A DNA stretch of 64,000 bases, taken from positions 123,938,001 to 124,002,000 of the forward strand of contig OX597814.1 in assembly GCA_951406725.2 (NCBI GenBank), given 5' to 3'. Of the stretch, positions 1 to 64,000 are shown one piece after another. Source of the DNA: Octopus vulgaris (Eukaryota). Numbering within the stretch: the first letter of the stretch is position 1; every line of letters starts with the position of its first letter. The position numbers and the translations under genes were made by a program. A model generated the notes under the pieces. The model was not told where the DNA came from and did no database searches. It was given only the letters and a program-made list of their open reading frames with translations.

Positions 1-549
1 TTTCATCCAGCTTGTAAAGACTGGTGTTATGAAATGTGAAAATATAAAGTTGGACACTGTCAATGATAATATTTTTATCTGATGTATGTAAAAGTATTTT
101 TAATAATAATTGGAGGAATAATCTTGTTGTTGGAAAGTTATTTAAGTCATTGAAAACTAAGTTAACAGATGAAGATGGTAACTTGAGTAAATGGAAAATG
201 AAATGGTCAACCAATTAGTTGAGAATAATAATGACAAAATCTGTGTATGAAGTTGAACATGGTGGCACAACAATGAAGAAGAAGAAGAAGAAGAAGAGGA
301 AGAGGAAGAAGAAGAAGAAGAAGAAGAAGAAGAAGAAGAAGAAGAAGGAATTGGTTGAAATTAAAATATGGTAGCTAGCTCATAGTAGAGTTGTGGAATC
401 GCTCTTGCAAGATCATTGTAGATACTATTTCAATGTTTCCTTGCATGTAGTAAACTTCCTAAAACGTTAAAAGAAGATATAATATGACCTGTCTATAAAA
501 GAGGAAGTAGACCAGATACTAAAAATAACAGGTTTATCTCTCTGATCTC

Positions 550-1200
550 CCTCAGGGAACTGTACTGGGACCTCTACTGTTTGTGGTGGCTCTCTCAGAC
601 ACGCCCTCAGCTGTACAGTCAGCTGCTCTCTCCGTGCTGATGATACAAAAGCATCATGGGTAGTCAAGGACTCTGATGATGTCCTAAAACTGCAGAAAGA
701 CCTGAATGGAATATATAAGTGGGTTGATGAAAATAACATACAGTTCAATGAGAAGTTTTAAGCTCTTCATTATCAGTCTACAAACAAGCTTCAATAAGAA
801 AAACAGAGGACCAGGAGCTACTACAATCCCAGAGTTACAGTTAGTGCATGATTTGGGAATCCACATGAGTAATGTGGCAACATTTCATGTGTATATTACC
901 AAGATGGCAGTACTGTGCAGGTAAGTTTCTAGCTGGATTCTGAGATCTTTTAGAACCAGGAAAAAGGACACCATGCTACTCATATGGAGAACTTTCGTTC
1001 TCAGTCATCTGGTTTACTGTGCCTAACTGTGGTCACTGCAGAGTGTCAAACTAGTGGTAGAACTCAAGACAATCAAGTGCCACTACTCAAAGAAGATTGA
1101 CTTGGTGCAACAGATGAGCTACTGGTAGAGATTAAAGGAACTGAAGCTCTATTCCATAGAGAGAAGATGTGAAAGATATGCAGTGATACACATATGAAAG
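550..1200 (+). mobile_element. Decayed CR1/L2-group LINE reverse transcriptase C-terminal fragment
   Basis: Frame-broken translation gives ADDTK..., LQKDLNGIYKWVDENNIQFN, DLGIHMSN..FHVYI, WILRSFRTR..ML.IWRTFVLSHL.YC..LWS, SYW.RLKELKLYSIERR.ERY, the typical CR1/L2 RT tail; several stops and frameshifts. Confidence 0.8.
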
Positions 1201-1426
1201 GGTACATGACTATTCAACTTTCTACCAAACTACCTCAGAAATTTTTGAGGCATAGATGTAGAGATCTTCAAAGAATGTTTGGACAAATTTTTTTCTGAGA
1301 TATTAGATGGCAGGAGGAACAAAGAAGAGCAACTTTGTCTAACTCACTACTCCACCAGAAGTAATAGGGAAAAGAAACCCAATCACACAAAAAATCACAC
1401 CTTAAAACCATAATAATATTATAACA

Positions 1427-1707
1427 GAGATGTACTTGCATAGCAAGTGATTTGATCTGGGATTGTGTGCTGAAACGAAAACAATTGCAGCGTGGAAGGT
1501 ATTTGTAAGCCATTTAAGAAACACACAAAAGCTGTTCGATTCACTTCAACATTTAAGTTTAATTTGTCAAAATATTTTCGTCGCCTTAAGACCGGACCTG
1601 TTCATTGACAAAAATCTGTGCTGCATGGATTTTTGTCAGTGAACAGGTCGCGGTCTTAAAGCGCCGAAAATATTTTGACAAATTAAACTTAAATGTTGAA
1701 GTGAATC
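1427..1707. mobile_element. Fold-back Penelope-like insertion with hammerhead motif and 13-bp TSD
   Basis: Arms 1538-1616 and 1628-1707 are reverse complements; TAATATTATAACA is duplicated at 1414-1426 and 1708-1720; a related fold-back relic lies at about 17555-17765. Confidence 0.75.
1632..1682 (+). ncRNA. Type I minimal hammerhead ribozyme motif, G3:C8 core variant
   Basis: Stem I TTTGTCA/TGACAAA; core GTGAACA (1639-1645); stem II GGTCGC..GCGCC; GAAA 1666-1669; palindromic stem III AATATT; NUH=UUU. Confidence 0.6.
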
Positions 1708-1754
1708 TAATATTATAACATTTATTGACATAATGAATTATTTAGTCACATGAG

Positions 1755-2190
1755 CGCCATTTCGATGGATAACTTCAAAAACCTTATTAGTCATGGAATC
1801 TGTCAATTTCTTAATGGTAGAAAGTTGGACTGCTTCGGCTGCAGCTTTGATGGTCGCCCATATGACTTCCGCTATCCCTGTCTACTGTCCTACACAGTAC
1901 CCTATACGATCTCGACAACCCGATGCAATTGCTCCTTGTCCACGTTGGTGCATTTGGGTGGTCAAGTCAGTACCTGTCAGACAGTTGAAACCATCTGAGC
2001 AGGTCTCTGAGACATTTGCATCCCCGTCTATTCCTATCTCCGCTCATGTAGTCTACATGTGAGTCCAAGGTAGCATTCCAATTCCCCACTAAAAGTAAGG
2101 GACAAGACGTTCCCAGGAATACTTCTAGACATCGAAAGAAGTCCTGTTGACCTGTTAAAGGCGGTGTGTAGACTGATGATTTTGCAGCCA
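1755..2190 (-). mobile_element. L1/Tx1-type LINE AP-endonuclease fragment (decayed)
   Basis: Minus-strand ORF SVYTPP...FFRCLEVFL...LLLVGNWNATLD...LLRWFQLSDRY, continuing HPNAPTWT; matches the APE motifs vYaP, lgGDfN and L.D.w. Confidence 0.7.
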
Positions 2191-2531
2191 TAAAGGGCTT
2201 AGCTCCATGGACAACATGTCAGAGTCTAAAGCTGAAGTCATATAATTCTTCAACTCTGTGAGGTAGGAATCCATTAGTCAGTAAGTAAATAAAGAACAAA
2301 CAATCTGGGTCAGCAAGGATGGGTTATCTCCCTTAGACCAGTTCATATGGGTCAACAATAGGGGAACAGGGCATTTTGCTTTTAGGTTGCTTTTAGCTCG
2401 TAAGGACTTTTTTGAATCTAATCAATGAATGGGGAATCCCATGCTTGCAGCAGGTAACATTTGAGATGGTTGCAGGGGCTGTAAACTTTTTGCTGAGAGT
2501 TCAGTAATCCCAGATATATGATACACTGATG

Positions 2532-2563
<32 letters not shown>

Positions 2564-3367
2564 TTACTGTGCACAATATATGGATTTATCTAATCTGGTG
2601 ATAATCATAACAAAACTCCTTTAACGTATCAGGCAACAAACTACATTGTAAACCAATACATATGTTTGTAATGTAGAGTCTTTTGCAGTTGAAATCCAGT
2701 AAATCTGATCAGTGTTGATTATTTCATGAGGAGTATATAGAATATATAGAAAGTCAGGAGGTATGAGATAAATATATTTATTTCACCAGTTGATATCCAT
2801 AAGATGACAGTCATTTCACAGCCAACATCATGCATTAGCTTGTAAAATGTACAATAGTATTATGTAATTTATAACATACACGCTAGTGCAGACATGTAAA
2901 ATAATTCATTATAGACTAAAATTTAGTTATTTTTCCAAAATGTTGAATGTGAAATGATCATCATCTTATGGATATCAACGAATGAAAAAAATTTTTCATC
3001 TCATATCTCCTGAATAAGCAATACAACATTCCTTTTTCTTCCTGAGATAACAAAACATCAGAATGCAGGACCGGGTGCTTGTCCTGCTTCTGTTCAAAGA
3101 TTTGGGCGACGTTGACTCCGACATCGGCACCAACTCTGTGCAAGCATGAATGCATGCTGGCAAAATGCCACCTGTCTAAATGAAGACCTTACCTGTCATT
3201 GTGGTTTTGTGGCATGGAGCAAAGCAGGCCTTGCTGTTCACTCAAGAAAACACGAAGTAAATGAGCCACAAGCACTTGAGCAGACTGAGTCCTCAACTTG
3301 TTCGTTCCATTGAACATGATTACCACTATTTTACTGAACCCTCATTTATCATTCACAATGAGAGGAT

Positions 3368-3433
<66 letters not shown>

Positions 3434-3435
<2 letters not shown>

Positions 3436-3750
3436 AGGTGCAATAGCCCAGTGGTTAGGGCAGCAGACTCACAGTCGGAGGATTGCGGTTTCGATTCCCA
3501 GACCGGGCTTTGTCTGTGTTTATTGAGTGAAAACACCTAAAGCTTCACGAAGCTTCGCCAGGGTGTGGTAGCGACCCCTGTAATACTCTTTCGCCCCAAC
3601 TTTCTCTCACTCTTTCTTCCTGTTTCTTGAGTAACGCTGCGATGGAGTGGCGTCCCGTCTAGCTGGGGTGGAGGGAACACATACGCCACAGAAACTGGGA
3701 AACTGGGCCCATGAGCCTGGCTAGGCTTGAAAAGGGCACATAAATAAAAT
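3434..3750 (+). mobile_element. tRNA-derived SINE, family C (other copies about 24337-24635 +, 39097-39350 +, 48247-48400 +, 59570-59775 -, 62105-62240 +)
   Basis: A box TAGCCCAGTGG and B box GGTTTCGATTCC followed by a shared body ending ...ATGAGCCTGGCTAGGCTT; multiple diverged copies in the window. Confidence 0.8.
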
Positions 3751-4033
3751 AATATATATATATGTATATGTGTGTGTGTATTATATATACATATATACGT
3801 ATGTATATACACAGATGTATATATTTATATATATATTTGTGTATATATGTATATGTATATGTGTGAATGTCTTTGTGTTTCTGTTGCTCCCCGCCACTGC
3901 TTGTCAAATGGTGTTGGTTGGTTTACATCCCTGTAATTTTAGCTATTTAGCAAAAGAGACTGTTTGTATAAGTGCCAGACTTGAAAAAAAAATATACATT
4001 GAGATCGATTTGCTTGACTAAACTCTGCAAGGT

Positions 4034-4466
4034 AGTGCTCCAGCATGGCCATAGACAAACGACTGAAACAAGTAAAAGATAAATGGCAAAGACATGTTGG
4101 AGAATACTGTCTAACATGTTTAGCCTTTTCTAAAAAGTTGGAGTGTGATTTGAGTGAAATTTGGTTGCTATTTCTAGCAGATTAAGTAAGCATACAAAGA
4201 CTCAGTCATTCCAGACGAATAGAGATAGTTTAGTTGGATATTACTACAATGCAGTGCTCCAGCATGGCTATAGACAAACGACTGAAATGAGTAAAAGATA
4301 AATGTCACAGACATGGAGGAGAATTCTGTCTAACACGTTTAGTCTTTTCTAAAAAGATGGAGTGTGGTTTGAGTGAAATTTGGCTGCTATTTCTAGCAGA
4401 TTAAGTAAGCATACAAAGACTCAGTCATTACAAACGAATAGAGATAGCTTAGTTGGACATTTACTG
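4034..4466. repeat. Local tandem duplication, 219-bp period
   Basis: AGTGCTCCAGCATGG..ATAGACAAACGACTGAAA..AGTTGGA occurs at 4034 and again at 4253 with few substitutions. Confidence 0.85.
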
Positions 4467-4881
4467 TATTTGATGAGTTTACAATTTAACAAGCCATGTT
4501 CACTTCTCTGATCTAAAAACATTATTGACTCCATATAAAATTATACCTGAGAAATCAGAGTGGATTTTGACTAAATTCTTCCTTAATTCTTGACACAGTA
4601 ATTTGGCCAGGAGTCATTATGTCCATTATCTTTAGAATTCTATGTAATATGAAGGATGACAGCTGTAATCTTAGCTTCCGGTCTAGAAGAAATGCTGCCA
4701 TTTTCGGGTGTTTAGTTCCTGAGAGATTACAAGAATAATTCTTAGTGGATTTATTATTTACTTAATAGCAAATTGTTCCTGTTTGTGCATTTCAATAGCA
4801 GTGTGTGAGCGTTTGTGTGTGTGTGTGTGTGTGTGTGCGTGTGTGTGTGCGAGTGTGTGTTTGCTTGCATGTATATATGTG

Positions 4882-4960
<79 letters not shown>

Positions 4961-5062
4961 TACATATATACATATATACATATATACATATATACATATA
5001 TATACATATATATATCTACATATGTATGAATACCTCCTCTCTCTCTCTCTCTCTCTATTTTT

Positions 5063-5096
<34 letters not shown>

Positions 5097-5263
5097 GTAT
5101 ATATGTATATATACACACACATATAAATGCATATATATATATATATATATATATGTGTGTATATATGTGTGTATATTTATACATATATGCATATATATAT
5201 GTATATGAGTGTTTGTGTATGTGTGTGTGAGCATGTTCGTGTGTATATCTGTGTGTGCATGTG

Positions 5264-5333
<70 letters not shown>

Positions 5334-6792
5334 CATTGTTTTATGCCTGCTTTCCATGCCACGCTGTGTACGTGGATATATGTATGTATACATATATACA
5401 CCCTACTTAAAACAAGCATGCCTAGCATAATAATATGTATGTATGTATGGAAATATTTACAAAAATTCATATTCTAATGAGTATTTAAATGGTCTTATAC
5501 AATATTAAGCAGCCACTCATTTGAAATAACACTATATTTTATTAACATGGTCACATTATAATTAAAATCTTATTTTTTTATATAATCAATCAACTCTACT
5601 AATATTTTAAATTATTTATTTAAATCTTTGCTTTTTTTTGCTTTCTTTTTAATGCAATTATGATTCTAGTAATGCAGAAATTGCTGAAAATAGTCAATAA
5701 TAAAAATAAAACAAAATTTTTCAAAAAGTCATATTTTTTGCTATTGATTTGTCAGTTTGTTGGTCTTTGAGACAATTTGCTAAAGACGTTCTAAAAGCAA
5801 GTGAAATATTATGAAATGCAACTAGTTTCTTATTTATTTTCGGTTTGTTAAACTGTGTCAAATGTTCAAAATATAAAGAGTGAGCAGCTGTTGCCATACT
5901 GCCATACAAGGACATATCTTTCATAACACTGGAAATGCCATACATGTGATTGATATAAAATAAACTTATAAGAAATTGTGATAAGAGTTTCTTAAAGAAA
6001 TATAAGAAAAAGAAAAGATAAGATGGCATATCAGGAATAGGTTTTGAATAGACAGAAAAATATATATTAATTAAGGAAAGATACCAGAGACCTAATTTGA
6101 AGGTTTCAGCTGTGACCAAATCTGTCGAGAGACTTCTTGAATTGTGATACAAAATTTTGGGAAGAATCAGGAATTGTCATATCAAATTTTATATATCATT
6201 CATTTAGTTGAGATGATTGATAGCAGACAGGTGCATTTGAGTAACAACAACAACAACAACAGCAACAACAACAACAATGACAACATCAACAACAACAGCA
6301 ACAACAGTATCACTTTCAATAAATCAGTAATTTCCACCATTGATTAACAAGTTCTTCGAGAATTTGCTTTATACAGGAAAAGATAAGGCTATTCCAGTAT
6401 ACTGGTACAGAATTTGTTCTAGATTTGATTACTTATTTATCTAATTATTTAGATAGGGCAAAGATCATGAAAAATCTCAGAAACTACATGAGTGGCAAAG
6501 TTATCCTAAAACCAGAGACTAAATGGTCTGTCTTTCATGCTGGTATGGAATGGCTGGTTCAATAGGATCCAGTGACTCACAGTGCTACGTTGAGCTCCAG
6601 TGTATGCTCTGGCATAGTTACTGCAACTGAATGCTTCCACTAATACCATCCACTTTATATGGTATAGCGGCTGCTTTTATTTATGGCACCAGTACTTCTG
6701 AGAGTGTATTGCCGTTTACAAGCTTTGGTGCCTATTATTAAAAACTCAAAGTAACAGGTGATCCTTTTATATTACATTTACATATGTACATA

Positions 6793-7790
6793 CTAGCAGA
6801 GACACCCAGCATTGTTCAGGATTAAAATGGCTTAGCTTCATCATCATCATCATCATTTAACGTCCGCTTTCCATGCTAGCATGGGTTGGACGACTTGACT
6901 GAGGTCTGGTGAACCAGACTCCAATTTGATCTGGCAGAGTTTCTACAGCTGGATGCCCTTCCTAACGCCAACCACTCCGAGAGTGTAGTGGGTGATTTTA
7001 CGTGCCACCGGCATGAGGGCCAGTTTGGTGGTACTGGCAACGGCCATGCCCAAATAGTGCTTTTTACATGCCACCTGCACAGGAGCCAGTCCAGCGGCAC
7101 TGGCAATGACCTTGCTTGAATATTTCACATGCCACTTATTCGAGCGAGGTCGTCACCAGTGCAGCTGGACTGGCTCCTGAAACAGGTGATATGGGAAAGT
7201 GCTGCATTGACAAAACATTTGTGGAGTAAATGATGGGCTAATTCGACTAAACAACATGCTATGCATCTGTTTGGAGTATTTCAGACCCTAACCTGTGGGG
7301 GTTATGTGATTTTTGAATGCACCGAGAAGCTGTCAGTGGATATACTCTCTTTTGCAGCAGACAGCGCTATGTCTAACACGACCCATCATCTGAAATGTTG
7401 ACACCTCCTTCGGATTTGGTGTTCTACATCACTCATAAAGTAAATTTGGAGGAACTGTGGTTGTTCATTTGTGGGTAACAGGGAACCAATGAGGTAATAG
7501 ACTTGTCCTTGAACTTTGACATCATAAATTCATGTTTATCTATCTTCTTAGATGCACCAAACGATGTCATTTGCAGAGTTGTATTGTCTGATATTGTTCA
7601 GAAAATCCTTTGACTGGATGGAAATGTCTTCTAGAAGATCCATAAGAAGTTGGGAAGGAGCTGGTAGTGCTGGCAATGTTACCTGACTGCCTGAGTAGCA
7701 CATACCATTTGTCTCATTTAAAAATTTTAAAGCTCTATAGAGAAAAGACAATTTGTGTTTAGCACCCCAATTTGGACAGAGCTATTATTT
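6793..7790 (-). mobile_element. Helitron relic (Rep N-terminal fragment plus 3' end), interrupted by an RTE 3' fragment
   Basis: Minus strand encodes MCYSGSQVTLPALPAP..LL.LL..FLNNIRQYNSA, MTSFGA, FKVQGQVYYLIGSLLP, PQFLQIY; a hairpin plus CTAG-type 3' terminus lies at 6793-6820. Confidence 0.75.
6838..7135 (-). mobile_element. RTE-LINE-related 3' end repeat with (GAT)n tail (other copies 10838-11148 -, 22130-22449 +, 25270-25452 -, 40310-40750 -, 53353-53770 -, 55628-56132 -, 59086-59437 +, 60880-61105 +)
   Basis: Near-identical ...GAGTGGTTGGCGTTAGGAAGGGCATCCAGCTGTAGAAAC...CCAACCCATGCTAGCATGGAAAGCGGACGTTAAATGATGATG in many copies; related 3'UTR motifs follow RTE coding sequence at 45800-46570. 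Confidence 0.8.
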
Positions 7791-8248
7791 TTATAAGAAT
7801 GGGATGGATCATATCTAAAAATAGCTTCAGAAGTTGTGAAGAACGAATTTGTACGTAGTCTGTTTCTGAGAGCTATTCTATTGGACTTCTGTCTAATAAT
7901 TAAAACATTGATTTAATGATCCAGCATTAAGTACTGCAACATGCATTTGCTGATGTTGAGAAAATCTCATCTAGCTTCTCTCTTCAGACTCTCACCTTCG
8001 GTTTTCTACAATTCTCCTTGCTTTATACTTGTTTCTGGAGAGATTATATCTTTTCTTTGGTGCCATATTTTTCTCAATATTGTAAACAAAAAATTATGAA
8101 CATAGAAAGAAATTATACATTAATCCCTATTTTTGGAAGCAGTTGTATCTATAAAAATTTAATTTCAAGAGAGCATAAATTGAAAGAAGATAAAGCAAAA
8201 AGAACAGAGAAAGAAAGTGAGAGATGTATGTAAATCTATATGAAATGG

Positions 8249-8283
<35 letters not shown>

Positions 8284-9866
8284 TGCATTTGTGTATGTGA
8301 GAGAGGAAGAGGGTGAGAAAGAGAGATAGAGTGAGTTAAGGTGTGTGTCGTGATGATTGACATCTTTTAAGGTAGACACACATGTGGTATAATAGTATAA
8401 ATAGAAAATGTGGCATAATAGTATAAAATTTTTGCAATAGTTGATTTATAGAAAAGGTTGTTAATCTTTTGAAATGCAAATATGTGAATGAAAATTAAGT
8501 TTAATTTGTAACCAAAATAGTACTGAATCTTTTGTACCCCATACGTCAAAATCTGTAATTTGATTTTGGAAAGCATAAGGAATATATAATATCAATGAGA
8601 CAGACCTCTACATGGTAGCTAGATCTGGTGGAAATAGCAGCCCAATCTCCCCCAAAACACCCTACTGTCTTAATCCAACAATTCTGCCTATTATGTAGTT
8701 TGAATGAGGAACTGTAACTAAAGATTAAGATTATTAACCCCACACAGAGAGGGAAGAAGAAAGACAGCATAGCGACAGTTTTGGCTGACTGTCATCCTTG
8801 CTGCTAGTGAAATGTTATATGCTGGCTGTCTGAGCAACTGGTTGTTTTAATGATGGAACAAACAAGACGTTAAAGACAAAAATAGTGATGTGGTTTGTGA
8901 GCAACCTACTTACCACACATCCACTCCTGTGCCTGAAAACGTTTTTAATAAAATGTTTTGGATGTGAATAGATCTCCACTCTCCTCTTTGTTATTGTCAT
9001 CGGTTAATGCCTGTCTACCATTTTGGCCTGGGTTGGATCAGTTGTCAGTTGGGTCTGGCAAGCCAGAAGACTGCTCCAAGCTCCACTGTCTGTGTTTGGC
9101 ACGATTTCTACAGCTGGATGCCCTTCCAAATGTGAATCACTTTACAGAGTGGGCTCCGTGATTGTTACATGGCACCAGCACTATAACAGTAGCTTGTTGA
9201 CCTGGTTGAACTGTGCCTTTAGTAGAAGACATTTGCCCAAGGTGCCATGTAATGGAGTTGAACCTAGAACCATGTGGTTCAGAAACAAACTTCTTATCAC
9301 ACAACCATACCTGTGTATGAGTATTTAAGAGCCATATTGTGGTGGTGTTATACCAGGTGATACATTAAACCCATTATCCAAGAACAGAAACTGTAACATC
9401 AGGCTTCCACACAGTTTCTATTTACAAAATTTCATTTACAAGACTGAGTGGGATTGAAACCAGAACCAAAGTGGTTGGGAAGTGAATTTCTTAACGACCC
9501 TGCTATGTTTACCCCCATTGTAATTTAATAAAAAAATTATTTAGATGTGGTTATTATTGTTTAAATCCATGCCAACCCTGATTAAAGACATTCCAATTAG
9601 GTAGATTATCTATGACTACTTTATCCAGTATGTACCTTGCGTTTCTAAAATTGTAGAATATAATTCAATGAGATCTAGATGTTATTTCTGGTGAGCTGTA
9701 CCACCAAACAGAAGTTTCTGAGTTGGTTGAAATACACCTGTGGGTTTGTGTGCTTGTGTTGTTGTTGTTGTTGTTGTTGTTGTTGTGTGTGTTTAGATTT
9801 AGGGGTGACTTGGGTCAAAACAATACTTTAAAAAACATATTTGTATTTACATACATATATGTCTAC

Positions 9867-9909
<43 letters not shown>

Positions 9910-9910
9910 C

Positions 9911-9963
<53 letters not shown>

Positions 9964-10039
9964 CATCCATCCATCCATCCACCCACCCAATCCCACCCAC
10001 CTACCTACCCACCTACCTACCTACCTACCTACCTACCTT

Positions 10040-10263
10040 TTTACTACCCACAAGGGGCTAAACACAGAGGGGACAAACAAGGACAGACAAACAGAGTAAC
10101 TCAATTACATCGACTCCAGTGCGTAACTGGTACTTTATTTATCGACCCCAAAAGATTGAAAGGCAAAGTCGACCTCGGTGGAATTTGAACTTAGAACGTA
10201 ACAGCAGACGAAATACTGCTAAGCATTTTGCCCGGTGTGCTAACGATTCTGCCAGCTCGCCGC
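10040..10263 (-). mobile_element. tRNA-derived SINE, family B (other copies about 46585-46970 +, 50640-50850 -, 52470-52663 -, 54388-54600 +)
   Basis: GGCGAGCTGGCAGAATCGTTAGCA head, B box GAGTTCAAATTCC, body GAGGTCGACTTTGCCTTTCA, tail CCCCTTGTGGGTAGTAAAG. Confidence 0.8.
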
Positions 10264-11432
10264 CTTTTCCTACCTACCTACCTACCTACCTACCTACCTA
10301 CCTACTTCTGTATGTATGTATGTATGTATGTATGTATGTATGTATGTATCTATCTATCCATTTATCTATCATTCTATGTTTCTATCTGACTGTCTGTCTA
10401 CCTGTCTGTTTGTCTGTCTGTCTATAGAATACAATCAATAACAAGTTATTGATTGTATTCTATAATTGTATAACAAGTAATAAGAGTTGTTAGTGAAAAT
10501 TACATCATAGCTGCACAAGCCACTCATCAGGTGCACATACAAACTACGACCAACTTGAGTAAAATGGTCTTCAATTGTACTCAAGTCAGTCATAGATTGT
10601 TTGTGCACTTGGTGAATGAATTGTTCAAACATGACACAAACTAAAAAATGATTTATAGTCTACCCAGTGAATTGTATTATATTATACTACAATATAATAA
10701 CACATTCCAGCCAAGCATGGAGTACTCTCAGTACTCTATTAATCATTAATCAAAATAAGCAAGTGCTTAGGATATCAAGAGAAAGGCAACACCAGAGAAA
10801 TGGTAAATGGTTTATGACACAAAAGAAATCACTTTCAACATCATCATTGTTTAACGTCTGCTTTCCATGCTAGCATGCGTTGGACGATTTTGACTGAGGA
10901 ATGGCGAAACAGATGGCTGCACCAGGCTCCACTCTTGATCTGGCAGAGTCTCTACTGCTGGATACCCTTCCTAACGCCAACCACTCCGAGAGTGTAGTGG
11001 ATGCTTTTATGTGCCACCGGCACGGGGGCCAATCAGGTGGTACTGGCAATGACCTCGCTTGAATCTTTTTATACATACCACTGGCACAGGTGCCAGTAAG
11101 GCGACGCTGGTAATGATCATGCTTGAATGGTGCCTTTTACATGCCACCTTATCTTTACCATGTATAAAAGCTGATGTGTTATATAAGAGTAATTTTGAGG
11201 ATCTGATCAAAGATTTTGCCATAGAAAAAAAAGTAGGACATCTTGATTCTTTCTCACATACTGTCTTGCAACATGAAACACATCAAATCTTTGGTCCTCA
11301 TGATGCAGAACATTGGCAAATGTTTTCTTATCTGCTTCCCCTCTGGCTAAGTAAACTTGTCTCCTAGCGTCCCTTCTGGCAATCTGATACAGTTCCTTGT
11401 TACCACTATTCTTCTAGTCCTTCTTTTCCCTA

Positions 11433-11854
11433 TACTCTTACTCTCTTTTACTTGTTTCAGTCATTTGACTGTGGCCATGCTGGAGCACCACCTTTAGTCG
11501 AGCAAATTGACCCCAGCACTTATTCTTTGTAAGCCTAGTACTTATTCTATCAGTCTCTTTTGCCGAACTGCTAAGTTATGGGGACATAAACACACCAGCA
11601 CCGGTTGTCAAGCGATGTTGGGGGGACAAACACAGACACACAAACATACACACACACACACACACACACACATGTATATATATACATATATACGACAGGC
11701 TTCTTTCAGTTTCCATCTACCAAATCCACTCACAAGGCTTTGGTTGGCCTGAGACTATGGTAGAAGACACTTGCCCAAGGTGCCATGCAGTGATACCGAA
11801 CCTGGAACAATGTGGTTCGTAAGCAAGCTACTTACCACAAAGCCACTTTTGCGC

Positions 11855-11855
<1 letters not shown>
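11433..11855 (-). mobile_element. tRNA-derived SINE, family A, with internal (TA)n/(TG)n
   Basis: Reverse complement of GGCGCA..GTGGCT.TGTGGTAAGTAGCTTGCT...GGCACCTTGGGCAAGTGTCTTCTAC...GCTCCAGCATGGCC.CAGTCAAATGACTGAAACAAGTAAAAGAG. Confidence 0.9.
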
Positions 11856-11900
<45 letters not shown>

Positions 11901-12254
11901 TTATACATGTATGTATAACTATACATATACATATACATACATGAACACAGCTTGATGCTATCACCAAGTCCCGGGTTCAGTCCCACTGCTTGGTACTTCA
12001 GGCAAGTATCTTTTACCAGGGCCTTGGGTCGACCCAAAACTTTTGGCTGAAATTTGGTCAATGGCATTCAGAGGTCCTGCCATGTCACGTGTTGTACTTT
12101 GCTGATTCACCACCTTAAGAATTATGTTATGGTTACACCTGTCTGTGGAATACACAGCCATTTACATACTAATTGAATGGATAAGTTATTTAGTTGATAA
12201 AAGAACTGAATAATTCAGCATTGAAATTGACAGCAAATCCAATAATTTTATGCA

Positions 12255-12870
12255 CACACACACACACCCACTCTCTCTCTCTTTCACACAAACACACGCA
12301 CACACACGCACACACACATATACACGCACATGCACACACACAAACACACACACACAACTTTCTCTCCCCATACACACTCATACACATACACACTCACACA
12401 CACCCACGCACTAACATTCACACATACTCACACACACATTCACTCCAATACACACATTCTCATACACACATTCTTACACCCACACACACATACACATTCT
12501 CACACACATTCACATACATATACACATTTACATACATACACACATGCATACATGCACATATACGCACACACACATACACACATACTCACACACATTCACA
12601 TACACATACATAGATATACACACTTACACACATACACACATGCATTCATGCACATATACACACACACACAAACTCACACACATTCACATACACATACATA
12701 TACACAATTACACACATACACACATGCATCCATGCGCATATGTACACACACATACACACACACAATCACATACACTCACATACATATACATATACACACA
12801 TACACACATGCATACATGCACACACACACACACACACACACAGAACTCACACACATAAATATACACATGT
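12255..12870. repeat. Degenerate (CA)n/(CACATA)n low-complexity tract
   Basis: Direct inspection; generates the spurious His/Thr-rich ORFs. A similar tract lies at 61385-61830. Confidence 0.95.
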
Positions 12871-13075
12871 ACCATGTTCGTATGTGTATATCAATATTTG
12901 TTCCAACATGTTTAAACAACTCTTATGTTTTCAACACATCATGTAGAGAATAGTATTTCATTTGTCTGTTCATAATTATATTTACGCAACCAAGAATCAT
13001 AATTGAAAGACTGTTTTAGACTATGAATTTAATAAGTGATGAAATGTTTATTAATAATTAATATATTTATTCCAG

Positions 13076-13268
13076 TTCCATTGGACTCACTTTGTGCTGT
13101 GAGGTTGGTGAATGCAACAAAAACAAAAGCATCACCAAAAACATCTCCAGTTTCTTCCCCAAAGTCATCACCAAAGATGAGAAGGCAGAAAGCAGAGCAA
13201 GACTTTCGTGGTCAACCACAGATTGTGAAATCAACTTCTGGTCTCAAATGGAATGAAAAATTTGAACT
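13076..13268 (+). CDS. Exon of BAIAP3/Munc13-4-like protein, C2A domain (phase 1 in, phase 2 out)
   Basis: Acceptor atttattccag|; encodes (V)PLDSLCAVRLVNATKTKASPKTSPVSSPKSSPKMRRQKAEQDFRGQPQIVKSTSGLKWNEKFE(L), like FSDPYCMLGI...VKSSTLNPVW.E.F; donor |gcaagt (GC type). Confidence 0.8.
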
Positions 13269-13534
13269 GCAAGTAGACTTCCCTGTTTTTTTTTATTCAT
13301 TTTAAAAATAATTTTTAACTCTTTTCCTGTCCAAAGCATTTTCATAAATTTGACCAAAATGCCCATGCTTGTTTCCAGACTTCTTTTGGTTATTGGAAGT
13401 TTGGTTTAGTTGGTGGGTTATGTGTGGTGGCACTATATTTGTTGATAGGTAATATATACATATATAGATAGAGATAGAGAGAGAGAGAACAAAGTGTACG
13501 TATGCCACTATATATATATATATATATATATATG

Positions 13535-14335
13535 TAAAATACAAAATGGGACAAGAACGCAAAACATCCGGATGACTAGGTGATACAAAAAGGGACAACA
13601 AAACATCAACTGGGGACGAATTGAATTTAGCTGGCATGTGTGGAAATGAAACCTTATGGCAGAGATACAAAACTTTCACAAACACAGGGAAGAATATGAA
13701 TGTGGAAGTGACCACAGTCAGATGCAAAAAGAGGGCTAGCAGTCTGGCCAATCAGTCACTTGAGAAGAGAAGAGAGAGAAAAATAGGAAATATGAAATAT
13801 GAAAGCAAATGAGTTAAATACACAAACAATGTGAGAAAAAATGGAAAACAGGACAAGTAAACACAGAGAATGACCCTTCATCAGTTGTTGGCTGTCTATC
13901 TACTCCTCATTTTGAGCATTCAATAACAGTATGAGTCTTCAAAGACAGTTGCTCCCATAAATTCTAAAATCAAATTTAGGATTTATGGAGGGTCTAAGTT
14001 AGGAAAAAAGACAGGACAGTGGAGACATACAAGGAGACCAAACGAAAACAAACATGGAGGGTCGTTAGACCAGAATGAGAGGAAAATAATGAATGCTGGG
14101 AGAAATGTTTTCTTTGAAAAGAGAAAAGATAGAAGAGAGAGAATGAAAATATTCATTCCTTTGAACGTTCGTGCAGGAAAAGATGGTTACGTGAGGAAAA
14201 GAAAGATGGACGATGGTCACGTGTGAGCAATGAGAGAGAGAAAAAGAGAAAGAGGTGGGGAGAGAGAGAGAGACAGATAGAAAATGGTGACAGAGGGAAG
14301 GGAGAAAAAGGGAATTAGAGAAGGATGGAGGAAGA
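13535..14335. repeat. Unclassified interspersed repeat, possibly Penelope-related
   Basis: Starts right after a (TA)n tract, has duplicated GGGACAA..AAAACATC motifs, a minus-strand CTGATGAAGGG at about 13874-13884 and a purine-rich end; no clear coding signal. Confidence 0.35.
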
Positions 14336-15015
14336 AAACAGCTTTTGTTTCATATGTTCTGAGTAATATAAGCTTCTTACCATAAACTACTCTGGTGGCT
14401 GAAAAAATTGGGGATGAATATCATGTGATTTATAGACACAAAAATTATGCCCTCTGTTTCACATCTGATACACAGGACAAGGAAAGAGTTAAAATCCATG
14501 AATGAATTGTTTGATTATTTAGTCTGATGTCATGTGATGATTGTAAACCAGCATCGCCATCATTATTACCATGGTTTGAAACAGATAAGGGTTGGTGACA
14601 GTAAAGTCATCTGGCCATAGAAAAATTTACTTTTAGGAATTTAGACTGACACATGCAAGAATGGAAAAGTGAACTTTAAATGATAATGAGGAAATGATGA
14701 TGAGAAGATACAAGACCAATTATCTATGTAGGTGGTTCACTTCTTGAAAAATTCTACCCATGGTTGTCACAATGCTTCCTTTATGTTGCAGTGATGTAAT
14801 GTAAAGTAAAAACATTGAGTAAAGGTGAGTAGGCTTTTGTGTGTGTGTAAGTAGTGGTGGTGGTGGTGGGCAGGATGCTGCTTGCTGCTTCAGAATAGAG
14901 GAGATGTTGATGTTGAGGAGACACAGAGAGAAGACAATATCTCTAGACTATCCATCTATTTAGTGAGCTACTTAACTATCTGTATGCTAGATGTTCCTCT
15001 GTTAGACATTTATAA

Positions 15016-15082
<67 letters not shown>

Positions 15083-15173
15083 ATGTATATGTGTATGAGC
15101 ATTCGCACACTCATGTGTCTGTGTATGTTTGTGTGTGAGTGTGTGTGTGTGTGTATGTGTGTATGTATATGTA

Positions 15174-15205
<32 letters not shown>

Positions 15206-15372
15206 CAAATACATATATACATACATACATGTATGTATATATTTATAAATATATATATATATATGCATATGCATATATACACACATATACATGCACATAT
15301 GCATGCCCATACACACACATACATGCACACACATAAATGCACACACATATGTATACATACATACATACATAT

Positions 15373-15431
<59 letters not shown>

Positions 15432-15552
15432 AAGAGACGGAAATGTATATAAATACATATATCTTGTTGTATCTCAGGGGGGTCATTATGCAGACCAAAT
15501 ACAAAAAACATATATATGTTTATGCATATGCATACATACATATATACATACT

Positions 15553-15599
<47 letters not shown>

Positions 15600-16125
15600 G
15601 TATATATTTATATATACACATACACACCTCTACATATGTGTATGTATGTATTTCATAGCTAAATGTCTGACATGAGTTATTGCCAAAATAGTTCATAGTT
15701 CCACACTATTAACCCCATCTTTCATGTTAATTATATATATAACTGTAGTTGTTCCAATATCCCTGTTACTTTTGTCAATGATTTAAGAGTATTTATATAT
15801 ATATAAGTATGCACCTCCCTCCACTCCTAGATACATTTACCACAAAAGTATATATGTTTAAGTCATTTTATATAGTTCTTCAAAACAACAGGGGATCATT
15901 TATATGACCAATCAACCTGTCAGAAATAGCAGCCAAATACATTTTAAATAATATCTTACTGTTTTTAAAATAGTAGGACACTCTAGGTAATATATTTGTG
16001 GAGATACAAGGGGTTAATGGCCATGACTGGAAAGCTGCTGATATTGTCCTGATCATTCAGAGAACAGACTTGAGGATAAACTATGACAGCTACAAAATAC
16101 ACTTTGGTGCTGTATATTTTGAAAA

Positions 16126-16519
16126 TCTATCTATATATATAAAGCTGAAGTTGTCTGTGTGTGGCAGGTTTGGTAGCCTTCAACTAACACTATCTCCTCT
16201 GAGACCCTGCAGCGCAAGTTGACCAAAATTGAGAGTATGATAGAAGAAGGCTTGCTTTTCCTTCCGTAGAAGATAAAATTCAAATCGGACCATGTTAAGA
16301 CCAAATATTATTTACATCAAAAAGGTGCTTTTTTGCTATGAAAATCCCTATTTTTTACGATTCTTTGACTGCCATGTCGACATTTTTTGGTGTATTTCAA
16401 CCAGAAAAATGTTCACTTAAAGAGAAAAACAAGCTACATAATGCCAAAATTTTTACTTTCAAAAATTCCAATTCTTAAGGGTCGAAACAAATCCAAGCAA
16501 TGCTGGGCAATACTGCTAG
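16126..16519 (+). mobile_element. Non-autonomous Helitron-like element
   Basis: A|TCTAT..ATATAAAG 5' end, subterminal hairpin CCAAGCAATGCTGGG and CTAG|T 3' end; no TSD. Confidence 0.7.
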
Positions 16520-16702
16520 TATTTATTATAGTCAAAATACTAGACCAGTAGTTCTCAACTGGGGTCGATATAAACCTTACAGGTCCATATGAACCTTGTG
16601 GCATCCATATAAGATTTTTCATTCAAATTTATGTGCAGTAAACTGGTTATGCTTCTACAAGGCACAAAACATTTTAAGACCTATTTTATACAATTTATAG
16701 TT

Positions 16703-17005
16703 GCAGGAGTGGCTGTGTGGTAAGTAGCTTGCTTACCAACCACGTGGTTCCAAGTTCATTCCCACTGCGTGGCACCTTGGGCAAGTGTTTTCTACTATAT
16801 CCTTGGGCCGACCAAAGCATTGTGAGTGGATTTGATAGATGGAAACTGAAAAAAAGTCTGTTGTATATATGTATATATATATATGTATGTGTGTATATGT
16901 TTGTGTGTCTGTGTTTGTCCCTTCAACATCGCTTGACAACCGATGGTGGTGTGTTTACATCCCCGTAACTTAGCAGTTCAGCAAAATAGACCGATAAAAT
17001 AAGTA
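16703..17005 (+). mobile_element. SINE family A copy (3' truncated)
   Basis: GCAGGAGTGGCTGTGTGGTAAGTAGCTTGCTTACCAACC head and conserved body. Confidence 0.9.
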
Positions 17006-17773
17006 TCTCCTCCTCCTCTCTTATTTCCATCCCTTTCTTATCCCTCCTCCTCTTCACCTCTATTCTACACCTCCTTTCTTCACCTCCTCTTCTTCCCTTC
17101 CTCTTCTTCCCCCTCCTCCCCCCTCTCCACCACCACCATCATCCCCATCATCATCATCATTGTTTTAACACCCATTTTTCCTTGCTTACTTCTTCAGTTG
17201 GATGGACCTTTTTTTGAGGCAGATTTTCCCCTCAGCCACACGTCCTTCCTTCCTGCCACGCCAATCCTCACCTGTTTCCAAGCAAGGTAATTAATATTCT
17301 CCTCCACCCCCACCCCAACCTCACCATGGCCAGACATCGTTTTCTGATTCTTTCTTTCTTTTTTTTTTCTTTTTGTGCTGAACACTGGAAACTGAACGAC
17401 ACTGCTCGTATGTGAATGACTCTCATTTACTACTATCATGTGATGTTAAGACACAGTGACACATTCTAAAACACACACACGCACACACAAACACAAATAC
17501 AAACACACACACACACACACACACACGCATTTATATTTTTAAGATCTTGTCTGACAAGTGATTTGATCCGAGACTGTGTTGAAACTAAAACAATTACAAC
17601 ATTGAAGAAACATCTTAGCCTTTCAAAACATACAAAAAACTGTTAACTTCAATTAAATATTTTTTTTATTTAGTGTCAAATTTTTGACACTAAATAATAA
17701 ATGCTTAAGTGAATTTAACAGTTTGTGTGTGTTTTGAATGGCCGTGTGACTTCCATGCTGAAATTGTGTTACA

Positions 17774-18692
<919 letters not shown>

Positions 18693-19467
18693 AATTAATG
18701 CTTGTTTTCCATGCTGGCGTAAGTTGGATGGTTTGATAGGAGTTGGCAAGCCGGAAGACTGCACCAAATCCTGGAGTCTGTTGATGGATGACCTTCCTCG
18801 TGTCGGGACTATTTACACAGTGCACTGAGTACTTTTCATATGACACTGGCACCAGTGAGGTCACCAGCCAAGAGGGCGAGTGGTATGGAGAGAGGTGGAT
18901 TTTGTGCCAAGTGATGGAGAGGACAGAAACAGGTGTTTTGCTGTTGGGGAGATACATGGGTATCCCAGTTGGAGAGAGAGGGAGAGAGAAAGAGAGATAG
19001 AGATAGAAAGAAAGAGAAAGAGAGAAAGATAGCTAGCTAGACAGATAGATAGAGAGAGAGAGAGGGAGAGAGAGAAAGAGAGAGGGAGAGAGGTAGAGAG
19101 AGAGAAAGAAAAAGAAAGAGAGAGAAAGAAAAAGAGAGAGAGAAAGAGAGAAAGATAGATAGAAAGAGAGAAAGCTAGACAGATAGATAGAGAGAGAGAG
19201 AGAAAGAGAGAAAGAAAGAGAAAGAGAGAGAGAAAGTGAGATAGAGATAGAAAGAAAGAGAGAGAAAGATAGCTAGCTAGACAGATAGATAGAGAGGAAG
19301 AGAGAGAGGAAGAGAGAGAAAGAGAGAGGGAGAGAGGTAGAGAGAGAGAAAGAAAAAGAGAGAGAGAAAGAGAGAAAGATAGATAGAAAGAGAGAAAGTG
19401 AGATAGATAGAGAGAGAAAGAGAGATAGAAAGAAAGAGAGACAGAAAGAGAAAGAGAGAGAAAGAGA

Positions 19468-19616
19468 AAAATACCTTAGGAATGAGAACCCAGGTTCAAA
19501 ATTTCCCCCAAGACACCTAATGAAGGCTGGAGGGTATATCAGCTGAAACGTGTTAACAACAAACAAGATGAGGACAAATACCCGTCGAATGTAAATAATG
19601 TAAATAATGTAAATAA
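19468..19616 (+). mobile_element. 3' half of the tRNA-head/hammerhead element (core mutated CTAATGA)
   Basis: ATACCTTAGGAATGAGAACCC..GACAC-CTAATGA-AGGCTG..CAGCT-GAAACG..AACAACAAACAAGATGAGGAC..(TGTAAATAA)n; same family as 37521-37770. Confidence 0.75.
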
Positions 19617-19892
19617 CTCTGATGTTGCACTTCCAACATTGTGTACTAACTTCATTCCTCCTGACTTTTCACATGTCCTCTGCATTAAGGGCCTGGGGTC
19701 TCACTATCATGGAGTATAACAGTTCATACACAAGCATCATACAATCTACATTTCAATCTGAGAAAGAGAGAGAGGCCTTTTGCTGTCATCAAAAGTAATA
19801 GCTCTCTGAATTTTCCCCATCATATTCTTATTCTAGTAACTATGTTTTCAGAACATCCTCCTCCACTGCTAATTTGGTCACCTAAATATACT

Positions 19893-20095
19893 CTTTTACT
19901 CTTTTTACTCTTTTACTTGTTTCCGTCATTTGACTGCGACCATACTGGAGCACTGCCTTTTAGTTGAGCAAATCACCCCCAGGATTTATTTTTTGTAAGC
20001 CTAGTACTTATCCTATCGGTCTCTTTTGCTGAACCGCTAAGTTACGGGGACGTAAACACACCAGCATCAGTTGTCAAGCAATGTTACAGACACAT

Positions 20096-20142
<47 letters not shown>

Positions 20143-20317
20143 CATATACATATATACGACGGGCTTCTTTCAGTTTCCATCTACCAAATCCACTCACAAG
20201 GTTTTTGTTGGCCCGAGGCTATAGTAGAAGACACTTGGCCAAGGTGCCATGCAGTGGGACTGAACCCGGAACCATGTGGTTGGTAAGGAAGCTACTTATC
20301 ACACAGCCACTCCTGCA
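19893..20317 (-). mobile_element. SINE family A copy (others 22931-23297 -, 25860-26310 +, 34088-34466 +, 41721-41996 +, 44040-44443 +, 60695-61320 +)
   Basis: Full-length head-to-tail match to the other family A copies. Confidence 0.9.
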
Positions 20318-20774
20318 TTTAAAAGGTAGAAGGTTGACTTTGGTTATGTTTGAACGCACTACAGAGGTGCTTGGAACGAATGTAGTTGTTATCACTAAGG
20401 ATGCTCCATCATCCTCATCATCATTCAGTGTCCATTTTCCATACTGGCAAGGGTTGGATGGTTTTGACATAGAGCTGGCCAGCTGGGGAGCTTTTCAGAC
20501 TCCAATTTTCTGTTGTGGCATGGTTTCTATGGCTGGATGCCCTTCCAAACACCAACCACTTTACAGATGGCTGTCATAGAAGACACTTGCTAAAGATGAC
20601 ACATAGAATGTAAAGATGGATGAAATGCTGCTAAGCTTTGCTCAGCTTGTTAACGATTCTGCCAGCTCATCGCATTGCCAATCTACGAAAATTAGTTTCA
20701 AAGTTTGGCGCAAAGCCAGTGATTTTGGGGGAGGGGTAAGTCGATTACACCAACCCATTATCTCACAGGTACAT

Positions 20775-21835
20775 ATTGGGTCATGCCATCAATAATGTAG
20801 TTTTTTTCAATTGAATGAACAAAAAGTTGGAAGGGAACAGAATAAACTACCTGCATCAACTTGCCATAAAAGCAGGTAATACTTTTACCTTGTACTTATT
20901 CTTAGTACAAGTTTTGAAGAGTGCAGTTTGATTTTAACAGTTATTCTTTCAAAGCTATAATGGAAGTGACACAGGAGCATATTTGACATATTTTGCTTTA
21001 TGAGTTCAATAAAGGCAATAACGCAATGGAATGTGTGAAGAATATTAATGCAGTAAATGGAAATTGGACAGTAAGTGTAAGCCAGTGTCAACAGTGGTTC
21101 CAGAAGATGAGCCTTGTCCCAGAAGATATGTAGAGCTTGATGAGGATGTTCTGCAAACCCTGGTGGAACAAAATCCTATCGTAACTGTTGAGGAACTAGC
21201 AGAGAAGCTTGGATTTGGTCATTTTCTGATACCTGCATACCATCGGAAAAGTCAGCAAATTGGGTCAGTGGGTTCCTCACAAACTTTTCACATCTAATCA
21301 CGTGTAAAGAGTGAGTGTGTAGTTTTCTTTGCTGTCATGTCTCAGGAATGAACCTTTTTTGGACTGAATAGTGACTGGTGATGAGAAATAGGTTCTCTAT
21401 AAAAATGTCAAGTACTGAAGACAGTGTGTAGGAAAAGGAGAAACACCGGCACCCCGAGCTAAAGAAGGTCTTCACCGATGTAAGGTGTTGCTATTTGTTT
21501 GGTGGGTTATGAAAGGTTAAGTCTACTTTGGGCTTTTAAACTCAAACCAAATGATAACAAAGGAAATCTGCCACAAGCAGCTTGAGTGGTTTAAGTCAGC
21601 ACTAGAAGAAAAACAACCATCTTTGGTTTCAAAATGAAAGGTGTTCTTCCATCAGAATAATGCTTAGCCACATACAGTGAGGATGACATTCCAAAGGCTG
21701 GAGTAGTTTGAATGGGAAACGATGCCCCACTTAACATATTTGCTGGTTATTGCCCCATTTGATTATCATTTGTTCTACAGTTTTCAAAATCATTTGGATG
21801 GAAAAAATATGAATTCTGTAGACAAGATCTAAACA
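20775..21835 (+). mobile_element. Decayed mariner (DD34D) transposon
   Basis: Broken translation EDEP..R..ELDEDVLQTLVEQNP..TVEELAEKLG, WVPHKL, NEPFLD.IVTGDEK.VLY.N, HQNNA.PH, PFDYHLF..FQNHLDGK. Confidence 0.85.
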
Positions 21836-23425
21836 GTATATATATAATATACACACAACATCAAAATAAAAACTGAATGGATATTGTAGTTGTGATACCC
21901 ATGCCGGTGGCATGTAGGGCCTCACAGAGGAAATGACAAAGACCGAGACCTCTAAGATATGCTGTGACTGTGAAGACCTGACAAATGAAGTGAGTTCATG
22001 GCCTGCAGGATGGCCTGCTGTGCTAACCTTAGATTGTTGAGTGACCCGCTGTTCTTGAGGAGACCTATTGTGTCAAGTATGTCAACACCAACACCAAAAT
22101 GCAAATCAAATGGAAATTGTAGTTAAGATACCTGTGCTGGTGATATGTAAAAAGCACCGTCTGAACGTAGCTGATGCCAGCGCCGCCTGACTTGCATCCA
22201 TGTCGGTGACACGTAAAAAGCAACAAACTATCGTGGCCGTTTGCCAGCCTCCTCTGGCCCCTGTACTGGTGGCATGTAAAAAGCACCCACTACACTCACG
22301 GAGTGGTTGGCATTAAGAAGGGCATCCAGAGGTAGAAACACTGCCATATCAGACTGGTGCCAGGAGCAGCCTCCTGGCTTCCCAGACCCCGGTCAGACCA
22401 TCCAACCCATGCTAGCATGGAAAGCAGACATTAAACGATGATGATGATGAAGAAACATTATTTAAAGAGAAAAGAAGAATGGTCATTCCTTACCCAAGTG
22501 ACTTTATCTTATCACCCATCACTTGTTATGCACTCACAAATTACCGTATTTAATGACCTATAAGATGGATGAATGCATAGGATGCACCCTAGCCTAAGCT
22601 ATACTTTTGTAAAATAAATTACCACTAGAATAATGTTTTAATTCCTTCACTTATCTGTATAACTTTATGTTATTACTGGTGTTTATAAGCAATTTATTGC
22701 ATCCACATTCGATATAAACAAACCGTAGGTGATTGTTCACCAATAGATGGCTGCTAGGCTACTAGGCTACATCTACATGACCTCTGATGTATACTTTCAG
22801 CCAATAGTCATGAGTTTTGAGCCTACATTGAGTGCATTGGACGCAGGGGGATTTTTAAAGCCATTTTGGTGTAAAAATGGTGTGTTTTATAGGCCATCAA
22901 ATATGGTAGTTCGATAGTTGAGCTCTGAGAACTCTCTTTTACTCTTTTACTTGTTTCAGTCATTTGACTGCTGCCATGCTGGAGCACCACCTTTAGTCAA
23001 GCAAATCGACTCCAGGACCTATTCTTTGTAAGCCTAGAACTTATTCTATTGGTCTCTTTTGCTGAACCGCTTAGTTACGGGGACATAAACACGCCAGCAT
23101 CGGTTGTCAAGCGATGTTGGAGGGACAAACACAGACACACAAACACACATATATATATACATATATACGACAGGCTTCTTTTCAGTTTCCATTTACCAAA
23201 TCCTCTCACAATGTATTGGTTTGCCCAGCTCTGTAGTAGAAAACATTTGCTCAAGGTGCTGCCCAGTGGGACTGAACCTGAAACCATGTGGTTACAGAGT
23301 GAGCTGCAATAGGTCTGTTTCATCAGAAGCTGACCTGGGGCTAAATAACAACAGCAAAAACAAAAGCTTTAAATGTTCTCCAGTCATAAAGTTGCCTTTG
23401 ATTACATGGTCTATTGTTTAGTAGA

Positions 23426-23473
<48 letters not shown>

Positions 23474-25186
23474 GAGAGACAGAGAGTGAGAGTGAGAGAG
23501 AGAGTAAGAGAGAGAGTGAGAGAAAGAGAGTCAGAGAGTTAGAGAAAGGGAGAGAAAGAGAAGGGATGGAGAGAAAAGAAAAGATAGAAAGAGAAAAGAA
23601 GGGGGTTGAGTGGAAGAAGAGGGAGAAGATGAGAGAGGATGAGAGGGAAAATCTGTATGTGTGTGTGTGTGTGCATGTATCTGCTTGTATACATACATTC
23701 TCATATATATAAAATGGTGATGACACACACACACACACACACACATATGTATATATGTATGTATGTATGTATGTATGTAAGTATGTATGTGTATATATAT
23801 ATATATGTATATGTATGTATGTATGTATGTATGTATGATATAAGTATTCAGTCTTGAAGATGTATATGTATGTATATGTGTGTGTGTGTGTATGTGTGTG
23901 TGTGTGTATGTGTGGCAGGGGAGGTGTGTAGTGATCTCATGTACAGATTGGAGTTTTATCTCCTACACAGATTGAAGTATATTGCATTGATAAAAATCAC
24001 TGTTTTATCTCATTATATTGTCTATCACACTTTACTGATCGTGTTAGAGCTCTTGTTGTTGTTATTGTTGTTGTTGTTGGTGGTGGTGGTGATGGCATTG
24101 GTACAAAAACAATAGGAAAATAAAAACATATATTGATATGCAAACAGGAAGCTGAATAGACAGATGGTTGTGAATACTAAGTCTTTTCCTGGTGAAGAAT
24201 CTAACACTCAACACAGACTAGTGATTAGTGACTTTAGAGTTAGAACTAGATGGACCAAAGAGAGAAAAAAAACAGTTTGGATAAGGAAGATATGACAGCT
24301 AAAAATCCCTCGGTTTGATACAGGTCCAAGGAAAGTGGAGGCACATGGCCTAGTAGTTAGAGCAGCGGACTCACGGTCGAGGGATCGTGGGTTGGAATCT
24401 CAGGCCGGGTGATGTGTGTGTTTATGAGCAAAACACCTTAGCTCCACGTGGATCCGGCAGAAGGTAATAACGAGCTTCTGCTGTCTCTTTCACTACAACT
24501 TTCTCTTGCTCTTTCCTCCTGCATCTTGCAGCTCACCTGCGACGGACCGGTGTCCCATCCAGGTGGGGAACCTATACGCCAAGGAAACCGAGAAACCAGC
24601 CCTTATGAGCCAGGCATGACTCAAAAAGGAACAAAGTCCAAGGAAGTACTAGGGTGACAAGCAAGTACTATGAAGGTGGAGGAGGTACAGTTCTGTTTAT
24701 TTCATTTTCCTTTGTGACTTGAATGTTCAGAAGGAGGAGAATTGAGGGTTTCTGTGGGTTTCTGAGAGTCAGCCTTCTGTGAGTCACAGAGTGGGTCTGC
24801 AGATGGTGTATGGTTCCAGCTAGATGGAAGGGGACATGATTGTGGAATGGCAATGTAGTAATGTAGATAGAGCCATAAATGATAAGGGACAGGCCATGCT
24901 TTCTAGAATGGAAGAAAGGAGAGGTAGAAAGAAACAGTATGAAGAGAAGCCAGATGTTAGGTTTACATAGAATGGAGAGAAGTGGAAAGTAAAGAGGCTT
25001 GCCTAAGCTCTGTGACGTGAGAGATTTTCAAGATTGTAAACGATGTGTCTGTATGAATCAGGATGTTGTTGGTGAAGGTGTGATAATGGTGCACCTGTGT
25101 TCACTGAGGCTAAGAAGGAGATAGAAAACTATGAGTTTCTGAATTAGGAGAAAGCATGAGAGAAAGAGAGAGAGAGAAAGGAAGAA

Positions 25187-25220
<34 letters not shown>

Positions 25221-25599
25221 TAGAAAGAAAGAAGGGGAGAAAGAGAGAAAAAGATAAACATGTATTATTATCATCATCATCATCATCATCAGTTAACGTC
25301 TGCTTTCCATGCTAGCATGGGTTGGACGATTTGACTGAGATCTGGTGAACCAGATGGCTGCACCAGGCTCCAGTCTGATCTGGGAGAGTTTCTACAGCTG
25401 GATGCCCTTCCTAATGCCAACCACTCCGAGAGTGTAGTGGGTGCTTTTACTTGCATATATACGTAGAGAGAGAGAGAGAGAGAGGGGGAGAGAGAGGGGG
25501 AGAGAGAGAGGGAGAGAGAGAGGGAGAGAGAGAGAGAATGCTCCAGATAGATCCAACTAGAGATCAGCAAATGAAGTTGAGTGTTGTATGGTCAAAATG

Positions 25600-26030
25600 G
25601 CTGTTAAGGATAAGCAGTTGAACCTGTAACAAGGAATTATAGCATAACTAACTTGGAAGAAATTAGCTTAGATGAGATATAGTTTGGATTTGTATCAGGA
25701 CAGGGTACTGCAAAAGCTATTTTTCATTCGAGACAACTCTTGGAGAAGTTCTGAGCATTGAATTAACCTCTGCTCCTAGTATTCATTTACCTGGGTAAGG
25801 CTATTGACAAGATACCATTCTTTGTAGTCTGGTGATTGCTAATGAGGGATACAGAAATAGGCGCAGGAGTGGTTGTGTGGTAAGTAGCTTGCTTACCAAC
25901 CACATGGTACTAGGTTTATTCCCACTGCATGGCACCTTGGGCAAGTGTCTTCTATTATAGCCTCGGGCCTACCAAAGCCTTGTGAGTGGATTTGGTAGAT
26001 GGAAACTGAAAGCAGCCTGTCGTATATATG

Positions 26031-26099
<69 letters not shown>

Positions 26100-26530
26100 A
26101 TATGTATGTGTGTCTGTGTTTGTCCCTCTAACATCACTTGACAACCGATGCTGGTGTGTTTGCATCCCCGTAACTTAGCGGTTCGGCAAAAGAGACCGAT
26201 AGAATAAGTACTAGGCTTACAAAGAATAAGTCCTGGGGTCGATTTGCTTGACTAAAGGTGGTGCTCTAGCATGGCCACAGTCAAATGACTGAAACAAGTA
26301 AAAGAGTAAATGCTGTCAGTAAGATGAGAGCTAGAAATGAATTTTGTGAGGAAGTTAGTGTACAGAGGTGATGGTCACGGTCCATTTCTCAGTCTTTCTA
26401 GTTTATTATAGTATTAGTCCAGACGATAACAGAGGAATTTAAGACCAGCTGTCCATGGGAACTTCTGTATACTGGTGTCTTAATTCTCATAGATGAATTT
26501 GAAAGAAATTTGAAAGTCGGAAAGAAAGTC
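25600..26530 (+). mobile_element. Highly decayed RTE LINE RT fragment split by a family A SINE
   Basis: FGFVSGQGTAKAIF..., VFIYLGKAIDKIP..VVW, then EEFKTSCPWELLY.; SINE at 25860-26310. Confidence 0.65.
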
Positions 26531-27961
26531 TAGTAAACACCAAAGTTTTGGTCTGCAGGAAAGAAAAATGGTAGGATTCTATTAATATTTTGGAGATGAG
26601 CACGATTGATATGCTGAAAAGGAATTGAAAAGGGTAGATTTTTATGATGTGCATGTTTAAAATATACAAAGTGCATTATTGAATAGTAGAAAAAAAGGTA
26701 TGGGTAATGAATGTGGAGGATGGAAGAGCATGTTCTGCTGGATGAGTAATAATAACAATATATGGAAGACAGAACACAAATGAACTGAGAGAAAAATTGA
26801 ATATATAAATAATAATCAAATGTAATGTGTAAGAAAGACCGTCACAACAGAGATGTGATGCATAAGGAGAATGGTAGTTGGATACAGAAGTCATAAGAGA
26901 TCTGGAAGGAATCTGTGGAGGAGGAAAACCAATCAAGACATGAGAAGAAGTGACGAGATGCTGTGCTGGAGAAGAAGAGAAGCCCCATCTGACCAACATA
27001 GTTATGTGAACAAATCCCACTGGTTCTATTCATTGGCATGACTTGTCGAAAATACAACTTCAAGATGGAGGCCTTTATATACATCTGTGTGCCAAATAAG
27101 AACAGTAGGGCTGTTGTGAAACACTTTTGTGCTCCTTCTCTGTATGTATGCATATGTGTATGTACACACACACACACATGCATGTATGAATGCACACACA
27201 CATCATTTGATGTCTGTTTTCCATGCTGGTATTGGTTGGATGGTTTTACAGGAGGTGGTTAGGCAGAAGACTGCACCAGGCTTCACTGTCTGTTTTGGCA
27301 TCTCTGGATGGAGCAGTTGTACCACAAGCTCTAGGGCAGTGCTACTCAAAGTGGTGGTCCGCAGACCGGTGCCAGTCCATGAGCTATCAGCTGCTGGTGC
27401 AAGGCGAGTTTCCAGAAAAGAAAGAAACATTATAAAATGCTTGTAAGATGCTTATGTAATATTGTATTATTTGTTTACAAAATAAATACTTAAAAAATTG
27501 TTAACTTTTATTATATCTATAATATATATTGTTTCCGGTATAAATTAATATTACTAAGAAATATTACCGGTCTGTTTTCTTTTTCGTTTTCTGGTTTTCC
27601 AATCTTCCTTTTATATCTGCTTTTATATACTACTTTTATATCTACTTCTTTCTCATCTTTTCTCACTTTTCACTCATCCTAGCCTTCTATTTTTAGCTTG
27701 TTATGCCATGTGGGCAGAGCCTGAAGATTGTGCTGAGACATCAGACATGTTAAAAAATACTGTCTGGCATGTTTTCGTTGCATAAAACTAACAGTAGCAC
27801 ATAAAAGCATCTTTTGTGTTTATTAAATAATAATTGTAATATATATCTCTCATTTGATGGAGCTTTTTGATCTTATCATCAAAGAACAGAATACTATGTG
27901 TATATATATTTGTGTGTGCGTGTGTGTTTATGTATGTATGCATGTGTGTATGGCAATGAAC

Positions 27962-28824
27962 CAGCTATCTTGGTTGAAGGAACAATTCTGAAGGTAGTAG
28001 ACAAGTTTGTCTACTTGGGCAGCACACTCAGCCATTCTTGCTCCCTGAATGAGGAAATATCTTTCAGGTTGCAGAGAGCAACAAATTCCTTCTGGTCTCT
28101 TCAGTCTCGTGTCTGGTCCCAACATGGCATTGCAAGCAGAACAAAAGTTGCTGTGTACCGTGCTTGTGTACTGACATTACTTCTCTACTCATGTGAGACA
28201 TGGACTCTGTACAAACGTCAGGTAAGGGTCCCTGAACGTTTTCATCAGAGATGTCTCAGACACATTCTCAATGTTGGCTGGACCTTCAAAAATTCCAGAC
28301 ACACAGAACCTGAGGACAGCTGATATCTTGAGTATTGAGGCGATGGTACACAAGCACCGGTTGCGTTGGACTGGACACCTTATTAGAATGGAGGATAGAA
28401 GGATTCCTAAGCAGATGCTCTATGGAGAACTTGCGAATGGAAGGAGACTCTGGCAGAAACCAAGGCTGCGATTTAAGGACTGTGTTAAGTCCTCGTTAAA
28501 GGCCTTTGATATGCAGGACACTGACTGGGAGAACAATGTCTGTCATCGCCACAGATGGAGGAAGCAGGCTAAGGAGGGGATCGACACTTTTGAGAAAGCA
28601 CGTATCCAGCATGAAAAACTTAGGCGAGCTGCGCGAAAGCGCACGGCTCGTATAGTGAATGGGGAAAGCTTGGTCTGCAATGTTTGCAGTCATGTATGCT
28701 TGTCAAGAGCAGTGCTCATTAGCCACCAACGGAGCCGCAAATGCAAAATATAAGTTAGTCCTAGAGCGCGCAATGTTCCTGAAGGTCGGCAATGGTCTTC
28801 CTCGGTCACGAGTGGACGGCCATC
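27962..28824 (+). mobile_element. 5'-truncated RTE-clade LINE with 12-bp TSD and C-terminal C2H2 finger
   Basis: VDKFVYLGSTLS..EEISFRLQRA...TKVAVYRACVLTLLLYSCETWTLY..ERFHQRCLRHIL / RLRWTGHLIRMEDRRIPKQMLYGEL..GRR..KPRLRFKD / CNVCSHVCLSRAVLISHQRS; one frameshift near 28285; ATGGCAATGAAC at 27950-27961 and 28825-28836. Confidence 0.92.
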
Positions 28825-29166
28825 ATGGCAATGAACACACAAAAAAGACATTGTAAGAAGAAGCTTTAAGACATTTACCAGTTAACACTTTAAAAGAAAG
28901 GAAAGAGTTTTGATGTTTCAGACAGTAGTCCTGCATCAGACAAAAATAGAGAGAGAGATGGTGGTTGAAAAGATGAAAAGAATGAGAAAAGGTATATGAT
29001 AAAATGAAGAAGAGTCAGATAAATCTGCAGTTCTCTGGGGGTGAGTAAGGAAAGGAGGAGGAAGAGGGGAGGTGCGTAGAAGTTTAGGAAAGTTAAAATT
29101 TTTTTATATGCCACAAAAGCAGTATTAGTTTAAAGCAGCCATATACATATTATTTATTTTCATTTA

Positions 29167-29668
29167 CCATAAATCCTCAAGTATAGTCCACCCTTGAGTA
29201 TAATACGCAGGGGATTTTTAGGGGGCTGTACCTCTGAAAAACCAAAACCTTGTGTATAATATGCACCCCTTCTCTAACGTGAGTCAAGGAGGTCTATATA
29301 ACGTCCTTGGTTTGTAAAAATGCATACGGTAACGTCCTTTATTATTATTATATATATAACATAATGCAAACGTGTAGCTTTTGTTTGCAGAAAATAAAGA
29401 AATAACAGTAATAACGTTTAATAAATGTTGCTTACTGCAAGTTATGGATGATTCTTTTATGACTTCATTGCTTTCAGGCTTAGCATCAGGTATTTTTGTG
29501 CCCAACATCACAAAATGCATCAGAATAAACATTGCCAGACAGCAAATAGAGACTCGGACAGTGCTTAAAAAATATTTTTCATTTTTAACCTTGTATATAG
29601 TACGCACTAGGGATTTTGACCTTTAAATTTTGGGAAAAAATATGCAGATTATACTCGAGGATTTGCGG
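29167..29668. mobile_element. Non-autonomous Tc1/mariner-pogo-type TIR element
   Basis: TA|CCATAAATCCTCAAGTATA ... TATACTCGAGGATTTGCGG|TA imperfect TIRs with TA TSD. Confidence 0.7.
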
Positions 29669-30490
29669 TAGTCAGATGGATATTTTTAACTCCGCTGTTT
29701 GTTTACTTAGCATTTCACAACATATCAGTGGTGACAAATTTCATTTAAGCATACTGGCTGTGAGTACACACTATTGACAGTACCCAATGAAACAGAAATG
29801 TGTCTAGCATTCTCACTTGCCACAGCTGGGACAATTTTTCATCTCCCTCCGATACATACTGTGTTTTTAAAAAACAGTGCATCCATAAGAGATGTTATCT
29901 CTGTGTGAATACCATAGTAAATTTGACTAAGTACGATATATAAATGAATATATATATATATATATATGCGCTTCTTTCAGTTTCCATCTACCTCCCTTGC
30001 TCTCTCCCTCTGACTAGGTAACCATATATCTCCTCTACAGCAGGACACCTATTTCTATCCGTTTGTCACACTCTAGCCTCTCATCACCTGACACAAGGCC
30101 ACCTCCTCCCATGCCCCCATCCCTCAAAAGATCTTTGTTTTGCAAGTTACTTGGTGCTGGTGTCACGTAAAAATCATCCAATCCACACTGTAAAGTGGTT
30201 GGTGTTTGGAAGGGCAGTTGTAAGCATATGGCTAAGTTCCTATTGACAAATTGGAAAATACCATCCTCTCTGGATTGAACAACTCTACCACAGACTCTAA
30301 GTCACTATCTTTTCAGCCTTATATTTTACGGTCAAAGGGAAAATAACACTAATCCCCACTTTTGCTTTGTACTGGGTTATTTTTCCCCATTTTCTTATTT
30401 TTTAACCTTATACCTTTTATATCTATTTCTTTCCCACCTTTTCTTGCTTTTTCTCTCATCCTATTTTTAGTTTGCTATGCCATGTGGGTA

Positions 30491-30574
30491 GTACCTGAAG
30501 ATTGCACTGAGAAACCAGACATGTTAAAAAATACTGTCTGGTATGCTTTCATCACATGAAACTAATAGTAGCAC
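30491..30574 (+). ncRNA. Type I hammerhead motif with long stem II (sister copy 27717-27800, GAAA mutated)
   Basis: GTAC-CTGAAGA-...CCAGACA..TGTCTGG...-GAAA-CTAATAG-TA-GCAC; stems I and II imperfect. Confidence 0.5.
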
Positions 30575-30729
30575 ATAAAAGCATATATTCTGTTGACTAA
30601 ATAATATATATATATATATTCTCTCTTTATTTTCTCTCTTTGTTTCTTTCTGTGTTCCTTTCTGTGGAAGAGCGTAGGCTTGTAACGTTAAAGACTTTTT
30701 CACTTCCTGAACATTAAACTAATACATCT

Positions 30730-30941
30730 GTTTGGGTGTTAAAACACCTGAAAGTCATGGAAAGTGAGATAACTCATCTTTAACCCCATCCAAGAGGGAT
30801 GGACATTGATGTTTCACCATTTTTGTGGTTTATCAACATCAACATCAAAAATGGTGTAACACCAACATCCATTGCTCCTGGATGGGATTAGAGGTGACTT
30901 ATTTTGCCAGTCCATGACTTCCAGGTGTTTTAACACCCAAC
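30730..30941. repeat. Fold-back (MITE-like) inverted repeat
   Basis: GTTTGGGTGTTAAAACACCTG.AAGTCATGGA ... TCCATGACTT.CAGGTGTTTTAACACCCAAAC; imperfect pairing continues to the centre. Confidence 0.8.
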
Positions 30942-31204
30942 ATTTTCTTTTAGGGAATATTCCCCTCCATGTGAGACTGGAGCCTACTGGCAAATACACG
31001 GAAATTATGATTTAAGTATGTGTGGTCGGTAATGCTTGTTCTTAAATATAAAGGAAACCATGACCTAATGAAAGACCTCCATGCTGTTTGAAAAAAGTTA
31101 TCAAATACAACAAATATATATCTATTTCCCTCCTTTGGGTCTACCTCAATCACATAAACAAACAGACAATAATAATAATAAAAATAATGATAACGATGAT
31201 GATA

Positions 31205-31242
<38 letters not shown>

Positions 31243-32884
31243 AAATACTAATACTACTAATAATACTAACACTACTACTGCTAGTAATAATACAGCTGCA
31301 CAGATCTGTTCCATTAAGATCTCTATCATGTCAAATTCCAGAACAACATGCCGTCAGCTTTGCCAATCGTCCAAGCTCTACTTTGGTTTCTTTTAAAGTG
31401 TGATGGCAGCAAGTTGCAGAGGGGAAAGATAATTTTCATGATTAAAGAGAATTAAAACAAGTGTAAGAGAGGATAAGCTGTCAACTATTGGTATTATGTG
31501 ATAAACTGTTTTAGTTTCGGTTATCTATTGACAGCATCAGTGATGTCATTATAAAGAAAAGAAGAAACAAGCTCTTCTTGTTTTTATATTTTTAATTTTT
31601 TACTTTTATGTTTTTATCTCTTAATCTTGTCACAGTTTACGAATTATGTTTCATTATCTGGCACCATTTTGCACCAATATTTCACTTCTAACAACAAGAT
31701 ATTTTCCGACACTGGCAACACACATTTCTCGTCTCGTTTTTATTATTTGTCTTGGAAACTGAAGAAGTCAAGCTTTGTGTTATAATGGAGTGACTTTTTC
31801 TCGTTTTGGAAATGAATTTGTCATGTATCATTGTGGTATTCTTGCCAAGATCTCATGTTGCTTGAACCACCCCTACTGCATGAGCACACACACACACACA
31901 CACACGCACACACACACACACACACAAGCACACATACACACATAAGCACACAAACATTGACATACATGCTTGCATAAACTTAAGCACACCTCAAGACAAA
32001 CATGCATGCACATTCATTAATACACACAAACACACTCAGATAGATACATACACATACATCACCATAACTTAATACATGCATACGTCCCCCATAACAAATA
32101 CACACACACACACATTTTCTTGCTGTTGTCTTCATTGTCATTTCCATGCCAAGATGAGATCATGTATGTGGTTACTTCCTCCACCTCCTCCCCATCCCTC
32201 CTCCTCCTCCTCCTCATCATCATCATTTAATGTCTGTTTTCTACGTTGGCATGATTTGGACAGTTTGACTGGAGTAGGTAAGCTAAAGGACTGCACCAGG
32301 CCCCAAGTTGTCTGTTTTGTCATGGTTTCTACAGCTGGGTGTGCCCTTCCTAACACCAAGCACTTTACAGAGTGTACCAGGTCCTTTTTTACATCGTGCC
32401 ACATGAATGCTTTTTATATGGCACTGGCATGAGTGTTCTTTACATGGTGCCAGTATGGGTGCTTTTTTATGTGGTACTGGCATAAATGCTTTTTACGTGG
32501 TACTGGCATGTGTGCTTTTTATGTGGTACCAGCATGGGTGCTTTTTACTTACTAAAAATAACAGTCAAATCTCTCACAAATCATATCCAATTATCTCAAA
32601 AAAAATGAAACACTGTGTGTAATGTAGTGCTAAGTCTGAAAGATATATGGTCATGGTTGGAACCTCTTTAACCCTAGGTCTGCTCAATCAAGGTCAGCCT
32701 GGAGGTGAACAATAGTATCAACCACAAACTACCAGTTGTGATAATTTTCCTATTCTTTAGGTTCCATCGAGGGCTTTGTATTGGAACATGATAATATTTT
32801 GGCCAATACTTTTGAACAAAGAGCGTTTCAATTATCTCCTGACAAAACAGAATTCTTCAGCCTTTCTTTCTATATGTAATTGTC

Positions 32885-33130
32885 ATCATGTATCAGACAC
32901 CTGCAGCACATTGATGGCACTATAATGAAGGTCTTTCTGATTAAGCACGAGTTCTTCATCTGCCTTGCTACTTTTGTCTAACCAACTCAGGATATTGTCC
33001 ATCCTTTGCATTATATGCCTGCCTCTTGATCTACTATCCTCTATTCTTCCTTCCATGATAATACTTTCCAGACCTCTGCTTCTTTGAATATGGCCATATC
33101 CCATCCCTGAGAAAGGCAATTTCTCTAGTC
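32885..33130 (-). mobile_element. RTE LINE C-terminal relic
   Basis: YGHIQRSRGLESIIMEGRIEDSRSRGR..RMDNI, like the RTE motif GHi.R..lek.i..G.i.G.R.RGR..rw.D.i. Confidence 0.7.
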
Positions 33131-35062
33131 ATAACGTGCTCTAATCAATGTCTGCCCTATTGCTCCCACATCATCAGACATCTGTGAAGAAATGGAAATT
33201 ATTGTAAGTGATAACCTTCAATACTATATGGAATTTCTCTCTCTCCCTCTCTCTCTCCCTCTCTCTCTCTCTTCTGTCTCAGTCAACATCAGAATGGCTT
33301 CTGCAAAGCCACATTCACTGGAAAGTTTTTCCTGTAGAAGATAGACATTAATAAATAGTTGTTCGCAACTGAAGCAGCATTAATGCCAAAAGACAATATT
33401 TACCCCATTTAATAGGTGGGGGTGGTGGTGCTCCGAAAGGAGTCTCAGAGAGTAGTGTCCCTGCCTTCCTGAGCTAGTTTTCCACTACATTTCTTAAAAA
33501 TCGTGGTAGAGGCCTTGGTCTTGGGACCACTCATGTTAAGAAACTGAGGTTGGGGGTAAGCAAGGGCATTCCCCACCATAGTAAATCCAGCTCCATAAAG
33601 GCCTCATGATAGCAAGGGAGAATGAGCACCAGCCAGCCTGCCCAAAGGTTAAGGTGGGATGCACCTGCCTGCCTCAGCTGCTATGGCATTGAGGTAGATC
33701 TGGCCACCCCTGTTAATGGGGACAAAACATGGATTTAAAACACTGGATGATGATGATGATGAGGATGATGATGATTTAAATGTGGATATGTTAACACACA
33801 GAACACTGTGGTAGTTACCATGAGAGAAACACTCATTTTGGCTTTTGGTGCATGGCAACAGTGGGCGATTTATCACCCCACTAGTGATGTAAACAAGAGT
33901 GCTTATATGCACCAAAAGCCAATATGAGAGTGTCCTTCATAATAAATACTGCAGTGCTCTGTGGTCTGACACAACATCCACCTTTGAGTGAGAATAGGTA
34001 CTACCTACAGGACATCAGTGTTTAGCTTTTAATAGCCTTAAACAAAATCAAGTTATTATCATGTTCCTTATCTTAATTAAGCAGATAGGCACAGTAGTGG
34101 CTGTGTGGTAAGTAGCTTGCTTGCCAGCCACATGGTTCCAGGTTCAGTCCCACTGTGTGGCACCTTAGGCAAGTGTCTTCTACTATAGCCTCGGGCCGAC
34201 CAAAGTCTTGTGAGTGGATTTGGTAGACTGAAAATGAAAAAAGTCCATCGTATATATGTATGTGTGTGTGTATGTTTGTGCGTCTGTGTTTGTCCCCACC
34301 AACATCGCTTGACAACCGATGCTGGTGTGTTTACATCCCCGTAACTTAGCAGTTCGGCAAAAGAGAATTACAAAGAATAAGTCCTGGGGTTGATTTGCTT
34401 GACTAAAGGCGGTACTCCAGCATGGCCGCAGTCAGATGACTGAAACAAGTAAAAGAGTAAAAGAGTAATCAAAAGTATTCCAGCCATGACAGCCCCATCT
34501 TTTATTTAGACATTGTTTATTCAATGTTGTATTAACTAGTCTGGCTTTTATTTTCTAAGGTGATATGGTCTCATTTGAGGAAAATTGGTTTCTATTTCTT
34601 GCAGGATGATTGACCATGGAAGGGCCTCACCTCTTTGTTGGCTCATGCTAAACAAGTCTTTTGTCATTGATGTAACCAAAGTCTTTGACATGTTTGGCAA
34701 TGTAATCTGATAAATTTGTCCATATATAGAATCTATCTGTCACTAAATGATTATATTAATACAGAAAACATTTTACAACACCAAGTCTATCTTGCATTAG
34801 ATAACTATCAATATATCTAAGATGATGTGCTTATAAAACACAACCACACACAGCTGCACACAAACACAGCCGCACACACAGTCACATGCACACACCCAGA
34901 CACAAACACGCACACAACCACACACACACAGGTATAAATGTTCAAACGTTCTAAATCATATCCATATCTTTCTGATAAGTAAAGTCTTCACACACCAATG
35001 ATCAACAATCATTGGTTATGGTTACTAACACTTTGCAGTCATTAATTCCTGCTATGTCTTTT

Positions 35063-35113
<51 letters not shown>

Positions 35114-35238
35114 TTTCTGCTGCTGCTGCTACTGCTGCTGGTGCCACCGCCGCTGCCACTACCACCACCACCGCCGCCACCATGACCACGACGACGACCA
35201 CCACCACCACTGCCGCCACTGCCACCACTACCATTACT

Positions 35239-35309
<71 letters not shown>

Positions 35310-35586
35310 TACAGGTTCTGCTTTGATGAACTCACTGATAAGTTTGCCCTTCTATCTAAACCATACCATGTGCCAATCTTTTCATGCCCATCCCATCATA
35401 CCTTTTACTTTTTCATAGTTGTATTTTGTATTTTACTGGAATTTTTTTGTCTGCCCAAGCTTTGGCTAATGTTTCTTCTTAGATGAACATAAATAAATTC
35501 ATTCAAAACGACTGACTTCTAACAATTTGTCACAACATCATGTTGTAGCCACCCTTAAATGTCACCTATTTGTTTTCTGTCCACAG

Positions 35587-35703
35587 AGAGGTCACAAATA
35601 TTCTAACAGAAGAGTTACATGTAAATGTCTACCAACAGACCAGTAGTTCAAATCTTGAAGTTTTTGCTAAACAGCCTTTGGAAAAAAGCTTGAATTTTAA
35701 GAG
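35587..35703 (+). CDS. Exon of BAIAP3/Munc13-4-like protein, C2A (phase 2-2); absent from the ORF track
   Basis: Acceptor tttgttttctgtccacag|, donor |gtttga; 117 nt; EVTNILTEELHVNVYQQTSSSNLEVFAKQPLEKSLNFK resembles EIEDVSTDQLHLDIWDHD; phase fits both neighbours. Confidence 0.8.
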
Positions 35704-35755
35704 GTTTGATTGTTTAATAGTGTTTATCTGATTAATTAAATAATTTTATTAATTA

Positions 35756-36771
35756 TCAGGTCATTAAGAATGAAATGTCTGATTTTCTTATGCATCAAGT
35801 TTAACAGTTGTTAACTCTAATGTTTTATCCTGACAATTCTTTGTTTTACAACGTTGAAGAATTACATCATCACTTTTCGAAATGCAATTCATGGTGTCTG
35901 ATTATATCGTGAGTTTTCTCTTGTAAATCAATTTTTGTGAACCCATGGATAAATATAAAAATTCATGTTGTTTATGAATATGAGTTCCCCCATGGAACCG
36001 ATGCATCCCAGACAGCTTGAAACATCAATGAGGTGTTTGGTGAAGATGTGGAAAATGAGCACACTGTACATCGATGGTTTGGAAAGTTCCGATCTGGTGA
36101 CTTTGGTCTTGAAAATCAGGCCTGTAGTAGACCTGAGACCAAGATGGATAATGATGAGCTGGAAACTGTAGTGGAAGTGGATACAAACTATGCATTAGTT
36201 AGCAATAGGGTTTGATGTTTCGATTCCAACTGTATTTGACCTCCTGAAACAAATCAGCAAGGTAAAGAAGCTGGACAAGTGGGTACCACATGAACTGAAT
36301 GAACATCAAATAACACGTCATCTTGAAACTTGCTGTTCAATAGAGACAAGCCAATTCTCTTGCAAGGCAATGCTCGACAACATGTTATACAAAGAATGCT
36401 ACTCAAGTTACAGGAACTGAACTTGGAAGAACTCTGCCATTCACCATATTCACCAGACCTTGCACCAACTGACTAGTACATTTTCCAGGCTTTAGACAAC
36501 TTTTTGCAAGGTAAAAAATTCAAATCTGAAGAAGATGCCAAGATAGCCTTTTGTGATTTCCTCACCTCTTGCTCTCCAGAATTCTTCACTGCCAACATAA
36601 ATAAGCTACCAATAAAATGGCAAAATTGTGTTGATAACTTAGGTGCATATTTTGATTAACTGCATTGCTTTTTCTTGAGAGTAAAATAAACTTTCAGTTC
36701 AAAAGCTTTTTCTTGAAAGTAAAATCGAATATTTCAGTTCAAAATCAAACATTTCATTCTTAATGACCTGA
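35756..36771 (+). mobile_element. Internally deleted mariner transposon with intact TIRs
   Basis: TA|TCAGGTCATTAAGAATGAAATG ... CATTTCATTCTTAATGACCTGA|TA; INEVFGEDV..TVHRWFGKFRSGDFGLEN..SRP, KKLDKWVPHELNE, HSPYSPDLAPTD.YIFQALDNFLQGKKF. Confidence 0.92.
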
Positions 36772-37080
36772 TAGTTAATTAAAGTTGCTTCACTATTTAA
36801 TGCAGTGTTTTAGTAGAGCTAATCTTTTAGGTAGTAAAAACTTATACTGGTGATTGGTTTAATGCAACCATCTGATCTTTAGGTACTTTTAGTGGAGTTC
36901 ATAATGTTTGCAAGAACTTAGACCAAGTTTTGAGTTTGAGAATAATATTTTTTTCTCTTTCTCAAATGAGTCATAGATATCACCAAAAAAGAAGAAAAAA
37001 GAAGCAAAAATAAAAACACAAATAAAGGTTAGAATAAAGGTTACAATTCTATATTTCTTAGATGAGGAATTTATATAATG

Positions 37081-37503
37081 TATTCTGTTTATATTAGACT
37101 GATTTACTCTTTGTGATTGCTGATTTTACTACATTTCAGCTTTTGTACGTTCTAGCCTTCTTCAGGTGTCTTGTGTTGAATTCGATTGTTGTATCAGAGG
37201 ATAGTAGATAAAGATGTTAGTTAATGCAGTTCAGTCACCTAGAGGTTTTGAGTTCAATCCTATGCAACACACTAAGGTAATTCACACAAAATCAACTGAA
37301 GGAAAAAAAAATGTCATGAAATAGAGAGCATAATGAAAACAGTATACATCTGTGGATCAAATAAAGGTTTAGGTTTGAAATTCTGATAGGAAAGCTGAGT
37401 TCAACATTAGACACCTGAAGAAAGCTGGGGCATACAACAGTTGAAACGGAGTGAAAGCAACAACCAAGATGACGACACCAGCCTGACTAATATAAGCAGT
37501 ATA
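37081..37503. mobile_element. Old inverted pair of hammerhead-bearing Penelope-like fragments
   Basis: 37081-37183 (-) and 37397-37503 (+) share GACAC-CTGAAGA-A(G/A)GCT..(A)G(C/T)T-GAAA and the tail GACTAATATAA.CAG. Confidence 0.6.
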
Positions 37504-37520
37504 CATAAAGGGTCAATAGT

Positions 37521-37836
37521 ACATTATTTACATTATTTACATTTGATGGATATTTGTCCACATTTTGTTTGTTGTTAACACAACATTTCGGCTGATATAC
37601 CCTCCAGCCTTCATCAGGTGTCTTGGGGAAATTTTGAACTTGGGTTCTCATTCCTAAGGTATTTTTCGATGTTATTATTATTATTATTCAGGTCACCACC
37701 TGGAATTGAACTCGGAATCTTGGGGTTAGTAGCCTGAGCTCTTAACCACTACGCCATATGCCTGTGGGCATATGGCACAGTGGTTAAGAGTGTGGGCTAC
37801 TAACTCCAAGATTCTGAGTTCGATTCCAGGCAGTGA

Positions 37837-37896
<60 letters not shown>

Positions 37897-38107
37897 CAAC
37901 AACAACAATAACAATAATAATAAACACACGCACCAATGGTTATGAAGCTCAGGGCTAAAAGCGGAGGGTGACGGTTTCATATTAGCTGCTAAGACCAGCT
38001 AAGATGAAACTTGTTAACAACAAACAAGATGAGGACAAATATCCATCAATTGTAAATAATGTAAATAATGTACATAATTCCTCATCTCTTAAATATAGAA
38101 CTGTATT
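37521..38107. mobile_element. Head-to-head pair of tRNA-headed, hammerhead-containing short retroelements with a 12-bp TSD
   Basis: AGGGTCAATAGT at 37509-37520 and 38108-38119; symmetry centre near 37764; each arm has A box, B box, (TAA)n and the tail AACAACAAACAA.ATG.GGAC..(TGTAAATAA)n. Confidence 0.85.
37577..37622 (-). ncRNA. Minimal type I hammerhead ribozyme motif
   Basis: Minus strand GACAC-CTGATGA-A-GGCTG-gagggtatat-CAGCC-GAAA-TG-T-T-GTGTT: stem I GACAC/GTGTT, perfect 5-bp stem II, minimal stem III (ACGT in sister copies). Confidence 0.75.
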
Positions 38108-38423
38108 AGGGTCAATAGTCTCATCCTTTCTTCTGACTAAATGATTACAAAAAAAAAAAACCAAAATAAATACCTAACCCTCTCTCAAATCACATGTCAT
38201 GTGTCACAACTGTATAATCTTGTCATCTTTCAAATCATAAGCTTATCATTAGATAATACTCCTAACAGCTTTTTGTAGAATTTAGCAGATGAGAGACAGC
38301 CTTCTCCTGATGAACTGAACTCAACTAAACATGCTAATGAAATATTTGTTCACTCTTTTGATACTGGATGGCCTGAAACTATCCTTGATCTCTTGGTCAT
38401 GTGATATAAACTTCCTGTTTTAA

Positions 38424-38897
38424 CCCTTTCGTTACTGTATTTATTTTGGGATGCTCTTGTTTCTTTCAATTAATTTAAAATATAACAAAGAATTTAGTAA
38501 AATAACTTAGTTATCAGTAAGCTAGTATTAGGAACATAATTATGACTAAGGTTTGGTGGAAGATTTTAATTCAAAACTTATGAAAACAAAACATGTGTAC
38601 TACAGAGCCAGAAGTGGTTTCAGCCAGGTTGGCATCAAAAGGGTTAAAAATTGTTTCTCTATTATATATTTGAACTCTTTTGTTACCATATTTCTTTTGA
38701 GATGCCCTATGTTTCTTTCAATTAATTTTAAATATAACAAAGAATTTAGTAAAATAACTTAGCTATCATTAAGCTAGTGTTAGGAACATAAATTGTGACT
38801 AAGGTTTGGTGGAATATTTTAATTCAAAACTTATGAAAAACCGAACATTTGTACTACAGAGCCAGAGGCTGTTTCAGCCAGGTTGGTAACGAAAGGG
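38424..38897. mobile_element. Two tandem copies of a piggyBac-like MITE (38424-38643, 38675-38897)
   Basis: TTAA|CCCTTTCGTTAC ... AAAAGGG|TTAA termini on the first copy; the second copy is near-identical internally. Confidence 0.75.
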
Positions 38898-39506
38898 TTC
38901 AAGTGATTGAAGTTAAAACTTTAATTTTCTATTATTGTGTCTCATTGTATAGTGTTTGCAGTGTGTTGTGTTGTATGTTGTGGTTATATTCTGTGCTCTA
39001 TGTGTATGAGTTAGGTTTTGCAGCAACACTTTTTTCTGCAAAATAGGGGTAGCTTATCCTATTCAGGCTATATTATTAGCATTATGCTGTGTTTGGTGGA
39101 GGTACGTGGCTTAGTGGTGAGGGTGTCAGCATCATGATTGTAAGATTGTGGTTTCGATTCCTGGACCGGGTGCCGCATTGTGTTCTTGAGCAAAACACTT
39201 CATTTCATGTTGCTCCAGTCCACTCAGCTGGCAAAAATGGGTAACGCTGCGATGGACTGGCGTCCCGTTCAGCTGGGGAACACATGCGCCATTGAAATCA
39301 GAAACTGGGCTCATGAGCCTGGCTAGGCTTTAAAAGGGTGCATTTATTTTTACTATACTGCGTTTGAGAATTTAAAATCACTTCTTTAACTTTCTAAGAC
39401 ATCTCAACGCTTCTAAAGCAAACTTTGTTTGTTTGTTTACGTTCATCGTAATTTGAATTTAAATTATTAATATTGAGTAACACAGTCAAACGCCTTCTAT
39501 TTGCAG

Positions 39507-39582
39507 TATATTCAGTTTGTCTCGCCAGAATGACTCAGGGAAAGGACTCGAAAATTTAGGGGCAGCCATTATACCATTAAAG
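39507..39582 (+). CDS. Exon of BAIAP3/Munc13-4-like protein, C2A (phase 2-0)
   Basis: Acceptor cttctatttgcag|, donor AAG|gtaagt; (S)IFSLSRQNDSGKGLENLGAAIIPLK resembles YFKQIVKSAR...DDFLGCLNIPVR. Confidence 0.85.
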
Positions 39583-41199
39583 GTAAGTGTTACTGAAGTG
39601 TTGAAAGGACATTTGAAATTTTTCTTGTATTTCTTCCACCACCACCACGACTACCACCATCACTGCCACTGCCACTGCTGCTGTCACCACTGCCACTGCT
39701 GCTGTCACCACTGCCACTGCTGCTGCCACCACTGCCGCTGCCATCACCACCACCACCACCACCACCACTGTGATGATAACGACAATGACAGTGATGTCCA
39801 TCACCACTGAATTAATTTGACAGGAGTTTTCTGCATATGGAATAGACTTCCATAGGCTACACTTGGCATCTCTTTGGAAGACAACACAGAAGCCAAGGGA
39901 ACAAGCTCTTCTTGCTACTCCCACCTTCAACAATACAATGAACAACATTTTACTATTTTCCTTCAAGCAGTTCACTGATAGGACATTAAGACAAGGCATC
40001 TGCTTGTCCTAGTTTCTATGGTAGGGTTTTCCATAGCAATAAGTAATTTAGAAAAGACATCTAACTGTTCTAGTTTCCATGGTAATAAGTATTTAGGACA
40101 GTATTTCTGTCACAGTTTCTATGATAACAAGTCACCAAGACAGAGCATCAGACAGTCATATCTCCCATGGCAATAAGTAGTTCAAGCAGCAGTTTATCTC
40201 AGTAAGGTTTATCATTGCAAACTGATGCTCAGGTAGACTACAGTTCTCCAGAAAAGGGTAAAATTCTGGACAAAAAGCAGCAACAAGTCAAGGGAAGACA
40301 GACAGTAATCATCGTCATCATCATCATCATCATTTAACGTCCGCTTTCCATGCTAGCATGGGTTGGACGATTTGACTGAGGGTTGGCAAACCAGATGGCT
40401 GCACCAGGCTCCAATCTGATCTGGCAGAGTTTATACAGCTGGATGCCCTTTCTAATGCCAACCACTCCGAGAGTGTAGTGGGTCTTTTATGTGCCCCTGA
40501 TACGAGGGCCAGTCAGGCGGTACTGGCAACGGCCATGCTCAAATGGTGTTTTTTAAGTACCACCTGCACAGGAGCCAGTCCAGCGGCACTGGCAACGACC
40601 TTGCTTGAATGTTTTTTCATGTGCCACCAGCACAAGTGCCAGTAAGAGGACGCTGGTAATGATCATGCTCGAATGGTGCCAGTTAGCTGCTCTGGCAACG
40701 ATTATGTTCGGATGGTGCTCTTAGCGCTCCACTAGCATGGATGCCAATCATCAAAACCAAAAATGCAAGCACAGAACATGGAATAAAACGCAAGACAGAA
40801 AAGTGAGCAGTAAATGAGTCATAAACAAGAAAGGGTGTGTAGGAAGTACATCACAAATAGTGTTGGAAAATTTTTGGAAACATTGTATTTTTAGAGGATG
40901 TAGTGTCCTGATAGCTAAAGGCCAATATGGGTTATATATTCCATACTTTGACAATTCAGAGCATGAAAAAATGTTTCCAAAAGTCATGGGTACTGTGCTA
41001 TTTTTTTAATCTTTTATAACCTCAAACAGCATCCCTTCTGCAAATGGTAGTGCATATATCCTCACTCCTCATGTAGAGTGAATATAGTTGTGTCTTGCGT
41101 CTTTCATTAGTAACTGTTAACATTTTGAAGTTGCTTAATGAAACAGATTGATTAAACCTTGTATAGTAGTTGCAAGGGGGTACCCAAAAGAAACTGGAA

Positions 41200-41600
41200 G
41201 TTTGCAATATTATTTTATCCACTTAGTTTAACATGTTTGCGCTTTTTTATTGCCTTCAGAGTATTCTCCATTTAAAGCAATGCATTGGTCCAGATGTGTT
41301 TTCCACTGTTTGAAGCAATGTTGGAACTTGTGCAAAGTTTTTCTTCACCTCTTCCACATCTGCAAATTCTAGAGCACAACCTTTCATCACCAGTGATGAC
41401 CTTCGAATAAAGGTCCGGATCAACTTCCAACTGTTCTTCCAGTTCACAACACACATTCAGTCATGACTGCTTTTGATCTTCTGTGAGCAAGCAAAGCATA
41501 AATTTTGCTGCAACTCTTTTCATTCACAGTTCCTCACTCAAAATTCATTGGCAGGAGCTCCAGGACATACCAGTCATATCAACAAGTTCGTCAATTGTTC
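41200..41600 (-). mobile_element. Mariner transposase relic (internally deleted)
   Basis: VAAKF....LTEDQKQS..NVCCEL.EQLEVDPDLYSKVITGDE; C-terminal WKTHLDQCIALNGEYSEG. Confidence 0.75.
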
Positions 41601-42031
41601 AGTGCTGGGTTGCAAGTGGGTTCTAGTCGTGGAAGCCTGAACTACAACAGGCTTGTCGTTCCACAAAGAACGTTTCTGGTTACTTTTGGGCACCCCATCA
41701 TATATATATATATATATATATGCATGGCACCTTGGGCAAGTGTCTTTTACTATAGCCTCGGGCCGACCAAAGCCTTGTGAGTGGATTTGGAAGACGGAAA
41801 CTGAAAGAAGCCTGTCGTATATATATGTATATATATATATATGCGTGTGTGTGTTTGTGTGTCTGTGTTTGTCCCCCTAGCATTGCTTGACAACCGATGC
41901 TGTGTGTTTATGTCCCCGTTACTTAGCGGTTTGGCAAAAGAGACTTACAACAGGCTAAGTCGTCCCACAGTCGAGTTGCTTGATTAAAGGCGGTGGTTAG
42001 CTTTTGGACACCCCAGTCAAATACTAAATAA

Positions 42032-42078
<47 letters not shown>

Positions 42079-43959
42079 GCTGTGTGGTAAGAAGCTTGCA
42101 TCTCAACCACATAGTTCCAGGTTCAGTCTCACACTGCATGGCACCTTAGGCAAATGTTTTCTACTATAGTTTCAGGCAGACCAAAGCCTTGTGAGTGGAT
42201 TCTTAGTTATGACCACAACTAAGCTAGTAGTTAGGTACTACATAACTTGTAGTTAGGTACTACAAGATCTAGCTCTCTATCAGCCCAGCTAGCTGTAACT
42301 TTTCCAGTAGCCAACAAGGGCTGACGCTGTATCAGCTCAGTTAGTTATAATTCTCACTATATAACAAGAAAAACATCCCCAAATATAACAAATTATGAAT
42401 TGTTTCACAGCTGGGCCAGTGCTCTGGTAGTTTAACTGGGTGTGGTTTCCTTTAACAGTACAAGAATTGACTCTACTAGCTTAGCTATGATCATTTCTAG
42501 TACTACCATCTCAGCTGGCTGTGACCTTTTCAGTAGACAAGGGCTGACTCCATACTAGCTCTGTTAGTCATAATTCTCTCTCTATAACAATACAACAGTA
42601 ACAGACTATCTACAAGAAATAAAAGCTGTTAGGCAAATTTAATTATCCAATTATGTCATTATAGGAATATTAAGTGTCCCACAGAGAAATCAGATTCTAC
42701 AGAGCCAAGGTTTGGGTAGTGGTGGGTAGTAATGGAAAGGTTGTCAACCTTATCGTCTTTATTAAACAGAGTTGCTAAAGTGGAAAAGCATTTGGCAGGA
42801 ATAAAACTAATATGCCACACTCCAGGAATCAGTACTGATTGAGGAATAAAGTTACTGTAATATCTAGAAATTAATGAGAGAGCTGCTTTGAAGAATTATG
42901 CCATGCGAGGACAGAATTTCCATCATCATCATCATTATCTTCGTCATCGTCGTTGTCGTCGTTGTCGTCGTTGCCGTTGTCATCATCATCATCATCGACA
43001 TCATCATCGTTGTCATCATCGTCATCATCGTCATCATCATCAACTCCATCATCATCGTTGTCATCATCATCATCGTCCTCCTCCTCCTCATTATCCTCCT
43101 CCTCTTCCTCCTCCTCCTCCTCCTCATCATCATTATTGTTTTAATGTCCAATTTTCCATGCTTGTGTGATTCGGATGGAGTTTATTGAGGTAGATTTTTT
43201 TTATGGCTGGATGCCTTTCCTGCTACCAACCCTTACCTGTTATATTTCTCCATAGCCAGACATGTTTTGCAGAATATTGGAAATAAATGACATTCATTTC
43301 CAACAATCCTGCAATGTTGAGACAAGGACACACACACACTGTGTGTATGTGTGTATGACAGGTTGCATCTTTCAGTTTGCATGTATGAAATCCGTTCACA
43401 TCTCACAAGGCTTTCTCCAGTCTGGGGCTACAGTAGAAGACACTTGCTCAAGGTGCTCCACTGTGGAATTGAACCTAAACCCATGTGGCTGGGGAGCAGA
43501 GACTTCTTATCCACACAGCCACACCTGCACCTCTCAGTAAAAATATTGTTCAGTTTTAGTTTTATTTTCACAGATTTAAGTAAGTTATGATATTTCTGTG
43601 CTTGAGAAGACCTGCCCAGCAAATTAAAATCCATGTCCATGATCCCCACCCTGCCTCCACAACCCACCTGTGTTCACCACTACTGTATCCCCCCTCCCTT
43701 CTATTTTCTCTCTTGTATCCACCTACCTGCCTGCACACTATAAACCCCTGTTAGATCGCTTCCCTTCCTCCCACCTCTAACTCCTACTCTCCTTTTGAAA
43801 TCTTGTGAACTCATCTCCTTACCCACCTTCTTCAATCCCTGGTCCACCCCGCTATATACACCATCCTGTAACTTGGGTTTATGGCCCCTGCCTCCTCTCT
43901 GTCACATCTTCACCATCTTTCTCTCCTCTCTGTCTTCTCCATCTGAGGTAGCCATACAA

Positions 43960-44201
43960 GGTGGGGTTCCCAGACTAGTTATGTTTTATAAGAAACAACT
44001 TATTTACCTAAATTTTAACATCATCTTCTTCGAAATAGTCAGTGGCTGTGTGGTAAGTAGCTTGCTTACCAACCACATGGTTTCAAGTTCAGTCCCACTG
44101 CATGGTAACTTGGGCAAGTATCTTCTACCTTAGCCTCGAGCCAACCAAAGCCTTGTGAGTGGATTTGGTAGACGGAAACTGGAAGAAACCCGTCATATAT
44201 G

Positions 44202-44232
<31 letters not shown>

Positions 44233-45228
44233 ATGTATGTGTGTCTGTGTTTGTCCCTCCAACATTGCTTGACAACCGATGCTGGTGTGTTTACATCTCT
44301 GTAACTTAGCGGTTCGGTAAAAGAGATCGATAGAATAAGTACAGGCTTACAAAGAATAAGCTCTGGGGTCGATTTGCTCGACTAAAGGCAGTGCTCCAGC
44401 ATGACCACAGTCAAATGACTGAAACAAATAAAAGAATAAAAGAATGTGCAACACTACACGGGTTCCAGTATTCCTGCCACTTTTGGAATCCAGCCTGGAA
44501 GTGCGTTGAGGACCTTCTGCGATTTGCTCTCGTTCTTGACAGTGGTGTTAAAATGGTGACCTTTGAACTGCATTTTCATCTTGAGGAAGAGATGGAAGCC
44601 TGCAGATGCTAAATCTGGTGAATGAATAGGGTAGGTGTGGAAATGATACCGCATTGTTTTGGTGAGGAACTCATGAGTGAGGAGAGCTTGGTGACAGGGT
44701 GCATTGTTGCCATGAAGAATCTAATTCTTTGTCCTCCATGGATCCGATTGCTTTTGCTGAATGTCTTCTGTCAAACACTTCAAAATGGTAATAAAACTCT
44801 TGGTTGACATTCTGGCCCTGGGGGATAAATTCTTGATGTACAATACCGTGGATGTTAGAAAAAATGTGCAGGGACATTCTTCCCCTTTTGGAGTGTCGAT
44901 GCCACTCAAAGCATTGCATATGACCAATTGCATCATTGCTGTAAGCTTACTGCAGCCTGCTCAATGTCTCTGTAGTGCACTTCCCAAGTCTAAGGCAAAA
45001 TTTCACGTTGGCTCTGTATTCCAACTTCCTGTCTATGATAAAGATCGTTGACTACAGCATGCATGTGATCACAAAACACAAATTTCATAACCTGCAAAGT
45101 AAACACAGCGATGTCACTCAGCACACTGCTTCATGAAGGTCACTCCTAGCTCTCACTATGCATGCAACCATGTGCTGCTATCTGTTGGGGCACTACAGAA
45201 CTAGTCCAGGAACTTTTTGATACCACCT
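43960..45228 (-). mobile_element. Decayed mariner element split by a family A SINE
   Basis: NVKFCLRLGKCTTETLSRLQ.AY, IHGIVHQEFIPQGQNVNQEFY, HSPDLASAGFHLFLKMKMQFKGHHF; terminal segments share ACTAGTC..GGAAC. Confidence 0.8.
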
Positions 45229-45799
45229 GTATCTTTCTTCTTGTGCAAGACAGCTTTCTGTCCCTTAATACAATTCCTTCAGTTGAGAGGGGTCATGTCT
45301 TGCAAGTAACTTGGTGACCCCCATTTCTGCTGGTGTTAGATAAAAAAGCACCCGGTACACCCTGTAAAGTGGTGGTATTAGGAAAGACATCCAGCCATAG
45401 AAACTATGCCAAAACAGACAGCAGAGCCTTGTGCAGTCTTCTAGCTTGCCAGTTCCTGTCAAACCATCTTACCCATGCCAGCATCGAAAACAGATTAATG
45501 AATTCTGTGTTGAAATATAAAGACAGTTTTGGAGAAATCTTGTGTTTAGGGTGCAGGTATGGCTTGGTTGTTTGGTAGTTTGTTTCCAAAACTATTTAAT
45601 GTTGGATTTGATTCTATTGTGTCCTATTTGGATAAATATTTTTTTTCTACTGTTGCCAACAACATTGACCAGAGTTTAATCCCACTGCATGGCATTTTGG
45701 GCAAGTATCTTCTACTATAGCCGTGGGATTTGAGAGTGGCTTTGGTAGACAGAAACAGAAAGAAGCCCATCATATAGATATAGGCCCCTGCTGGCATAT

Positions 45800-46570
45800 G
45801 TATATATATATGCCAGAGTGAAAGGCAGATTGATGATGCCTGTGTGTGAACAGCAATGCTGCATGGCAGTGAAACATGGGCTATAACAGCCGAGGACATG
45901 TGTAGGCTTAAGAGAAATGAAGCCAGTATGCTTTGCTGGATGTTCAATATCAATGTGCATGTTCAGCAGAGTGTAATCATCTTGAGAGAAAAGTTAGGTA
46001 TAAGAGGAATCAGATGCTGTTTGCAAGAGAGACGAATGCACTGGTATGGTCATGTGATGCATATGGATGAGGACGGCTGTGTAAAGAAGCATTGATCTTT
46101 AACTGTGGAGGGAACTCGTGGCAGAGGTCGACCCAGGAAGAATGGGACATTCCAAAGGTGATGAAGCATGATCTTTGAACTTTGAACATCACAGAGGCAA
46201 TGACTAGTGACTAAGACCTTTGGCAATGTGCTCTGTTTAAGGGGACCCATCAAATGAAGTGCTCTCATGCTGGTGGCATGTAAAAAATCAACTTTTGAAT
46301 GATGGGTCTCATGGAGGCAAAGTGGCTGAGTTTCTTTTGAGTTTTGGGCCTCGTGGAGGCAAAGTGGCTGAGTTTCTTTTGAGTTTTGGGCCTCGTGGAG
46401 GAAAAGTGGCTGAGTTCCTTTCGAGTGTTGGGCCTCACGGAGGCAATGACCAAGGTCTATGGCATTATATTGTGCTTGAGAAGACCCATCAAGCTGAGCA
46501 AAATCACAGTCATGACAGATAGCAGTGTCACACAAATGGCACCTGTGCCAGTGGCATATACAAGCACCCG
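45800..46570 (+). mobile_element. RTE LINE 3' fragment with a 42-bp tandem repeat in the 3'UTR
   Basis: MLHGSETWAIT..MCRLKRNEASMLCWM..LREKLGI...RRMHWYGHVMHMDEDGCVK..TVEGTRGRGRPRK; 42-bp unit GGAGGCAAAGTGGCTGAGTT... x3 at 46313-46440. Confidence 0.85.
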
Positions 46571-49319
46571 TTACATTTTCGGAGCGGTAGAAATGTTAGC
46601 ATGCTAGGCAAAATGCATAACAGTATTTTGTTTGCTGTTACGTTCTGAGTTCAAATTCTGCTGAGGTCACTTTGCCTTTCATCCTTTCAGGGTCAATTAA
46701 ATAAGTACCAATTACACACTGGGGTCGATATAATTGACTTAATCCATTTGTCTGTTCTTGTTTGTCCTCTCTGTGTGTAACCCCTTGTGGGCAGTAAAGA
46801 AATAAATATTTTGTCTGTCTTTATGTTCCGAGTTCAAATCCTGCCGAGATCAGCTTTGCCTTTCATCCTTTTGGGGGTTGATAAATTAAATACCAGTTGT
46901 GTACTAGGGTCAATCTAAATGACTGGCTCCCTCCCGCAAAATTTCAGGCCTTGTGCCAAGACTAGAAAAGAATTTACTGCTTGGTTTAATACCATCACCA
47001 CCACCACCATCTGGGTGTTCACTGTTTTCTGTGGAGTCTTCTCTGTAAATGAGCATTCACAGGTCTGGTCTCCAGCAACCCAGGGTTAACTTCCCCACCA
47101 TTTCTGCCAATTGCAGAAGCTTCATACATATCATGGGCATTCACTTTGCTTTCCTGATGAAGCCATTAAAAAACAGAAGCAAAAAATGCCAAAAGGAAAA
47201 AAAGCCAGAGAAAAAAGCAAATGAAAAACAAAAACGAAAATTAAATATTCCTCGTTCTAAATGGATATTTGTTAGATTTCTGTTTAAAATTGAATGTGCT
47301 TTTGGCTTCAGTTTAGCTTTTAAAAAAATATAACAAAAAAATCAGAGTTTTCTGAAATTTAATCTCATTTCATGAAATCTTCATTTGGTAAAAACATATT
47401 CTATGAAACATTTTTTTAAATTTAGAAATAAAATTCTCAATCAGGAAATAATAGTTTTTTTAATGTTCAAATGCTTAATGGTATTTTTTAAAATGATTTT
47501 TTTTTGGATTAAAACTTTCTTTTTGTTTTTGTACTTACTGACCCACACTAGTTTAGTGTATCAATGTAAGACTGTTGGGGGATGCTGATGATGGTAAGAA
47601 TAATGGTAGTAATGGATGATGATGATGATGTTGGCAAAGAGATGGGGTGTTGCATATGGCTATGATGGTGATAATAATGATGATAAAGATGATATTATTG
47701 ATAATGGTGATGGGAATGATGATGATAATGATGATGGTGCCGATAAAGATGATGATGTCAACAATGATGTTGGCGACGATGACGATGATGATGATGTCGA
47801 TATGATGATGACGATGATGATGGTGGTGGAGGTGGTGGTAGTTTGTTGTTTTTTTGGCAGTGATGGGTGGTGATAATGGGGATGGTGTTGATGTTGGTGA
47901 CGGATGATTATTGTGATGTCAGTAGAGATGAAAATGGTAATGATAGTGATGATAATGATAATGATGATGATGATGATGAGGAGGAGGATTATAATAGTGC
48001 TGATACTGATGATGTTGAACATTGTGGTGGTAGTGGTAATGATAGAAGTGTTGTTGCTGTTGTTGTTGATGTTAGTGGTGGTGTTAGTGGTAGTAATACT
48101 GATTGTTGTGATGCTTATTGTGTTGTTGTTTAGCTCTTCCCCCCATCCCCTATGGACCCCTTTGGTTCCTGTTTTACTCAGGTGGACCCTCATAACTATC
48201 CAATGTTTTAAGAATCCCATTATATTTTTATAATTAAACATTATTAGAGGTGTATGGCTCAGTGGTTAGAGAATCAGGCTCACAATCATGAGGTAGTGAG
48301 TTTGATTCCCAGACCAGGCTGTGTGTTGTGTTCTTGAGCAAGACACTTTATTTCACATTGTTCCAGTTCACTCAGCTGTAGAAATGAGTCCCAATGTCAC
48401 TGGTGCCAAGCTGTATCAGCCTTTTTGGCCTTTCACTTGATTAACATCGGTGGTATGGAGAGTGGGGCATGGTAGGCATGGGCGACTGCTAGTCTTCCAT
48501 AAAGAGCCTGGCCTGGATTTCTGCCTCAGAAGGTAACATTCTAGGTGCAGTCCCATTGACCGAAGGGATCTTTACCCTTTACCTTATGTACATATAATGG
48601 TGTAGAGAGGGGAATCTGGTATGCATGGGTGACTGCTGGTCTTCCACAAACAACCTTGCATGGACTTGTGCCTCAGAGGGTAAATTTCTAGGTGCAATCC
48701 TATGGTCATTCATGACCAAAGGGGGTCTTTACACTTTATCCATTAGGGGTTGTATAGAAAATATTTTGTGTATTGCAAAAGTATAAACAGTTTTTTGTAC
48801 ACAGATTTTAGCAACAAACTCTTATATTGACACTCAAGGGTCATATGAACCCAGACTGAAGACCACAGCTCTTGGTCAATCCTGACCACATAGATTTATG
48901 ATGAAAAATACTCCAGCTCTGATCACCTTTTCATTTTCTTGGGATCAAAGAACGTCTAGGAATATATTATCAAATGTATTCTTCTCCTTTTTAAGATAAC
49001 GAGGAGTAATTTTAGAAAGATTTGACTGCTATTTCTAGCAGGTAGTGTGATCACATACAGGTTTATTCTTTTCTTTGCTTTTGTTGGTGGTGATTTTACT
49101 TTGTGTCTTTTGGTTTTAAAATAGATACCACATCCCTCCCTGTGGCAACTGGAAAGAATTTTTTAGTAATAGATTTTAAGAATTAAAGACGATCCATGAT
49201 ACTGTCTACAATTCTGCTACAGTCTTCAAATTCCATTTCTATTAAGACTGTCTTCTGTATGTGAAGAAAATTAGATAAGTTTATCTGATTGACAAAGCAG
49301 ATTAAGAAAAGAGAGAGAG

Positions 49320-49389
<70 letters not shown>

Positions 49390-49479
49390 TTCTTTTGAAA
49401 TGATAAATTTAAAGTGTTTAAAATTAAAAATTTTTTGAACATAGAAGCATTGTAACCGAATGTGATGATCCATTTTGTA

Positions 49480-49960
49480 TCATCAAAGAAACCTACTAAG
49501 TTGGCTTTTGTATTGGTAAGAGAAATGCAAAGACTTCCATCAAAATTTTGGAGATCTGAACCAGAACTTTTATTCTTGAAAGCCACTTAACTAGAGCAGC
49601 TATGTACTTGCCATAAATATATTCATTAATTCTCTGAAAAACAAAGGAATATTTTGAATGTCTTTTTAGGTAATTAACACAATTTATAATGTCATTGAGT
49701 AGTTTCTTAAGCTGACTTCCATTTGTAAAGTTAATCATTTTTTTTTCTCTTAATGCTTCTTCTCTTTGAACAATGCAGTGAATTCTGATGCAGACAGGGG
49801 AAACATGTTTTTCACATAACACTATACTTAACAGAATACCCACCTCGGCAACTATGCCATCAGTAGTAAGCTAAATACATTTGTCCCAGGAAATTCTGAT
49901 TATAAGAAAATCATCATTGTTATTGAAAGAGTGTCTTCAGCGATTTCCTCTGCTATGTCA
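49480..49960 (-). mobile_element. hAT (Buster/Charlie, ZBED5-like) transposase relic
   Basis: SWDKCI.LTTDG, IHCIVQREEAL (HCxxHReaL), LKKLLNDIINCVNYLK, VKWLSRIKVL (RWLSRGKVL). Confidence 0.8.
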
Positions 49961-50317
49961 GTACAACATACTGTTCAAACTTTTATATCCTGTATGTTGT
50001 TAGAGACATCTGGTAAATTCCATAACAAAGAAATTGTGCACAGTTTGTTCTGTCGATGCTTTCAACCATTTATAAGCCATAGCATGGTGCATTCTGTTAT
50101 TTGTGCAAGACTTGGTCTTTTAAATCTTCTGCTTTGTCTTATTGTGCTGTTTATTATAAAGTAGTGTTGTATGATGCTAAATGAATAGAAACATAAGTAA
50201 AGAGCTTGGTAATGTATCTCAGGCCAAGAGGCAGAGAGCATGAAGTGTTAATACCAATGTTACTGCTTCAAAACCAGTTTTAAAATTTTATGATGTTTTT
50301 CCTTCCGAATTTTGATA

Positions 50318-50612
50318 ATGAGCTAATTTGCTTGTTGCAAGATCAGTGAGTGAGCAAACTATTGTTATCTCTAGCAGATGAGTATCCACCACTAAGGATG
50401 AGTACAAAGAGCTCAAAACTGTACGGTCTCTTGGTCTCATGGCTGAAAGATGGTAGGAGTTCATTCCCCTGCCTGCAATATATACCAGGTGCAGATTGCA
50501 TTGAATAACCAGCTAGAGGAGGCATCCTACTGGGATTAAAATGGTAGTAATGTCCTACTGGGGCCAAAATGGTAGTAACGCCAGTTCCTATGGGATGGCC
50601 ATGTTGAAGTGG
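50318..50612 (+). repeat. Interspersed repeat with degenerate hammerhead; second copy 52867-53138 + and an inverted SINE-split copy 52349-52850
   Basis: GAGCTAATTTGCTTGTTGCAAGATCAGTGAGT...CCATGTTGAAGTGG in both copies; CCACCA-CTAAGGA-T-GAGT..GCTC-AAAA-CTGTACGG-TC. Confidence 0.75.
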
Positions 50613-53600
50613 AAGGTTATTCACTGAAATATATTGGTTTTAAATTTTGGCACAAGGCCATCAAGCTCAGGGGTAGGGGTAAGTCAATTACATTGACCTT
50701 AGTGTTCAACAGGGACTTATTTTATTGACTCAAAAGGAGGAAAGGCAAAGTGGATCTCGGTGGAATTGGATCTCAGAATGTAAAGACGGATGAAATGCTG
50801 CAAAGCATTCTGCCCAGCATACTAACAGTTCTACCAGCTCACTGTCTTAATTTACTGAAGTATATTGATATGTAAAATGAGTTACCATATTTGATGGTAT
50901 ATAAGATGCACTTTTTTACAAAACAATCTTTAAAAAAAAGATCAAACTAAGTCCTACATGCAAAGTTGAACCTCCCACAACCTAATTTTGTCCCCAATGC
51001 TCTCTTTTACCTGAATATGTACTGTTGAAATTGGTGTGCATCTTTTATGCTTGTGTGCCTTTTATATCATCAAATACATTTTCACATAATTGATCAATCT
51101 GTCAGAGAGAAATAAGAAAATTTTGGTTTTCTGTCATAAAAAGATAAAGTTAGTCTTGATTATTGGCTGAAATAGGTGAAAATTTGTAGAAAAAACATCT
51201 TATTATTGTCTTTGTTCAATGAAAATAAAATTTAAGTGTATAAAAGAAATGAAATAGAGAAAAAGAAAATTAGCAACTTACCATATTTTTAAAGTCTGGT
51301 ATGATTAAAACAACATTTGATTATCAAAAATAGCATGCTGTAAATTAATAACGAAAATTAATATAAATAAACAAAATTATGTTATTTCAGTGTTTTTAAA
51401 TTATTTATGAGCATATCAATATCTTAAATGTTTTATTATTTTATCATGACAGTTAAATTCTTTTCTTTAACCTAAAATCTCTTGAGAGCAGAAATGGTTC
51501 GACATTTAACACAAAATAAATTTTTTTCTAAAAATAGTCTATCTAACATTAAAAATTTTGATAAATCTTATCTGATGAATTTTTCTGACAAACTTTCTTA
51601 GAACCCTGAACATATTGCTACAAGCCCTCAGGGTTTATATGAACCCAGGTTGGCAATCACTGGCCTAGAGTAGCAAGAGAAAGAAGAGGATAGTTATTAT
51701 AGTACAACCAGTTTAATTGATATTAGGCCTGTATCAGCTATGAACAGAATAAAACGATAGGAACCAATCAAATTAGAAATGTTCTGTTTTAGCAAGAAGT
51801 AATACAAATAGATCAAATAGTGGAAAATATTTCATTGGTGAGGAAGAAGAGAAATGTAATGTTTCATATATTTCTCATTCTTTGGACTGAGAGAGAGAAA
51901 GATAAGAGATTTAATAAAGGACGAATATCCAAAATGCCAAACTTCTTCCTCGTGGCATAAAACATATTCCATTATTTGAGTTATAAACATAGATGTTGCT
52001 GTAATCTCTAATCTCAGTGATAAAAGGAGCCTCTGTTTGGATGCTAGGATTACTGGAAATTGTGGACAAATCTCCCTTAATCCCACTCTACTATCTTAAA
52101 ATAGGCAGGACATGTTTGACAATACATATACCAGGAAATATGAAGAAAGGTAACAGAATGGTCTGAGTTTTGATTATGCATTAGTTAGATGAGAACTGAT
52201 TTGGGGTAAAAAAACAACAACCCCAAAAAACAAAAAGAATACTTATACCAATGTGACAGTAGACACACATATGAACCTAACAGTCAGTTATGGCCTGTTT
52301 CAAAAATTAGGTGGTCCATCACGGAGATTATATCATAAGCTGTTATTAGTTTATTGCCAATTCAACATGGCTGTTCCATAGAAACTGACATTACTATCAT
52401 TTTAATCCCAGGAGGACACCTCCAGCTGGTTGTACGATACCCTCTACATCTGGTTAAATACCATCTACACCAGGCCCAAAATTTTTGGAGGAGGGGGCCA
52501 GTTGATTAGATCAACCCCAGCACAAAACTGGTACTTAATTTATCAACCCTGAAAGGATGAAAGACAAAGTCAACCTCGGTGGAATTTGAACTTAGAACTT
52601 AAAGACAGACAAAATACCGCTAAGTATTTCGCCTGGCATGCTAACATTTCTGCCAGCTTGCCACATTTGTATATATACTGTAAGCAGGGGAGTGAACCCC
52701 TACCATCTTCCAGTCATGAAACCACCAACCTGTATTGGTTTTGAATGCTTTGTGGTGGATTCTCATCCTCTAGAGATAGCAGTAGTTCACTCCAGTTTGC
52801 AATATATAGAAAATAGGTAACATCCAGTCATTGATCTTGCAACAAGCAACTTAGAAATTTTCTAACGAGCTAATTTGCTTGTTGCAAGATCAGTGAGTGG
52901 GTGAACTACTGTTATCTCTAGCAGACGAGTATCCACCACCAAGGGTGAGCACAAAGAGCTCAAAACTGTACAGTCTCTTGGTCTTGTGGCTGGAAGTTGG
53001 TAGGAGTTCATTCCCCTGCCTGCAATATATACCAGGTGCAGATTGCATTGAATAACCAGCTGGAGGAGGCATCCTATTGGGGCCAAAATGGTAGTAATGC
53101 CAGTTCCTATGGAATGGCCATGTTGAAGTGGCAATAAGAATTACTTTGCAGTATAGTTACTGCTTTCATCTCTTATACAGATTTTCTAACTAGCTATTAT
53201 TAGTTACTATATGACAAAAATAATTTTAGATATATTTACATGATTATTCTTGACTGGAGGGTTTTGAAGTTTTGTAGGAAAAACTTTTTACCTCATAGGA
53301 TGTCTATACAACTAGTATTAACTCAACTCTAAGAAGGGTTGGAACTGCTTTGTCATCATCATCGTTTAACATCTGCTTTCCATGCTAGCATGGGTTGGAT
53401 GATTTGACTGAGGACTGGCGAACCAGATGGCTGCAATCTGATCTGGCAGAGTTTCTACAGCTCGATGCCCTTCCTAACACAACCACTCCGAGAGTGTAGT
53501 GGGTGCTTTTACGTGCCAACAGCATGAGGGCCAGTCAGGCAGTACTGGCAACTGTCATGGAAAATTTTTTTTTTTTTACGTGTCACTTGCACACCGGCAC

Positions 53601-54696
53601 AAGTGCCTGTAAGGTGATGCTGATAATGATCACATTCGAATGGTGCTTTTTATATACCACTGGCATGAACGCCAGTTAGCCGCTCTGGCAACGATCACGC
53701 TTGGATGGTGCTCTTAGTGCTCCACTAGCACGGATGCCAGTCATCGAATTTGATTTCGATTCCGATTTCAGGTAGGTAAACTGAGGCAAGCAAGACATGT
53801 GGTACCTGTGGTGTCAATGTAATAAATAGCAAAAAAACCTTTTGCACAAGTCATTGAGAAATCCTCTGTTTAGTCACTAGACTTGATATAAATAGCAGTC
53901 AAATCTCTTTCATATCACACCTTTAAGATGGAAAAGACACATTAGTAGTCCTCTAAGCTGGTAAAATAGATTGAATGGTTGTTATTGGAAAATCATAGAT
54001 CATTGGTCTGTGTGATCAAAGTAAATATTCCAATATGTCTAGACCCAACGTTTGAACTCTAGAATAAGAAATCAATAGACCAACCTCTTGACTTCATCTC
54101 CACTATGTCTCACATATGACAATAAATATGCTGTCTTATCTTGCATTTTATGACGACCACACATATATGGTCAAGAAATTAAATAATTCTCTTCACAATT
54201 TAGAAGTTGTGGGTTTGATCTCACCACATGGACTCTTGGATAAGAATAATTAACCACAGCCATGGCTTGATCTAAGATTTTGTGGGTGACACACAGTGGA
54301 AATCTATTGAATAAATTGTACCTAAAATTGAAAGGCCTATTCTAGTATTTGTCATACAGTGTTATACTGATTCTGTCTTAGGATGGGTGTTAGCATGCCG
54401 GGCAAAATGCTTAGAGGTATTTCGACTGCTGCTATGTTTTGAGTTCAAATTCCGCCGAGGTCGACTTTGCCTTTCATCCTTTCAGGGTCGATTAAATAAG
54501 TACCAGTTATGCACTGGGTTCGATATAATCAACTTGATCCGTTTGTCTGTCCTTGTTTGTCCTCTCTGTGTTTAGCCCCTTGTGGGTAGTAAAGAAATAG
54601 ATACATTTTGGGGCAGAAGTTTTGGTACTTTTGCATCACTGATTCAATGCTTACTTATTTGAAATTAGACATTTTAATACTGTTCTATATTTTACC

Positions 54697-55016
54697 TGCC
54701 CATAGGCATATAGTATAGTTAAGAGTGTGGGCTATTAACCCCAAGATTCTGAGTTCAATTCCAGGCAATGCCTTGAAGAAATGATGGTGGTGGTGGTGGT
54801 GGTGGTGGTGGTGGCGGCGGCGGCGGTGGTGGTGGTGGTGGTGGTGGTGGTGGTAATGAAGATTACCTTAGGAATGAGAACCTTTCAACAGCTGGCCTGG
54901 TGGAATTTTGAACTCAGTTCAAAATTCCACCAGGCCACCTGATGAAGACCGAAACGTTATGGTAACAACAAACAAGATGAGGACACATATCTGTCCAATG
55001 TAAATAATGTAAATAA
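54697..55016 (+). mobile_element. Third copy of the tRNA-head/hammerhead element (variant body)
   Basis: GCCCATAGGCATA..GTTAAGAGTGTGGGCTATTAACCCCAAGATTCTGAGTTCAATTCC head, (GGT)n, TACCTTAGGAATGAGAACC, CCAC-CTGATGA-AGACC-GAAACGTT-ATGG, family tail. Confidence 0.75.
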
Positions 55017-55054
55017 GACAGTTTAATGTTTCCCCTGTTCTCTCCCTTCTAACT

Positions 55055-55091
<37 letters not shown>

Positions 55092-56214
55092 TTATGTGTG
55101 TGAGCATCTAATTATGTTTGCATGCCTGTGTAATCTCTATCTCTGTCTTTCTTTCCTTCTCTCTCACACTTTCTATCTGTGTATGTATATTTCTGCATGA
55201 ATGTGTGTGTGTGCATGTGTGTGTTAGCCTCTAATGCTAAAATGTACAGTTGCCAAAGCAGGTTGAATGTCCATTGAGCCATGCCAAATTATCAATGTCT
55301 AAACAGCCATTCTCAATCAACTCACTCTCTGAGGATAATGTTAAAGGTACATATGTCTATGGAATACTCAGTCATTTGCATGTTAATAACAATGAATAAG
55401 TAGTTCAGTTGATCAGAAAACTGAAGCACTCATCAAAATGAAGGATCCAATCACTGCATTTACTTGTGTATAAGTGGTACTCATGTATAAGCTGCACCCC
55501 TAATTTAGTGTAAGAGCTTGGTACAAAGCTTTTTCCCTTCATAATTTTAGCTTGGCCAGGTGTGTAAACTGCATTCCAGCCTTTTCAGTTAAAAATTAAG
55601 TATAAAATAGTGCAACTTATACATGAATCATCATCATCATCATCCTCATCATCATCGTTTAACGTCCGCTTTCCATGCTAGCATGGGTTGGACGATTTGA
55701 CTGAGGTCTGGCAAACCAGATGGCTGCACCAGACTCCAATCTGATCTGGCAGATTTTCTACAGCTGGATGCCCTTCCTAACACCAACCACTCCAAGAGTG
55801 TAGTGGGTGCTTTTACGTGCCACCGGCATGAGGGCCAGTCAGGCGGTACTGGCAACGGCCATACTCAAATGGTGCTTTATATGTGCCACCTGCACAGGAG
55901 CCAGTCCAGCGGCACTGGCAACGACCTCGCTCGAATGTATTTTCATGTGCCACCAGCACAAGTGCTAGTAAGGTGATGCAGGTAATGATCACGCTCGAAT
56001 GGTGTTTTTAACGTGCCATCGGCACAGAGGCCAGCTTGTTGCTCTGGCAACGATCTCACTCATATGGTACTCATAGCGCTCCACTAGCACGGATGCCAGT
56101 CATCGAATTTGATTTCGATTTCGATTCCGATTGACATGAATAAATATACTAATTTTGTTATCTTCTGTGTTTTTTATGGACGAAACTTAAAATATGATGG
56201 TTAATTTGTTGCAG

Positions 56215-56334
56215 GAAATCTTACACATTGGTGAAGAAAAATGGTATGACTTGAATATTTCTGGCAGACGCTTGACTAAAAGTCTGAAAACAATTGGGAA
56301 GATTTTCATGAAATTGAGTATTTCTGTTAAACAG
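56215..56334 (+). CDS. Exon of BAIAP3/Munc13-4-like protein, end of C2A (phase 0-0)
   Basis: Acceptor tttgttgcag|, donor CAG|gtaatt; 120 nt; EILHIGEEKWYDLNISGRRLTKSLKTIGKIFMKLSISVKQ resembles EVPVAGVDRWFKLEPRSS..VQGHCHLVLKL. Confidence 0.88.
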
Positions 56335-57981
56335 GTAATTCTATCATCTTTCATATTTTGGTTAGGCAATTTCAGGTATGGCAGGAGCTGGTGTGGCTAT
56401 GTGGTAAAAAATTTGCTTGCTAACTACATGTTTCTGAGTTCAGTCCCACTGTGTGGTACCTTGGACAGGTGTCTTCTACTATATTCTTTGGTTGACCAAA
56501 ACCTTATCAATGGATTTGGTGAACAGAAACTGAAAGAAGTCCATTGTGTGTGTGTCACTGTCTCCTTGACTTGACATCACATGATAGTTGTAAACGAGTG
56601 TCACCGTCATACAAGTGGTGTCCTTTGTTTCCAATCATTGGTGAAACCCTATCTGGACATGGAGACATATAATCTTGTTTGAAAACAGGTAAAGTTTGGT
56701 AACAGGAAGGGCATCCAGCTGTAGAAAATTCACTTCATTAAAATTCTATCAGACTCATCTAAGCATGGAAAAGTGAATGTTAAAAGGGTGGTGATAATGA
56801 TAATAATGAGGATGAATGCTAGCTAAGGATGGCAATATATGAAAAGAAAAACAATTAATTTAATGTGTGATCATTTAAACATATGTACCTTATTAAAATT
56901 CAAAATAACACGTCTGTGTGTGTGCATGATTTGTTACACCTAGTATTTTGTTAATGTGAAATATTTAATAAGCATGTCATGAAGCATATGAATGAATTAA
57001 TTAATTCTATATAAATATGTATATCTAATTTTATTCTGAAATTGATTTTGGAGTCCCAAGACATAGAGAGAATGTATGAGTCACACAGCTTTTAACCCGT
57101 TTGGGTGTCATTCAGCATTAGTACAGTCAGAACTGGACATGGTCTCCCCAGTAAGACTGTTTACATTTATAATTATATAAACCATTCAGTAAAGCACACA
57201 AATTCTGTATACAAACATATATATAGTAATGTTTTACACACTAGTACATGAAACACACATCATTCCACAAAATGTATATACTCGGTTATTTATAAACATA
57301 CATATACACAGGCGCACATAATTTTAAACTTGCCCACACATACGTACTTACGCACTCACCCTCATTCACACACACACACACACACCATTCTCACACACAC
57401 ACACATGTACTTGTAACACCCTTGTTCGGCTGGGTCACCATTATTATCTGCCTTTCACTCAGCCTCATTCTTCTAACCATTTCATCATGTTAAACTGTTA
57501 ATCCCAACACATTTTTTTTCTCTCTTTGTTTTTTTTTGTTCTCCTCCTGTTTTTTTCCTCAATCCTTTCTGTTGAAGAGCATAGGCTCAAAACGTCAAAG
57601 ACTTTTCTATTCTTCCCGAGCATCAAATTAATACAGTTGCTTGTTGTTCCTTCACCTGTCTTCGTCTTTTGTTTCTGAAAATTTGAACTATATATATATA
57701 TATATATATATATAAATATAAATGTAAATCCAGGGATTGAGGTGTAGGAAGAAAGTTATCTTTGGTAAATATAAAAAAGTAACTTTAGGGAACAACAGTG
57801 GCTTATTGAGATGGACAGTTTAATCTGATCAAGATATCCTTGACATGAAGAGTAGCCGGCAGTATACACCTCGCTTGGATTTTATTACTTCTGAGGTTTC
57901 ATTCGCTAAGAAATATATGTAGCCTGGATTTTTCCTACTCCATTCGATAATTCTTGTATGTATATATATATATATATATAT

Positions 57982-59052
57982 ATAATTAATCAATATAGGG
58001 TGGCAAAAAATTTTGTAGAATTTTTTTGCCACCAGCGGCCTAGCGGGAAAAAATTAAATAGTCATAGACCATTTATAAATTCAACATCACGATCAAGGAA
58101 CAGCCATAATAGGCCATTCACCCACTAGAAATAACAGCCAAAGCTTTCAACCGCAAAATAACATCAATTCCGTAAACAGGAGAAAATTAAAAAAACGTTT
58201 ACCCTGCAATTTCTTATACGATGCACCGTTTCGTCTACTGTTTAATGGTAAAACTAACCTGATTAAATTAAATCAAGCCAATCTTCCATAGGCCCTTAGA
58301 TTCATCAGTAAGAAATAGCCATATCGGAACAGATATTTTCACGAGGCATTTCTGTTGCTGCCTCGACAATATCTGACCTAAAATTTTCAAATCATCAGAC
58401 TCGCGCCAAAATTATCGGCAGCAAATAAATATAAGCCGCCGATTCCATTACGGAATTAACCAGAAAATTCATAATTAATCAATATAGGGTGGCAAAAAAT
58501 TTTGTAGAATTTTTTTGCCACCAGCGGCCTAGCGGGAAAAAATTAAATAGTCATAGACCATTTATAAATTCAACATCACGATCAAGGAACAGCCATAATA
58601 GGCCATTCACCCACTAGAAATAACAGCCAAAGCTTTCAACCGCAAAATAACATCAATTCCGTAAACAGGAGAAAATTAAAAAAACGTTTACCCTGCAATT
58701 TCTTATACGATGCACCGTTTCGTCTACTGTTTAATGGTAAAACTAACCTGATTAAATTAAATCAAGCCAATCTTCCATAGGCCCTTAGATTCATCAGTAA
58801 GAAATAGCCATAAAACATGGCTATTTCTTACTGATGAATCTAAGGGCCTATGGAAGATTGGCTTGATTTAATTTAATCAGGTTAGTTTTACCATTAAACA
58901 GTAGACGAAACGGTGCATCGTATAAGAAATTGCAGAGTAAACGTTTTTTTAATTTTCTCCTGTTTACGGAATTGATGTTATTTTGCGGTTGAAAGCTTTG
59001 GCTGTTATTTCTAGTGGGTGAATGGCCTATTATGGCTGTTCCTTGATCGTGA

Positions 59053-59054
<2 letters not shown>
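57982..59054. mobile_element. Young Penelope-like terminal-repeat array: 489-bp unit, partial tandem copy and inverted copy
   Basis: Unit 57982-58470, direct copy 58471-58811, inverted copy 58817-59054 (one mismatch seen); inserted in (TA)n; each part carries a hammerhead. Confidence 0.88.
58823..58930 (+). ncRNA. Type I hammerhead ribozyme (identical minus-strand copies at 58209-58316 and 58698-58805)
   Basis: Stem I ATTTCTTA/TAAGAAAT (8 bp), CTGATGA 58831-58837, stem II TCTA/TAGA with a long loop, GAAA 58907-58910, stem III ACG-GTGCAT-CGT, GUA cleavage triplet (after 58922). Confidence 0.8.
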
Positions 59055-59088
<34 letters not shown>

Positions 59089-60096
59089 CATCCGATCGTG
59101 GCCGTTTGCCAGCCTCATCTGGCACCTGTGTCGGTGGCACATAAAAACACCATCCGAGCGTGGCCGTCTGCCAGCCTCGTCTGGCACCTGTGTCGGTGGC
59201 ACATAAAAAACACCATCCGAGCGTGGCCGTTTGCCAACCTCGTCTGGCACCTGTGTCGGTGGCACATAAAATCACCCACTACACTCTCGGAGTGGTTGGC
59301 GTTAGGAAGGGCATCCAGCTGTAGAAACAGTGCCAGATCTGACTGGACTGGTGCAGCTTTCGGGCTCCCCAGACCCCAGTTGAACCGTCCAACCCATGCT
59401 AGCATGGAAAGCGGACGTTAAATGATGATGATGATGATATATATATATATATATATATATCTATCACCGTGATCACCGTGACTGACCAGGTTATCAGATG
59501 TTGCTACACATTGCTGGTCACAATGCGCTTCGCATTGTTTTAGCCTTCAAATGATGCCAATCCAGCTGGCTAAGCGAGCAGGCCAACAGAAGAAAGAGTG
59601 AGAGAAAGTTGTGGCGAAAGAGTACAGCAAGGATTGCCACCACCCTCTGCCGGAGCCTCGTGGAACTTTAGGTGTTTTCGCTCAGTAAACACTCACAACA
59701 CCCAGTCTGGGAATCGAAACCACAATCCTACGACTGTGAGTCCACTGCCCTAACCACTGGGCCATTGCACCTCCACACACACACACACACACATATATAA
59801 TTAATTAATCGTTTGAAGGATTTGTTAAAATCAAGGTATTTTAATATTAAGGACACCAAGTGAGAATCGAGATCTGCACATCCATGTATATGCCATATAC
59901 AAACGCATATGTATATACTCATGCATACATGGATACACCCATACACTTACACATACATGCACACACAAATATACACATACGTAGAGATATAGATGCACAT
60001 GAAATTATATACTGGTGGAGTTTCATGATTGAATGTAAGTTCCAGATCCAGCTTAGAGAAGGTTCCAGGTACAGTGTTTACATAAAAAAAGAACAC

Positions 60097-60309
60097 AAAT
60101 GGGTTGAAGATTCACTACAGCTGTTTCAAGCACATTTTTTTATTGATGAATAATGTGATTACATCCTGAAAAAAACTGTTTTCTTCAGGTGAATTAAAAT
60201 CTTAGATCTTTAATTCACTTGAAGAAAATGATATTTTTCATGATGTAATCAAATTATTCCTCAATAAAAAATGTGTTTGAAACAGTTGTAGTGAACCTTT
60301 AACCCATTT
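60097..60309. repeat. Fold-back Penelope-like relic, about 105-bp arms
   Basis: AAATGGGTT.AAG.TTCACTACA.CTGTTTCAA... pairs with ...TTGAAACAG.TGTAGTGAA.CTT.AACCCATTT. Confidence 0.85.
60110..60194 (-). ncRNA. Type I hammerhead motif (degenerate + copy at 60213-60295)
   Basis: Minus strand ATTCAC-CTGAAGA-AAACA...TGCTT-GAAA-CAGCTG-TA-GTGAAT; palindromic stem III ACAGCTGT, GUA site. Confidence 0.7.
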
Positions 60310-60332
60310 ATGATCTTATTTTATACATACAT

Positions 60333-60405
<73 letters not shown>

Positions 60406-62953
60406 TTAAAGTAGTGATGAAGCAAACAATTAGACAAGACATGACAAGGATATTTTATTTGATTTAATTCAATCTAATTTAGCTACATAATGAAGGGTAA
60501 AAATTCATTATGTAGATTGAATTAAATTTAATGTCCCTGAAATGCCTTGCCTAATTGCTTGCTTTTCCTCACTACCTTAACCTTCACCTACCGACTCAAA
60601 GAGAAGCCATCTTTAGCTGTTTTGAACAACATAATCACATAATCACAACTTCAACCGTTGTTCAAACTGGAATTTTGGTGGCACATCTATTTGAGGCATG
60701 GCTGTGTGGTAAGAAGCTTGCTCCCCAGTTGCATGGTTCCAGGTTTAGTCCCACTATGTGACACCTTGGACTTCTACTATAAGCCTCAGGCTGACCGAAG
60801 CCTTGTGAGTGGATTTGGTAGATGGAAAATAAAAGAAGCCCGTTGTATGTATATCATCATGTATGAATGTATGTATGTGCCGGTAGCATGCAAAAAACCA
60901 CCTGGCTCCTATGCCGGTGGCATGTAAAAAGCACCCACTACACTCTTAGAGTGGTTGGTGTTAGGAAGGATATCCAGCTGTAGAAACACTGCCAGATCAG
61001 ACTGGAGTCTGGTGCAGCCTCATGGCTTCCTAGACCCCGGTCGAACCGTCCAACCCATGCTAGCATGGAAAACGGACGTTAAATGATGGTGATGATGATG
61101 ATGATATATGTTTTTGTGTGTGTGTGTCTGTGTCCATCATCACTAGATAACAGATGCTGTGTATTTGCGTCCCCCATACCTTAGCAGTTTGGCAAAAGAT
61201 ACTGATAGAATAAGTACTAGGCTTACAAAGAATAAGTCATGGGGTCGATGTGTTCAACTAAAGGTGGTGCTCCTGCATGGCCACAGTCAAATGACTGAAA
61301 CAAATAAATGAATAAAAGAATATATATATATCATTGTTATTTATATCTATACATGTAAGTTTGTTTGTATGTATGTATGTATGCATACACATGCAACACA
61401 CTCACACATATACACACACACACGCAAACAAAAACTCACAAATACACACACTCACACACACACATGCACTCACATGCACCCACACACACATGCACTCACA
61501 AACACACACATACACATGCACACACAGACAAACACACTAACACACAAGCACACACTCACATGCACATACACGCCCACACATGCACTCACATATACACACA
61601 CGCAAACACACACACGGAATCACACACATACAAACACACACATGCACACTCACACACACTCACACACACTCACATGCACACACAAACACGCACAAACACA
61701 CAAGCACACACACATGCACACACACAAACACACACACACACACTCACATGCACTCACAAAAACACACATATGTACGCACACACACACACACTCACACGCA
61801 CGCTCACACACATGCACCCACCCACACATGTGCGTGTGAGCAGTGGAAGTAAACTAATGATTGAATAAACCCTGTCAACCCAGGCAAATGTCATGAGGGA
61901 TGGGAAGAGGGACAAAGATGGTGGTGATGAGATTTTAGGGTCTACCTTCATGACGCAAGATGATCATAAGAGATAATATGAAGGGATGGTCATGTAGGGT
62001 GGGTGTTTAAGTTTTACAATCATGTGAAAAGTGAGTGACAGATGATTAAAGATGGAGGTAGAGATGAGTGTTGGGAATATTGAACAAGGGTGGAGGCATG
62101 GGTGATGGCACATGGCCTAGTGGTTGGAGTATTGCACTCCCGGTCACGAGATTGTGGTTTCAATTCCCAGACCAGCTGCACATTGTGTTATTGAGGAAGA
62201 CACTTCATTTCACTTTGCTCCTGTCCATTCAGCTGTAGATGGATAACCTTGCAATGGATCGGCCTTACAAGGATGAGCTGGTGACTCAGGAAACCCACTT
62301 GGGTTACAGAAACCTCCTGAGTCATATTAATCTATTCAGTAACTGTACTGTGAATTCAAAATGGTTGGGATTGGTTGTTCAACCACGTCGAAGGACGATT
62401 ATGATGATGATGATGATGATTATGATGATGGTTATGATGGTTGATGGTAAATATGAGTTTTGTGGTGGTGGGGAAGGTGTGAAAAATATAGAAGTGGTTC
62501 TGGAAGGAAGGCAGAGGTGATAAGTGACAATACTGATTGAAAACAAAAGTACAAAGACTTGTACATACAAACGCACAAACGCATACGTGAAAGCACAGAA
62601 ACATACAAACACACGTAGACACTTACAAGCACACACCAACAAGAAAGCACATACATACATACACACATACATACATACACACATAGATACATACATACAT
62701 ACATACATACATACATACATGAAAATATGCACAAGCACACACAAATGCTCACAAACGCTCGCAAACACTCACTAATACACGAACAGACACAAACACAGAA
62801 AATATTAAACAGAGGAGGACCAATTTCATATTGAAGTAATCTAAATTGCAGTTATTTGACATAATAACTTAGAACTGCCGCTAACTCTGTTGATGCTAAA
62901 TCCCAAAACTGTTATCAAAAGTTAATATCTGTTTGTTCTGTTGTTTTTGTTAG

Positions 62954-63022
62954 GACACCGATAATATTGAGAATTATCTGAAAGCTACTCATCTCCTGTT
63001 TAATCGTGCAGTAAAGATGCAG
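62954..63022 (+). CDS. Exon of BAIAP3/Munc13-4-like protein, helix after C2A (phase 0-0)
   Basis: Strong acceptor ttctgttgtttttgttag|, donor CAG|gtaggt; 69 nt; DTDNIENYLKATHLLFNRAVKMQ, in phase with the previous exon. Confidence 0.7.
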
Positions 63023-63221
63023 GTAGGTAGGTCAACAGACATTTGTTCGTTTCCACTACTTTGATTTCAACTGATTTATACCACTCGCACCCCCACCCCC
63101 ATATCCATCTCTCTACCACTTTCTCTGTATACATACACTCACACACACACATGCACACGTACACTCTCACACACACACACACAAACGTATATCTATCTAT
63201 CTATCAATCTATATCTATATC

Positions 63222-63303
<82 letters not shown>

Positions 63304-63424
63304 CATACATACATACATATAAATGCATGCATACATATATATATATATATATGTTTATATACATACATATATATATATACATACATACATACATATATAT
63401 TTATATTATATATATGTATGTATG

Positions 63425-63458
<34 letters not shown>

Positions 63459-63639
63459 TATATATATATGTGCACACATATATTTATAAATATATTGGGA
63501 TGTTTGGATGTTTTTATGTATTTGTAGATTAGATTTAAGTCTGAAGAACATATATATATGCCATATGTGCAGTCTCTCTTCAAATATTGTCGCCATCAAA
63601 CAATCCAGATTTATTAACTTACAATGCAATAGTATTAAC

Positions 63640-63667
63640 AGTAATAATAATAACAATGATGATGATG

Positions 63668-63699
<32 letters not shown>

Positions 63700-63905
63700 G
63701 ATAATAGTAATAATAATAATAATAATAATAGTTACCATGACAATGATGACGATGACGATGATGGTGATGATGATGATAGTTAATAATGTTTTTGTATAAA
63801 GATTAATAATAATAAAAATGATGATGATGATGATGATGATGGTGATTGTGATGTGGTGTTGGTATTGGTGGTGGTGGAGGTGGTAGTAGTGGCAGTGGTG
63901 GTACT
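63640..63905. repeat. (GAT)n/(AAT)n/(GGT)n trinucleotide tract (similar tracts at 31170-31290, 35063-35310, 42920-43135, 47590-48130)
   Basis: Direct inspection. Confidence 0.95.
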
Positions 63906-64000
63906 GTTGGGGATGAAGAAACGTTTGTTTTAGACATGGCTGAGCATGTTTAGTTGTTATATAATCGCTTTGAGGGCCATAACTTTGTAGGAGTGATTAT

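What the first reader, a model, noticed from the sequence alone, without database searches (positions are those of the whole stretch)
37521..38107. tRNA-promoter-headed short retroelement carrying a hammerhead ribozyme (candidate cephalopod retrozyme or Penelope-mobilised SINE)
Seen: on the minus strand, 37770 to 37521 reads as a tRNA-like head (A box TGGCGTAGTGG, anticodon-like arm, B box GAGTTCAATTCC), then (TAA)n, then an intact hammerhead core (GACAC-CTGATGA-A-GGCTG..CAGCC-GAAA..GTGTT), then a (TGTAAATAA)n tail. A second copy sits head-to-head, and the pair is bounded by one 12-bp TSD (AGGGTCAATAGT), so it inserted as a single event. The same head-hammerhead-tail order recurs at 54697-55016, and the 3' half at 19468-19616. 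Established: Pol III promoter plus hammerhead units are known from Schistosoma Sm-alpha repeats, and inverted insertions with minimal hammerheads are typical of Penelope-like elements. Inference: this is a non-autonomous, Pol III-transcribed, self-processing element that uses Penelope RT/GIY-YIG machinery rather than a LINE partner. I do not know of a cephalopod description.
Basis: partly seen in the sequence, partly recalled or inferred. Interest (0 to 1): 0.85.

Follow-up and report, generated by a model that had tools for sequence, protein, structure and literature searches.

The report
tRNA-headed autonomous Penelope-like retrotransposon
The short "tRNA head plus hammerhead" repeat is the terminal repeat of a full protein-coding Penelope-like jumping gene, and its tRNA-like head, placed between the gene's stop and start codons where most short copies begin, likely serves as its promoter, possibly for RNA polymerase III, which is normally thought to copy only short non-coding RNAs.

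Summary
The head, hammerhead core and 12-bp target duplication are real, but the unit is not a SINE or retrozyme. It is the pseudo-LTR and ORF start of an autonomous Penelope-like element (PLE): a 2,654-nt monomer with an 835-aa RT + C-terminal GIY-YIG-like ORF. The head begins about 25 nt after the stop codon, the ATG lies at +125, and the hammerhead and "tail" are coding sequence. Short and ORF-linked copies share one majority sequence. The family has roughly 24,000 decayed hammerhead-bearing copies.

The unusual part is the tRNA-like head. 35 of 52 copies that reach it start within -11..+29. An older sister family keeps the A/B boxes, palindrome and upstream TATAA. The sense strand has no TTTT in 2,654 nt (P 0.002-0.025), though GGGG is absent too.

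Likely mechanism: RNA starts at the head, probably by Pol III, and internal reverse-transcription start at the AC-rich tail yields the short copies. No RNA or cleavage data were obtained. The second window copy lacks a hammerhead. I found no tRNA-headed PLE in ten literature searches; Repbase and Dfam were not checked.

The parts
37509..37520 (+). left target-site duplication (12 bp)
37521..37770 (-). solo pseudo-LTR copy (+1..+246) of the family-1 Penelope-like element, without the optional tail
   Evidence: head 76/82 and body 143/150 identical to the family majority; 40 best genome hits 89-100%
37759..37770 (.). 12-nt palindrome at +1..+12, shared junction of the head-to-head pair; marks the common 5' boundary
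37746..37756 (-). A box-like motif (+15..+25)
37702..37713 (-). B box-like motif (+58..+69)
37672..37688 (-). (AAT)n microsatellite in the 5' UTR; frequent target of later insertions
37521..37651 (-). first ~43 codons of the 835-aa PLE ORF (ATG at 37651, +125 in the majority)
   Evidence: (tblastn 89% to residues 1-36)
37577..37622 (-). type I minimal hammerhead inside the ORF: stem I 5 bp, stem II 6 bp with unpaired A, palindromic loop 3, predicted GUU cleavage triplet
37521..37576 (-). AC-rich segment and TGTAAATAA repeats; first of two 3' boundaries (+241..+260)
37759..37840 (+). head of the inverted partner copy
   Evidence: 69/75 to majority
37841..37923 (+). expanded (AAT/AAC)n of the partner
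37924..38012 (+). 89-nt insert replacing the hammerhead; Dong/R4-like LINE ORF fragment
   Evidence: blastx 54-68% to four own-genome LINE ORFs, E 1e-7 to 8e-9; the Dong/R4 label is recalled
38013..38107 (+). AC-rich end plus PLE tail (to about +283) of the partner
   Evidence: 89/90 to majority
38108..38119 (+). right target-site duplication
37185..37508 (+). older sister-family (family 2) pseudo-LTR with its own A/B-box head and hammerhead (core 37415-37446); family 1 inserted at its 3' end
37041..37200 (-). inverted partner of the family-2 copy (hammerhead core 37134-37165, tail)
54697..55016 (+). another family-1 solo pseudo-LTR; stem II deleted, local inversion, A box damaged
19466..19619 (+). 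5'-truncated family-1 copy (from about +106); hammerhead core mutated

Best explanation
The unit is the pseudo-LTR and first codons of an autonomous Penelope-like retrotransposon, and its tRNA-like head likely acts as an RNA polymerase III-type promoter from which the element's RNA would start.

Shown: the monomer order is palindrome, A/B-box head, (AAT)n, ATG, hammerhead, AC-rich segment, tail, RT, GIY-YIG-like domain, stop, TATAA, next head. Short copies begin mostly at the head and end at two sites about +250 and +279. Half have an inverted partner, and many have 7-14-bp target duplications.

Inferred: (1) In a partial tandem, upstream TATAA (-27) plus internal A and B boxes start transcription near +1..+8. 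(2) The T4-free sense strand lets Pol III read the 2.65-kb monomer. (3) The element's protein nicks both DNA strands and starts reverse transcription internally at the AC-rich/tail sites. Use of the 5' site gives a 250-280-nt solo pseudo-LTR running to the RNA 5' end; use of the 3' site gives 5'-truncated ORF-containing copies. Two cDNAs joined at their ends give head-to-head pairs inside one duplication. (4) The hammerhead would cleave weakly, as a dimer or with protein help, and is probably not what defines the short unit.

Odds by step: pseudo-LTR of an autonomous PLE 0.95; RNA starts at the head 0.8; the polymerase is Pol III about 0.5.
For: ORF linkage on both sides: 27 of 30; 19 of 25; L241, L244, L245, L253 with head; L253 starts at +11 and runs into the ORF. 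One open 835-aa frame in the in-script majority. Pfam RVT_1 in 2 of 5 pieces. The C-terminal piece aligns 36% over 159 aa with P0070, which carries Pfam GIY-YIG. 1,459 homologues at E<=1e-30.

5' ends: 35 of the 52 copies reaching the head end in -11..+29; 0.0275 ends per nt against 0.0026 further upstream, P 2e-12; 23 of 36 when symmetric pairs are removed. 25 of 30 in the head-anchored set. Exact 21-mers fall from 3,681 in the head to 823 just upstream.

Family 2 keeps palindrome, both boxes (10-nt insertion between) and TATAA at about -28, where it is not the stop codon; 17 of 25 copies start at -1..+27.

T4 runs: 0 in 2,654 nt; P 0.025 (synonymous permutation), 0.003-0.008 (other nulls), 0 of 16 at-risk sites against 182 of 567, P 0.002. 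Eight unrelated PLE ORFs have 41 against 40 expected.

3' ends: 50 of 98 at +241..+260 and 42 of 98 at +273..+279, matching the two RT start sites and tail of anole Poseidon (PMC11167929). TSDs 35 of 81 against 5 of 81 control. No diagnostic sites between short and ORF-linked copies.
Against: No RNA, ChIP or cleavage data. G4 runs are absent too (P 0.29 by permutation, 0.013 by the at-risk test), so the T4 result may be general run avoidance. A control PLE without a tRNA head (L320) has no T4 in a 1,236-nt frame (expected 1.8, P 0.13), though it has T5 in its pseudo-LTR. Two of 6 own-genome control frames also have none.

TATAA at -27 fits Pol II equally well, and any promoter at this place would give the same 5' clustering. 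The characterised D. virilis Penelope promoter is a LINE-like internal promoter with Inr/DPE (PMC2377424 passages). A 2.65-kb uncapped Pol III RNA would have to be translated from +125; Kojima 2024 argues autonomous partners must use Pol II.

The +1 palindrome can fold and could stall or snap back the RT. 46 of 98 copies end before the head. The family-2 sample was selected with a query starting near +21. Box sequences are not clearly better conserved than the rest among genomic copies (A 5.1%, B 2.7%, rest 4.3%), as expected for neutrally decaying copies. Pfam GIY-YIG does not hit this family's own sequence. No intact copy was found.
Confidence: 0.55

Rival explanations
1. Same autonomous PLE, but transcribed by Pol II from TATAA(-27) or an internal Pol II promoter. 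The tRNA-like head is a captured tRNA/SINE piece in the 5' UTR that is vestigial or acts as RNA structure or enhancer; Pol III may at most make short side transcripts.
For: TATAA at -27/-28 in both families. Known PLE promoters are Pol II-like. G4 runs are also absent. Translation is then unproblematic.
Against: Zero T4 on the sense strand against 32 A4 runs, with at-risk synonymous sites all avoiding T. Both boxes kept in family 2 while the spacer between head and hammerhead differs widely in length and sequence.
Confidence: 0.3
2. The 5' clustering reflects RT stalling or snap-back at the palindrome or tRNA-like fold in a longer read-through RNA, not a transcription start.
For: Predicted hairpin across +1 (-14.2 kcal/mol for the 60-nt fold). 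Symmetric head-to-head pairs centred on the palindrome, as in the window.
Against: Clustering persists in copies without a symmetric partner (23 of 36). The mode (+1 to +11) lies within or 5' of the hairpin loop rather than at its 3' base. Full-length L253 also starts at +11.
Confidence: 0.1
3. One reading: a separate non-autonomous Pol III SINE or retrozyme, amplified from its own master copies and mobilised in trans by Penelope.
For: Short copies outnumber ORF-linked ones about 3 to 1 among those reaching the head. Solo copies carry both boxes and the RT start site, so occasional trans-mobilisation is possible. One family-2 locus (L276) is a 3-unit tandem.
Against: The unit is colinear with the autonomous element at both ends. 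There are no diagnostic substitutions and the same minor variants occur in both classes. Solo copies lose the upstream TATAA and have no terminator of their own.
Confidence: 0.05

Closest known systems
Penelope/Poseidon-clade PLEs (anole Poseidon_Ac; PMC11167929 parts 1-2 of 4 read; PMC8557442 passages)
   Same: Single ORF with RT then C-terminal GIY-YIG-type domain, pseudo-LTR with minimal hammerhead overlapping the ORF start, optional 30-40-bp tail at one end, two 3' boundaries in an AC-rich region, inverted 5'-truncated partner, partial tandems.
   Different: A tRNA-like A/B-box head fills the space between stop and start codons; the sense strand has no T4; no such head is mentioned in the text I read. 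Clade placement rests on domain order and motifs, not on a tree with named references.
TRIMp3: Cassandra, Helenus, Ajax (Kojima 2024, PMC10886601 passages)
   Same: Small-RNA-derived Pol III promoter sequence inside the terminal repeat of a retroelement; Helenus uses tRNA.
   Different: Those are non-autonomous LTR elements of at most about 1.3 kb with PBS/PPT; this one is an autonomous, protein-coding 2.65-kb PLE.
Schistosoma Sm-alpha / Sj-alpha (via review PMC6765202 passages)
   Same: Pol III promoter followed by a type I hammerhead in a short repeat.
   Different: Sm-alpha is non-coding and often tandem with a canonical hammerhead; here the unit is part of a coding element and occurs singly or head-to-head.
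Animal non-LTR retrozymes (bioRxiv 10.64898/2026.07.22.740005, parts 1-2 of 5 read)
   Same: Type I hammerhead related to PLE pseudo-LTRs.
   Different: Defined as tandem non-coding repeats with a hammerhead in each unit; that text has 0 occurrences of tRNA or octopus; family 1 does not form such arrays in the loci seen.
Octopus tRNA SINEs OK, OR1, OR2 (Ohshima and Okada 1994, not seen; cited as CORE-SINEs in PMC4824008 and PMC4758252 passages)
   Same: tRNA-derived head in a (presumed) octopus genome; an Arg-like head is recalled for OR1/OR2.
   Different: No sequence comparison was possible. Those are described as CORE-domain SINEs, whereas the body here is PLE coding sequence.

Membership tests
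EN+ Penelope-like element (Penelope/Poseidon type) | single ORF with RT followed by C-terminal GIY-YIG endonuclease | tested here: met
   835-aa majority ORF; RVT_1; C-terminus 36% over 159 aa to GIY-YIG-bearing P0070; direct Pfam GIY-YIG hit absent
EN+ Penelope-like element (Penelope/Poseidon type) | pseudo-LTR at both ends through partial tandems | tested here: met
   (L241, L245 start in the previous ORF end)
EN+ Penelope-like element (Penelope/Poseidon type) | minimal type I hammerhead in the pseudo-LTR with palindromic loop 3 | tested here: met
   core intact in 94 of 133 copies (partly selected on the core); descriptor from PMC4209133
EN+ Penelope-like element (Penelope/Poseidon type) | inverted 5'-truncated partner, optional tail, variable TSD | tested here: met
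   53 of 98 inverted; bimodal 3' ends; TSD 35 of 81 vs 5 of 81
EN+ Penelope-like element (Penelope/Poseidon type) | RT phylogeny within Penelope/Poseidon | not tested
   no labelled reference RTs held; no PDB match
tRNA-derived SINE | tRNA-like head with A and B boxes at the 5' end | tested here: met
   not detected by ARAGORN or Rfam
tRNA-derived SINE | non-autonomous lineage distinct from its autonomous partner | tested here: not met
tRNA-derived SINE | transcription by RNA polymerase III | not testable with these tools
   only indirect signs; only contigs of runs guessed to be RNA were available
Non-LTR retrozyme | head-to-tail non-coding repeats, hammerhead in each unit | tested here: not met
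   neighbouring family-1 copies are mostly inverted and the unit is coding; one 3-unit tandem in family 2 (L276)
Non-LTR retrozyme | self-cleavage and circular RNA | not testable with these tools
   no assay or raw RNA reads

The most novel reading that the evidence does not exclude
An autonomous, protein-coding retrotransposon lineage that replaced its Pol II promoter with a tRNA-derived Pol III promoter, purged oligo-T terminators from its 2.65-kb sense strand, and was translated from a Pol III transcript. Its solo pseudo-LTRs would then be ready-made SINE-like units, a route by which Sm-alpha-like and tRNA-bearing Penelope parasites could arise.
Probability: 0.45. Interest if true: 0.85.

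Novelty: new variant of a known kind. Interest (0 to 1): 0.62.

Why it matters
Small-RNA-derived Pol III promoters are documented for non-autonomous elements (SINEs, Cassandra/Helenus/Ajax, Sm-alpha), and autonomous partners are assumed to need Pol II (PMC10886601 passage). An autonomous PLE with a tRNA-like head at its start site would be a natural test of whether Pol III can produce a translated 2.65-kb retrotransposon mRNA. It would also offer a direct origin for promoter-plus-hammerhead repeats. Even if Pol II transcribes it, roughly 24,000 short copies that look like tRNA SINEs are PLE fragments, which matters for repeat annotation. The copies also give genomic support for internal RT initiation, so far shown in vitro for one element.

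Tried and rejected
Rfam (window; five loci) and ARAGORN: no hit on head or hammerhead.

Sequencing runs: no RNA holder listed; 20 rows hold part of the stretch, under four organism codes. Four runs were laid, all as contigs, and say nothing on starts or expression.

PLE relatives with DNA: none in viral contigs; 8 distant loci in metagenomes and 1 in genome contigs. None of the 5 checked has a B-box-like motif in its pseudo-LTR region, but L312-L315 hold only 150-260 nt past the ORF. DNA of the close relatives (P0001-P0009, 53-68%) could not be obtained, so the range of the tRNA head is unknown.

No intact young copy among the matches; longest stop-free frame examined 569 aa. No PDB relative.

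tRNA donor unresolved: only 10 genes of 7 amino-acid types compared; best Arg-TCT 49/77, Arg-TCG 47/75, Cys 46/75. No independent SINE sharing this head was seen: the 8 of 30 head-anchored loci without body run into the microsatellite and then unrelated DNA, or are fragments.

A full family-2 ORF could not be assembled; its 591-nt partial majority has no T4, which is weak and not independent. The alignment table was empty through a strand error; only its printed flanks were used. Searches ended in script errors and were completed. My notebook says 18 of 25 for family-2 starts; the correct count is 17 of 25. Lunse 2017 is not held.

Full report
OBSERVATION. The minus-strand unit 37770-37521 is as described: A box (37746-37756), B box (37702-37713), (AAT)n, a type I minimal hammerhead (37577-37622) and TGTAAATAA repeats. 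The 12-bp duplication at 37509 and 38108 bounds the pair. Three points differ from the finding. The plus-strand partner has lost the hammerhead to an 89-nt LINE ORF fragment. The 54697 copy lacks stem II. The 19466 copy has a core mutation. Rfam and ARAGORN detect neither head nor hammerhead. The head is 61-64% identical to the best three of 10 own tRNA genes (z 6.1-7.2 against shuffles).

IT IS A LARGE FAMILY. An exact 22-mer in the hammerhead occurs 7,387 times, control 0. 30 of 98 hammerhead copies in loci found by other queries carry it, giving roughly 24,000 copies. Copies are 5.6-6.8% from the majority, and no intact long copy was found, so the family looks inactive.

IT IS THE PSEUDO-LTR OF AN AUTONOMOUS PLE. 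In 2 of the 30 best-hit loci the head was preceded by coding sequence. Searching with that sequence, the head follows the stop codon in 27 of 30 loci. Long copies encode an RT (Pfam RVT_1) and a C-terminal domain 36% identical over 159 aa to a GIY-YIG-bearing homologue; Pfam GIY-YIG does not hit the family directly. Anchoring on the ORF N-terminus, the tail runs straight into it in 19 of 25 loci, and L241, L244, L245 and L253 show head, microsatellite, ATG, hammerhead, tail and ORF in one piece. The in-script majority (depth mostly 20-54) is a 2,654-nt monomer with an open 835-aa frame from +125. The hammerhead and the 'tail' are therefore coding sequence, as in anole Poseidon (PMC11167929, parts 1-2 of 4).

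INSERTION GEOMETRY IS THAT OF PLEs. I examined 98 copies from the first 100 listed places (first 30 Mb of C1), chosen only on the hammerhead. 53 have an inverted partner. 3' ends fall at +241..+260 (50), +273..+279 (42) or elsewhere (6). Duplications of 7-14 bp flank 35 of 81 scorable blocks against 5 of 81 controls. These match the inverted partner and optional tail described in PMC8557442 (passages) and the two internal RT start sites of PMC11167929.

NO SEPARATE SINE LINEAGE. 91 short and 46 ORF-linked copies have the same majority base at every position scored, and the minor variants at +71 and +163 occur at like frequency in both. Differences with P<0.01 were small and are explained by the short set being selected for closeness to the window copy or the majority. 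Head and body co-occur in 22 of 30 head-anchored loci; the other 8 run into unrelated DNA after the microsatellite or are fragments.

THE HEAD MARKS THE 5' BOUNDARY. Of the 98 copies, 46 end before the head, 4 at +37..+63, 35 at -11..+29 and 13 continue past -20. The rate of ending is 0.0275 per nt at the head start against 0.0026 further upstream (P 2e-12), and the cluster remains without symmetric pairs (23 of 36). The head-anchored set gives 25 of 30. Exact 21-mer counts drop from 3,681 to 823 across about 55 nt. The boundary lies 4-14 nt before the A box, where a type 2 Pol III promoter starts (recalled), and TATAA lies at -27. An older sister family, also linked to a PLE ORF end, keeps the palindrome, both boxes and TATAA at about -28, and 17 of 25 copies start at -1..+27 (that sample was selected with a query starting near +21).

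WHICH POLYMERASE. For Pol III: no run of four T in 2,654 nt of sense strand against 32 runs of four A; P 0.025 under synonymous permutation and 0.003-0.008 under two other nulls; 0 of 16 at-risk synonymous sites use T against 182 of 567, P 0.002; eight unrelated PLE ORFs have 41 runs against 40 expected. T4 as the animal Pol III terminator is recalled. Against: G4 is absent as well (P 0.29 and 0.013); a headless control PLE has no T4 in 1,236 nt (P 0.13); 2 of 6 own-genome control frames have none; TATAA suits Pol II; D. virilis Penelope has a LINE-like internal promoter (PMC2377424 passages); and an uncapped 2.65-kb RNA must be translated. I put Pol III at about even odds.

MECHANISM. Shown: anatomy, boundaries, linkage. 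Inferred: a partial tandem joins TATAA from the previous ORF end to the A/B boxes and starts RNA near +1..+8. The encoded protein nicks both strands and primes internally at the AC-rich/tail sites. The 5' site yields solo pseudo-LTRs such as the window copies, and the 3' site yields ORF-containing truncated copies. Two cDNAs joined end to end, here through the shared palindrome, give one insertion with one duplication. Solo copies lose TATAA, which would explain why they founded no lineage of their own. The hammerhead fits the minimal dimer-type motif of PMC4209133 (part 1 of 4; predicted folds); its GUU site and the anole data suggest weak, protein-assisted cleavage not needed for insertion.

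COMPARISON AND NOVELTY. It meets the tested PLE features and fails the defining tests for SINE (independent lineage) and retrozyme (tandem non-coding units). The nearest parallels for the head are the non-autonomous TRIMp3 elements (PMC10886601 passages) and Sm-alpha (review PMC6765202 passages). Ten searches (listings, with passages read as stated) showed no PLE with a tRNA-derived head. The 2026 retrozyme preprint (parts 1-2 of 5 plus term search) has no mention of tRNA or octopus; its supplements are closed. The 2026 Octopus vulgaris repeat paper (parts 1-2 of 3 and a supplement term search) reports 190 Penelope-like families covering 6.83%, with no hammerhead in its supplement; its Zenodo library was not seen and may hold this family. 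A giant squid paper counts 235 hammerheads without context (passage). PMC8967140, PMC4824008 and PMC4758252 were seen as passages only. Repbase, Dfam and Ohshima and Okada 1994 were not seen. Three unchecked earlier notes of this scan describe non-coding tRNA-bearing units with Penelope-type insertions in other animals; they are leads only and suggest that the pairing of tRNA modules with PLEs recurs.

VERDICT. Real feature; first reading partly right. A new variant of the Penelope/Poseidon type: an autonomous element with a tRNA-like head at its start site. Interest 0.62; 0.85 if Pol III transcription of the coding element is shown (probability about 0.45).

Noticed in passing
window 37041-37508; L261-L285, L306-L311: Older sister PLE family (copies 75-82% alike) with the same palindrome, A/B boxes, TATAA and a GUA-type minimal hammerhead; the family-1 pair inserted at its 3' end.
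   Followed up: partly
L276:800-1800: Three head-to-tail family-2 units, each with hammerhead, tail and about 74 nt more ORF: a small retrozyme-like tandem.
   Followed up: partly
L045, L048, L052, L054, L123; window 37924-38012: LINE-like sequence (Dong/R4 label recalled) repeatedly inserted into the (AAT)n of the pseudo-LTR, separating head from hammerhead.
   Followed up: partly
L268, L269, L273 (family 2, just upstream of the palindrome): A 7-nt motif complementary to the 3' acceptor-like arm of the family-1 head lies before the palindrome, suggesting the palindrome arose by a short insertion behind the original tRNA 5' arm.
   Followed up: no
P0003 N-terminus: A 55%-identical relative has an N-terminal peptide like the hammerhead-encoded one here, so the hammerhead-in-ORF overlap may be old in this lineage.
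   Followed up: no
P0006 cluster: Relatives at about 53% identity are named from a barnacle, closer than most other hits; horizontal transfer among marine animals is possible but untested.
   Followed up: no
L320 (CBDBEI010000004.1): An animal-type PLE with TATA and hammerhead sits in a contig of a bacterial MAG; probably host contamination.
   Followed up: partly
L073/L074 (G000:C1:740612-740870): Head-to-head pair joined in the microsatellite, which has turned into (AAG)n.
   Followed up: no
L211: Cluster of seven tRNA genes or pseudogenes, mostly Cys, within 3 kb.
   Followed up: no
window 54400-54600: A different, very common repeat with a B-box-like motif (octopus SINE by recall) lies just upstream of the 54697 copy.
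   Followed up: no

Follow-up and report, generated by a model that had tools for sequence, protein, structure and literature searches.

An abundant, non-coding 489-bp hammerhead repeat makes up the 1,073-bp insert at positions 57982–59054 of the window (the whole 64-kb stretch of DNA that was analysed), where it forms a partial tandem with an inverted copy, nearly identical throughout and bordered on each side by a (TA)n run. We believe that the insert is probably a young insertion of a non-LTR retrozyme, i.e., a non-autonomous Penelope-like element (PLE), which would have arisen by way of a circle.

The anatomy is that proposed in the earlier note. Repeat comparison places the 489-bp unit and a 341-bp direct partial copy of it at a period of 489, with 57982–58323 equal to 58471–58812 in 342 of 342 bases (the 341 plus one A common to both copies), and a 238-bp inverted copy beside them, whose arms 58574–58811 and 58817–59054 pair at 237 of 238 positions, the sole mismatch being 58692/58936, around a 5-nt spacer at 58812–58816. 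The copies are near-identical, as had been claimed: 100% for the direct copies and 99.6% for the inverted arm. Along the minus strand, which is the sense strand of the element, the order is the inverted 238-nt arm (58817–59054, a plus-strand copy), the spacer at the head-to-head junction, the upstream, 5′-truncated 341-nt copy (58471–58811), the 148-nt body (58323–58470, single here), the downstream 341-nt copy (57982–58322, identical to the upstream one) and the (TA)n run (57961–57984), which is the left half of the target microsatellite at the 3′ end of the element and whose last three bases overlap the unit; the right half is an (AT)n run at 59055–59085. The direct and inverted copies have a common 5′ breakpoint, 14 nt ahead of the hammerhead core, while at the 3′ end the inverted copy is 103 nt shorter than the direct copy, so that the outer ends of the array differ by 103 nt, compared with a Penelope tail described as 30–40 bp. 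The downstream copy is pseudo-LTR-like, with one hammerhead and 235 nt from it to the 3′ end. Near the 3′ end of the unit a 12-bp perfect hairpin is predicted (57999–58033, minus strand, with a second at 58488–58522), the A-run of which varies in length across the contigs of the family described below, and hairpins are likewise predicted in the 148-nt body.

The divergence amounts to one difference in 920 copied bases, or 0.11% per site (95% range 0.003–0.6%), and the insertion is therefore young or recently homogenised. The array also stands out in composition: the CpG-richness that had been claimed is clear from an observed/expected ratio of 1.18 for the unit versus 0.33 for the whole window, and when the window is cut into 130 bins of 489 nt, one array bin ranks first and another is tied second. 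The background is microsatellite-rich, CpG-poor, animal-type DNA, in which the repeats around the array may be of octopus type, and the GC content of the unit is 0.36. The earlier note saw no evident coding capacity, and stop-to-stop frames of at least 100 aa are indeed absent from 57982–59054, as are, among the signals sought in the array, Pol III A or B boxes and tRNAs. No other match to the unit was found in the 64-kb window at E<0.001. In the surroundings, a second dispersed repeat (62–65-bp tandem units plus a SINE-like part, 75–94% alike; 59085–59440, 55636–56071 and 60927–61144) adjoins the right microsatellite, and an imperfect nested inverted repeat at 60075–60331, with arms 85–87% complementary, is perhaps an old MITE. 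Farther away, 27871–28753 (+) is a frameshifted fragment that we take to resemble the C-terminal region of the reverse transcriptase in LINEs of the RTE type, for which a Pfam search gave no match.

Two hammerheads lie in tandem on the minus strand and one on the plus strand, as the earlier note had it, with CUGAUGA cores starting at 58797 (−), 58308 (−) and 58831 (+). All three copies are composed of the same parts: an 8-bp stem I, CUGAUGA, 69 nt, GAAA, the 12-nt palindrome that had been reported as stem III, and a GUA site. In motif search and fold, hammerhead 1 spans 58698–58805 (−), with a predicted cut between 58706 and 58705, and hammerhead 2, a type I motif of the same sequence, spans 58209–58316 (−), with stem I formed by 58316–58309 and 58216–58209, the core at 58308–58302, stem II at 58301–58233, GAAA at 58232–58229, the palindrome at 58229–58218 and the predicted cut between 58217 and 58216. 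Hammerhead 3 (58823–58930) is alone on the plus strand and has no partner in cis. The type I core (C3–A9, G12–A14, A15.1–U16.1 and H17) is present in three of three copies. The word intact in the earlier note nevertheless goes too far, since stem II begins with a mismatch: 10.1 and 11.1 are A and C. The unusual insert of about 60 nt noted in stem II is 59 nt when counted inside the 4-bp base, while the stretch from CUGAUGA to GAAA is 69 nt.

With a descriptor that tolerates a single mispair where stem II begins, the window yields these three motifs and no others; a strict one, with 10.1–11.1 paired, recovers none of the three copies. The motif did not arise by chance in any of 20,000 dinucleotide-shuffled units, nor in 100 shuffled windows. 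Rfam returned no hammerhead match, either at the gathering threshold or up to E=10, which the long stem II likely explains; its top matches were miRNA models, all below their gathering scores, and are due to the perfect inverted repeat. A scan for the core-plus-palindrome pattern hit 16 metagenome loci and one viral locus, all dropped as chance because only the pattern of 14–17 nt is common to them and the unit and no such hammerhead fold is present. Another CUGAUGA at 58398 (−) was set aside because it is peculiar to this copy: at three of the letters most of the family depth of one public run (X1, below) differs.

Stem II itself (58233–58301) is predicted to consist of the A·C base, a 4-bp stem, an internal loop and a long hairpin, with 24 predicted pairs, five of them G·U. 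Its fold has a z-score of −5.25 on the minus strand versus −0.6 on the opposite strand, and this strand-specific, G·U-rich predicted folding argues for selection on an RNA. A candidate 4-bp contact between loop I and loop II, 58320–58317 with 58294–58291 (−), is one of 12 helices of at least 4 bp, and a pseudoknot here is no better than chance. The 5′ breakpoint of the array lies two bases upstream of this candidate contact between the stem I leader and the internal loop of stem II.

The repeat is not a one-off. A search of public sequencing runs with 57985–58470 as the query listed 24 runs from 15 studies and 8 organism codes, none recorded as RNA. Four of them were aligned to one permuted unit (58045–58533): X1 and X12 (both organism code A, X1 perhaps the source sample and X12 guessed to be an RNA run), and X2 (B) and X3 (C), which come from other organism codes and other studies than X1. 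The whole unit is covered in each run, with 29 of 29 bins filled. The matching contigs number 3,565 in X1 (40.6 million records), 11,605 in X2 (36.2 million), 468 in X3 (14.2 million) and 117 in X12 (1.7 million). The ratio of depth between the 341-nt and 148-nt parts is 1.15–1.33, there is no drop to zero at the tandem junction, and the share of contigs that continue into unlike sequence is 0 in all four. This even coverage with zero unlike run-on agrees better with a short, closed unit arranged in tandem than with the tail of a long element. None of the contigs listed extends 31 letters beyond the tandem junction in both directions (the best reaches 44 and 29); contig depth is a rough measure, as contigs break at branches, and gives neither copy number nor array length. 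At 58146 a loose end occurs in 84 contigs of X2, where the unit downstream is swapped for sequence like its own 3′ end, possibly a shorter subfamily.

Variation within the family leans towards positions outside the predicted helices: of 37 variable positions, 21 have no partner in the modelled fold (p=0.035), and nine of these belong to a single hairpin loop. Among the 40 of 68 variant rows listed, 17 fall at paired positions, where nine keep the pair and eight break it; in none of the 17 can a compensatory change be demonstrated. One variant in stem I retains pairing as G·U, and the 40 listed rows (of 68) leave both core and palindrome untouched, an observation that has no significance by itself. 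The hairpin loop at 58349–58358 in the 148-nt body is hypervariable (10 of the 40 listed rows), and its closing stem is largely conserved.

The mismatch at 10.1–11.1 must be seen against this family. All three copies of the array carry A and C; in depth, 11.1 is U in 91, 51, 96 and 100%, and 10.1 is G in 24, 0, 14 and 32%, of X1, X2, X3 and X12, respectively. Therefore A-U is the main form, being the commonest state in three of the four runs (X1, X3 and X12), and G·U must exist, while A·C, at about half of the X2 depth, is a spread allele and not private damage. In the 40 of 68 variant rows listed, 10.1 varies only as a purine and 11.1 only as a pyrimidine. According to the available portion of Perreault et al. 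2011 (PMC3088659), candidates mispaired at 10.1–11.1 were rejected, a rule that would discard all three of our copies, and a natural U·U form was also reported. By our own count from File S2 of Craig et al. 2021 (PMC8557442), 15 of 25 Hydra-clade PLE families are mismatched here, with U·U or U·C and in no case A·C. A literature search brought up nothing on what A·C does at this position. Judged from the sequence, A·C may lower the predicted activity, and the hammerhead of this copy is probably weakened, though not proven dead.

Whether the hammerheads could act together was approached by secondary-structure prediction, which takes no account of tertiary contacts. The palindrome is predicted at −0.2 kcal/mol as a monomer versus −17.5 as a duplex, and in an 830-nt minus transcript the two palindromes pair with a probability of 0.92–1.0 while the monomer stems are at 0.0, in line with the dimer-type folding suggested in the earlier note. 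The swapped stems I are weaker in the same model, at 0.28–0.42 for the inner and 0.08–0.18 for the outer one, the latter rising to 0.78–1.0 in a 614-nt prefix. The two GUA sites are 489 nt apart, as expected of a 489-nt monomer, and the predicted monomer, or circle, between the cut sites (58217–58705, −) has a fold z-score of −5.29 on the minus strand versus −3.64 on the plus strand. When the 489-nt monomer is modelled as a circle, palindrome and core pair with each other at 0.34–0.47 and the active stem III is at most 0.01; this off-helix is at 0.0 in the dimer. One claim of the earlier note did not survive in general form: cleavage of an antisense transcript at both sites is predicted only for transcripts that start at or inside about 58811. 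Once the inverted arm is included, the predicted probability of the dimer stem III drops to 0.0, and so only an internally started transcript would be expected to cut twice. Read-through from the right flank would make the inverted arm first and is predicted to hide the upstream hammerhead in a 238-bp duplex.

From the observed anatomy and these predicted folds we infer the following route. A transcript begun inside an array would carry two hammerheads, the palindromes of which would pair to form a double hammerhead; this would cut both GUA sites and free a 489-nt monomer, which would be ligated to a circle, where the lone palindrome would pair with the catalytic core and hold it off. A borrowed PLE reverse transcriptase and endonuclease would then nick a (TA)n run, reverse transcription would start within the unit at a point 235 nt beyond the cut site, and copying would run for 1.7 rounds (830 nt) and halt at the 5′ edge of the ribozyme, after which fold-back or a second priming would add the inverted 238-nt arm. 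In the insert neither of the two cut sites is broken, and the 5′ end (58811) lies 106 nt upstream of the first cut, so the template was either a long RNA that had not been cut or a circle that was copied for 1.7 rounds. Both direct copies carry six letters that are missing from at least 88% of the X1 and X2 depth, yet they are mutually identical, which points to a tandem regenerated from a single monomer. A circle is the simplest such source, though re-priming or gene conversion would equally give identical direct copies.

The array shares a number of features with metazoan retrozymes. As described in the available portions of Cervera and de la Pena 2020 (PMC7229834), who showed retrozyme circles in coral, mussel and axolotl, and of Li, Clavereau and Pollet 2026 (bioRxiv 10.64898/2026.07.22.740005), who tie retrozymes to PLE ends, these are non-coding head-to-tail units with one type I hammerhead per unit, a low GC content, no LTR, PBS or PPT, at least two consecutive hammerheads, many copies and a strongly self-paired monomer. 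Our array is likewise head-to-tail (1.7 units), with two type I hammerheads 489 nt apart, non-coding and low in GC (0.36), and in the contigs of the four runs it belongs to a multi-copy family of the unit alone. Amphibian retrozymes need dimers, like the dimer predicted here, and of nine predicted Xenopus retrozyme dimers one cleaved (bioRxiv 10.64898/2026.07.22.740005). The unit of 489 nt exceeds the 170–400 nt of PMC7229834 and is within the 51–972 bp of the bioRxiv study. What sets our array apart from the metazoan retrozymes, as far as these texts describe them, is the 69-nt stem II, the 12-nt palindromic stem III, the A·C base and the inverted-arm footprint of a PLE.

According to the available text of PMC8557442, the usual PLE insertion is a pseudo-LTR (pLTR) partial tandem, often adjoining an inverted 5′-truncated copy, with a bias for microsatellites, and the array has just such a layout: a partial tandem, an inverted 5′-truncated copy beside the upstream pLTR and a microsatellite target. 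The pLTR hammerheads of PLEs, as presented in the accessible parts of Cervera and de la Pena 2014 (PMC4209133), where a circle model was proposed for them, and of PMC6765202, are also type I with a weak palindromic stem III and a predicted dimer, and occur as partial tandems and opposite-strand pairs. The motifs described there have a helix II of up to 7–8 bp, G10.1–C11.1 and an extra base after A9; unlike the hammerheads of PMC4209133, ours comes with no ORF and a stem II of 24 predicted pairs. The 69-nt arm extends the known range, longer loops II being known in two plant PLE hammerheads in the available part of PMC8557442. By the same source, Hydra-clade PLEs share with our array the (TA)n target (26 of 27 families), a self-complementary stem III (theirs 3–4 bp), the tolerance of a mismatch at the base of stem II and, in one family, an inverted 5′-truncated copy, and have a member in Octopus; unlike our array, they code for RT and EN and have a loop II of 3–10 nt.

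Hydra-clade PLEs are therefore our best guess, by analogy in the (TA)n target, palindromic stem III and mismatch tolerance, for the clade of the helper. Octopus has recently active Penelope families, 30 families being given in the available part of PMC13282606. Compared by eye at their 3′ ends, four octopus consensi of the accessible supplement of PMC8557442, three Naiads and Hydra-1_Obim, show no likeness to the unit, and eight of nine short motifs of the unit are absent from that supplement. A link to octopus Naiads was rejected as having no sequence support, a 13/14 match being expected by chance (hand estimate). In the same supplement Naiad_Obim and Naiad_Ovul both terminate in a structured stretch that is conserved and richer in GC, where GAAAC precedes CUGAUGA and for which no hammerhead parse was found.

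The strongest competitor of the circle, which we consider unlikely on balance, is that uncut linear RNA was the template: the element would be mobilised by a PLE, the tandem would come from re-priming or a template jump, and the hammerhead would be a passenger or a protein-binding fold. The two retained cut sites and the 5′ end 106 nt upstream agree with it, in that a cut linear monomer was not the sole template, as does the A·C form at about half of the X2 depth; Naiads, moreover, are reported to thrive without canonical hammerheads. The one PLE assayed in vitro is Poseidon of Anolis (Frangieh et al. 2024; PMC11167929), in which priming is internal at AT-rich targets, hammerhead mutants still insert, cleavage being dispensable for insertion in vitro, and unprocessed RNA is the main template. 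As in our array, its reverse transcription starts downstream of the hammerhead at an AT-rich target and gives two different 3′ ends; unlike in our array, its tail is short and its hammerhead overlaps an ORF. Against uncut RNA speak the core, palindrome and stem I, which have no pair-breaking change in the 40 listed rows (alone not significant), and the identity of the direct copies despite their lineage-specific letters, most simply obtained from a circle. The A·C allele, the weak stem I pairing, the eight pair-breaking rows among the 17 at paired positions, the failure of any listed contig to extend 31 letters across the junction both ways, the single cleaving dimer of nine in Xenopus, the negative comparison with possible helpers and the uncut template in one assayed PLE, in turn, count against the circle.

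That the array is instead the 5′-truncated terminal part, i.e., the pLTRs, of an autonomous PLE whose ORF was left uncopied is rather improbable. Truncation at the 5′ end and pLTR-only insertions are common in PLEs (available text of PMC8557442 and of the bioRxiv study), and since Logan contigs are short and branch-broken, a rare long parent could escape. The 148-nt part, however, joins directly to a 3′ end, the excess depth of the 341-nt part in the contigs is small (see above), and no major loose end at 58470 is found among the 24 of 214 rows listed; C-terminal residues of a PLE are not evident by eye in the six frames, an ORF with RT and GIY-YIG is absent from the array, and five other ORFs in the window have no Pfam match. 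Still less credible is that the family is real and the exact direct-plus-inverted arrangement an assembly artefact. Copies 100% and 99.6% identical form structures known to trouble assemblies (PMC8557442, available text), and the contig alignment covered the unit only, with the flanks and spacer outside the aligned stretch; the layout, the common 5′ breakpoint, the non-repeat spacer, the one arm substitution and the flanking (TA)n are, however, typical of PLE insertions. Helitrons have a hairpin near the 3′ end and a CTRR terminus, and a satellite or DNA rolling-circle (Helitron-like) element with a hammerhead look-alike, which the 12-bp hairpin near the 3′ end might bring to mind, is barely conceivable, as the CTRR end is absent, the motif arose in 0 of 20,000 shuffles and the fold is G·U-rich and strand-specific.

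A separate lead concerns permuted hammerheads outside the window. Naiads are reported to be without canonical hammerheads, and type CSG, in which the cleavage block lies between CUGAnGA and GAAA, is known from two metagenomic sequences according to the available part of Eckert et al. 2023 (PMC10085705). In a motif search of the accessible supplement of PMC8557442 the end of Naiad-3_Nbra matched, and by eye 5 of 12 Naiad 3′ ends (File S5) carry a putative complete, non-circularly permuted hammerhead of this type: three Nippostrongylus families and, by file order, one from Heligmosomoides and one from Stegodyphus. Their stems, as seen by eye, differ yet pair, and a helix links stems I and II. 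In a literature search on Naiads and permuted hammerheads, none of the papers listed dealt with this by title or start of abstract. The hammerhead of the window does not lend itself to this reading, the best internal version having only 4 pairs overall. The lead is possibly more interesting than the array itself.

Retrozymes of this kind are already known, and the insertion as such is no surprise; its value is that of a test case. The copy is short and very young, packs a complete PLE footprint into 1.07 kb and comes from a family in which natural alleles occur beside the catalytic core, at a time when the role of the hammerhead in PLEs and retrozymes is open according to the available text of PMC8557442, and cleavage was found dispensable in vitro (PMC11167929). 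Among the papers listed on octopus or cephalopod ribozymes or on octopus Penelope elements, we found no description of the family, and it may be in Repbase, Dfam or subscription journals; only tentatively would we suggest an unrecognised, very abundant retrozyme family, hidden from Rfam by its 69-nt stem II, with a palindrome switch and amplified A-U, G·U and A·C forms. In any case, a long stem II can hide even an abundant hammerhead family from Rfam. If the A·C form is inactive and yet jumping, it would be a natural case of a retrozyme spreading without cutting, and should permuted and long-armed hammerheads prove frequent at the ends of PLEs, “hammerhead-less” PLE groups would have been misread.
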